A stretch of 61,866 bases of DNA, counting the filler, from Circinaria calcarea (Eukaryota), in NCBI GenBank assembly GCA_051942165.1. It is 10 parts of 10 records of this genome, joined end to end, with 100 filler letters (N's around TTAATTAATTAA, not from the genome) between each part and the next. Parts side by side here need not be neighbours in the genome. Positions count along the whole stretch, not along the records: positions 1 to 6,111 come from JAVECS010001670.1; 9 more parts are not named here. One strand, written 5' to 3'. This document shows, in pieces, positions 1 to 61,866 of this stretch. The notes beneath the pieces were generated by a model, which worked only from the letters and a program-made list of their open reading frames with translations, did not search any database and was not told the DNA's origin. A program made the position numbers and the translations under genes. Position 1 is the stretch's first letter. The number at the start of each line of letters is the position of its first letter.

Positions 1-487
1 GGGGGAGCTGGGTTGGGAAAGAAAGCGGTGATTCAACATCAAGGTCTATGAAGAGGATGATAGAATAATCCTTGGCATGCATAGCACTAGAAACCATAGA
101 TTTGATAGACCATTTCTTGCATTCCCGAATCCGATGGCCAATGGAGTAGTATTGCGGATAACTTCTCCTCCGCCCATGAACATTTCCCTTCTCCGGTAGC
201 TAGTGATTCCGATATAGAGTGGGAATTTCGTAACAGATTCGGTTGGTCGTGGGTGCCGTTTTCTGTAGGTTTTGGGGGGAGTCGATCTAGGGGGAAGGGG
301 GAAGGGAGAAGGGCTTTGGTGTTTGCTGGAGGGAAATTTGGGTTCTGCGGATTATAGAGGTTGAATGAGGAAGGTAAAGAGCGTCTCGTCTTTTGGTAAA
401 TCGTGACTAAGCTAACGGCTCGAAGAGAAAATAATTGGCCTAAAAAGAAAAAAGAAGACTAAAACCAAAACCAAAACCGCTGGAGGA

Positions 488-498
488 AGGATCGAACC
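488..498 (-). promoter_or_regulatory. Pol III B-box-like motif GGTTCGATCCT downstream of the candidate ncRNA
   Basis: Close to the B-box consensus GGTTCGANYCC. Same strand as the A box, about 70 nt past the T-run, and not inside a tRNA T-arm. Confidence 0.45.
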
Positions 499-567
499 TA
501 AGCTGTCTCTCTTCCCACCATTCACCGCATCCTCCTCCTCCTCCTCCTCCCTCTCCACAGCCCAACC

Positions 568-775
568 AAAAAGAAATCCACTCTACGAAAATGGCAAAAG
601 TTCCTCATCATGACCCCGGAGGATCATGATGAGTACGAAACTCACCCTACTCTACCCTGTAGAAGGGCCGAGCAGAGATGTTGTTTACTTACCTTAGTCG
701 GGCGAGTGCAGGGGTTACGCTAACCCAAACTCCGTAGAGTTTGCGCCGTAACCACCTCGACCACCCGACCAAGGT
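568..775 (-). ncRNA. Candidate structured Pol III-type ncRNA with tRNA-like 5' domain (family unidentified)
   Basis: On the minus strand: 14-bp closing helix ACCUUGGUCGGGUG/CGCCCGACUAAGGU (fully paired only on this strand, using G-U pairs), CAAACUC-UACG-GAGUUUG, GGGUUA-GCG-UAACCC, a hairpin at 645-677 and 13-bp CUCAUCAUGAUCC-UCCG-GGGUCAUGAUGAG. A-box-like TGGTCGAGGTGG at 763-752; T5 run at 572-568. Confidence 0.6.
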
Positions 776-956
776 ACCTGCTTTGGTTAGTGAGAGATTT
801 GGTTGCTATAATGAATATGACCTACTACTTTCTATCTGCATGTGCTGCAGAAGTTTTTGTTCATGGGATTCCTCGCTTGGAAGTTCCAATCATCCTGCCA
901 ACAAGGTGAAAGGATCCTTTTCTCCGATGATGCTTGATATTCTTTCTTCCCATGCT

Positions 957-1740
957 TCATGACTTATTCGCGCCTTGCACTTCCGATAATCCAAGTCGCA
1001 ACTTGATCACTTCAACAATCTCGCTCCACTCTCTCATGGCACCGGAACCAACGTCACCGCAGGCGAGTTGCTTCTCCACCGGCCTCAGAACTTCGATCCA
1101 TCCTTGACGATTCTTGTCAATGCCCCACTCGTCTTCGAGAACTACAAGCTGTTTTTTCGTGACGGGGTGTGTCCACATGGCAGTATTCATCGCAGGAGCA
1201 AGGACAATCCGCTTGGCATTTTTACTCCCTTCAATTTCTCCAGTGGTATCCCAAGCTCGTACGACAGACAGCAGCAGATTATCTGCCATTCCAGCTGTCA
1301 TTTTGGCCATTGTATTTGCGGACAAGGGCGCAATGACCAGAATATGGGCCCATTTTCTGATTTCAATATGTAATATGCCTCCACCTCTGGTCCACGACTT
1401 GTCCCATTCGTCTTCATCGAGATAGATGGCATCTACATTTGGAACTTTCATGAGTTCCTTGAATGGAGGCTGCTCAGGACTTTGCCCGATTAAGAAGTTT
1501 TCGGCCGACTTGGTGAGGAGGATACGAATAGAAAGATGAGGCTGATCAGACAGCGCTTCCACGATCTTGGGGATCTTGATCGTTGCAACGCTACCGCTGG
1601 CAGCTAGCAGGAGGTGACGTTTTCCATCATAGACATGATCAGCGGCGACTAAGGGTGATGATGAACTAGAAGGAGCTCCTGGTTTTGGATGAGGAATCCG
1701 GTCACTACTTTGCGGCGCATTAATATCTGGGATGCGTCTA
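957..1740 (-). CDS. Phosphopantothenoylcysteine decarboxylase (Hal3/Cab3-like HFCD flavoprotein); first exon uncertain (possible ATG near 1818)
   Basis: Motifs RHLLLAASGSVATIK, LHIEIRKWA, APLSANTMAK, APAMNTAMW and LACGDVGSGAM. The frame stays open upstream of the listed ORF to a CTGAT...TAG acceptor near 1738. Confidence 0.9.
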
Positions 1741-2131
1741 TGTGATTATCAGTCGAAAATGTACTGCTGACACAGGAGACCCTCTGGACCTTTCCCGATC
1801 CTTTCTTTGCTCTCCCATTGTTTCAGACCCCGCGCGAGCATAGCGATAAGCTGCCTCGGTTGTTGCTTTCTGCTGCTCGGGCATTCTAGTATTCACAGCC
1901 CGAGAAGGCGGGTCTATAATGGTAGAGTTGAGATACCTACGTTGGCAAATGGTTCACGGCATGTCGTCGAATAAAGGCTTTTAGTTTGACGGGGGGAAAG
2001 GAGCTTCACTTCCCCGTCGATCTACCGGCAGTCTTGGCTCGCTATGAAATCATCACGCAGGGATACGCCGAGCTGTCCCTCAAATTCGTCTCAGAGGCGC
2101 ATCGTATGATAAATACATTTCAACCGCAGTC

Positions 2132-2728
2132 ATGTTCACCAGAGTTCCCATATCATCCGTGAGCTCATTTGCTGTATATTGTAAACCTACTGTTACTAAA
2201 TATCTGTAGGCTTTTAAGCCAATCTCACGGCCATCACGATTACTCCCCGCACAATGTCTTCGACAACCGCAGATCGCGCGCATCACCCCCCTTCTACTCC
2301 GCCTATTATCCACCGAAACAAAAGCAGCCATAGATAAAGCGGTGGGCTCCGCACCAGTCGTACTGTTCATGAAGGGAACACCAGAGATCCCCCAGTGTGG
2401 ATTCTCAAGAGCTAGCATACAAATCCTGGGTCTGCAAGGTGTTGATCCTCAGAAATTCACGGCTTTTAACGTACTCGAGGATGAATCATTACGACAGGGT
2501 ACGACTTATCGAGCTTACCGATTCGAGTACCAAGCTGACTGAAGTTCTTCAGGAATCAAGGAGTACTCGGAATGGCCGACCATACCGCAGCTCTATGTGG
2601 ACAAGGAGTTTGTAGGAGGGTGTGACATCCTAATGTCGATGCACCAAAACGGAGAGTTGTCGAAGCTGCTGGAAGAGAAGGGGGTAATTGTACCGGCGGA
2701 GCAGCCTGAGGTCCCGACACCATCTTAG
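2132..2728 (+). CDS. GRX5: Mitochondrial monothiol glutaredoxin (CGFS type), 3 exons
   Basis: [27 protein letters not shown] and GGCDI motifs; Arg-rich N-terminal presequence; two GT-AG introns. Confidence 0.95.
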
Positions 2729-3266
2729 CTGGAGGTACAAAGTATTTGAGCCGAAATCTAATTCATTAACATGCATTCTTCTGTGTCTCATATATTCATC
2801 CGACGAAGCAGATGGGCAAAAACTGTCGGTTCCCCTCGTATTGCCAGTCCTCGCTATATATTATAGCCTACAACCCCACTCTGACATTGACTATTCCATT
2901 ATCCACAGGACCCAGTACCCATTGGTGAGCTACATCCCATGAGGCAAATCGATCCAGGAGCCAAAATTCAAGCATTTGATTTACAGACGTGACACTGAAT
3001 CTTTTCGATGAGTTCCCCAATGGAGAAACTGCCTGATGAGTTCAGTAATCTTTCTTTCAAGCTGCATACGTTCAGCAGTTCTCTGGGGGAAGGACTCGAA
3101 TGTGCCCAAAGATGTTTCCACTGCATCCGAATCCTAACCTAAACCAGGAGGAGACTAGTCCGTCAAAACTTTCCTTTCCACTTCTACCCTAACACAAGGC
3201 TCGTGTGGAAATAAGCGAACTTCTTAAATCAGCCGCGCCGGCAAAGTTTCTCTATCTGCAAACATC

Positions 3267-4126
3267 ATGGAGCCAAAAAAGAAGAGAAGAGTCACCTCTA
3301 CTTCGGGCATCTTCAAGAAACATGTGAACTTTGACCATGAGAAGGAGGCGCCCAAGAAACCCAGGGGCGTTTCGAAGCCGGCAAGCTCCAAGAAGCACAG
3401 AAAAGCACAACAACTTCCTCCGCCTCAGGACTTTAGCGGTTTGCACTTCAGCCCTTTCCAGAGAGAATTTTCAGCTGATAGAAAATGCTTAAAGATAGCA
3501 TTGAACACTCACGAGCCTGCATCTTAGGGAAGTCGACCAATGACCTGGATTCGGCCCATCACAGTCTGGTTGACCATCTGGCAACAGTTACAAGCGAATC
3601 ATTCAAGCGACGGGAGGAAGCTACAGCAGCGAAACAGGATCTAATTCGTCCCTTGGATGAAGAACTACTTCAATTCAAGGACGCTGCTGGGAAGCCTAAT
3701 GGTTGTACGACGTTAGGCAAGCGTATGGAGAAATTCAAGGCCACCGTTCAGCACGAGGAAAAGGAGATCAGGGCACTACGGAAGGAATGGACAGAAGTAC
3801 AGCAGATGATCGCGGATCTAAGCGCGCAAGTTCTCGGTCCGGAAGGATTGAAAAATCTGAGGGCAGCAGCCGATGATCAGAAGGGCCCGGTGGAGGAAGA
3901 ACAGGGTAAGCTCGATCAGATTGTCGAGGCCGAGAGATTACGGCTGGCTGCTGAGATCGAGACGATGTGCAATGAGGCTGTTGAGAAGATGCAAGCAGGT
4001 GAAAAGGCAAGTGGCGCGAAATTGATGGCCAGCTGGTACTGATCGAATTGCTTCGACTAGGAGATGGACACACGGTCGAAAAAACAGCGGAAGGAATTCC
4101 TGACCTTGCTGGACATGGACGTATAA
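3267..4126 (+). CDS. Hypothetical coiled-coil protein with basic N-terminus (PKKKRR), 3 exons
   Basis: ORFs 3267-3527 and 3485-4042 can be joined by an intron. The last exon (EMDTRSKKQRKEFLTLLDMDV*) follows a GC-AG intron at about 4007-4060. Confidence 0.6.
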
Positions 4127-4707
4127 TGCAATTCTCTCAGTGCGGCGGTTATGACAGTTCTGGCCGCTGCAGCTGGTTGGAGACTCGAGATCTAATGCTA
4201 CAATGTCGCTTATGGTGTTTATGTTAGTTTGCTCGAAACAGCAGTCAGCAACTCTATAGCTTCTGCATCAGAATTACTCCCTAGACAATAAAGTATACTG
4301 TTCCATTGCAGATGTTGGCCACGTTCGATACGCTTAGGATCGGCTGTCGTCGGTCGATGCACGTCATCGCAACTACCAATCTATTCAAAGGGCCGGTGTC
4401 GGTGCTGTATTTACGCCCCTGCACGCCCTTTGCTATCTAACCCAACATATATATTTTGGCAGATGATGGTTTCCCAGTACCCGCATTGGCGTTGGATGTC
4501 ACCAATGCTAGCAAAGGTTTGGCTTTTAGGGTAGCATGGGTGGACGGAACCGCTTTCCTTTACTATTATGAGTCACGCACCTCCTTCCTCTTGTACATAA
4601 TCTCGTTCCTACTGCCACTTCTCTTGATCAATCGGTAGTCAACAGCACGGCATTCGTGTCAATTACTTCATACTTGTTTACCCTGACTCAATTGATATCC
4701 ATTGGCA

Positions 4708-6111
4708 ATGTCTCCTTCGGCTGTGCCTCTGCAGACCACGTCTGAACTCAACACCGCAGGGATTAAACGCACAATCAACAAGACAGCGCCCTCAATCACC
4801 ACCAATGGCTCATGTTCCCACCTCGCCGAATTGGATGCCTCCAAGCTCGTCTTCACCCGCAATCCCAATCCCAAACCCGTTCCCGAACCCAACTCCCCAG
4901 AAATACTAGCTCAATCCATGTATGTACCCCCGCTTTAGTCGACTCACTTGTTGTTAACCTATTCTCCACAGATGTACGGACCACATGATTAAATGCGCCT
5001 GGAACTCCACTACCGGCTGGTCCGCTCCCACGCTGGAACCTTACGGTCCCCTCTCCCTCATGCCCACCGCCTCCGTCCTCCACTACGCCACCGAATGTTT
5101 CGAAGGCATGAAAACGTACCGCGGCTACGATTCTGGCCTGCGCATTTTTCGTCCTGACCGCAACGCCCGCCGCATGCTCCACTCCGCCACCCGCATCGCC
5201 CTCCCCGCCTTCGACCCGAACGAGCTCCAGAAACTCATCGTGAGACTCGTCAGCGTCGACGGAGAGAAATGGCTGCCCAAAAGCAGACCGGGGACATTTC
5301 TCTACCTGCGGCCCACAATGATCGCCACCGCCCCCACGCTCGGAGTCCAAAAGCCAACGGAGGCCCTCCTCTACATCATCGCCGCCTACATGCCCGTCCT
5401 CGACCAACCCAGCCCTAGTCACCTCGCCAACGCCTCCACCATCACCACCTCAACTTCTTCCTCCAAGGCCCCAGGGATGCGCCTCCTCGCCTCCTCGCAC
5501 GACACCGTGCGCGCCTGGCCCGGCGGTTTCGGCTCCGCCAAAGTCGGCGCCAACTACGGGCCCTCACTCGTTGCGCAAGCTGAAGCCCGCGCGCGGGGCT
5601 ACGACCAGATTCTCTGGCTCTTCGGCCCCCGCTGCGAGATCACCGAGGCCGGCGCGAGCAATTTCTTCGTCGTCTGGCGGACGAAGGAGGGGAGCGTGCA
5701 GCTGGTAACGGCGCCGCTGGGGGATGGGATCATCTTGGATGGGGTGACGAGGGGCTGTGTGTTGGAGTTGGCGCGGGAGAGGCTTGTTAGGCCTGGGCGT
5801 GGGTGGGAGGAAGATAGGGGGGAAGAGGAAGCGAGTGGGGAATGGGAAGGCCTAGAGGTGGTGGAGCGCCACTTCTTTATGTCCGACATCGTCTCCGCCG
5901 TCGAGGAGGGCCGCTTCCTCGAAGCCTTCGCGACCGGGACGGCGTGGTTCATCACGCCCGTGTCCGAGATCCATTTCCGCGGCCGGGATCTCGTGCTACC
6001 GTATGGCACGGGGACGCCAGGTGTCTATGCCGCACGCTTGAAGACCTGGTTGATGGAGATTATGTACGGGAGGGTGGAGCATCCGTGGGGGGTTGTGGTG
6101 GAGGAGACGGG
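4708..6111 (+). CDS. Branched-chain amino acid aminotransferase (runs off contig end)
   Basis: LHYATECFEGMK, LYLRPTMI, RAWPGGFGSAKVGANY (PLP lysine), ITEAGASNFF and ILDGVTR motifs; intron at about 4920-4971. Confidence 0.95.
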
Positions 6112-6211
6112 NNNNNNNNNNNNNNNNNNNNNNNNNNNNNNNNNNNNNNNNNNNNTTAATTAATTAANNNNNNNNNNNNNNNNNNNNNNNNNNNNNNNNN
6201 NNNNNNNNNNN
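6112..6211. other. Artificial contig linker (N44-TTAATTAATTAA-N44); also at 12318-12417, 18523-18622, 24728-24827, 30931-31030, 37124-37223, 43315-43414, 49504-49603, 55687-55786
   Basis: Identical 100-bp spacers with stops in all six frames; genes break off at them; segment lengths decrease along the window. Confidence 0.99.
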
Positions 6212-7325
6212 TCTGTACATACGATATCCTGCATCTTGGGCTTCGTGGGCTCGAATAACGGAAAGCAGGTTGTTTTTCTCCAAAAAGGCGCATGCGGCAG
6301 GATACGAGAAGAAGTATGAGCAGCCCCGAACATGGTTATGTATGAAGAACTCTGAAGTCTTCTCCTGGCCGAATTCTTCAAGAGGGTCGGCCCAGAGGAT
6401 GTCACACATGAGCCCGTGCGTGGGTGGTTCTCGAAAGCGATCAATCTACATTCTGTTAGCATAGTTCCATCCTTCAGAGTAAGGCCCGCAAAGCTCCTAC
6501 GCTTTTCAGATCTTCCAGAGTATGAAGCTCGGGGCTGAGACCGCCGTGTATGCACAAAAATTGTTTGTTCATGATTGCCGCAAGCGGTAGCGCGCAGAAA
6601 GAGTCCACACAAGCCTCGTAAATCTTCTCGGAGTATTTATGCTTGCACTCAAGCTTGAAGGTAAAATAATCCGTAAGATGTCGACACTCATGGTTTCCTC
6701 GAAGTAACCATAAAGTATTGGGATACCAGATTTTCAACGACCAAAGATACAATACGCACTGCGAAAGCGGTCAGCTAAATGCCGCAGCTGGGTTTGAGAA
6801 GGTCTTTACCTCTATGCTGAAATATCCCCGATCCACATAATCCCCGAGAAATAGATAGCGCGTCTCGGCAGGATCGCCGCCAACTTCGAAAAGTTTCATC
6901 AGATCAAAGTACTGGCCGTGTACATCGCCGCAGACTGTGATTGGCGCTTCCATCTCAAGAAGGTTAGGTTCACTCTTGAGGACCTCTGTCCCTTTCTGTA
7001 TGATCCATAGTGCTTGCTCTTCTGTCAATCGACCTTCACGGTAAAAATGCTGCTTGAGGTACTGAAGATTTGGCTTGCTCCGATCAAGGGGCGAGAAGAA
7101 TTGGTCATCCGTAGGTGGATTGAAGGCCGGCGCCTGTACATCTACGCTCCGTCAGCCATGCCAGGTAGAAGGTAGAGCAGGGGAGGAAATCATACCTTTA
7201 CATACACGTTCCTGGGTGCTTACTTGGGTCCCATCTTCCATGGTGTGCAAGGTAAAGTCAATCTCAGGTATCGGCCGCTTTTCATGCATGGCCTGTTCGA
7301 GGCGATTGCCATTTGCGCCATCCAT
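6212..7325 (-). CDS. cnaA: Calcineurin A (PP2B catalytic subunit), 5' part, several introns
   Basis: [21 protein letters not shown]-terminus; [50 protein letters not shown] and [10 protein letters not shown] motifs. Confidence 0.97.
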
Positions 7326-10300
7326 CTTGTTTGCGCTGAGCGAGTGGCAGATGATGTAGTGATGGGTAGGGTAAAACGATTGCCTGCAACTGGTAATCTG
7401 CTTTCGAGGAAGTCTGTCTTCGAGCGGCGCTCTCCAGGAACCGAGACTCGTGCAGGGGGTTGGGAGGAGTTCAGATGTATCAATCTTTCAATACAGGAGA
7501 GAGGGGCGTAGAAGGCAAAAGGTTGACAGGTCTATGTCTCGATGCGAAGGATGTACTCGTGTTTAGGGAGACGCACGAGGTAAAGATGGATCCGCCACAG
7601 CGAAGGGAAACGGGAATTTGGAGAAGCCGATAGCGTCGCGCTAGAGCAGACAAGGCTGAGGCTGAACCTGGAAGCGGGAATCCCCCCCACTTTTCTTTTT
7701 GTGCGTCTATTATGGTTAAGGTACGGTTACTATGCACAATAGCAAAAGTAAACAGTCGGTTCTGGTTTGAATCAGTTGGTAGACGCTACCATCACGCTGC
7801 TACCTTGTCACTCCAGATACTTGAGCAATTTGCCGCTCAGGCACCATTCGTTACATGGAGGCGGCTCCCAAGGGGCGTCCAACCCGGATCTCTATACCAG
7901 TAATGGGAGAAACTCCACATCATCCTCCCGCTGACCGGGTCGGTTTCCAGTTCAGCGTTAGCTTGATAAGGCTTGGTGCTTCTGCTTGCCGCGGACAAGG
8001 TGGCGGCGCAAATATCTATGGAGAGAGAAGAGGGGGAATTCCAGCTCCCGGTATAAAATGCGGGGAAATAACAAAAGATAGCTGTGGTGAAACAAATCAA
8101 GAACCGCGGCGGTCATGCTTTTGACCTCTATAAATGAAATATGAATTACATCCCATAGGTCCTTTCCACCCCAACGCGTAATGGCGGATCTCCCGGGTAA
8201 GGCAACCTTACGGCTAAACTGACTTACCGGGGACCATAAATATTAAAGCTTTCGCTTAGACTTTCTTTCCTTAATTTTTCGGACGTACTTTTTTATATTG
8301 AACGTCTAATCTCGTTTTCAAGTATAGAAGCCACCGTGACCGTACTAGCAATATAGTTATTTCGCAATTTTTAACGTATATGAAAATCGACAGCACCAAG
8401 CCCTGCAACCTTGATTTAGGTAAGATTCTTTACAGGACCGACAAAAGCATCTGTATGGACATAGCGTATGAAATGCTCGTGAAAAATGCTGTTTCGGTAG
8501 CTATACTTTACGTTTCACGAATCTATGCGATCGTTTTCAGCATTTTCAGACCACCCACCGCCTACTTGTGTCCACTGCTCTTACATGCCTTTACGTCTGG
8601 TGTCGCTACTGCAAGGAATATGTGTGGGAGCCACAATATTCCCCGGAGAGACTCGATCACTTTAGCAACCATATAGAAATAACCATAAATATGGTGAGAG
8701 ATTACGGGTATGCTAGTGTTTTTCCCGGCCAGGACCGAGGAGGGATGATTCCTTAGGAGTTTATCCCAGGATAGTATATCTTTTGTTTTCACGATAAGAG
8801 GCTGAACAGCGAAGAGAGGCTAGCGGTCAATGTTCTCACTTATAAGAATGGAGATCTAAGCTGACATATGGGATCTTCCGGCGGGTACAGGAGAATGAAC
8901 AGCTGCACTGCCGTACATTCCGCCGCTAGAAATATCTCCCGCGTTTTGTCTTTACAACCAGGTAATGTTTACCGAGAAGGAAGCAAAAGAGCAAGAGGAA
9001 AGCGAAAGAAGAGGATGAAGAGAGCGCCCGTCGGGGAGTATTTCTGCGTCGAGATGCTATAAGAAAATGAAACCTCTGACGGTGCTACTAGAGGATGCCG
9101 GATCAACCACCAAAACTATCAATCAGCCTGAGCGGAAAGGACGGGCGCTCTTATTAATGTCACCAACTCGAGAAAAGAATCTAGGTTCCTCGATTCCGAA
9201 ACGAAGCAGTGCTGCAGCCGAGTCTTCGAGAACCGTCTTTCAATACAATCACTGCTTGACCCAGTCCTCTTATGAGCCACGGGGGATCAAGTACTGGTCA
9301 ATAGGAGCTTGACTTGCAGTCGGGTGAGACGAGGAGAGGTTTAACAACGGGACCATATCGACGGTGGTTATAGCATTTGGCATTTTATTAACATACCCAG
9401 CCAGGGAGCTTTTGGCGTATAGGGGTGCGGATATCATCAACATCAGCATAGCGGGATACATTAGGGGTACAGCTCTATTTGCTTCTTTTCAACTACGGAG
9501 TATGCCTTATTATCTACCTATATGGTTGGAGACCGAAGGAGCTAGAACTGGAAAGAAAGGGGTTGTTTTCCAGTATTGAGGATCTTGTGGACTCACGCTC
9601 ACACAGTTCATACAACAAGCTAGCATAGCAGTACAGCCGCCCATGGGCCCCTTGACAGCACAAGAGCTCCGCCAAGGAGTTTACCAACCTATTTACACCC
9701 CTGCGGCAGCGGTAGCGGCAGCGGTATCGAATCAAATTATTATATAATCTTTTATATGCGCAATGCCACTGAATAGCAGTCCGTCCGTTCATGCCCATAT
9801 ACCCTCTGAATTTTTTCCTTTCACTATCTAGGAACCTCGAAACCCCCGTTCTCGACATCGTTTATTGCCTATCTATACTTTAGGAACATGGCGGAGCACC
9901 CCTATTTCTATTTCCCTCCACATTTGGATAAAAATGGATGATGGAAATAGGAGGTGGTCTCTTTGGCCATTATACACCGAACGACCAGAACTGAATCGAA
10001 TATCACCGGGATCAAAAGAACGCCCATTTGAGGATCGGCAAAAACAGTCTTCGGACCCTACGAAGAACGCGCGTACAACACATTCGCCCCAGCACAACTG
10101 TCTGGCGGGGGCGTCGGTAGGATCGATCCAACCAGCGACTGAAGGGAGTTAATTGGTGGTATCCAACTCGGAACAGGTCGATGCTATTTCCGGAGGAGAT
10201 TGCGTCGCCTTTTGCCCACCTGCAAAGTCCTTGGAGAGGAAAAGTTGTGGGGCGGAATATAAGAAGGAAAAAAAAGATGGTGATGGGGAGCTAAATTATG

Positions 10301-11041
10301 GGATGGGTGGGATCAGGTTTTTTTCGCGTGCGATATACACGTCCAAAGCGATTGGGCAGAAGCCAGGAAAATCATATGGTAGGCAAAGGAACTCCCAGAA
10401 GGGGGGGAAAGAGAGATAGAGATATCTTAGATAAAGTTTGAAACTGAGTTTAGCTGGCACCTCGATAGATCAACACAATCGAAAACAGCGGATCCAAATT
10501 CAATTTCAATATTATTGCCGAACTGCCGAACTGCTCTGGATACTGCAATAGTGATGATTCCGTATGTTTGGGATGTAGGAATCCTCCATGCCTGCCTGCC
10601 TATTCCCTATCATATGCGCGCCCGTTCACCAATAGCGCCTTGGCTCCACCACCACACTGGCGAGGGAGTTTTTGTGTACAGATGCGGATATTATTGGACA
10701 TTAGCACAGTCGCATGTATTGGGGCTACGGCTTTGTTGCTTCTTCTTTTCAAGATTCTTGTTGCATACTGAGACAGGGGCATAATGGAATGGGTGATCAA
10801 TGTGCTTTGATATCCTACCTAGCTTAAGAGAACTCTCCCACTACACTTTTAGCTATCAGTAATAAGGACATGAAAAGTACCTTTCATGTACGTGCACCTG
10901 GGTAAGAGTCACAGATGACTTTTATGTATTTTACTCACCGAAGCTAGTGAAAAATGCAAAGTAAGCTAGTCATGCCAATAGCTTCAATAGTTACAGCATC
11001 AAAGTACGCTCGACAGTCTCAACCCCCTTGGATTTCACCTC

Positions 11042-12038
<997 letters not shown>

Positions 12039-12215
12039 GCTGGTTGGATTGATGGTGCGCTGCGGTTTGTGAGATTGAATAGCCAGAGAGGAAAGAACCG
12101 ATTGATTTATTGATTGATTGAATGGGAGAACCTGCAGGGAGCACGACGGTTTTTATCTATGGATAAGAATTCCGTAATAGGTGGAAAGTCCAAGCGGAAG
12201 ATTGAGGGTTACTTA

Positions 12216-12317
<102 letters not shown>

Positions 12318-12417
12318 NNNNNNNNNNNNNNNNNNNNNNNNNNNNNNNNNNNNNNNNNNNNTTAATTAATTAANNNNNNNNNNNNNNNNNNNNNNNNNNN
12401 NNNNNNNNNNNNNNNNN

Positions 12418-13007
12418 AACTGCTGACCGTTGTTGAGGCAACATCCGTCGGTGGTAATGAGTAATTCCCGAGGGTTGGAGAATCGCACAAACCTAGGACC
12501 GCTACTCCCAGGGGAGGGTGAGTGGCCTGGCCCGAAGAGGCTCTGTGGTGTATCGTTGAAGCTGGGCGGATAGAATCGTCCAATTTTACAGGGAGGCGAT
12601 GGCGTTGATAGGCGCGTGGCATGTGCGCTTCGGGAAGTAGGCCTGTCGGTGGATGAGTATTTCAGGGCAGCATATCCACTCCGGACGGTCTGCATCGGCG
12701 TATGATTTGATGAAGGGGACCTCCTGCATCGACGTTTGGAGCTTGATTGAGCCATCTCCGGACTTTCATCTTCTGTGCTGCCGTCTGTTTCATCGTCTTC
12801 AGCTTCGTCTGCGTCGTCATCGTCGCCTGAATCCTGTCCTTCGTTCAAGTCATCAAAGTCAACGTAGCATTTTCCACAGTATGAGAGGTAGTGATCGCTG
12901 CAGACGAAAGAACCATCTTCGAGCTGTGTCACCTTGCCAGATCGGAGGTAAACGAGGAGGATCAGATGCTGTAGCTGTGTCACCATGTTAGATTGGAGGT
13001 GAGCCAT
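12418..13007 (-). CDS. RNase H-like domain protein (fungal type with N-terminal Cys/His cluster), 3' truncated
   Basis: RFVRFSNPRELLITTDGCCLNNGQ resembles the first RNase HI motif (TDGAC.NNG); N-terminal VCSDHYLSYCGKCYVDF followed by an acidic linker. Confidence 0.75.
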
Positions 13008-13021
13008 GAGGATCAGATGCT
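12921..13021. repeat. Degenerate 51-bp tandem duplication at the 5' end of the RNase H-like gene
   Basis: agctgtgtcacc...gaggatcagatgct recurs with period 51 (12922 and 12973). Confidence 0.75.
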
Positions 13022-13930
13022 CTGGAGATCAATGCGGCAAGAAGAAAGGCGATTGTAGTCAATCAGAGGAGATGGAAGTATGGCAGAGATGCACCCCCGA
13101 GAAATGACGGAATATCAAAGCTACTCCTTTGACCTTGAGTGTTTCCACACAGAGTTTGAAGCAAGAAAGAATTCCCAGAGGTTGGACGCTGCCAAAATCC
13201 GTTGTGTTGGGAACATGGATAGGTCGGAAATTGGGCGGTGGGTTCCGCGAGTACGAAAGGTAATTACGATAGGATTATTACTTGAGTGGAATATCCAACG
13301 GCTATTCGGTGCACGTGCTTCGGTAACAGGGGACAGAACTGCCGTATTGGGCTTAGATCTGTCTTCTAGTTTCCCAGCAGTAGTAGTAGCAGCAGTCTCT
13401 GGTCATTGCCCTGACATGGGCAAATCCCCCGATGGCCATAGTAAACACCGTTGTTATGCCACTTTCTCCGGTCTCAATGTGGTGCATAGCCCCGTGGAAT
13501 TGCCACTGAAATGCGAGGCTTGGACGGTGAACAGCATCAAGGGGCCCTGATTTGTTACAGAAGATTGCTCTTCATCATCCCCCGAATCCTTAGAGCTCGA
13601 ACATCTCGACTCTACTACAACCGCGACGCGAGAATCTTCTCTCGTCAACATGAGGTCATCCATAAACTTTCTGTAGCGATGCCCGTTCCGCAATGGTCAT
13701 TGGTTGGCTTAGCCGCTTGATGAGGTCTTCAAGGAGCCCGAAGCCGTTTCAGATACTCTGCGACATCTACCCTCATTGAAACTGCCAATCGGAAAGGCCT
13801 TCTTCGCGAACCCAGCGAGAACGATGACATGCGGAACCTTTCTTTTGCGTCTTGAAGCACCTTCATATGACCAGGTCAATCCTCTGTCTCTTCGATAGGG
13901 GACATATTGGATGCCTCAGCTAGCACCACT

Positions 13931-14575
13931 ATGCATGCCTTCAATCTACTCGGTACCATCTTTGCCATGACTCAATTCGCTTGTCAAAGCCTGGCAGGAC
14001 CAGCGATACATCCATCGATACATGCTCGAGATCGAGCTTTCTGTTTCAACACACGCACTGCTCGACCCGGAACGTGAGTAGTCAACCTCGCTTTAGGGTT
14101 ATCTCCCTCTTCAAAAGGATGGGACTGGCTGGTACTTATCACTCTATCCAGGAACACTATTGCCTATTCCACGGTCCCCCGTTCGCACAAGGGTCCTTTA
14201 CCCCGGCATAGTACCAAATCGGTCCTCTGGTGCTCGGAGAACTCTCGGATATATTTGACAGTGTCGTTGATTGAGGCCATATCCGGGCCCGGGATCAAGC
14301 GTCTACTCGAGGATGCATACCTTAGCATCCGAGAACAACTGCATCGATATGGCGATGGAGTCATTTCCCGTGGTTCAGGGACCATCTTTGTCTATATAGG
14401 GGTCAATCGTCTCACCCTGCGCATAAGGAATGGCGGCATCAACCATATGACCTGGAGCACGCTAGCTACTGCTCTGGTTACATTGGATGGTTTCATGCGT
14501 CGGTATTCTTATGGAGAAGTTACTTTCAGTATTCATGATGAGACTGGCGAAGTCGGCCTAGGGACGGTCGGGTAG
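13931..14575 (+). CDS. Small secreted protein, 2 exons (~188 aa)
   Basis: Signal-peptide-like MHAFNLLGTIFAMTQFACQSLA. The 78-nt intron 14074-14151 joins it in frame to ORF 14255-14575, which ends MTWSTLATAL...FSIHDETGEVGLGTVG. Confidence 0.75.
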
Positions 14576-15018
14576 TGGGGCTGATCAACGGTCCTGAAAA
14601 TATGGTATAGGGCTAAAAGTGGTGGTGTCGATTTTTGATGTGTGACCACCGGATATACCTGGTTGACATGATTGGGGTTGGACAAGCTGTATAGCTGGAC
14701 AAGTATTCTTACAATAGTCTCACTCCCCGGGCGACTGCTTGTACAGAACACATGAGTCGGGGCTCTTCCATACTGTATCTACTTTCTGCCTTCGGCTAAA
14801 TTACGCTAGAGGGGAATCCGAATCATCTCGAGTATTCACTTTTCATCTTATTCATTCATCATTGCCCAATTGCACCATTGTCATTGTAATCTCGACAGAT
14901 GAGAATGAAAATAATATTGAGACAGAATGGCGAGATAGCTGCCAGCCACGTCTTTCAGCCACAACATCACATTACAGCCCGCATTGTCATCGCCTTGAGC
15001 TAGCATTGCAGCTGGAAC

Positions 15019-16873
15019 ATGAGTGTAGCAACTACCAAACCGACACCCCGCTTGACAGGGCTTGACATTAATCTTGGAAAGAAAGTTAAGATAGTTCACA
15101 CCTATTCGAGGAAGCAGACCCAACCTTCAGGTCACGCATTGACGGAGTACAAATCTGAGGGGACTTCTGATGCAAAGACAAAGACCAGACTCGGCAAGCG
15201 CAAGCATTCGGAGAAGGATCAAAAGAAAAGGAAACCTGGGCAATTGGATGGGAATGAGGTTTCGGGCCCTCATACACCGAAGAGAGCAAAGAGGAAGATG
15301 AGACTAGCTATGGAGCAACTAGTTCTCCAGCCTTTTCTCCCCGATAACCATGCATCACTCGAAGCTCGGGTGAGTGCTTCTGAAATGTCTTTGTCCACTG
15401 CTTTCCCTGTTCCACGACTCCTGAAATGTGCAGGCACCATTGGCTGACAGATCAAGCTACATGCAACACGTATTCGAGATGAGATTGATGAGAATCCTGA
15501 CTTCATCGTCACATCAGATCCCCTCAGTCCATCTTCACGTGTAGATGTAAGGCTAGAACATTGCCGCCGACCGAATACAGGCTCACGAAAGCCCCTTGAC
15601 ATTATTCGGAGCCACTTTGTTTTACCTCAAGGCGGCCAGCAGAAGCCTGCCGATTGGATTTTTTTCCGCTTTCCCCCTATTACTCCACACAGGTCTGGTT
15701 TGCAGCCTCGCGAAATCGGAAGTGGCTTTGAGGGCCTGGAACGACAACTTCAGATACAAAAGCGTCCTACAGTGGGCACGCGAAAGGGAAAGAGACACGT
15801 CCAAAACAAACGAATGGCTCCGCTTGGATTCGCCATCGTAAAGCCTGACGGTTCCAAATCGGCCGAGGACCGTCAACAAACTCCAAACTCCTTGGAGTCA
15901 CATTCCAGAATCCTAGACGGCGATAATATGGAAGGCTCCAATGATTCAGTGGCAGATATAGTTAACGAAGGGACTCATAAGCAAGATGATTTGGCTTTAG
16001 GTGATGGATATGCTCAAATCGAAAGGCCTCAGAATCCTAACAGTACCTGGAGAAAAAGCAACCAGGCCAGCGATTCAGAAGTGTTTGGTCGGGTTCCGAC
16101 GGTATCTGCTTCTTTACGTGATCTCGGCAGCGAAGAGTTACCAGAAGATTCCGACCAACTAGATTCTACAATGGCCATGGGACGTCAGGACTCGGAGTCA
16201 CAACACAGCCTGTTACCACGGAAATTAGATTGGCCGATTGTACCGGAAATCCCAGAAACGCCAAGAGGCCCCGATTTGGAACAATACGTCAATCAAGATC
16301 AAGGATCGAGGTCTCCATCGAGTGTTTTAAAAAGAGGTTTGTGCTTTGAACTGCTAGACAATGCTATATACTCACATCGCAAGTGATCAGTGCCTACCTT
16401 TCACGTGTACGACGAGGATGGCGGAAGAAAAGGCAACGATGAAGACGACTTTGCGGAGGTCCATTCCATGCTCGGTACTTAATCTCTTCCTACTCCTCGT
16501 CATGTTTTGGCTAATCAATGTCCAATCATTTTTAGAACCATCCAGTCCACGCTTCTCCACGTTCCTTGACTCCAGGTACTGCTTGCCTAAGGCTGCTAAA
16601 CAACTTGACTCCTCAGTCAACGGCCCTTTTAGGGTTGTCCGAAGTAAGTCGGGACTTCGATCAACCATTCCCGAATCTAACGAAGATGATCCTCCCACTT
16701 CAATTGTAACGCATACTGGCGTCATGCCGAATTCAAGTCGCCGCCGCAAGGTATGGATTCTACCTGACTCACAAGATCTCAGGATTTCGGGTAGGAAGGC
16801 GAGCGTCGAGTTGGGTAGTGTGCCCACAACGAGGAAGTGTTCTCTACTACCATTTGTGCCACCTTTTAAATAA
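15019..16873 (+). CDS. Hypothetical low-complexity multi-exon protein
   Basis: Consecutive plus-strand ORFs (15019-15447, 15700-16386, 16361-16873) with plausible GT-AG introns; no domain recognised. Confidence 0.5.
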
Positions 16874-17312
16874 ATTGACTGGTTATGGTAGTAGGATGGA
16901 TATACTTGATTTCATCTGGAGCTTTGCGATTTTTGTGTTGCAAGATATTTCTTGCCTTCGTCGGACTGCTGTTTACCCCTGCTACATGTCCATCCACCGT
17001 CGAGAAAAAGCCCGAGGTGGTTATTGTCGGACTACTTTACCGTGCATTCGCATTACATTAGATGTCATTCCAACGTAGCCCCAGCTCGGTCAAACCACTC
17101 CATCGTTCAACTGAAATGGCTATCATTTTAAACCAATCTACCTCTCCTGTTCTCTTCTCCACAATCTTGGCGTAAGCATTTAACTTCGGGGCTGCCCTCG
17201 CAGTAAATCGAAAGTTTCGAAAAACACCAATCCAGGGAATGAAAAAAGTACCCCAATGACCAATCGCCAGCAAGTAGAAGTAGAGGGAGGATTCTTGAGT
17301 TCTCAACAGCCC

Positions 17313-17344
<32 letters not shown>

Positions 17345-17888
17345 CACATATCCCCCTTCTTGCCTTTTTACTTTCCTACATTTCCTCTTTTCCTTTCCAT
17401 ACCAATCTCATTCTCATCATCCCCACCCCCCTCCTTGCGTAGTGTACCGTACACCTCTTCCCTGCCTTCCTTTGACATCCTGCATCACGCATCCACCATT
17501 TTACACGACTTTTCCTCTTGGTTTCTTCACCTCCAAAAAAGCAAACGGCTATTAGTTATTACTTTGGCTTTTCGTACACGGTACAATTTTACAAATGGAT
17601 CATGGGTCACGGATGCGGAAATCTTCCTTCCTTCCTTCCTTTCCAACCTTTTTTCCTTTTCTTTAACTTTCTTAGCGTTTCCTGGCCATGTTTCTCCGCT
17701 CCCCGCTCCAGTGTGAGGGAGGCCCGGGGGGGGATGAGAAGAAAAGAAAAGAGAAAAAGGAAAGAATGGTCATTCATATGGTCTAATACATTAAGATTTC
17801 GATTGGATCCCCGGGTTTTTTGTTTAGAATTAATTCTTTTGAGGAAAGAACTGGGGGATTGAAACTGGAACTGAAAGTAGAACTAGAC

Positions 17889-18162
17889 TGTAAGGGTCTC
17901 TACCAGAGGACCCCTACTGAGAAAGCTTTCGTAGGAATTCAGCAAATCAGAGCTACTCGGTGCGTGTTTTCTACTGCCAAAAAATTTGAGTGGAATGACT
18001 TCGATTTTCCAGCCGGGAACCCCTCGTCTAATACTACAAAAATAGCGTTCTTTCCCCTAAGGAAAAGGAAGTCGCTCCACACTAGGAACCCTACGGGGGA
18101 ACTATACACCGAGGTCACGAGGTTATAGCTTAGCGAGGAAGGTTTTCTCGCGAAGCGTTACA
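17889..18162. mobile_element. Possible solo LTR
   Basis: 274-bp segment bounded by TGTAA...TTACA next to TA-rich sequence; no clean target-site duplication. Confidence 0.3.
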
Positions 18163-18289
18163 CCAGAATTCTTTAGCAATAACTCATACGCTATGCGAAC
18201 CCATTGAGCACATGATTACACAGTTTACCGACCCTTGTTCGTAAAATCGTTATACTGTTTGTAAAGGATCCTTACAATATACATAGAGT

Positions 18290-18480
18290 GGTAGTTATTA
18301 TAGCCAATAGAAGCCTGTTCCACCTCTATTGTTTCATACGGGGTAATAGATAAGCTTAATAATTAGTTGAATAAATAAAAACAAATATTGTTTATTATAT
18401 GCCCCAAAAAGAATATTATAACGGCCTTCCTCCTTGTCTGTACATTTCTGAATTTATACGTCATGGTACGCTTTTATATT
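18290..18480. mobile_element. AT/TpA-rich, RIP-like degraded repeat
   Basis: Raised TpA and low GC compared with the genes; no ORF. Confidence 0.45.
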
Positions 18481-19190
18481 CGGAAATGGGTTTGAAGGGG
18501 GGGGATAGGGAATCATTTACTCNNNNNNNNNNNNNNNNNNNNNNNNNNNNNNNNNNNNNNNNNNNNTTAATTAATTAANNNNNNNNNNNNNNNNNNNNNN
18601 NNNNNNNNNNNNNNNNNNNNNNCCCCCACCCCCCCGTACGTTCGTACGTCTGTTTGGTTCCGTTTCTTTTATGCTCTCGGGTCGGGTCGGGTCCATTGTC
18701 CTCGCCGATGGGTGGCCTTGGTGTCTCATATCTTACGTCTTACGTCTCACGTGTTACGTCTCACGTCTCATTGGAGAAAAAAAAGAAAAAAGAGAAATAG
18801 AGAGAGCCTGGCTAGCTAGCTAGCTAGCTGCTGAGCGTGCAACATCCCGCTAATCGGTTACGCTTCCATTCCAAATGCTTTTTGGAAGTTTCTTTTTTTT
18901 TACATTTTTTTTTTTTTTACAAACTACTACCGAGAGATATGTATCCTTTTGTCTCTCGAGAGAAAAGGGCGGGGTCTATGCTCATCCTCCTCTGAAGAGA
19001 GGAATCGGAAAGAAAAGACAGATGAAAGCGTTTCTTAGGATGGAAAGTCTTCCCCTCTCTGTCGAAGATCAAGGATCCGTCACGTGTTAACGACAGCCAT
19101 CATGATTGTTCCGGCTGCAAAAACCGCACCATAGGACCTGAATCTCATCCCCTAGTCTCTTCATCCCATTTTGCATCCATCTTCCAAGTT

Positions 19191-19262
19191 CCCTCCTCAG
19201 TAAGCTCCCCTCCTTAGCAAGCTCCCCTCCTCAGTAAGCCACCCTCCTCAGTAAGCTCCCCC
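19191..19262 (-). repeat. ~17-bp tandem repeat (about 4 copies) containing the stop codon of the SR-rich gene
   Basis: Unit ctcagtaagctcccctc with variants. Confidence 0.85.
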
Positions 19263-20972
19263 ACTCATACCTCCCTCCCCACTCAATCGATCCAAATGTC
19301 CCTCGGCTAGTTCACTTCTCAACCCCTCCCGACGGCTCTCCCTCTCACTCTTATCCCACTCTCGAAGGCCCTGTCTCTTGGCTCGCTGCTTCTCCTCAAT
19401 TGCCTCCAGCAACTTCTTCTTATCGTCTTCCAATTGTTGCAAGCGTCTCTCCTGTGCCGGGTCAAGACCAGACGGTAAAGACTTGCCGCCTGGGACAATG
19501 GACGGGGAGGAAGAGAGATGTTGTGAAAAGCGCTGGGTGCGGGGGTAGGTTGTTGACGAGGAGTTATTGTTCCGAAATGGAACGCGGGGTGGAGGATCGT
19601 TGTAGGAGGGTGCGGCTTGTGGGCTATTGTAGTTACCTCGTGGGCCGGTGGGGATGGAGTGCGGGTCATAGCTCGATTGGCGCGGAGGTGGAGCGTTGTA
19701 GTGACGACCACCGCCGCGGTGAGAGTGTGGTGGACCTCCGTATGGAGCATCGCGTGGGTTGTCTCTACCATATCCGGGGCCACCTCGAGGACGTGTCGGT
19801 GCGGTGAGAAGGGCAGCGCTACTTGGACGGTTGTGTGCCGACATGGAAATTGGTGCTGACGGTGGGCCGGATTGGGAATCGCGAGAGTAGCCATCGTATC
19901 GAGACCCGCCAGGCCCGCTTGGAGGTGGACGACCCTCACCGTTGCGATAACTTGGACCAGATGAGGGCGCCATCTGTGAGTTTGACCAAGTGTTGGGTGT
20001 AGCACCATTACGAGGTGGCTCTCGATCACGCGGTGGCGGTGAACGCTCACGAAAAGCTGATATTTCTGGCGGAGGAGATCTAGGTGGTGGAGAATAGGCT
20101 CGCCGTGGCGGGGACTGTTCTCTGCTTCGGTATTCGTCGTATGGAGGTTCTGCTCGAGAATGGCCACGTACTGGCGATCGGGATATTGCCATTCGGTCCG
20201 GATGCATTGGCGGTGAGGAACGGCGAGATGATACCGGTGATTGACCGCGAGAAGCATGGGCTGAAAGTCGCGGTGGGGTACGCGAACGCTCCCTTGGGCG
20301 ATAGTTGTTTTCACGAGGAATTCTTCCAGGTGGTTCTCTAGGAGGTGAATAGCCCCGTCTAACATATGTATCACGTCCTGGCTCAATGAATCTTTCACGT
20401 TTGACTGAAAGAGGGGAGCGTTGACGATAAGCGCTTGGCGGTGTCGGCTCTCGACCTCTCTTCGGAGGTAGAGGAGACCTATCCCTAACCGGGCCACCAT
20501 AGGGTGACCTTGAGTATCTTCGTGGCGCTACCGGCGATCGTGCCCTTCCTTCGCGTCGAGGAGAAGGAGCACGAGGCGGTGATCGAGCTCGGCCTCTGTA
20601 GCCATCATCCCTTCCTCTTACAGCAGGACTGCGTGAGCGACGCCTATCTTGGCGATCTCTAGGGTATTCATCACCACGCTCGCTCCGATATGAATCTAAA
20701 AGCGGTGGTTCACGACCTCTACGAGGCGGCGGGCTAGGTGCACGATAGCTATCGACGCGTGGTGGAGGTGAACGAGGTCTTCGTTCCGAGGGTCGATACG
20801 TTTCAGTACGCATGGGACGATCACGACCCTCGTATCTGGTGAGATTGCAGATGATTAGCATTTGGGCCATTGAAGTAGCAAGCATAGGTAAAGTGTTTGA
20901 AGCATTAGAAGCTTCAAACTAGCTGTAGCCTTGGATTGTATGAACAGACCTTCGATCGCGACCTCTATCCAT
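19248..20972 (-). CDS. Arg/Ser/Pro-rich repetitive (SR-related) protein with C-terminal coiled coil, 2 exons
   Basis: Long ORF rich in RSP/RRSRS. A short first exon MDRGRDR(R) precedes an intron ending CTAATC...CCAG near 20837. Confidence 0.8.
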
Positions 20973-21469
20973 GGCTGCTTACTATGGCACAACGATTTGC
21001 GGACTGGAATGTAATCTGTCGAGTCGCTCAACCGCAGCAACTCTCGACGGCAACCTGAGTGTGGTTGAGTTCTAACGTGTAGTCGATTTTATTTCTGTCG
21101 AACAAAAGATGCTCACGAAATATTGATTGCGATCACCCGTTGCGCTAAGCCGGTTTGGGACCTTGAGGCGACTCCTCAGATAGCGCAACTCAGCAGCAGG
21201 GCGAGGAGAAGGTGCCTCTTAGAGCGAAAGTGTTGTGGCACCGGTATAAGCTTAAAGTATATGTGTGGTCGGCTGTCCCTGACGTTCTTGCCTCTATCTT
21301 CAGAGCCGTTGACCCCGCGTCCATTCACATTGGTTTATCAGATCTATGCCGAATTCACAGGCGGCCATCCCAGGCTTATGGGCAGTCACGCATGCTGGTA
21401 CAATACGTTTCACCCTTTTCATACAATCTTGAGATTCTTAGATTTATGCCCTTAGCGTGGGACTCGACT

Positions 21470-23211
21470 CTAGCGCTTCGCCCTTCGCTCTTCATCCCTC
21501 TTCTGCCTCTTTCGACTTTCACTAGCTATCATGTCACTAAGGTCTTCCTGGAAACCCCATTGACCCTGCTCCTGCTGTCTCTGCGCTTCATACATCCTTT
21601 TCATGTCTTCCTTGTCCATTCCATCCTTGGCTTGCAGGGTATCTGGATCCATGGCCACATCCACATCCCCAGGTTTCTTACGCTTCTTACTAGTGTCATC
21701 CTCTCCAAGTACTGGTAGATCGCTTTGAGCTGTTTTGAGGTCATACGTCCGGTCACCACCGAAGAAGCCTTGCACCCTAGCCTGCTGCTCCGGTATGACT
21801 TGATACGCAGACCGAGGATGTGTGGATTCTTCTGTTTCAGTTCCTCGCCGGAATTTACGAAGATTGAACTCTCCACCCACACTCTCCGATCCGCCGAATT
21901 CGGACGGTACAGTAGACGACATACCCCCAGGCGTTTCAAGCCCGCTAGGTGTCTGTAGTCCCGCCCCAGCATCATCGTCATCTCCTTCTTTCTCCTCCTC
22001 GTCGCTTTCCTCTTCTTCCGACTCTTCTTCGGGCTCTTGCAGCTCTCCCCAAAGTGTCTTTTCTACTGGCTCGCCTAATTGGACGTTTTGTTGGGGCTGT
22101 AACACACCAAAAATGTCACCTCCGTAGAGCGGTCGGTTATACTCATCAACAGGAGGCTTACCATACCCACCAGGGTTAAATCCCCATTGCGCTCCTATAG
22201 GTGGCGGGGCATTGAGTCCGGGTATCTTAAGAGCAGGATAGGATGGTGGGGGGCCAAATCGCTGTTGATTGATCAGCCATGGCGGCGGCGCGCCTGGTGG
22301 AATGTTCAGAGCCTCTTTCAACTCTTCACTTAGCTCACCAGGGCGCAGATGTTTCAGATTTGTTTCGTACTCCTTGCCTTCGTAGTAGACTTCGCCATAT
22401 CGCGTGAGTTCTGGCTTCGTTTGAAAGCGAAAGAAGGCTTCGTAGAGTTTTTGGTAGTCGATGTCGAGTTTCCCCATCTTGGGCTGCACACGTTCTCTCT
22501 GTTTTTGCTTGAGGCTGGCCTGATCCTGTTTCTCAAGTACCGCGTCTCGCATCTCCGCGATACCGGTTTCTTGAATAAATTTCGGAAGGGCGAAAGGGGG
22601 TTTTTCAACGCCACGCTTTGATGATAAATACTCACGTTTCAGCGCCCAATGCGAAGGTACTGGAACAACATTCCGATAGGCCTTTATATGGACGAGTAGT
22701 CGAGGATCTGTTGCCGAGGTGTCAGTCCAATCGACAGTTTCTGGCTTTTTCACAAGCGCCTTCAATTCAGCAACTGAGAGTTTGTTTTGTTCCTTCCGCT
22801 TCTTTTTCGACAGCTTTGGTTCGCCCTTCTCCTCGTCCTCGTCAGGTATGTCATCATCGTCATCATAATACACCTCCGGTTTATCAGCTTCTTTGGTTGA
22901 AGGGTCCTCCTTATCAGGCTGCTCGAACTTCCCCATTATATCTTTGTACATCTCATAGAGTGGGTTGTCTTCCTCTACCGTAACTGGGGCATCCACGTCT
23001 TCTACCAGAGGGGTTGTAGCTTTAGGGACTTCTGTTTCCGACTCGGGCTCTGCAACAGACGACTCCCGAAGTGGTGTACCATGGCTCTGGTTGGCAGCCT
23101 GGTCAGTAATGGCGCTCGAGTAGGGAGAGTCTCACATACTTCATTCTGTTTCGCGGCCTTCTTCTTTGCTCTCCTCAACTGGTTCTTCGTCGGCTTTACA
23201 GCAGAAGGCAT
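21470..23211 (-). CDS. CUS1: U2 snRNP SF3b subunit 2 (SAP145/Cus1)
   Basis: VPVPSHWALKREYL, RERVQPKMGKLDIDYQKL and the PSP domain PPPWLINQQRFGPPPSYP; first exon MPSAVKPTKNQLRRAKKK. Confidence 0.96.
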
Positions 23212-23685
23212 CTTGGCAACGGCGTTTCCTAAGCGACAGAACAGGCCACAGGATATGCAATCAGGAACAGGCCGTGGGTAGTTTGCGCAGTTTGACAATG
23301 ACGAACGGGTACTTTGTGTGTTGTGATCGTGGATGAGTTGAGGTCGATCAAAAGCTACGGGGTGACCAGTCCAGATATCGTTTAGCGTGACGGTTCTAAC
23401 ATATGTCTTAATAGGCGAATCCTCGGTAGACATCAAATGGACAGTGAGTATCGTCTCCCTAATTCTAAATACATAATCATCTCTCTGCAGTCACGCTTCC
23501 CTTAGAGTACCACCCTTCACAGTTATGCCAAGCTATTCATCTTGGAATCATTCTCAACCAAACTATTTGCGAGCCCACTTCACACTATAACTCTGACATG
23601 ACAGGGAGCAATTACTCACTCTAGACGCACCAACACGGCAATTCCCAACCCTAGCACCTATAAATCACCTAATTCTCCAATCTCC

Positions 23686-24727
23686 TTAACCTTCCTTTCC
23701 CTCCAAACTCAGCCTCCCCGTCTCCACCCTCAAGCTGTTTGTGCTCTGGGTATGTCCGTGGCTTCTGTGAGTAGAACCTGAGCCTTCGGAACTAGAATCG
23801 CCATCACTGCTCTCATCTTCATTGCTGGTGGCTGATGATGGTAAGGTATGGCCAGTGGCACCGAAAATTTCGTGATCCGGGCTTACCAGGGTCTGAGAGG
23901 TGGTGGACTGAAGTGAGGGAGACGGATGTCGAGAATCGGAACTGTCACCGTCGGATGTACGTCTAGAATCGTCCTTTAGATTGTTGGTCTCTTCGTGAGG
24001 TCCTTCCTCACCTGTGTTCCCAGACTGAGTTGGCCTATCCTTATTTTCGGTTTGTTTGCTGATAGTATCTTCCTTCCTAAGCTGTTGTGACGCATCCGCA
24101 TGATAATCAATCTCCCCCTTCTTCATCTCATTATCATCACCTCCTCCACTTTCCTTACCATCCAATTCATCTTTCTTTTCTTCGTTTCCGGACCCGCTTC
24201 CCCTATTAATACGATGATCTTCTTCTTCTCCCGCGAGCACTTCCCGCATTGCGTGTTTGCCGCTCTTGTTCGCTTTCCTTGTTCTTTCACTCTTCACAAA
24301 ACCTTCATCCCCCTCTAGCACTACGTCCATCTTCTGCATCTGCTTCGGCCTCATCCTCTTCTTCAGTCCCCGCGCTACTTTGGCTAGAAAGTCCGGTTTC
24401 GCACGTTGAAATGGCTTCCTATCCCCTCAATACACTGCCCATCAGATTGGAGCTTGAAGAGGTTAGTGGTAGGCTAACCTTCCCCAGCACCAGCAGCCAG
24501 GCTTCTTCCAAGTACATCCCCTTCATCGCCTCTAGCATTTCGCGCGCCTTCATGCTGACTAGCTCCACGTCCTACATGGTCCTCTCCCCCCTCCATGTGC
24601 TGTTCCGATTTATCCTCACTTCTATCCTGCACCCTATCCTCGTCCAGTATATGCCCATGATGATCCGAAATAAACGTTTCACCCCCGATACTCCCCCTTA
24701 CCCCAACCCTCCCGCTCCCATTCTCAT
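23686..24727 (-). CDS. 3' part of a hypothetical charged, low-complexity protein (5' end off contig)
   Basis: An open frame from the contig end to about 24477, plus ORF 23686-24354; G/E/D/S-rich; no domain recognised. Confidence 0.45.
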
Positions 24728-24827
24728 NNNNNNNNNNNNNNNNNNNNNNNNNNNNNNNNNNNNNNNNNNNNTTAATTAATTAANNNNNNNNNNNNNNNNN
24801 NNNNNNNNNNNNNNNNNNNNNNNNNNN

Positions 24828-25125
24828 TAATTAAATAATTTATTATTATTTTATATAATAAAAATATTATTTTTTTATTTTTTAAAAAGGAGTAATTATT
24901 ATAAATTTATTATATATAAAATTATTTAAATATTTATTTATAATTTAATATATTTTATTATAATTAAAAAATATTAATAATTTAAAATTTAATTATAAAT
25001 TATTTATTATTATTACGTTCCGTGATAAAAAGAATATTAGAATATTAAAAAAATATTTAAAAAATCTAGAATTAATTCGTAATATAATTATTATTCGTTT
25101 TATTTTCTTTATAATTTTTATATTA
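24828..25125. mobile_element. Heavily RIP-like AT-rich repeat remnant abutting the Med13 stop codon
   Basis: Nearly all A/T with abundant TpA and almost no CpA/TpG; sharp boundary at 25125/25126. Confidence 0.7.
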
Positions 25126-28100
25126 TCACGTTTCCGCCCATTGCATCGTCGAATTCAGCCCTTGCCTTGCCGTCCTAGCCACGGCGATGTGCCAAGGCAG
25201 TAGGTTCAAGCCAGTCGTGGCACCTCTTGCTTTCGCCAAGATGCCCAGCGCTCTATACATGCAGAGAATCTTCTTCAAAAGTGAATCATTCATCGTTTCT
25301 GCATAAACGATCGAGACCCCCATTATCATTACTCCGTCGTCATCCACGGGACCGGCACGTTTTATCAGAAACCCACTAGCAAGAGCTGCCGGTGCACCTT
25401 CCCTTTCGTATGAGCGGGTTGCAACCGCCCCCCACGTCTCATCCGTCTTGTCTATCAATCGCGCTTTTGGGTCGGTATCTGGCCCGTCAGAAGTCCTGGG
25501 ATGGTGGGCCCAACCACTGTTCGTGATCGGGCTACTTAAATCAAGAGCATGAATGGATGCAAGTGGAGTAGCAGCGGGTGTAGCGTAACAATCTGATTCA
25601 TCTAGCGGTGAAATATTTCTCCCCTTACCTCCCACACAGTAAAGCGATGGCGACGGATCGACGGTGACGAGCACGATGCGTACAGGGTTTGGCTCTGTTT
25701 GGGCTGCTAAGGCCGCCCATGCTATCGATGTCAGTGGGTCCTTCGGAGTGTGGTCGTGTTACCTACTATCAATCTCAACTTGAGCCATGAGACTATCTTT
25801 CACAATGAAAAGTTGATGTGCTGTCCAGTTTGTGTTTAGCAACTCCAGTGTTGTGTCCCAGACTTCCTTTGCTACAGCCCGGAATGTCGGCCATTTTGCT
25901 GGTATCATGCCAAGGCAATATGATACGCTGCAGTGTTTACTGCCGCAAGTGTTTGTAAGGGCCATCGAGAGCCATTGCCCGTCAGAGCTCCATGAGTATG
26001 CTAAATGATAAGCGGCATCCTCCCTAATTAGTGCTGCGGAAGGGTCAGAAGTCAGACTAAAGCTTATCGTTTTGGGGATACATTCAGCGAGCTGAAACAA
26101 AGAGTGAGAATTTATTGGCGAGCTCGGATCTCGAGGGGATTGATGCGGAGACTGGTTATATACTTCCATAGCTAGTCGGGCATACAATTGCGGTGGCGGT
26201 AATGCGATGGTGGTCCTAGATGCCAGTAGTGAGATGGGGAGGATCTTAAGCACGAGGTCGGTGCTATAAGAACAGGATCCGGATCCGTAACCATTCGCTT
26301 CCAGGATCTTAGAAAACGAGGAACAGAGATGCGGTAGGGCTTTGAGCTCATCAAAGGGGTTGACCATGTAGATTATTGTTGGTTGGTCAGCGTCTAACTC
26401 GCACCGCAGAAGTTCACCTATAGATAACATTAGTACCTAGACTAAAGTAAGTACGCAAGGGTAAGCCTAGCAGAATCGTTTACCTAGTCTTTCACATATT
26501 TTTTGCAACGATCCTGCCGTTCCTTCGATTGTTGATCCATCAAGACGCACGGGAACAAAGCCATCCGCGAAGTCCGTGAGGCTACGGCGGGTATGATTCC
26601 CCAACCTCATACTTTGATAAGTACTGCCGATAGTCTCTAAGAAAGCTCCCACACTCCGCTGCATCATCTGGCTCTCTGGGTAAATGCACATTGCTCTGAT
26701 ATCTTTAACGCCTGCACTTGGTTCCAGGCCCAGCTGTTCCCAGAATGGAAGAGCCGTAGGAGAAATCTCCATCAAGATATTGCCGCGCTGAACCAGGATG
26801 TTGAGAGGTGGTATTAGGAATACATCTTGAGTGCTCGTTTCCGGGTCCTGACTGCCTTTAATCACATCATGTTTTCTGTGAATGGGTTTCGTAGCTGGTC
26901 TTGAGACTTGAGCTAGACCTAAAGGACATTCATCGATAGACAGATAGGCTTGAAGATTGCACTGCTCGCTACGAGGAAAGAGCCGAGGGAGGATGCGGTG
27001 CAATGGATCTTCGGTAAACTTGACTAGACCCTCTATTGATTTCTCCAGGGGGGCACATTGGAGCTCCGGCAAGCCGGTCAACTGTCCAGCTACAATCTGT
27101 GCGAGCTGAATGAACGATTGGTCATTTCCCGAGTATAGTTTGGTAACTTGTCTTGAAGGGGTCAAATGGTCAATATAATGCAGTGAGAGCTGATGGTCGT
27201 TGTCAATGCTAGAGAGTAATGAGTTCAACGAGGGAAATTGCTCCACATCGGAGGGTTGGTCCTGCTGCGTTTGAATGTCCGAAGTAATGCAGGTAGTGTT
27301 ATCGCTCTCTATTGATTCACGTTTCCTCTTCCGATAGGTGTTATTAGAATCATTATTCACGTGTTGCATGATGTCCTTGACTGATTGCTCGTCGTCTTCT
27401 CCAAGTAACAAGTACAATGGCATTTCGTCTGACGGATCTATTCGAATATTAACGACTAAGCAGTCATTGATGTCGGACGGCACGAACCTTCGCCTTCTTC
27501 CGTGTCAGATGGATCTTCGTCTCCAGCCACAAACCCGAGCCTCGGGATTCCCATCTCATTGCTAGAACGCTTCTTTGGTTCGCAACCATTTAACTGGCTA
27601 GGCATCGCAGTATCAAACCGGCCTTGAGCGCTGTACTTCTTATCAAACGCGGGCTTAAGCTCCGTGAATGGTATGCCTCTGTAGCTGGTGTCTCTCCATC
27701 CGACCTGATATTGATCGGCCCTGGTTATATCTATTCCTGAGCTCGAATCCCTTTTCTCGCCTTTAACGCTTTGTTCCTCGGTCTCTGCCCGCTTGCGTAA
27801 GCTCTTAGAGCTCTGTAGAGAGCTTGAAGTTGTGTGGTCAAGTGATGTCTCGATGGTAACTGTTGTAACTAAAACATAACGTTAGACCTTCAGAGCACAT
27901 AGTCGGTTTAGCCAAGGAGAGACATGTACCTGTTGCCTTGTTTGCTGTTCCATTATGGGAACTAGCTCTAACAGCCAATACTTCCTTCGTAGATATCTCC
28001 CGTTTTTCGTTCGATGGCTGCTTTGATTTTGGATTACTGGAAGCATACGTGGCATAGCTCGATGAGTCTTCATTAACAAGAACGGCATCAGGGATGGCTT

Positions 28101-29951
28101 CGTACGCATGCGCAGGCTCGTCGAAGAAGTTGAAATCAGCTTCTGTGATGCCGTTTGCCGTGAACATGTCGGAATTCATGTCGCCGAATAAATCATCTCC
28201 TTCCAATTGATCATATTCTCCAAGACCCATATCAGCATCTGGAGAAGTATATGGCAGTTCGTTATGATCTCGTCTTTCTTGCTGTCTCTCCTCCAAATGG
28301 TCAACAGGAATCCTGCGGTCAGCGGTTTCTATAGCATCCAAGTCTTGAGCGGCTATCGCGTTGATGGCTTGAGATCGACTCGCATCAGGTGGTGTGGGAT
28401 AAATACCGCTTAGAGCGTGCTGGTCGATGGATCTCCGAATACCAATAAATAGTTCGGATAGAGAATCATCGCCATCCGAGGACGGGCTATTTGCTCTTGT
28501 TCTTGTTTCAAGATCAGTTTGACACTTTCGGGCCTCTAGTAACTCCTTACGACTATTCCTCCCAAGAAACCATGACTCCGCATCAGCTAATGGATCCACT
28601 ACGTTGAACCCGGATCGCTCCCAAGCCCACGAGTAATCACAAATGTCAGAGATAGGGCCTAGTGCTCGATAAAAACATAAATGAGAAGGCCACAGAATAG
28701 TTTGTGTCAAACTATCAAGTGGATTCGGCCTTTGGTTGTCTGGAATACTACCGGAAGTTAGCACCCAAGTCCACTGGGTATGACGGGTTATCTCGAGACC
28801 ATAGCAGTCCAGTAAAGCAGCAACCGAGCACTTCCAACTTTTCCGCTCCAAGTAGATTATATCTTCGGTCTTCTCCGAATCTCCATTACCGCTGGAGGAG
28901 CCCTTCTCATTATAAACTGAAGAGAGAGTAGGTGTTGTAGATTCACAAGCTTTGTATAGAGCACAGATCCCGAGTGGTGCAAGTACGAGTATTTTTACTC
29001 CCGTAGTGTCAAGATCTTGGTACATGCTTGAGTGTGGATTGGCTACATTGAACCATGAAATACCTAGCTCTGGGAAACTAGATATAACCAATGTTCCAGA
29101 AGAAAGCCAATTTACGTTCAAGGAAACGGCATTAAGGGGTTTAACAGCTTGGGTGTTGCAGTTCGTTTCGCAGACTTCGTAATCCCCGGAAGTAGGGCCT
29201 GGTTTCAAAAACCGACAGGGTCCGAACGGTACGCATTCACTGTTACTAGCTAAGGCATAGCAAATAGACATTGAGATCGCGGATATGATTTTGTGGTAGA
29301 TAGCGGCGTTGTCTTGTGAAAAGGTCGGTGTCCCAGCTGGGCTTCCACGAGGAGCCTGGCTCGCAGAAAGTGGTAGAGTCATCTCGAGGAATGCATTTGC
29401 CTGGAAGGTTTGCAGATTGGTGCCTTCGAACTTCTTAGATGAAGTCTTTCCCTTTCCGCCTAGCTCCATTGCATCGTGGACAGGTTGATCTGCCAAATCC
29501 GAGGCTCGAAGGGAGCCAAATGTTAACTCTAAATCACAGCGGTCAGAAGTGATCATTCCATTGAACTTCAAGCTTACTTTTACATCCGTAGTTTCCTAAG
29601 AGCAGGGCAGGCTCTTTTCTCTCCTCACCCCTTGTTTCTTGTTTAACACTTGGTCCGGAAAGATCGAAGACCCAAAGCGTTTTCGTACGCCTGTCAAGAG
29701 ACACATGACATCCCTCCTTTCGAAGTTCCGCTTCCGCACATTGCAGGAAGTCTAGTTGGCGCTCGAACTTTGCATTTTCTGGAGTTAACCCATCTCTGCC
29801 TGCAGCCTCATGCGAATCCTCCTCCAAGACATATACCGTCCACTGGACAAACAGGACTCCATCCTGCTTCGAAGTCAGCCATAGAAACGTAAGCTGATGC
29901 CCAACCTACAATTTTATGCACATTGGTCGGAGCATTTGTTGGAAATTCCAT
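25126..29951 (-). CDS. SSN2: Mediator kinase-module subunit Med13 (Srb9/Ssn2), multi-exon
   Basis: MEFPTNAPTN start; WPSHLCF, DPLADAESWF, GIYPTPPD, ITEADFNFFDEP, ALPFWEQLGLEP, HLAYSWS, PLASGFLIK-like and C-terminal LPWHIA motifs. Confidence 0.92.
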
Positions 29952-30430
29952 CTTCAGCCCGAGAGCAATCTTATAAACCAGCGCAATTTGACAAGTCGTC
30001 GGAGAGTCCTCCCCATCTCACGGTTCAGACTATGGTCATATGCAGAGCTCATTGTTCCAGCCAAGACACTGCCCTACTGTCAAAAGGAAGATGACATTGA
30101 GAACTTATTACGTAAAGCAATCTGATACTCGCAATTGCTAGATGTAGTCAGACTAGATAGAGAAGAGCTACTGTGACTTTGCGCGGGTAGTGAGAGTGGT
30201 GCGTAACATCACTCTCCATGTAGAAATAGATGATCTCGAAGTCGTGGTAGAGGAGAGAAAGATTCGCTCACAATACCAACACAACACAGCAAGCTAGTTC
30301 ACGCCTTGTTATCTTAGCCTTCGATCATCCGATAAGATAATCTAATTCGACGGCAACGTCGACTTTTTTTGGTGTAACGCCAAAGTCCGAGAATTGACTG
30401 CATAGTTCTACTGTATTGCGTACCACAGAG

Positions 30431-30930
30431 ATGAAGCTGTCGAACCACTCCACGGTACCGGTGTATACAATCTCAGGGTCCTCTACCGCGCGACCATTGC
30501 CAGAATGGCTTGCAAGGAAGCGAAAACGCAGCTTGAAGAATGATCCTGAATATGCCAGCCGCATTGAACTCCTCCAAGATTTTGAATTTGAGGAAGCCAG
30601 TCAATGTGTTCGCGTGAGTGATGATGGGCAATGGGTCATGAGTACAGGTGTGTGAGTCTTCATTTCAAAATACTTGATCTATGTCTTAACGAAGCTGACT
30701 ACTCAGGCACCTACAAGCCCCAGATCCACACCCATTACTTGCCTCATCTCTCTCTCTCCTTTGCCCGACATACCATATCTCTCAATACAACATTTCTCCT
30801 CCTTTCCGCCGACTACTCGAAATCGTTGCACCTCCAAGCCGACCGATCCATTGAGTTTCATACTCCCCAAGGTTGCCACTACACTACTCGTATTCCACGC
30901 TATGGAAGGGATCTCAAATATGACAGGCGA
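30431..30930 (+). CDS. ENP2: Ribosome biogenesis factor Enp2/NOL10, 5' part
   Basis: MKLSNHSTVPVYTISG, LPEWLARKRKRSLK, IELLQDFEFEEASQ and GTYKPQIH. Confidence 0.95.
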
Positions 30931-31030
30931 NNNNNNNNNNNNNNNNNNNNNNNNNNNNNNNNNNNNNNNNNNNNTTAATTAATTAANNNNNNNNNNNNNN
31001 NNNNNNNNNNNNNNNNNNNNNNNNNNNNNN

Positions 31031-31330
31031 TACTTATAATATTTATAGAGATAAATAAAGTAAATAGGGTGAGCAGGGTATTATATATAATAAGCTATTT
31101 CTGTTCTTTAGAATAGCATGTTTATAGACCGTGTTTAATAGATTCTATATTATTAAGCCTAGGGCAATAGTTTAATTATACCCTATATAACCGTGTTATT
31201 ACCAATCGAGAGTTAATATATTCCTCATTAGGCCTCAAGGATTGCAGCGCCCTTACATTAATATAATTCCTCTTATCAGTCTCGCCGCAATAGCCGTAAA
31301 TATAATCAGGAAAACTATTAGTCCAAGTTT
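31031..31330. mobile_element. RIP-like AT-rich repeat remnant
   Basis: TpA-rich, low GC, at the contig edge. Confidence 0.55.
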
Positions 31331-31685
31331 ATTTCCTTTTAAGATATTATCCCCCAACCCAAATTCCGACGTCCGTTTCTTGTGTAAATAAAGGGCGCAG
31401 GCCCTAAAAACTATATGCAATCGTATCAGAAAGTATCATAGGCTTAGTAGGGCTATTTCTCTATCTGCTTAGGATAGTAAGAGACCCCATGAGCCTCGAA
31501 TAATATGTGGCACCCTTCCGCAAGCCTTGAAAAGTGTATAGTAATGGAAAAGAGAGCATAAATAGAAGGAAAAGTCCAGGAACGATATGCACGACGGATT
31601 TATTAAGGAATACCATAGGTATAAGTGTCACAAGAACATCCCAGTAAAGCGTAATGTAAATAAGTATAGTTCGTTTCTTTAATGA

Positions 31686-34194
31686 CTAAGGTGCAGTCGG
31701 CCAGTCTTTCTCGATATCCTTTTCCTTATATTTATTCAGGGTTTCTTCTGTATCTAGTGTTTGATAGACCTCGCGCGTGATCATCGTCGGAACGGATTTT
31801 CGCTTTATTTGGTACGACCCTCTGAGAGGGGAAGGCTGGACGTTGACATGAAAGACATGCGAATCATTCAGGAGGGCCGCTTGGTTGACAGGAGCGGCTC
31901 GGGCCATTTTGTCACACAAGAGACCCGGATCTATTTGCACTCGGGATAACACTTTACGGAAGCTGAAGCTCCTATAGGCAGACTGAATCACACTGAGCGT
32001 ATTCGCATAATTGACCGACGGCGATATATCTTTCGCTGGTTGCAGCACGAGATTATCGAAATTCCAAGAAAGCCAGGGCCAGGGCCACTACAAGACCGGC
32101 CAAGCTTTGATTTCAACTTCAAAGGATGCGGCATCCACAACAAGAGCTGACTTTGTCCTGTGTGTTGTTGCTGTTCTCGAAGTCGTTTCTTGCTTCCGAG
32201 TTGTTTCTGTCTTCCTCTGCTTCGATTATCGGCTGATCACTGCGTCCCAATGAGCAGAGGCTGTCGACTCGAGGAACTGCAGCGGGGCCGCTGCTGTCTT
32301 CTGAATGAGCTGTTTCCCTATGGCTGTCCACATCTTCTCGCTGTTCCTCTAGACTTTCACTCCCCATAAACTCAGTAATATCCCCCGAACCGCCTAGGCT
32401 AATTGAGCCAGCGTCATTGCTCGGTGTTTGTACTCTGCTGTCGCTCAGAGACCCGGCTCCTTGCCCGCTGTTTGCATCCTCCTCGTCATCTACTGCAATG
32501 TTCCAGATGTCTTCCATCCGCCCAGTAAAAGTGTTTGGAAGAAAGGGCCCGTTGATTTTCTCCATAGCAGAAACAAGCTCTGGCATTCTCATTCCAGCAT
32601 CTGCCAACCAGTCGTTGTACGACATGTGCAATAGTTTTTGCCGATCCAGTTCAGCGTATTCGTCGATTCATGTGCGTGCAGCAATCTCAGCAAGAGGATC
32701 GTCGGCAATGACGAGATCAGATTGGGGGTAGAGTCCGCCATGGATGGTTCGCAGTCTCGTCCCAAGCCCCGTCTCGTCATCGGGTATCTCCTCCATGTGC
32801 CCTGTCTTCCAGTTCGCTTTGAACTGCTTTTCAGGCGTCCTGACGTCGCACAAGCGCGTACAGGATGAGAAATTGACTCGGTTCGGATGGCTATTTTTGC
32901 AAATTTTTCTCAATTCCAGACCGGCTTCTATCATGACTCGATCAATGCGGCTCTGGAAAATGACTTCTCTGTTTTTAAGAGGAGCTCCAGTGAGAGGATT
33001 TTTTGCCGTGTTGTCCTGCTTGTTGTAGCCTAGCCCGAGGCCGGTATGGGTGATTTCGAAGATGAAGGTGAATTCGGGAGCTTCGTAAAACGACAGTAGT
33101 TGATCCAAGAGTGTATCATAATAACCCTCAAAGGGCAAATATTCACGTAGCTCGAGAGAAGCATGTTCCGGATCAAACCCCCAATCTTTATGTTCCGAAT
33201 CAAACCCCCAATTTTTCAGCACGAGAGCAATTATTGGATCTGGATAAAATACCATCATCACAAGGGTGGGGTTTCCAGGGATGATTGCATATGGAGATAT
33301 TGGCCCAAAGAAATCGGTGTTCCGGCCAGGTCCAAATTCGGATGCCAATATAGCCTCCTTGAGTTTATTGTAGGAGGAATAGTAGGTATTGTAGCCCTTC
33401 AGGAGTAAGCGCATTCCATCTACAAAACCTTCTTCTGTATTAAAACGTGATAACCCCTCGGCAAAGTCGTCGCGCCTGAGGTCCAATTGTATCCAAACAT
33501 TTTTTCGATCATCCACCAACCAAAGATGAACCACATCCTTGAGGTCAGCTATTCTCTGATTAGTTTCCACGTAAGAGGTTGCGAAAGTATCCTGATCCTG
33601 GTCCCAGCGTCTCGTCGCATGATATGTCTCTCGAAGTCGACCGGGTGTTTGCTGCGACCATCTGCCAGACTTGCCCGTAGTACGACGTAAAACCTGGTCG
33701 TGCGCAAAGGCAAAGCCCGCGGAAATCTCTTCTTTCTTGTACAGGATTCCGTCTATCTCATACAAGAGAAGACCTTGCCTCATACCGTTTTCTAAGGCGA
33801 GCAATGAGTTCTCGTGGATTCCCTTGGCATGATCATAAAACCCGCGATGGCAGAAGACGTAGCCAAACTTGTTGAGATCGGTATGCGGCTCGATGGATTC
33901 ACGGGTTGGCTCAGGTAGTTTGGATTTTTCTCCCTTAGTCTTTGTTCTTAGGCCCATCCTATACTCCTGTGTTTTGAGCACCTTCCATAGATCGCCCTGG
34001 CAATATTTTTGCTTCTGCTTGTCCCAGGTAAATCTGTGCGGGTCTTTTGGGTCTCTCGGGAGGTCAGGATGGGCTCGTTCATTTAGAAATCCGCCTTGAA
34101 AGGCCTTTTCGACGGCAGCATCTGTTACCATAACGTCTTCACTGACTTTGCTCATATGAAGGATATCCATGGCATTTGCAGGACCAAGTATCAT
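31686..34194 (-). CDS. GDPD/PLC-like phosphodiesterase domain protein with one in-frame TGA at 32670-32668 (possible pseudogene)
   Basis: CHRGFY...HENSLLAL...YEIDG...AHDQVLRRTTG fit GDPD motifs. ORF 32119-32631 continues in the same frame after the TGA, and a GTCAGC...TAG intron joins it to ORF 31686-32048. Confidence 0.7.
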
Positions 34195-34667
34195 AACACA
34201 GATCCGACTTCGGACACTGAAACAATCAAGAATGGTAGTCTAGCTGATCGTCAATCAAACTTTCACTGTTGTCGAGGCTCTGAGGTGAGTAGTCTCGCAT
34301 CGACTTGTCTGGTACTGAGACCGATGTTGGTTGCGTGAAAAATGAGCTGAAAGCTAGGTAGCATCACTCAATGAAGCTGGCAGTGTAGAGTGGAGCGTTA
34401 CATATGTACAGTAGATGCCAGCTGGCCTTCTCAGCTCTGCTGAATAATGGGGCTGTGCGCTGCGCCACAAGAGAAAACTTCAATTCTCTGTATCCTATCC
34501 AATTTTGGGGGCAGTGCAACAGCACGAGTTCACGAAACCGGTGAGTACCCGGTTGTCGTAGTCCGAGATGGATCTCGCACTGCAGGTGACTACAATATCC
34601 TTCTGCCTTCCTCTTCTCTTCGAATTGTGCCACTCCATCTCTCCGCATCAACAGTATACGTCTAGCC

Positions 34668-36557
34668 ATGGAGCTGTTAGCCTCTTATGAATATGATGTG
34701 ATCCAGCCCGATCAAATTCGTCTCTGTCGCTTTGTCAAAGAAGACGACTCCATCTCCGCAGTGCTGAAGACTTTCTCGGCCGACACGCCATTTCCTGATT
34801 ACACTGCTTTGTCTTATACGTGGAGCTTTGTTGACGGACGTCCGACCAAGAATTATTCCATCCAAATTGGAGAACAACGTCTGCCAATACTCGACTCTCT
34901 GCAACCTTTTTTTCGAGTTCTGAGATCGAAGCACACATTGCTCGATGACACATGGTGGTGGATCGACTCCATATGCATCGACCAAAGAAATGGTCTCGAG
35001 AGAGCCTCACATGTGCGGCGTATGAAGGAGATATTCGAAGGTGCACATAAGGTGATCGCCTGGCTGGGCGAGCAATCGGACGACAGCGACTGTGCTGTAG
35101 ACTTTATTCAACTTCTTCACGACATGAGCGGTCCCAATCACAACGACAAAGACCGGCGTGCCATCCTGCAAAAGGATCAGTGTCAGCCGCAGTGGATTGC
35201 GTTCAGAAACTTCTTCCTTCGAAAATGGTGGACTAGAATATGGACGATTCAAGAATTCGTAACGCCATCGGATGTCTCGCTCTGGTGTGGCATGCGGAGC
35301 ATTAGCAGAACCGCCGTATGTGACGCTCTGTGGGTCGCAGACAGAAGTAATTCTACCGGATTTAAGGACACCATTGCTTTCCACCACGCATGGAACCGAA
35401 GAAGAGCGTGGCTACTATTCAGTACTTTCAACAAGCCGGGAAGAAACTTCAGTCTATCTCTCCTATCTTTGGCGACATATTTTTGCAGCAACGAGGCCAC
35501 AGATAACCGAGATCGGCTATATGGTCTGCATGCGATATCTACGAAGAGTCATGATTTGGAAATCAATTACTCTTTGAGCGTCGACGAGGTCTACCTCAGA
35601 TTTGCACAATCTTTCATCAAGCACCACAATTCCTTAGATATCATAAGCTTTGCTTCCTTGTTCCGCGCTTCGCCTGGGTCTTCCTTACCATCTTGGGTCC
35701 CAGACTGGCGTCACAGGCTTGAGCCTTTCGTCGTTCCCCTGATGGTTAGTCAAAGCTCAAAGACCCATGTAGGAAATCTGCGACCACCAATGACCTTTGA
35801 GTATGCCGACAAAACAGTGCGCTACTCGGCATCCATGTCCAGAAAAGCTGCATACACATTCGAGCGCTCGGCACTTCTCGCTCGTGGATCAATTATCGAT
35901 GCAGTCGACGGCTTAGCTGGAACTCAGAACTTCGACTTTGTTCAAAGCTCACCAAAGCCACTGTCTACACAGAACACTGATTTGACACGCTCATCCGTGG
36001 AGATTCTCACAGCTGTATGCAGAAGTTTGGCCCTCGATAGTAAAGATCGGTATTTGCGATATGCCATGCCTGTGAAGGAATTCTATCGCGACTTTTATCA
36101 TTTGTGTCTGCTTGCATTAGCGGATTCACCGCACTCTGACTCCAAGGAATTCCATCAATGGTTCGGGCGTGTACGATCGCTTCGAGTTCACGGGACAAGT
36201 TTTGAGAACATTTTACGTGATGCCCATCAAAGCGGTATCGATTCAGCCGTCACTTACACTCCGGAGCAAGACGAATACGTCCAAGACAGCTTCTATGGCC
36301 GATTCGTCGATACTGTTGAAAGAATGTCGCTGCGTCTGATGACAAGTTCTACTGCCCGCCTTGGGATGGCCCCAGAGGGAGCGATGAAGGGAGATCTGGT
36401 TTGCATCCTTTTTGGATGCTCTGTTCCCGTTTTGCTGCGGAGTACTCAGGATGAGGACCGGCTCACCCTCGTTGGAGAATGCTTTCTTGACGGATGTATG
36501 ACAGGTGAGGCTATGGGCCAGAGCGAATTTATGGAGAGAACGTTTCGCATTATATGA
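34668..36557 (+). CDS. Heterokaryon incompatibility (HET) domain protein, HET-6-like
   Basis: IRL, YTALSYTW, WWIDSICIDQ, MKEIF, VIAWLG, WWTRIWTIQE, ATDNRDRLYGL, LPSWVPDW and GDLVCILFGCSVPVLLR...LVGECF. Confidence 0.95.
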   Translation: MELLASYEYDVIQPDQIRLCRFVKEDDSISAVLKTFSADTPFPDYTALSYTWSFVDGRPTKNYSIQIGEQRLPILDSLQPFFRVLRSKHTLLDDTWWWIDSICIDQRNGLERASHVRRMKEIFEGAHKVIAWLGEQSDDSDCAVDFIQLLHDMSGPNHNDKDRRAILQKDQCQPQWIAFRNFFLRKWWTRIWTIQEFVTPSDVSLWCGMRSISRTAVCDALWVADRSNSTGFKDTIAFHHAWNRRRAWLLFSTFNKPGRNFSLSLLSLATYFCSNEATDNRDRLYGLHAISTKSHDLEINYSLSVDEVYLRFAQSFIKHHNSLDIISFASLFRASPGSSLPSWVPDWRHRLEPFVVPLMVSQSSKTHVGNLRPPMTFEYADKTVRYSASMSRKAAYTFERSALLARGSIIDAVDGLAGTQNFDFVQSSPKPLSTQNTDLTRSSVEILTAVCRSLALDSKDRYLRYAMPVKEFYRDFYHLCLLALADSPHSDSKEFHQWFGRVRSLRVHGTSFENILRDAHQSGIDSAVTYTPEQDEYVQDSFYGRFVDTVERMSLRLMTSSTARLGMAPEGAMKGDLVCILFGCSVPVLLRSTQDEDRLTLVGECFLDGCMTGEAMGQSEFMERTFRII

Positions 36558-37223
36558 CGAAATGATTACCTTTGTTTGAATATGCTCCAAATGTTAATGC
36601 AAATTGCTTTCGTTCAACTCGGGCCTGTAGGATCTCCAGGGCTGCGCGAGCTTGCTCTACAGAGCCGCCCTGGTAACAGCCTCTAACCCATTGGTTCCAA
36701 TCTTGATCAATTCGCAAATAATGTTGTCAATACTCTCCAATCTTGTTTTCCCACGCCCTTCAGACCTCTCTTTTTCCGTTGCACGATGCGGTGTCGCGAC
36801 TTTCTTCGCGTTCTGGGCACGCGTCTCTGTCCGTAGAAGCTTCTAGCTAAATAGGGCCCTTGGCGCTCATTGGGGCTGTTTGCATTGTTTGCACTGTTTG
36901 TATTCGTCCTGCTGCTGTTAGTAATAAAAACATTACAAACAGCGAGAACTCAATTTTTGGAGGCACACTGCAGTTGTCATCTAAAACCGCCTGCCAATGA
37001 CCGCAACGGCCTCTACAGACTGCCCTGCACCCTCGGCGTGGAATTGGCACCTCGCGGTCACGGCCAGGAGAGACCACGAATGCTCGGAACATTAAAATCC
37101 CGACCATTCGAAGCCTGAGGCACNNNNNNNNNNNNNNNNNNNNNNNNNNNNNNNNNNNNNNNNNNNNTTAATTAATTAANNNNNNNNNNNNNNNNNNNNN
37201 NNNNNNNNNNNNNNNNNNNNNNN

Positions 37224-37458
37224 GGGAGAAGGAGAAAGGAAGTTGGGGGAGGAGAGTTACAAGTTTTGGGAGACGAAGAGGCCGCCGAAGAGGTAGACTA
37301 GGAGGCTTGCTGTTGAGAAAGGTTAGCTGGTATTGGTTTGGGTACTGGGGCCCGGGGGATGGGGAGGGCTTACAGATTCGAAATCCCAGGAAGCAGAGGA
37401 GTGTGACTGGATGCGAGCTCAGTCGCCAGCTGAGATCACCTTGTCGTGACTGATCCAT
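37224..37458 (-). CDS. TVP23: Golgi membrane protein Tvp23, 5' part
   Basis: [20 protein letters not shown], then after an intron [11 protein letters not shown]. Confidence 0.85.
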
Positions 37459-37654
37459 TGTTTTTTTTCGAGATCGGTTGTGTACAGTAAGGTGAATGAA
37501 TGAATAAATACCCTTGACTCTCGGTGCTGCACTCGTAAAGGCTGGCGGGCGTTACGTGGAGCTTGGAAGCTATAATACAGAAGACCCTAGTCTTTCACTT
37601 CGCTGGGCTCGCTTAAATTGGCCAATCAGATCACCCACCCACGCCAATTTAACA

Positions 37655-37832
37655 GCTACCAGCATCGCCAACAGCCAGAGAGAGCTGTCCTTCGTGATCA
37701 ATAACTACCAGCATCCAGAGAGAAAGGAAGCTGTCCTTACCAATACTCGGTGGTCAATTACTACCAGCATCCAGAGAGAAGCTGTCCTTACCAATACTCG
37801 GTGGTCAATTACTACCAGCATCCAGAGAGAAA
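37655..37832. repeat. 51-bp minisatellite (about 3.5 copies) between TVP23 and CDC26
   Basis: Unit actaccagcatccagagagaagctgtccttaccaatactcggtggtcaatt; two near-identical copies plus degenerate ones. Confidence 0.9.
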
Positions 37833-38036
37833 GATACTCCCCCCAAAACTCCCCAATAACAAATTCTTCAACTCGACCCCGCCGCCCACCGCCTTCAAGC
37901 CATCAAGTCATCTGCTTGACACCCTCATCACCCACACCCACACCCACCACAAGCCATCCATCTCCTCTCCATAAACCCCCGGCCTCCAACCACCCTCCCT
38001 TTCGCCGTACCCAACGAACCCCCCACCTCCTCACAA

Positions 38037-38339
38037 ATGCTCCGCCGCCCGCCCACAGCCATAACCCTCAACAACGAAGACATTCTCCGCTACGACGAGC
38101 GCGCCCTCGCGCGCCGCATGGCCGAAAACGCCGCGCACGAGGCGGCAGCAAGCCGAGGGGGTGCTGCCGCGAACCGAGGGCCCGCGGCGAGTTGGGAGGT
38201 CGGTAACTCGTTTCAAGACGCGCTCCAGCAGCAAAGGGAGGCGGCGAAGAAAGTCAAGGATCCGAACGATGAGTTGAGGCCGCTGCCCGGGGATAGCCGG
38301 GGGAGGACGAGGGAGGAGAGGATTGGAGTGGGGAGGTGA
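38037..38339 (+). CDS. CDC26: APC/C subunit Cdc26
   Basis: Characteristic N-terminus MLRRPPTAITLNNEDILRYD; small protein ending TREERIGV. Confidence 0.85.
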   Translation: MLRRPPTAITLNNEDILRYDERALARRMAENAAHEAAASRGGAAANRGPAASWEVGNSFQDALQQQREAAKKVKDPNDELRPLPGDSRGRTREERIGVGR

Positions 38340-39078
38340 TGGGAATGGGAGTGGGAGTGGGAGTCGAGGTTGGAGGGAGGATGTGGTAAGGGTGGAAGGC
38401 CGGAAGGAAGGAGGAGATGGATTTGTTATGGCGAAATGTTGGATGTTTGGAGTTTGGGAGTGTGTATCTTGAGAGTTCAAGATTTGGGTACTTTTCGCCT
38501 GAGAGTGCGCTGGTTAGGTTATATTGGATCGTCAAAGGATTACGGGTACGTGTTTGGCTTTGTTACAGGTACGGAAGAGATTTGGATAGGTGCTTCTCTG
38601 CTTGGGTTCATTTGCTAACGATGCACCAGGCAGTTCGATTGGATAATGTCGATGAAACATAGCAGTACCACACTTGCTATTTTGCAGCAGAAACAGTCAA
38701 CCACAGCACGTGAGGGACTCAGTGAACAATCATACTTGACAAAATCCAATGATCTTGTCACATTATTTCCCTCAATACTATAAGGACCGATACCACCATT
38801 AACCCATTATACCTCCCGAACCCGATATTAAGTGCTCTCTACTAAGAGTCATACAAACGCTTTTCAAACACGCTCAAAACGCCGGAACCGCTATGCTAAT
38901 AAAGGAGTGGGTTGTAACCGCTATGCTAATGATCGTGAATTGCGAGAAGGAAGTGGAAACAGGAGCGTTCAAAGTCTCTCCCAAAGCAACAAGAGTGCCA
39001 TAGCATACATTAAGATATCGATATCAAGCCAAGTCCACGAGCCTCGACGGACATGCAAAGTAACATCGGATTGGTTTA

Positions 39079-39798
39079 TTACACCAAAGCGACGCCAGCA
39101 AAGAGTCCGATGATTAAAACCCCCAGACCATAGGCATGGCCAATGCTTATTGCAAGTGTGCTAGCTGCACTCGTACCCTGGCCACTGCTAGACGCAGACG
39201 TTGTTGGAGCTCCGCCAAAGCCAGTAAACTGGGCCCCATCCGAACTCCCTGCAGTACTTGCAGCTGCCGTAGCAGACATGGTACTGCTAGTGGTGGTAAG
39301 ATTGACTCGCACCGGATCCTGTGCACCACAAGGATTGTTTGTTCGACAGGCACTTGCACAAGCAGAATTTCCCTGACCACAGTTGTTTACGCACTGGTTA
39401 CCGAATTCGGTACACTCGAAGTATGGGATGGTCTGTGAGAATTGGGAAGCGTTTGGTGAGATGCCATTGCTGCAGACACAGGAGAAGGTTAAGTCACTCT
39501 TGTATCTTGTCAGCTGTGGTTCAACAATCTGAGATTGGGTTGACTCACGGCTGTGCAGTCATTGGAAATTGGCTGGCCAGAGGCCCCTGGAACCTGCAGA
39601 CAGATGAGTGGACAAGAAGATTGTTGTCCACTACACCATGTTTCTGACAAGTCAATCAGTACTGTACATGGACGATGTAGATGACGAGGTTGACCTACGT
39701 CTGGTAGCAATGGGAACAGTCTCTGGATTAATGGTTTGACAGGTTGTCAGGCTGGCAAGGGCGGCTAGAACGAAGCCAACGGTGCTGAATGAAGGCAT
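39079..39798 (-). CDS. Cys-rich secreted, probably GPI-anchored protein, 3 exons
   Basis: Signal peptide MPSFSTVGFVLAALASL; SSCPLICLQ, SQTIPYFEC and CASACRTNNPCGAQDP; S/T-rich stalk; hydrophobic C-terminus. Confidence 0.85.
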
Positions 39799-40479
39799 CT
39801 TGAGTATTTGAAGACTTTCTGGATCTATTCAATGTGATCGTTAGCGAATCTTGTCTTGCAAAGGGCCACGGGCAAAGAGAGATTGTGAGAAGGGGCTGGG
39901 GATGCTCTGGTTCGAGGACGGGGGGGAACCAACGGTTTTGATGTCCGTTTGCACAATTCTGCTCAAAGTATCTGACTACGAGAGCAAGCCGGTGTGGTGA
40001 AGAAGAAGAATAAAGCGAAGGTATGTCGTATATTATTACTACCAATAAATCGAACGATTGAATAGAGAAGAAGTATAAGTAGCAGAAGAGAGAGGAGAAA
40101 AAGGACGTGGCTGCCAGTCATGTCGGAGTTATCATAGCTTTGCGTCAAGTCGACTGTGATTGGACGATGATAAGAGATCGGGACTCGGTAAGGGTTCGAG
40201 AGTGGGTTTTAGCGCCCCAGCATGTGCAGTAGCGCCGGAGTAGTTCACCCATAGCGTGGCTCAACGACCAAAGTGGATGCGCTAAGGCATTCTACGGGAG
40301 TATGATACGAAGTAATAGCATCACCGAATTCAGAGGGGACTCCGAAAGGTATAGGGTAAGCCAGTCGAGAATAGTAACCACGATTTGCCTCAGCTCTTCA
40401 ACGCTACCAGGCATTAAGAAACCACCAGTTTACTTCGACAGTAAACCGAATTAGAATATCGCAGAGACCTTCTTCATGG

Positions 40480-41269
40480 ATGGATCCTGCGAGGACGCAA
40501 TCCTCGGATCAATATCGTGATGTCTCCAGCAGAGACGCCCTAACCTCACCTCCTCCGCAAATCATCGTGCCACCATACTGGCAGCATCGGAGGGAACAGT
40601 CGTATGCTTCAGTGGCCAGCAACGGGAAGCCTCCTCCAATCACCTTAGAGGACCACACGGAAGAATCCTTTGATCAAAGCAGTCCCCTCTGGGCCAAAGT
40701 CGTTTCTATCGAGGACCATGTCGTCGTATCGGGCAATATGGCAGGCGTTGGTGATTATGTCGTTTGGATCTGTAAAGTTGATACCCTGGATGTCAGTTTC
40801 TTTTCCTGTTGTCCTTTAGGGATCCGTCTTGCTTGTGAATGTGGACAAGGGTCTGATGGGCTGGGCAGGGCGGTGCCATGATTATTAGGAAACGGTGACA
40901 ATGCTGCATCCCAAAGCACATGTCAAGCAAACTAAGGGCTTTCAGATACTCCGAGTTCGAGAGTCTACGGGACAGGTTGAGGTTAACGTTCCCCAACTCG
41001 AAGGCTGCAATGCCTCCGCTTCCCCCCAAGAGTATTTTCTGTACGATTTCTGCCCGCCCTTCATGTGCTAGTCTCACCCTCACTAATGCTCCGGACAGAT
41101 CGATTTCGCCCAGACTTCCTGGAGAAGAGGAGAGCCGGCCTTGCATATTTTCTGAAGTTGGTCAATCTTCCCGCGATAGCTAGCCTATTGGACTGACGCC
41201 TTCAGCTGTGTACTACTAAATCCAGAATTCTCGGGTTCGCCTGTCTTGAAAGAGTTTATTTTCAATTGA
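40480..41269 (+). CDS. YPT35: PX-domain protein Ypt35-like, 5 exons
   Basis: DYVVW, KRYSEF, PPLPPKS, FLEKRRAGL and VLLNPEF motifs once spliced. Confidence 0.88.
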
Positions 41270-41746
41270 GGATAAATTTTGGTGGTATGGGACGGTTTAG
41301 ACTATTCGGTCGACTTAATGATAATGCAGGGATCGGGGACGTGATATGAGGCACATGGGTGGCTGGCCGGAGAGTGGAGGTTGTGCATATTTTCTTTTAC
41401 ATCTCAATCACCGTCCGCCGTGATTTTGACGGATGAGCTCGAGTTTGGACATCTAAAGACGTTATCCTTAGCCAGGAATGTTCTGAAACCTTTCAAAGTT
41501 GATCACCCTCTCGCAATCTTCCTGCAGTTTCCTCCGTATCACAGTGTAGCTGCCAGACTGTCGGAAGGTGCTGTGATGCCATATTATTCGCCTAGAATAG
41601 CAAAGTGGGAAGGCGGGCAACTCCCAACACAGATTCATCCTTCCACCACTGTTGATTGTACTCTGTAAAATCGCGATAAATTGTCGACGGACAATGCGCG
41701 ACGTCAATGATAGCAGTACGGAATGACAATCCAACTCCCCAGCAAA

Positions 41747-43314
41747 ATGGCTGCTCCTCCGAGCCAGACTCTTCGCTCTTCATCTCGTCGCAATTCGACT
41801 CTCCGTGCATCGTCGCCGGCCATGATCCCCTCATCACCAGCCACATATCTGGGGAAGCGCGCACATGATTCCCTCCTGGCCAATGATTACCCTCAAATAA
41901 CCAAAAAGCAGAAGTTGGGCCGTCAATTGTTTGCACACCCAAAGTCTGCAGCTCGCAATCATGCCGCAAAGGCCTTTGCTGCTGTCGCTGCGAATAGCAC
42001 CGCCCTCCCCAATCCCACGGTGAACCCGGATTTCAGTTCGCGAACCACAAACGCTGTGCAACCACCGGCGAACGGGACCATCACCAGCAACGGCCACGGC
42101 CACGCACATGCTGGCCAAACTTCAAAGTCCACCCAAACGACAAATGGGAAGGGCAAGAAGGAAAGCGAGAAACGCACGTTGCGGTCACAGGACGGAGGCT
42201 CACGAGGGAAAAGCGAGCTTTCGCTTTACTTTCCAAATTACGAGGAGATTATTAGCAACGAGCCCAAAGATACTGGTAAGGCCTAAGCTTCCTCGGTCTC
42301 AATTGATTCCACTGATACCATCCAGACTTCCTCACACCGGCAACCCAAGTCCTCATTGTCGACGAACACCCCAGGCCCTCTACATTACCCTTACTTAACC
42401 CCATCACTTCCATTCCCCATCCCATAACGTCGACTGCCCAGCTTACCACCTGCACTCTCCAGCCCACAACTTCCACACCCTTTCAACCCTTTCCCTCTCC
42501 CACCTCAGACCTCACAACCTTTCAAAAACTAGACTTCACCCTCATCTCCACCGATGGATCCTCCATAGAAACCGACCCCCTCCCCACTTCGCTCTATTTC
42601 AAACCCCACCGTCGCGCCGAGCGTCAGGAAAAACAACTCCGCAACATCGAAAAAGAACGTGCCCAGCACGAAAAGGTCCAGCTCGAGCGCCTCCTCGACG
42701 GTCTCAAAAGCCACGACTGGCTCCGCGTCATGGGCATCAGCGGAATCACCGACAGTGAGCGGAAAGCCTTTGAGCCCAAGCGCGACTTCTTCATCCGCGA
42801 AGTTAGCTCCCTGATTGCCAAGTTCCGCCGCTGGAAAGAAGAAGAGAAGCGGCGCAAAGCTGGCGGCGGCTGGAAAGGTGCCGGGTCTGTTTCTGCATCC
42901 GCAGCTGCGGAAGATGACGACGACGACGAAAACTCCACGCCGACCACGCCCTCCTACCCCAACTCCTTCTCCACTACGACCGACCAAGCCCTCGCCGCGC
43001 GCCAACTCCACCAAGAAGCCTCCTCCATGTCCACGCACCCGCCCAAATCCCACAAAACCCCCCACCACTACCGTCGACAACATCAGGCACCCCTGCACAT
43101 CCCCCCTTCCCTCGACCCCACAGCCCAGCCCTTTACATCTTTTTACAGCAAGCCCTACCAGCGTGAAGCGGCCATTTCCAAGCACCGCCGGGGCCGCACG
43201 AGATTTGCGTTTGGGTGTCCGGTGCCTGAGGTGGCTGAGCGTGAATTTGAGCTGCCGGCTGAGTTGCTGACGGAGGATATGATCCGGGCGAGTCGGAGGC
43301 GGAATCGGAGGGTT
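41747..43314 (+). CDS. SAS4: Sas4-domain protein (SAS acetyltransferase complex), 3' truncated
   Basis: DPL...HRRAERQEKQLRNIEKERAQHEK...DWLRVMGISGI...KFRRWKEEEKRRK. Confidence 0.85.
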
Positions 43315-43414
43315 NNNNNNNNNNNNNNNNNNNNNNNNNNNNNNNNNNNNNNNNNNNNTTAATTAATTAANNNNNNNNNNNNNNNNNNNNNNNNNNNNNN
43401 NNNNNNNNNNNNNN

Positions 43415-44713
43415 AGCCTACACGGTATATCAGCAAAGAGTTGTAAGCCTTCCTGTTGAGAATGCCTGGTAGATTCACTTCTCGACTATATCGCCAGCTA
43501 TGGTGGCGGAGGTGGTAAAACGGGAGTTGGCTTTGGCAACTTTTTCTTGATCCGAGGAAGGAATGTGGCCTGTATGATCATGGTAGGCTGTACGAAGGAC
43601 AAAGTCGGTGGAAAGAGCAAGGTGATTTACCCAGTGAGCATGAGCGGTCAAGGTACTGATGAGGGCCCCAGTGGCCGCGTTCCAAATCTTAACCGTCTTG
43701 TCCTGAGAAGAAGTGTAGATTTTTCCGGTACCACCCCAGCGGACGCATGAGACAGAGCCTTTATGCCCAGAAAGGACGGTTTCAATCCGTTTGGAGACTA
43801 CATCCCATATTCGAACAGTACAGTCCTTGGATGCTGATGCAAGACGAGGTCGACCGGGGGATTGAAGGTGATATGGTTCCCACGCAAGACTGCGGACCCA
43901 TTTGGTGTGACCCTTTGTAAGTTAGAGATAAGTGCTGGATGCATACACGTATGGAATCTACCTTGAGGGCCTGACCGAGGGGTTCTCCGGTTTGAGGATT
44001 CCAAAGACGAACAGTATTATCCATACTGCCTGTAGCTATAGTACTGTTATCGGGCGACCAGCTTACCACTAGTACCCAGCTCGTGTGGCCTTTGAGAGTA
44101 TGAAGGGGAGTGCCTGTGTCACAATCCCATATACGAGCGGTATTATCCCCACAGCCGCTCGCCATGCGGCTGGCTGATGCAGGAGAGAACTGGGTTGCGA
44201 GGATAGCTTCGCCGTGGCCTGGTATTGACGAAGAGCATCGTGACACGGCACGGACTCGGAAAATAGCTTGTGGGGTGTATTGAAGGTTGATGGAATCTTC
44301 AGTAGTTTTAAGACCAGGGAGGAGAAGTGATTGGTAGATGTCACTGGTTATGTCAAGTATGTTGCTTGTAGCATCATTCAATGGAGCCTCTCGTTGATAG
44401 CTGAACCGGTATGGTATTCGTTCAGAAGCGTGCTGCGATTCATGAGTCCAGGTAAAAATATTTCAGACCAGGGACTAAACATACATACGTTTCCTAATAG
44501 AGAGTTGACGAGTAGCTCAAGGTTCTTGACAGTCGCATCTGCTACCGGTATCGATATAGCACCACCAGTGGATTTTCCAGTAGCCTGGTCGAAGAACTGG
44601 ACTCGAACACTTCCAAGGTTATCCGGAATTTCTTTGACATCCTGCTGTTCCCGTGCTCGTTCTGCAATAGCAGTCCTTTGCCGTTTACTAGGGGGTGGGA
44701 TAACGGTTGCCAT
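43415..44713 (-). CDS. RSA4: Ribosome assembly protein Rsa4/Notchless (NLE + WD40), 3' truncated
   Basis: MATVIPPPSKRQR, YTPQAIFRVRAVSRC, GHGEAIL, WD repeats and HAHWVNHLALSTDF. Confidence 0.96.
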
Positions 44714-45039
44714 GGGATTGAGTTGGTAGAAGATCAGAGGTATGTCTTGCTCGGATTATTCAAACCGCCTTCTCTCAATCATAGTACATGGGAAGGAGAA
44801 AGGCAACTTCGGTATCGCAAAAACTAAAACTCCGACAGGGTTTGACGATAATGCAGCCCTACCCGTACCATAGGGGCTCTTGGCGCGCCTCAAATCTTTC
44901 CACCTCAAATCCTACTTCCTCGAGTAATTCGCCATCAGCATGGCATCTTCATGACGAGAGCAGAAGAAAAGATCGAGCCCTGTACCAAAGCTCATGAACC
45001 ACATTCTCCATCACTAACAGCCTTATCAGAGAACTAATC

Positions 45040-48000
45040 ATGGCGCCCAGAACCTCATCAACTTCATACAGCACAGTATCGACATCTTATCCAACATATC
45101 CGGAAGATACAACCACTTATTCTAGACCCTACACTGGCCGTACAAGCAACGGAAGATCTCGTACAAGACCGAGGACTGGTGCTTCGACGCTGACAGCAGG
45201 AGGTAGGGACCAGCAGATTATCTGCGCCATCAGCGAATCTAGAGGCATTTCGTCCACTATCGGTCTTGCATTTGTCAACATCTCTACCACCGAAGCTGTA
45301 CTGTGTCAAATTGTCGATAACCAGACATATGTAAGAACACTACACAAGTTGATGGTCTTTCGACCCACCGAACTTCTTATTGCCTCTACTGCTATTTATC
45401 CAAACAAGTCAATGCTGTATTTGATGATTGAGACCAACATCCCTGAACTTCCGATCACCCCAATTGACAGGAAGTACTGGGGAGAGACTACGGGTGTTGA
45501 GTACATCCAACAATTAGCCTTCAAGGAAGATGTTGAGGCAATCAAGGTAGCTATTGGAGGAAATTACTTTGCCACTTGTTGTCTTGCCGCCGTGTGTAGC
45601 ATTGCGGCCTCTTTCATTTGCATTTATCATCACTAATGAAGATAACCAGGCTCTAAAGTATGTCGAGCTTTCACTTTCAATCTCCTTTACTTTCCATTCT
45701 ATGCGCATCAAGTATGAGCCTTCGGAGGGATCGATGATGATTGACCTTTCTACTATCCATTCCATGGAATTGATACAGAATCTTCAGAATGCAAAGTCCA
45801 AGGATTGTCTATTTGGCTTGCTCGATCATACACTTACTCCCATGGGCTCGAGGCTGTTACGGGCCAACATCCTTCAGCCTTTGACGGAACGGGATGTTCT
45901 AGAGAGACGCTATGATGCGTTGGAGGAGCTGGTAACTAAAGAAGAGATGTACTTTGCTACTCGACAAGGTCTGCAGCTTGTTTGGTCAACCTATCCAGAG
46001 ACTAGCTCCACTAAGGCTAATAATATTGATAGCCTTAAAGGTGTTTCTAGATGTCGATAGGACACTTACAAATGTATGAGGGTACTCGCCCATACTGACT
46101 TTTGTGTACTGATAGCTATAGATTATCATCATCCCTTTGAAGCCTACCATTCAACACTTGGAACAGTCCATCAACAATGTCATCATGCTGAAGCAATATG
46201 TCAAGTCAATTCAGCCAGTCTTCGAAGCACTTGCGAATGCAAGGACTCCGTTGCTCTCGAGCATTCGTGAAGTAACTCTGGTAATTCCCCCTTTTAAATT
46301 CCATCTAATCATCAGTAGTTGTGCGCTCCTGAGATGTTCGTAGACACTCAAACCTTGATTGATGATGCTCTCAATCCGGACATCACCTATTCAAGCAAAC
46401 CGTTGGATCTGCGTAATCAGCGCACCTACACCGTAAAGGTAAGGAACAGAGCATACTTGCAAAGCAGTTTTCTACGTCCGTGCTAAGAAAAGTTGCAGTC
46501 TGGTGTCAATGGTCTACTTGATGTTGCAAGACAAACTTACCTTGAGGCAAACTCGGATGCATATCAACAAACCACAGAACTTGGTCGTATGGAATTCGAA
46601 TCAAAGCATAGCTGCACCCGTACTGACTCACAGTAGAAGCCCATGGGCTTGGTCTCGAACTCAAGTACGATACTGCGAGACAGTATTACATACAGATTAA
46701 AGTATCCGAGCTTGAAAACCGTAACCTACCGGAAGTCTTCATTAACTCATTCAAACGGAAAGGGATGATAGAATGCCAGACGCTAGACCTTGTCAAACTG
46801 AATCAGAAGATTATGGATTCCCATCATGAAGTCTTACAAATGAGCGATCGTCTCATTCAAGGACTGATTGATAAAATTCGCGAAGACGTTGCACCATTGT
46901 TCAGAATCAGCGAGGGCATTGCAATGCTCGACATGATTGCTTCTCTAGCCGAGTTGGTTACAGCACAGGAATACTGTAGGCCAGAGTTAACGGATACTCT
47001 AGCCATCAGGGATGGGAGGCATCCTATACGTGAGAAGATACACACCGAAAAATTTATACCGAATGATACATATGCTACTCAACAGTCCCGGTTTCAGATC
47101 ATCACCGGATGTAACATGAGTGGGAAGAGTACATATATCCGTTCAATTGCTCTTATGCAGGTCATGGCGCAAATCGGGTGTTTTGTCCCAGCCTCTTACG
47201 CTTCTTTTCCCATGTGCCGCGAGCTTTTTGCTCGGGTTTCAATGGATGACAGCATTGAAGCAAATGTGTCGACATTTGCTGCCGAGATGCGTGAAACGGC
47301 ATTCATCTTACGGAACGTCGACAGGCATTCTCTAATCATCATAGACGAGCTTGGCCGCGGGACGAGCACAAGGGACGGCCTTGCTATTGCCATTGCCATT
47401 GCAGAAGCGTTGATCGAGAGTAGAGCACTTGTATGGTTCGTCACTCACTTTCGCGATTTGGCCAAATATATGGCGGAGCGCAGCGGGGTGACCAACCTCC
47501 ATTTGGAAGTCAACATGAGTCAAGAAGATCGAATGATGATGCTCTACAAGGTTTCGACCGGTTACGTTCAGGAACAGCATTATGGAATCGCCATGGCCAA
47601 GGTAGTCACCCTTCCGCAGAGTATATTTGAAGTTGCCGAACAAGTATCCGGCACCATAACACGGATGAGTGAGAGGAAAAATAAGTCCTCGACTGCTGTG
47701 TGGAAGAACCGACAGAAGAAATTGAACGCTGGGCTCGTCGAACAGCTCCGGCAACAAAGGGACAGTGATACTCAGGGAGAGAAGTTGTGGACCTGGTGCC
47801 GCGCATTACAAAAGGAGTTTGTCAGGAGGACAGTGGCCCTGCAGACCGAGGCTAGAACGGTACGGGACGAAGAAATGGCAAGTGAGGACAGTGGGGTTGT
47901 GCAGCAAAGTGATCTGAGTACCGAAAGGGAAGGAACCCTCGAACACAGCGAGATGAGTTCCGAAAAAGAAAGAAGCCTGACTGCGGACTCGACTTTGGCG

Positions 48001-48099
48001 GAAAGCAATCTCCGGCGTAGGAGGAGCCTTTCTACCGATCTCAGTAGTCTCAGAGGAGCAAATGACGGTCGGTACTTTATGAGCGGAGCATTGCAGTAG
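45040..48099 (+). CDS. MSH4: Meiotic MutS homologue 4
   Basis: ICAISESRG, LCQIVDNQTY, TLTPMGSRLLRANILQP, ITGCNMSGKSTY, STFAAEMRE and IIDELGRGTSTRDG. Confidence 0.95.
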
Positions 48100-48659
48100 A
48101 AAGGAGGATTGGGATCGCTGGAGTTTTTGAGGCCGGGCTCTCTCTCTCATTTCGATAGGAAGAGTGTGTCTGGGGTGATTCCCTTCAAACTTGGAATCGC
48201 AATCGCAATTGCAGTAATATAGATAGATCCCCGTTTCTTTCCTCTCCTATCTAGCAATTCGCATAGCTTTTTGGCTATAGCATCAGCTCCAAAAACACAA
48301 TCGAACCACCTTTTCCCTCCAAACAACCTCTAACAGCAAACTAGATCACCCACTCTCCTCTATAAATAAGTTCCCTCTGTTTTGCTATTCTTCCAGGCTC
48401 CCAAAAACCTACAAACTACAGCGAGTATAGCCCCCTTTTTTACTATTCTTCCTTCTTCCAGCCCCAAAAAAGAAAAAGAAGGAACAAAGCTAGCAAGATA
48501 AGCCCGCACCCACACCTACACCCACCCCGCTTCCTCTTCTTCTTTTCGCGGAACTGGGCATCTTAACTAAGCAATCTACTCTACTTCAATCCAGTCTGTG
48601 GTGTTAGAGTGTCAGAGTGTAAGGCGGGGGAGAAGGAGTAAGCGGTTCGAATCGGATAG

Positions 48660-49400
48660 GTTTTCTTTCTTTCTTTCTTTCTGAGCTGGGAGCTGGGAGC
48701 TGGGAGCTGGGAGATGTGAGGTCTGAGTTTACCGTAAATAGTGAACATGAAGGGTTGGGGGATGCCCAAAAGGCCCCAAGGGCCCAGATACAGGGGACTT
48801 TGTACACCGTACACCGTACACCGTACATCGTACAAGACCCCAAAAGGGACCTCTTTTCTGCTTTTTCTAGAGCTGGTGCCTTTGCCGGTGCTTCCTGCTT
48901 CCTGCTTCCCTCGGGATTGTTTTTTCCTTCGAAAGGGTTTTCCTCCAGCTCCAGCTCCAGCGAAAAGTTCAAGATTGATCGACAGACGGGCGGGATAACT
49001 TGTGTTGGAAGTCATAAGGCTTACCGAGCATGTGTTGCTAGGAGGTCCATGCTCAACACTCTCTACACTCCATAAAAGCACTTTTTCGTAGCATAGATAG
49101 TTCCTAAGTTACATACTCAGGTAGCAATGCCACCATACATTCTGCTGCCCAACAACTTGAGTATTGGTACCCGAAAGCATAAAAAACACAGAAACACAAA
49201 ACGTGTGAAAAGCGAAAAATAAAAAAATGGAAATTGAACTCGGAAGGAGGGTTGCATGAGATTGAAGAGGAAGAGAGGAGATGGATGGATGGATGGATGG
49301 AAGGAAGGGAAAAGCTCTCTCTCTCATCGGGACTCTCTCTCTCTCTCTCTCTCTCTTATCGGGACTCTCTCTGTCTCTCTCTCTTATCGGGCAAATAGAC
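48660..49400. repeat. Cluster of simple repeats: (GAGCTGG)4, (TACACCG)3, (CTTCCTG)n, (GGAT)n, (CT)n
   Basis: Directly visible short tandem repeats. Confidence 0.85.
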
Positions 49401-49603
49401 AGATAGATATGCTCATCGCTAAATAGTGCGTTAATATAAAATTCGCTTTGCTTGAAAATAAATAAATAAATAGTGTACTCTATACACAAGCTAAGAATAA
49501 CCCNNNNNNNNNNNNNNNNNNNNNNNNNNNNNNNNNNNNNNNNNNNNTTAATTAATTAANNNNNNNNNNNNNNNNNNNNNNNNNNNNNNNNNNNNNNNNN
49601 NNN

Positions 49604-49790
49604 AAACTTGATATATTTAATAAAATATATAAAGGATTAAGCATGAATTTTATAATATATAGATTTTAAAATTTAATATTATTTAATTAAATTAACGTCT
49701 CGGATATCTATTATTCCGAGCCTATATAATATTAGTTTAATATAACAAAAAACCTGCAGAACCTCCCAATTGACAATACCTTTTAATTCT
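49604..49790. mobile_element. RIP-like AT-rich repeat remnant
   Basis: TpA-rich, low GC, at the contig edge. Confidence 0.55.
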
Positions 49791-50284
49791 ACCTGAGCAC
49801 CTTTTTGCCAAGAATGCGACCCAGTCTGGATTGGGAGAAGTGAAGCGACGATGGGCTATTGTGGAGATTAATCAACGCCGCAACTTTGCAGGTCGTATCC
49901 AGGCGAAGGGTGGGAAGCCATTGAAGGCCTGGGGATTTGATCTTTGGCTCACACCGGCCCTCGCCCGTGCAGTGCCATTCGCGTGCCTGAGTCACGGTTT
50001 CCCGGTTCATGCTGGCTACCACACGGCGACTGAATGGGGGAGCTCTGGGAGCTACCAGGAGAGCAATGCAGTCAGATGGATGGCTTAAGAGTAGCTTCTG
50101 CCCGTCTGTAGTTTACTCTTTATTCTTTCCTTGCGTGCAATCAGAGGCATTCTACTCTCCGTTGCTGTTTCTGGACAGCCAGCTCCTAGCCTCTTTTCTA
50201 CTGTAGCTGTGACCTTTGAGATCTATCAAAGTCCCACTTTCATCGCCATCGCCATCGCCATCGCATCTTGGAACCGGTCCCAAG

Positions 50285-51297
50285 ATGCAATCCGAAACGA
50301 GTCAGGCCCATCCCCATGTGGTTGCAGTCCCCAAGTGGATCCGGTTTGTCCACATCGCCCAGGCTGTCCTCGCCCTCATCGTCCTCGGCCTCGTGTCTTA
50401 CTCCCTGAGCGTCTACAACTCTAGGACTGTTGGGTTTGGGTATGGCATCGATGGCATGTAAACATTCCCCGCTGCTCTGGGTCCGAGCGAGTGACTGCAG
50501 TGCGCTGACGTTCACTTATAGATTGTCAATTCCTGGGGATTCAATATCTTTACTGTCCGTCTCCAATTCGCTCTACTTGGACAGTAACACTAACATCTAA
50601 ATAGGTTCTTTACACATGGATTATCATCGTATACATCGAGTTGACCCCTCGTTTTCTCCCATCCATCTACAACAAGTGGGCCGCATTCGTGCTCGAGGTT
50701 GTTGCGGTCCTCTTCTGGCTCTCCGCGTTCTCTAGTCTTGCCTCCTACATCGTCACCACCATCTTGTTCACCTGTAGCGAGGATAGACTTGGCGGGCTTT
50801 CTAATTGCACACTCGCACCGAGAAACAGTAGCTCCGCCGCCGCTGGCCTAGGAGGCATATTATTGTGAGAGGAATCTTCCTTCTCCACGGATAAATTGGC
50901 ATACTGACCAAGTCGCTCGTTTAGTGTCTTGTTTATCATCACCGCCGTCATCACGGGTCTGCATACCATCCGCCATTATAAAAGCACAAGGACCGCTGGT
51001 CAACAAAACCAAGCGCCCTACACCTGTCAGTCGAAAGAAATGCAGAATGTGACAGGAACGAACAAATCGATGACCGACGGCGCTGGCATCAACGCGCCTG
51101 GTGATGCTCACAACCACTCTACCCATCCTGGTTACACCCAAGGTCCGAATGTCCAAAACCAAGGCACATACAGCCCGCCAGCAAACATGGAAGGCCGATC
51201 TACCTACAATCAGCCACAAGATATGCCCAATCATGCCACGTACCAGCAGCCAAACACGCCATCAAATCCCACTCACTATGCTACAACCGGGGTCTAG
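50285..51297 (+). CDS. MARVEL-like multi-pass membrane protein (exon structure partly uncertain)
   Basis: RFVHIAQAVLALIVLGLVSY, YNKWAAFVLEVVAVLFWLSAF and SAAAGLGGI motifs; Q/P/Y-rich tail. Confidence 0.8.
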
Positions 51298-51781
51298 TAC
51301 ACTTGTCTGTTCTCGCGGTGTCTGGGAAGGAGTGGCGTTTTTGGCAAGGCAGTTTATTATCTCTCTCAACCGGACTGATGACTCAAAATGATATCCCCTC
51401 CTGAATATTGTCTTTGACATGTCATCTCTGTTTGCTTATTGGTCAAAGGACCACGCGATCAATCTAGCGCCATGTACTGTTTTCCAAATCTAGTCATTAA
51501 TACGAGATATGAAACTTGACTGGAAATATAAAGTAGCAATGAGACCCCTGACGCCCTTTCCTTTGATGCTCTTGTGCTAGTAGGGCTACTGTTACCCACT
51601 CAACTTCATGCCCTACCATCATTGCTTAATCCAGCATGTTGTTCCGAGGTAAGAGGTAGGGTATCGATTATGACTCGGAGTCGACGGCGGACTTGAAGCC
51701 GACCTCCCTCTAAAGAGATGACCAAGCGCGCTTCTACGCAACTAAATCCCATGCATCTCGGAGCTTTGGAGTGGATGCCCA

Positions 51782-51963
51782 CGCGTTGACAAAGAAAAGT
51801 GGTTAGGTTTTTAATTTACTTGTCCACCGTAGCTCCCACTAACAACAGGCGTGAAGCCCCCCGGATCGGAGGCTCACCATAATTTCAGGGCCCTTTATTA
51901 GGCGAGCAACTATGGTGAGAAAAAATCGGAAATTATTCTAACCACTTTCTTTTTGCCACACGC
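51782..51963. mobile_element. Imperfect ~180-bp foldback / MITE-like element
   Basis: gcgttgacaaagaaaagtggttag pairs with ctaaccactttctttttgccacacgc; inner arms caccgtag...gtgaa and ttcag...ctatggtg are also complementary. Confidence 0.55.
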
Positions 51964-52085
51964 CTGATGCGCTTATATGAGACCTAGCCATACCATGACT
52001 CTTTGCGGGAATAAAGACTCTATTTGTTCTAGCTGGCCTAGCCTCGGAAAACCCCTCGCCGGCCTCACGCTACTCCTATTCAATC

Positions 52086-54097
52086 ATGTCCGTGTCAGCC
52101 CCCAACATGCTTTGTACAGCCTGTCAGGCCATATTCAATCACGAAACGCGTCCATCTGAGGATTCGAATACTCACCATAAGACCTTTGCTACTCTATACG
52201 CCGCAGCATCATCAGGATGTCGAATATGTCGCAAACTTTGGAAGATGTTTGAAGATCACCCGAGCCAGGGTACATTGCTCTCTCCACTCTTACAATCAGA
52301 ACGTAACGCTACTGAGTACAGACTCTTCCACGAAGATATATCATTCGCAATTAACGATAGGTCTTTTACAACTCTCTTCACAATGATTTCCACTCGAGGT
52401 CTGACGACCCAATAGTTTTTTAATAGATAAACTGATCTGATTTTAACCTAGAGGAGACTGAGGTCCTAGTCTGCGACCATCAGATAGGTTCCGACATTAT
52501 ATCGGGAACGACTTGGACTCTTATTCAAACCTGGTTTGCTAACTGTACAAGTAAACATGGGAGATGTAACCAAGTCGCGCAGCAAGACAGATGGTATCCA
52601 AGCCGTCTCCTCGACTTGAAAGCTCACGCGACCTCGATAGTTACGCTCATTGATACGGCCGCTATGCGTCTTGACGGTCCTTATGTTTCACTGAGCCATC
52701 GATGGGGTAGTACTTCGATTGCAATGACTACACAAGATACATTAGCGATGTTCATGAATGGAGTCGAAGTTTCCGGCCTTCCACAAACATTTCAAGACGC
52801 TATTATAATTACCAAAAAACTGGGGATACAGTATCTATGGATTGACTCCCTGTGTATCATTCAGGGTGATTCCAAGGATTGGCAACATGAAGCCGCTTTG
52901 ATGGACAATGTCTACAGGAATGCGGTGTGCAACCTATCAGCTCTCGGCGCCGAATCTAGTCATGAGGGACTGTTCCTTCCTCGAAATGCAGAGTTAATCA
53001 GGCAGCCTGTCGTTCAAGTGGCCTGGAAAGATCATCCCAATGAAACCTACGCCATAATCCACAAAGACTTCTGGACTGATCGCGTGGATAACGCACCCTT
53101 GAACCATCGAGGATGGGTCCTCCAAGAAAGGCTGCTTGCTCCTAGAATTCTACATTTTGGTTCTGAACAAGTATTTTGGGAATGCCACGAAGTAGATGCT
53201 TGTGAAACATATCCGCATGGATTACCAAAACTTCTAAGGAAAGATCATATGATACGTTTCAAAGCTTTAGACCTAGGTTCGCCCGCCACCTATCCACGGG
53301 AGCATTCTCCTATGGACCAAGTATCTGTCCACGACGAGTACGACATCTGGCATAATATAGTGAAACAATATACCAAGTGCGCTTTGACAATGGATGGGGA
53401 TAAGTTAGTCGCCATATCGGGTATCGCAAAGATATTTCAGTCGAAGCTTCAAGACGAGTACTTGGCTGGGCTCTGGCGACGTATTCTTCTTCCTGATCTG
53501 CTTTGGTGTGCTGATCGAGTTGAGAATGAGGAGAAAGGACGTGCTCCAAGGCGACCGAATAGCTACCGCGCCCCCTCCTGGTCTTGGGCATCCATCGACG
53601 GTGTAATACAGCCATTTGGACACTCTTCTAAGTTCGACTATGAGAAGGAAGCTATGGCTACTATATTAGACGCCAAGACATCTCCTGTATCAGAGGATCC
53701 TACTGGTCAAGTGATAGGTGGAATGATCCGCCTTCGTGGTGTCCTATATCCGGAGGGGCTTGAAATTGAACACACGAATTCTCGTTTTGGGTCGATATTT
53801 GACGCTCATGATAACTATATAACGCGGTTGAACTACGATGTTAGACCAAATCTTCCTACTCAGACGCGCACAATCTATTGTCTTCCTCTTTCATTCTATG
53901 ATGCCGGGGATGACTCCGTCATCCGGGGCTTGGGCTTAGAGCCTTCAGGGTTGGGGCAAGGTGTGTATAGGCGCTTCGGATGGTTCAGTGTGCGTAGTAT
54001 AGAGGCCTGTAAAGCACTCCAGGAAGAGACCGGGGATGTAGAAGAAAGGCGAAAGCTATACTGCGAAGAGGAAGACGGTGTGCTTGTTATTATATAA
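52086..54097 (+). CDS. HET-domain protein (TOL-like type with N-terminal CxxC motifs), 2 exons
   Basis: LCTACQ and GCRIC; PSRLLD, YVSLSHRWG, LPQTFQDAI, YLWIDSLCIIQ, RGWVLQERLLAPR, DKLVAISGIA, YLAGLW and YRAPSWSWAS. Confidence 0.95.
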
Positions 54098-54566
54098 AAG
54101 GGGCACGGACTTGAACAAGATAGAAAGGCAGCTGCGCGAAAACACAGATGATTATAGATGAGGGACGGTAGGAAAGATGGCGGTGTCACGGACCGGTGTA
54201 CCAACATAGACGTCCTAAATGACCTTTGATCGCTCATAGGGATGAGACTGAAACTCCTGTCTGGACGGGCAGGTGAAAGAAAATGATGGATATTTGGAAT
54301 TACGGGAAAGACCTGCGTGGCCCAAGGTTAGGTGGGTAAGCTTAACAGTTGTGATGGCCTCTCAATTTTTCTATTTCCCTTCCCCTACTTCATACTTAGC
54401 CTACTCCAGCATCAGAGTATCTCTGTACAATCACACGACACGCAGATACGGACGTGCTGTAGTGATAAGTTGATATTATAAAGGTTCTCTAAATCCACCA
54501 TGCCTACCGGTGAGTCCGTAAGGCTAATAAGATCAAACAAGACACAGCCACGCTCTTATCTCCAAC

Positions 54567-55288
54567 ATGTCTTCCACTCCAGTACCCCTTCCTCTCAACA
54601 CCACCTCCGTCGACCGGGAAAATCATCCTTTCGGAACTCCAGCAACCTCCAAAACCGCCTAGAGGGTCCCACTATAGATACCTTGATCCAAAATTTTGGG
54701 GCCGCCAGCTTCCCGCTTTTCATTAGCAACACCTTCACCAATCCAGTCGTTGTATACTTTTACGCATGGAAGTCCTTGAAAATCTGGGTTGGGGTTTTCC
54801 ACAACACGAAGCTGAATCCGAATGCACAGCCACGCTCTATCGATGCGAGAATGACTGCTGAGATTACGGTGTGGGTGTCTCGGGGCACATTCTACGCCAA
54901 GTAGTTTTGCAGACGGTTCCCTGGGAGCTATTCCGGAAGATCGGGTGGAGGAAAGAGCAGCGTTGGGGTTCTATGGATACAACTCAAGTGCTTTCCGAGT
55001 GGTGCGCGCAGAACGTTAGACGTCTATAGCTGCGCTCCTCATTCATGGAGTTAGCTTTGGACTAAGCAGTTTACAGATTCTCATCCTCCGATGGGAGGGA
55101 TGACCATTCCTCAGCCAGCCGGTTTGGAAGCCAAGAGAGATGTTTTCAAAAATTACCAGGAGGTTACCTCATCGAAGACTAAGCGTCTCGCTCGCAAATT
55201 GAGCATTACTGATTGTCTGGAAGAAGAAGGTTGGGAGGAGATGGCAGCGGAGACGGCGGATCTAGAGGATGATTGGACGATGGTGTAA
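54567..55288 (+). pseudogene. Possible degraded gene
   Basis: Protein-like final exon (...EEEGWEEM...DDWTMV*) preceded by splice-like signals, but the upstream frames are interrupted by stops. Confidence 0.3.
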
Positions 55289-55786
55289 GCTTCCCCCAGT
55301 TGCTTGTAGCGTACTGGAGATGGAATGATATCTTTCACGCATGATTTTGTGCAGCTTTTAGCACAAGTTTGGCAGAGAGTAGATATGAAAACAAGGAGTT
55401 TAAGATGTCAAGCGCGTACAATTCAAAAATGTACAACTTATCTTACATATTCTCTTTGGCAGTCCAGGTTAGAGTTCAGTACCCAGAAGGGTTATCAATG
55501 TAGGACAGAGTTCATTTAAAAGTGCTGTTACATCCCTGACTCTTGGGAATATATACGCTGCTATGCCTGACTCGCTGCACAAGAGTTTTCTATAGCTGCA
55601 CTTTTAATCCTTAATCCAGCTTTTAAACACCCCACGAACTCCTTGTCTTCACGCCCCAACGCGATCCTCCCCCTCCACCCCTGTCCNNNNNNNNNNNNNN
55701 NNNNNNNNNNNNNNNNNNNNNNNNNNNNNNTTAATTAATTAANNNNNNNNNNNNNNNNNNNNNNNNNNNNNNNNNNNNNNNNNNNN

Positions 55787-56039
55787 CGATGACGAATCCT
55801 CCGGCTCAGATGCCAACGCTTCTGACGAGGTCGACGAAGATGTCCTTGAACAGCAAGCAGATCTCCTACGCCAAAGAGAAGAAATCGCCGACCTCGAGGC
55901 TGCGATCAAGAACCAGACTCTTGAGCATGATCGACTGCAGAACTCTATTCTAAGGAACAAGAAGATGATGACAATACAGAGCCTGAAGGCGGATCTGGAA
56001 CTCAAGAAAGCGGCTATTGGAGAAGGTGCTGATGATTGA
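55787..56039 (+). CDS. TAF7: TFIID subunit Taf7, C-terminal end
   Basis: Acidic stretch followed by REEIADLEAAIK...QNSILR...IQSLKADLELKK coiled coil. Confidence 0.8.
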
Positions 56040-56689
56040 GAGTCTGATTGTTGAAGCCTTCTGATCAGAGGGCTATGGTTAGGAATATTGGAAGCTTGCC
56101 ACATGGTAGCTTTTGCATAACATCCACTTGAGCAGAGATGGATGGGTCACTTTTATCACACCTACAATGGCTTACCCCTAAAGGCTAAGTAGCTACACAC
56201 AAGAAAGCTCAGAGCATATAAACCTTCCATGTGCTCCATTAATGTCCCCTTCCTCCAACCCGTGAAATCCCATGTGCCTGGATGCTTTTGCTGTTTCGCC
56301 GGCAATCTTGTATATTTCGCTACGCTGCGAATACATGCGCTATTGAAGCTTTTATATCAGCCCAGTTGCCATCGACAATAAGGAGAATCAATAACGCCAG
56401 TCATTGTGGTTCCGAGCTAATACCATAATACCTTTGTTGGCGGCCCTTGCCGTATTATATCGAGACGTGGGGAAAAAATCGAAAATCATATTTGATCTGT
56501 ACGATTAATCTACTAAATAACTAATTTTATTATTTTCTTTTCTGCATTTCATTTTCAGTAAGCTTGATCGTTAACACTACCCATTAAAGGGCTCTATCTA
56601 GATTTGGGACTCCACGTTCGTCGATTTTTGAAGCTTTATAATAAGAAATATATTGAATACTATTTCCGCTGACACCTAACCAAAATAAA

Positions 56690-56880
56690 AATTCGATCGC
56701 ATGCTTTAATTCTGTACTTTGATAGGCTCCAAGTTTCTACCTCAGTTTATGCTCATGATTTTTTATGTTGTTGGTTGTAAGATTACCAGAATTTAAATGT
56801 GCGTGAAAGAAATTCCTGTGGGGGGGTCCAACAAAGTTTTTAGGTCTGGGGAGTTTGGTTTGGTTTGGTTCCGGAACTGG
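56690..56880 (-). mobile_element. Truncated, older relative of the 57263-57885 DNA transposon
   Basis: Ends in ACTGG followed by TA. Subterminal and ATG-proximal sequence aligns with 57712-57845. No opposite TIR found. Confidence 0.65.
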
Positions 56881-57262
56881 TAACTCATTGTTTGAACCAT
56901 AAATGCCCCCAGATGGCAAATTCGAAGTGCAGGCCCGGGGTTTTATGAAACAAGCTTTGATGAACTAGGTACGCATCGGGAGAGACCTGAATTGGAAAGA
57001 GTCAATGCTCTAAAAGTACACCATGAGCAGCTGGGGAACAGTACCTGATGACATGGATCCCGAAGGCGAGAGCCTACCTCGATTGTGTTCTCGGCCCTGC
57101 GGGTATTAGAGGCCAATATTTCTCTTTCGGCTACTAATCGTCATATCCACTGGTCTACATGTGGCGGTGCCGATAAAGTTAGGCGCGTTTTACCTTTGAA
57201 GATGTTGAACAATATGTATGGTGGCATGTATTGAATTTCGTGAGCAATAAGTGCTTTTGGTA

Positions 57263-57885
57263 CCAGTCCGAACCACCGATTCGTAATCACTAGCGATTCG
57301 CAACTCGAAAACCTAAAAACTTGAAATATACCTATAAATGTCACACTTTCTTAATGATTTACTATGTAATAAAGACAATGCATGATGTGCATTAAGTCTA
57401 AAGTTCTACATCACTATAAACACGTAACTTATAGTGTTCTATCGTATAAACGCCATGCGCAATAAGCCCAAAATAATTACGCATTTTGTTGTTTCGCTGG
57501 CAATTGCACGTATTCCGCTGCGCTGCGAATTTATGAATTTTTGCAGCTTTATGCCAGCCTTCGCTGCTTCCTTTCCAACTACTTTCAATGCATTTAGGTA
57601 TCTTTTAGCCTGAATTTCTGCTGACCGCTGTGCTTTATTTAATTTAATAAGCCTCCGCTTATTACAGCTGATTTTAGACTTGGGTACGTGCTTTCGCCAA
57701 CTAAATTGATCGCATATTTGATTCTGTCCTTTATGGGCCAAGTATCTGCCTCGTTTTGCCCCATGATTTTACTTGTGGTTGTACTGGATTTATGTGTGCA
57801 TGAAAGAATTAGGTGGGGTTTCGGAAAGATTTTAGGTTTTCGAGTTGCGAATCGCTAGTGATTGCCAATCGGTGGTCCGGACTGG
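57263..57885 (-). mobile_element. 623-bp non-autonomous Tc1/mariner-superfamily (pogo/Fot1-like) DNA transposon
   Basis: 56-bp TIRs (57263-57318 and 57830-57885, 3 mismatches) starting CCAGT and flanked by TA on both sides. ATG at 57764 gives MGQNEADTWPIKDRIKYAINLVGESTYPSLKSAV, resembling the HTH start of pogo transposases. No DDD domain seen. Confidence 0.85.
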
Positions 57886-58683
57886 TAGTCCATCCATCGG
57901 CTTTTCATTTCTGCCGTAGGTAGCCAATGCAAATCAATGACTCCTTCTTGAGACCAAACTCGCGTGTTGCATGCTAGCATACAGCGGAAAAAAACGCTTT
58001 TTAGAGGTGTGTGGAGAGTGTGGAGCATGGACCACGCATTACCCCGTAAGGTAACACGGGACTCGGTAAGCCCTTTTACTTCTAATAGAGGAAACGCCGG
58101 AAGACAGTGTCTTTGGACATGTCTGGTTTATATATGATACTGGGCAGCCTCTCAGAACGTCTCAGGCTGGTTCCCATAAATCTACATCCGAGAGCTTGTC
58201 CCAGGATCATGAATTTCATTTGATGCCAGTTCCATAGCTATTATTGTGACGATCTCTTTCCGTCCAAAGGTGATTTGTTAACGAGCAGCCTCTTTAACCG
58301 TAAATCTTAGCGGCAGCTAGACCGAACCACCCAGCTGCGTTAGTCATCTAAGGCGTTAAATTAGCAGCGCATTTCGCCGGAGATACCAGAATGCTACTGA
58401 CCTGAGCAGCAGCTTCCTTGTCGTCACCACAATAAGCTGATTCTTCCGCATTTCATATATAAAGAAAATATGGAAATTAGATCTCAATTGGACATGCTTG
58501 GTCACACAAGGAGCCACCTCTGTATGACACGTAATAATTTCCTATGAAGATTCCTTTGGTGGGATTGGTCAAGGCCAAAGACCCCTATTTTTGGTTTTGA
58601 GAACGGATAAATCTCTGATCCTTATCTGGTCCACTCCATTGCTTACGTTCGGCGAGCGCGCAATAGGCTTCATCCCTCTCTCT

Positions 58684-58935
58684 CTACGGACGGCTTTTCT
58701 CCACCCTCACGGCATTCTTTTCGGTTCTCCCTTCGAGTCTCTCACTCTCCAAAGTCATCTGGATGGGTCTCGTTCTCCTGCTCCAGTCGTGCTTTTTCTT
58801 CTTCCCTTGCATCCCTTTCATCATCGAGCTTCTTCTGAAGGTCTTCGACGTCTTCCTCAAGGCTGGCAATCTGCTCTTCCATCTATACCTTCTATCGAGG
58901 CGCAAAGTGGTTCTAAACAGTTGCCAAGTAAGCAA
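58684..58935 (-). pseudogene. Degraded coiled-coil coding fragment
   Basis: One frame reads MEEQIASLEEDVEDLQKKLDDERDAREEEKARLEQENE, flanked by stops and frameshifts. Confidence 0.4.
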
Positions 58936-59592
58936 CGAAAGTCAGTCAAGCATAGTCATATATATGAACTTCGACACAGAAAGCAGCAGGATTCAGTTTC
59001 GGACTGATGATTCGGGTCCAAGTATAATATGCTGCCGGTATAGTTGATGTATTTATAGCATTGGTGAGCAAGCATTGTTTGTATGTATAAGCAGGGAACT
59101 TACCACATTAGTAATGAATTAGCTATATGTACCCATGATCCTTATACTCATCAAATTGAGCACCCAACAGTCCCTTTGCATAATTCAAGTGCTAACCATT
59201 TAATACGACCTTACAAAATTGAAACTAGTCTGACGGTATTGTAGGTAGAAACGCTTTTGATTGGGAAGCAGCTGTCTAGCTCGACGCCTTTGTCTCTGGC
59301 CAAGACGCGTCGCTGGCCACCGTAGTAACAGATCCTAAACAATGAGTACATTAGAACTGTTATGACTTCCCTCTTTATAGTGATGTGCAGTTACCTACGC
59401 CCGCTGTAGCTGGCTGTGTAGAGCGTCGATGCGAATTTGCATGGTCGGGCTGCCGTGCCGGCTTTTGTACTTCGATCTTGGGAGGACGTATCTTTTCTGT
59501 AGACCGGTTTCTCTCAAGCGAAGGCGGGTGTCTAGGCGATGAAGGCTCTTGAACACGCTGCCTAGGCTGATGCTTCACTAGGCTAAATCAAC

Positions 59593-60147
59593 CTATCCGT
59601 ACAAGCTGTTCGCGCTTCGAGTATGTCCTCCCCCCAGCGAACCTCCTTTCCCGACCAAGTTTTCCTCCATATCCTTCGGGAAGCTTAGGTGATATTCATG
59701 GTAGTGTTGTAGACATTCAATGAAATAGACCCTGAAGATCTTATCCGGCGCAGGGACTCGGCCATAGACGCGCTCAGCCATTTCGAGCATTCGAATCGGA
59801 AGCTTGGGCGCAGTGTCTGGTGATGACGGATATGCATTAGACTTTTCGATTATTAGCTTCTTTAAGCCGTCCAGCTCAATTTCGATGACGAGGAAATAGA
59901 CATTTCTCAGCCCTTTCCAGATAGCCGACTTGTCGTTGCCGTAAACTCTCTCATCAATGTCACTCTCATGTAGGTACTTCTGGAGATTACCAAAGTCTTT
60001 AGGATCAGTTTCCGAGAGCTTGGTTGCGATACTATCCCGAAATCGTGGGAAGTCTCGGCTGAACGCTGACGACTGTGCCAGAACGCTCGTAGGAATAGTG
60101 AACTCCTTCCTCATTGGCCCAACACGGAAGGTTATGTTACTACTCAC
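59593..60147 (-). CDS. BTB/POZ-like domain protein (5' exon uncertain)
   Basis: ITFRVGPMRKEFTIPTSVLAQSSAF...LSETDPKDFGNLQKYL...LRNVYFL fits the divergent fungal BTB pattern. Confidence 0.65.
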   Translation of the reverse strand: MSSNITFRVGPMRKEFTIPTSVLAQSSAFSRDFPRFRDSIATKLSETDPKDFGNLQKYLHESDIDERVYGNDKSAIWKGLRNVYFLVIEIELDGLKKLIIEKSNAYPSSPDTAPKLPIRMLEMAERVYGRVPAPDKIFRVYFIECLQHYHEYHLSFPKDMEENLVGKGGSLGGGHTRSANSLYG

Positions 60148-61554
60148 ACCACTAATTAAATGTCAGTAAAACTAGTAGAATCTGTTAAGACAACCCATGG
60201 AGCCTACCTTCTGTGTACTGGACGAGGTGTAGTGTACGTATTGGTGTGTGTAGCTTGTGGCTGTGGTATCTTAGTAAGAAACTTCAAAAAACTACCGTCT
60301 GAGAGTGCCTGGTATTAACTTACTAACCTATTTCTTTGATCTGTCGGCATTCTAATTTTGGCCCAGGAAAAGACCATTGTGAGCGACCTGGCTTTCTCAA
60401 CAAGTCATGTAAGTAGCTGTTGACTAGGGTACAAACAACAAACTAACAACAGTGAAAGTATCAGTAAGCCATGGTGGGTAACTCGATGAGTAACCGCTAT
60501 CGAAAAAACTGGATTTTGAGAAAAGAGAGGGAATCAGATGTATGATCATGATGATTGAATTTAAACGAATGACTGCTGGTTAAGGTGCGAGTGAATCCAC
60601 CGTCCCAGAGATTGCAAGTGAATCGCAATAAGCTAATGCAGACATAGTAATTAACTGCCATATACAATAATGCAGTTTATGCAAATTATTTATATTCTAG
60701 ATCACTAGGCGAAGCATGTTTGGGTATATTGAGTGAATGATTATTGCCACCAAAGAACAGACGGCTTTGATAATGGGCTGGGCCACTACTCATAGCTTCT
60801 TCTGGAAAAATGATATCTGAGAACTTGCTAAACATGCAGAAGAGGAAGTGTATTATGGTCGAATAGTAGAAGAGAAAGTCCTACGGAGCTCGCCATCACC
60901 AACGTGGGTCTAGAAAGCTTCTACGTCATCGTTAGTTATGCTATGTGATAGCTTCAGATGTCTTCGAAGACAGAAGTCTATCTATAAAGGGGGATGTAAG
61001 AACTTGAGAGGTCTCTTTAGGTTCGGCACTTGCAGATAGAATTTGATCGTAGCAATCCTAACCAGGTCTTGAGATGTTGATTGGTTGATTCCCAAGGTCA
61101 ATCGTATACAAATGATACAAGTCAGCCGTTACAACAAAGCTGACTGTGGTTGTGGGCTGGCTGGTTATCATAGGTCGAGTAGCCAGTATCTATCTATATC
61201 GGCGAATTACCCCCGTAACATGTGATTCCTTCTCACCTTTAATTTCAGACATTCACGCACAGCCCAGTACTCTTACCTAACGCTCGTTACTCTGTCTACT
61301 CCGTCTCGAAACCAGGTCGTGGGAACCGACCGGCCATTATCTCAACTACGTGTGGACAAGCGTCACATCAAGCGTGGCTGGCGGAGGTCGAAAGCGCTGC
61401 TACAACTAAGCTGGAAGAAGAGCCAATTTTCCCAGGTATATAGGTGTGGTTTACATCTATCTCCCTTTACAAGGGTCGGAATATATTATTCTACTCTCTT
61501 GACATTACCAACGTAAATTACCTCCCCAGATGAACATCCAATTTGGGCCCCCAC

Positions 61555-61866
61555 TCATGGTAAAAGCGCATACAGCGCCGCCAGCTTCAAGAAATTCGGC
61601 GTCCCCAACCCGGTAACGGGATCCCATCCCTCCACGGCCGTGAAACCGGGCGTACCGCACCCTTGATTGCCGCCCGCGGTGATGTCGTTCAAGACCTTGG
61701 GGTGCGCATAGAGTACCGGGTTGAGGAAACCGACGGGCCCCTTGCCGATGAGAAATCTCGCCTCGTTGACGAGGGTGATGACGGCGCCGAACGTGGGCGA
61801 GGAGGCAGAAGTCCCGTAGACGAGGCTGAATTTCCCATTCACGGCGACGACGTAGTTGGCTCCGTT
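61555..61866 (-). CDS. Sedolisin (S53) tripeptidyl-peptidase, C-terminal part
   Basis: GTSASSP catalytic serine motif; GFLNPVLY, LNDITAGGNQGC and GWDPVTGLGTPN. Confidence 0.95.
   Translation of the reverse strand, partial: NGANYVVAVNGKFSLVYGTSASSPTFGAVITLVNEARFLIGKGPVGFLNPVLYAHPKVLNDITAGGNQGCGTPGFTAVEGWDPVTGLGTPNFLKLAALYALLP

Follow-up and report, generated by a model that had tools for sequence, protein, structure and literature searches.

The window analyzed here is a 61.8 kb stretch of DNA, searched on both strands (123,732 strand positions for motif counts), from the genome of a lichen-forming (Lecanoromycetes-like) ascomycete. Table 1 lists the features of the locus under study, all of them on the minus strand. 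The decarboxylase reading frame found there has its C-terminus at 957, the same endpoint as in its homologues. The nearest named homologues are from lichen-forming Lecanoromycetes (65-75% identity), and other relatives show 79-90% identity. On that strand, a strongly structured unit lies about 180 nt past the stop codon of the decarboxylase. An initial annotation had placed in it a TATA-like ATTATAG, an A box (TGGTCGAGGTGG), a T5 run and a stand-alone B box (GGTTCGATCC), and all four motifs were confirmed on the minus strand. The two tetraloop caps that it named, cUACGg and cUCCGg, are present as well.

Table 1. Features of the structured unit and its surroundings (window coordinates).
Feature	Position	Strand	Remark
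Phosphopantothenoylcysteine decarboxylase (flavoprotein) reading frame	957-1745	minus	Pfam PF02441, E 1.2e-23
GTAGGT, donor look-alike	820-825	minus	upstream edge of the conserved block
TATA-like ATTATAG	806-812	minus	31-37 nt upstream of 775
ACTAAC-N5-CAG, branch-point plus acceptor look-alike	778-791	minus	abuts the 5' base of the rod
Predicted initiation zone	775-782	minus	from spacing: about 30 nt to the TATA-like motif, about 12-19 nt to the A-box-like motif
Rod domain, 83 nt	692-774	minus	read as a class II tRNA relic
A-box-like TGGTCGAGGTGG	752-763	minus	one inserted G relative to the consensus
7-bp stem with cUACGg cap	726-743	minus	within the rod
9-mer AGGTAAGTA, perfect 5' splice-site look-alike, U1-complementary	686-694	minus	linker directly 3' of the rod
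Hairpin 2, 8 + 5 bp, three G-U pairs	645-677	minus	fold z -2.9 (plus strand -1.6)
Hairpin 3, 6-bp base and perfect 13-bp stem (633-604), cUCCGg cap	598-643	minus	z -4.1
Hairpin 4, weak	578-594	minus	z about -2
T4 (599-596), T4 (591-588), T5 (572-568)	568-599	minus	candidate Pol III termination zone
(GGA)7 simple repeat	530-550	minus	3' of the unit; from the sequence
B-box match GGTTCGATCC	489-498	minus	pattern search
TTTT	473-476	minus	12 nt past the B-box match; more T runs as far as 442

Folding of 780-560 on the minus strand gave an MFE of -108.2 kcal/mol, compared to -69.1 +/- 4.7 kcal/mol for dinucleotide shuffles (z -8.31), and none of the 200 shuffles was as good. The plus strand of this region folds at -74.3 kcal/mol (z -5.0), which leaves the minus strand an advantage of about 34 kcal/mol. 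When the stability of all N-free 220-nt windows on both strands of the 61.8 kb (n = 5,878) was regressed on G+C, the first three ranks were all found here on the minus strand, with 782-563 as rank 1. The next candidate (37981-38260) is merely GC-rich (z -2.0). The MFE structure of 782-563 contains 79 pairs. Eleven of these, spread over every helix, are G-U pairs that become A-C mismatches on the plus strand, in agreement with the earlier description of G-U pairs specific to the minus strand (z -8.3 vs -5.0). In a census of hairpins with a 4-nt loop and a stem of at least 7 bp, two of the 140 hairpins counted in the 61.8 kb carry a c(UNCG)g cap and both are inside the unit (743-726 and 633-604). 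The fold signal is real, strand-specific and beyond chance (0 of 200 shuffles as good, rank 1 of 5,878 windows). The two cUNCGg caps and the G-U-rich helices point to selection on the RNA. Two structural details differ from that description: the closing helix, given there as 14 bp, exists with 15-17 pairs and a bulge, and of the four hairpins given there the fourth is weak. Adding 50 nt of upstream sequence lets CUAACCAAAG (790-781) pair with the U-rich 3' end as an outer helix (-120.4 kcal/mol, z -8.6), and the ends of the RNA given here are therefore provisional.

It seems improbable to us that the locus is a structured element acting in cis, whether for the 3' end of the upstream gene or within the intergenic DNA, or that it folds by chance and has no RNA product of its own. 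Its position, about 180 nt past the stop codon of the decarboxylase and in the same orientation, would suit such an element, and the plus strand also beats the shuffles, as inverted-repeat DNA would. The strand asymmetry and the 11 G-U pairs speak against it, as do the presence here of both cUNCGg hairpins of the 61.8 kb, the first rank among the 5,878 windows and a conservation above that of the flanks (see below). In addition, the 5' block of the unit is found beside unlike upstream sequence in two other contigs, and hence its occurrence does not depend on that gene.

A search of Rfam 15 (4,227 families) found no match at gathering score across the 61.8 kb, in agreement with the earlier remark that hallmark motifs of U1-U6, SRP, RNase P/MRP and U3 are absent. 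The families without a match include U1-U6, SRP, RNase P/MRP, U3, Y RNA and the Afu_* families. No match at E<=10 was obtained on 350-950, and searches with the halves 685-785 and 555-700 alone returned only noise of 8-20 bits. U6 identity was rejected, there being no Rfam U6 match and no U6 motifs. Y RNA (RF00019), which the closing helix resembles to some degree, was rejected with no Rfam match. In Y RNA the 5' and 3' ends form a terminal stem with a bulged C, directly followed by an oligo-U tail; here, AAGUAAAC comes after the closing helix in place of U runs. The U1 5' end motif can be read on the plus strand, as the complement of the linker 9-mer. This resemblance to U1, and those to a U2-like RNA, snoRNA boxes and a telomerase template, gained no support from Rfam. 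The literature on fungal Pol III ncRNAs was searched and held nothing specific to such a unit; a search on small RNAs or SINEs of lichens returned nothing relevant. To our knowledge, small ncRNAs of lichen-forming fungi are essentially uncatalogued.

The 5' domain of the unit is the rod, which folds at -53.4 kcal/mol (z -7.6) with a P(MFE) of 0.72. A cloverleaf-like fold of the same sequence reaches -30.9 kcal/mol, i.e., 22.5 kcal/mol worse than the rod. As we read its sequence, this domain appears to be what is left of a class II (Ser/Leu-type) tRNA after loss of the T arm. An acceptor-like pair of 7 bp (GGTCGGG at 770-764 and CCCGACT at 702-696) has TG after its 5' strand and is accompanied by a D-arm-like segment with a 3-bp stem and a loop containing GG, an anticodon-arm-like stem of 5 bp that is lengthened to 7 bp and closed by UACG, and a variable-arm-like hairpin of 13 nt (GGTTA-GCG-TAACC). 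The T arm is absent, its position being occupied by ten nucleotides only. Against what we take to be the eukaryotic tRNA-Ser D arm, the D-arm segment matches at 17 of 19 positions with one inserted G. In the rod, the D-loop GGUUACG is paired with CGUAACC of the variable arm.

The initial annotation had concluded that the unit is not a complete tRNA, and this stands. ARAGORN found no tRNA gene in the 61.8 kb, also with introns allowed, and at lowered thresholds it returned forced models only, with mismatched stems. RF00005 gave no match at E<=10, including a 101-nt search (685-785). The tRNA resemblance is a reading against a general consensus and receives no score from the Rfam tRNA model, a point against a tRNA-derived gene. 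A split tRNA, in which a long or spliceosomal intron would join the head to the B box, was rejected, since the acceptor 5' strand finds no pairing partner 3' of the B box, only three of five pairs could form in a T stem, and the ARAGORN intron models are artefacts. The rod is flanked on both sides by AGGTA, a consequence of the GGTACC palindrome at the helix base. A MITE with an AGGTA target duplication was rejected on the same ground, AGGTA being a by-product of the palindrome. The class II tRNA relic was absent from the earlier description, and it makes a SINE-type origin a live rival.

Around this domain, the TATA-like motif, the A-box-like motif, the T cluster and the downstream B box appear to be placed coherently for a Pol III unit. 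The TATA-like motif would lie at about -31 to -37 and the A-box-like motif at about +13; the T4/T4/T5 cluster comes after the last strong hairpin and is followed by the B box, 70 nt beyond T5 and 265 nt from the A box. T runs of four or more are absent between 775 and 600 on the minus strand. T5 is a modest terminator, which counts against a Pol III gene. The A box of the initial annotation is found at its site, with the inserted G taking it off the strict 11-nt consensus. That consensus occurs 16 times in the 61.8 kb (14.0 expected), and the TGGTCGAGGTGG site is not among them. The B box, said to complete an SNR6-like layout, is unusual in its position only: the probability of finding a same-strand match no more than 300 nt downstream is about 0.005 (arithmetic from the pattern frequency), but the pattern itself occurs at chance level in the 61.8 kb (2 found vs 2.14 expected). 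The second B box, at 48644, was rejected since its sequence is unrelated. The layout shares with the SNR6 type the order and rough spacing of the signals (TATA-like motif near -30, A-box-like motif near +13, T run, B-box match 70 nt on). It differs from that type in that the RNA is not U6, the A box is the D arm of the putative tRNA relic, and the B-box pattern is not above chance across the window. The case for Pol III therefore depends on signals that are spaced coherently, a head of putative tRNA ancestry and a T cluster directly after the last strong hairpin.

Conservation was assessed in a biocrust metagenome run (X1, word share 0.17), whose contigs were aligned at a likeness of at least 80% and give no cover at 85-168 and 337-504, the B box included. 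A 241-nt contig spans 564-795 with 7 substitutions in 232 nt and 4 gaps (3.0%). A syntenic contig runs over 767-2500, through the decarboxylase, with 146 substitutions in 1,734 nt and 37 gaps (8.4%). In this one pairwise comparison, drawn from a conserved contig of depth 4.2 and a syntenic contig of depth 6.7 that may stem from different organisms, the unit is more conserved than its flanks in one relative (Fisher p = 0.002 vs the whole syntenic contig, 0.0007 vs the intergenic stretch and 0.02 vs the first 266 nt of the coding sequence). In the intergenic stretch 797-956, the syntenic contig has at least 19 substitutions and 4 indels among the listed changes. The X1 pieces at 1-59 and 176-258 show 9 and 11 changes, respectively. 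Elsewhere in 1-2500, X1 contigs of 95-99% likeness were absent, and the conserved contig is thus probably not from a much closer strain. The syntenic contig has three listed changes in 767-833, with changes dense from 834 onward, and no listed change in ATTATAG. Given this low divergence, the conserved block would begin about 50 nt before the predicted start, as for a short upstream promoter.

Two more X1 contigs share the 5' block: contig 4 over 754-823 (12 changes), with homology stopping at 823, and contig 7 over 767-813 (5 changes), with homology stopping at 813. Both run upstream into unlike sequence. X1 contains the first 20 nt of the unit, together with about 48 nt upstream, in three or more contexts (contigs 4, 6 and 7), which could represent paralogues, several species or a repeat. 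The body of the unit (564-753) is covered by a single X1 contig, and a high-copy repeat is therefore not apparent there. A 19-mer scan of metagenome contigs returned 30 loci, all matching over 19-24 nt only, in glycine/arginine-rich coding or unrelated DNA and with no tRNA among them. A 22-mer scan of genome contigs found one chance match in an actinomycete, and a 26-mer scan of viral contigs found none.

These contexts bear on a second explanation, which we consider unlikely: that the unit is a SINE-like retroposon of the AfuSINE2 kind (or what remains of one), derived from a tRNA, low in copy number and without cellular function. The head looks tRNA-derived as judged from its sequence, a (GGA)7 repeat lies 3' of the unit, and the 5' part in at least three X1 contexts with unlike upstream flanks fits a dispersed repeat, which is also a point against a single cellular gene. 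The AfuSINE2 report describes elements of 140-493 bp in Aspergillus fumigatus, present in low copy with degenerate A/B boxes and no cloverleaf fold, one of which has trinucleotide repeats at its 3' end (PMC5063351). AfuSINE2 is a precedent for the size, low copy number, degenerate boxes and lack of a cloverleaf; it has in common with the unit here a tRNA-related head without a cloverleaf, a structured tRNA-unrelated body and the size range, the low copy number fits, and the 3' simple repeat has a precedent (PMC5063351). The unit differs from AfuSINE2 in lacking target-site duplications (no direct repeat was found at its borders in a search of 380-900) and a second copy in the 61.8 kb, and in having a conserved upstream TATA-like region, a conservation higher than that of its coding neighbor and a B box 265 nt from the A box. 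The block shared in X1 reaches about 40-50 nt upstream of the start predicted from the A box, with the TATA-like motif included, a stretch that would be missing from a copy retroposed from a Pol III transcript. For the body, X1 has a single contig. A decaying relic would not be less diverged than the adjacent coding sequence, as the unit is (3.0% vs 8.4%). The two cUNCGg caps and G-U-rich helices, which suggest RNA-level selection, also stand against a SINE, and so does the head, which holds no B box at the tRNA-type A/B spacing of about 30-60 nt.

A third explanation, also doubtful in our judgment, is that the locus is part of a spliced Pol II transcript, either the decarboxylase 3'UTR, the 5'UTR of the next gene or an lncRNA. 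It arises from the splice look-alikes on both sides of the rod, which were absent from the earlier description and allow a Pol II/spliced reading. Under this explanation, 777-692 with the rod would be an 86-nt exon between two introns. Intron 1 would be 48 nt long (GTAGGT at 825, ACTAAC, CAG at 778), and intron 2 would start with GTAAGT at 691 and contain hairpins 2-4. The rod has ACTAAC-N5-CAG against its 5' base and, at its 3' base, a perfect AAG/GTAAGTA (694-686), the 9-mer AGGTAAGTA being the sole such copy on both strands of the 61.8 kb (0.29 expected). The 123,732 strand positions contain 15 ACTAAC and 12 GTAAGT sites, and the chance of their joint placement is about 1e-4 before allowing for the many motif types looked for. 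The homology of contig 4 ends at 823, within 2 nt of GTAGGT. One open frame of 38 codons, stop to stop, spans the rod, and a long pyrimidine tract ending in TAG is found at about 310-287. These splice look-alikes around the rod are not predicted by a Pol III model.

No branch point with acceptor was found 3' of the structured part, and the acceptor candidates at 583 and 480 have no CTRAY-type branch site. The decarboxylase frame ends at 957 as in its homologues and the region lies between genes, which argues against a spliced transcript. Splicing would leave unexplained the tRNA-like head, the T cluster after the last hairpin and the B box, and also why a presumed intron is better conserved than coding sequence. 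Given the many motif types screened, the look-alikes could be due to chance. Under the same explanation, the unit may have a kinship to structured proliferating fungal introns. Introner-like elements occur in multiple copies, exceed ordinary introns in length and are predicted to fold stably (PMC3609843), symmetrical stwintrons carry terminal inverted repeats of 45-55 nt (PMC8469720), and in both the splice signals bound the element itself (PMC3609843, PMC8469720). These elements resemble the unit in a very stable predicted structure, nearby canonical splice look-alikes and parts found in several contexts. They differ in that the signals here are in exon order, acceptor then donor, and no acceptor closes the structured part. 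The structure would consist of an exon and the first part of the following intron instead of a single intron delimited by signals of its own.

We tentatively assigned the unit as a candidate lineage-restricted, Pol III-type small RNA gene that derives from a class II (Ser/Leu-type) tRNA gene and is under constraint, an assignment that has a real chance of being correct while falling short of probable. For this candidate RNA we infer which polymerase makes it, where it starts and ends, its descent from a tRNA and whatever function it may have. The proposal in the initial annotation of an undescribed Pol III RNA of about 200 nt is thus supported in part: the unit is structured, strand-specific, outside Rfam and equipped with coherent signals, and its uniqueness is in doubt, the 5' block being present in at least three X1 contexts. 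According to the preferred reading, TBP/TFIIIB would bind at the TATA-like motif (812-806), and TFIIIC would bind at the surviving A-box-like D-arm segment (763-752) and possibly also at the extragenic B box (498-489). Transcription would start near 782-775 and end in the T4/T4/T5 cluster (599-568), giving a product of about 205-215 nt with no cloverleaf and with the T arm gone. The tRNA relic would be locked as the 83-nt rod with its cUACGg cap through the D-loop/variable-arm pairing. An unpaired linker with the U1-complementary 9-mer, two stable hairpins and a U-rich tail would follow 3' of the rod. At a guess, the RNA might form a stable RNP and use the single-stranded linker as its working surface. 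If the unit is transcribed, it would represent a tRNA gene rebuilt as another stable RNA, one that lost its T arm, gained UNCG caps and became a rod as its D loop came to pair with the variable arm, and the constraint on it would be stronger than that on the neighboring enzyme gene.

Rodent BC1 and 4.5SI are tRNA-derived Pol III small RNAs that are now cellular genes. A description of 4.5SI is given in PMC10137851. The candidate gene is similar to them in its tRNA ancestry, as read here, in its internal A box, in a TATA-like motif near -30 and in a stable non-tRNA fold that replaces the cloverleaf. It differs from them in belonging to another kingdom, in having no sequence relation and in a B box that is extragenic or absent. 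The Neurospora milRNA precursors are described as Pol III transcripts built of hairpins, with a tRNA moiety joined to one of them (PMC3547838). They are, like the unit here, fungal, hairpin-built and tRNA-linked, the unit being of Pol III type only as a candidate (PMC3547838). In contrast to them, the tRNA part here has no T arm and is not a cleavable tRNA. Dicer substrates, moreover, do not typically have conserved loops with UNCG caps.

A more specific version of the preferred reading holds that the unit encodes a Pol III small RNA that is under selective constraint and confined to lichen-forming fungi, derived from a dead tRNA-Ser gene and bearing, as its one long single-stranded segment, a perfect 9-nt 5' splice-site mimic at the foot of the rigid rod. 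We regard this version as very improbable. If the mimic were true, the RNA could titrate or recruit U1 snRNP or undergo spliceosomal first-step cleavage, and it would be a small RNA made by Pol III that naturally regulates the splicing machinery or serves as its substrate. Through the perfect U1-binding site in the linker, a link to splicing is open to direct testing. The linker sequence itself, AGGUAAGUA at 694-686, is unpaired in both the MFE and the centroid structures.

The phosphopantothenoylcysteine decarboxylase reading frame, upstream of the candidate structured RNA gene (the unit) and on the same strand, stays open for 262 codons. No in-frame ATG is found at the point where its closest relatives begin with M (1715-1748, minus strand). 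The sequence at the expected start is ATT AAT GCG, and an out-of-frame ATG lies nearby at 1720-1718. The gene may have lost its start codon or use a non-AUG one, an intron may lie upstream, or the sequence may contain an error. The open frame on the other side of the unit probably belongs to the gene that follows downstream, as its first coding exon. Its DxD-containing start may resemble that of HAD-type hydrolases.

Features beside the unit and elsewhere in the window
Feature	Position	Strand	Remark
Open frame	2-199	minus	runs off the window's start; reads ...MVSSAMHAKDYSIILFIDLDVES...
Decarboxylase frame	1745-957	minus	
Stable fold	37981-38260	minus	second among stretches for stability
Segment with B-box match GGTTCGAATC	48644-48710	plus	only other B-box match in the window

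After the B-box match GGTTCGAATC and 7 further nt comes a T-rich run, together with a (GAGCTGG)n repeat. In this segment, which shows no sequence similarity to the unit, ARAGORN detected no tRNA. The stable fold in the table was ranked in a scan of 220-nt windows on both strands of the whole window. Its z score against shuffled sequences was only -2.0 at a G+C content of 67-69%; its stability is therefore a composition effect.

Runs of 44 N bases (18 runs, 792 N in total) occur in pairs spaced approximately 6.2 kb apart between positions 6112 and 55786. One of them, near 6112-6155, breaks a branched-chain aminotransferase-like reading frame.
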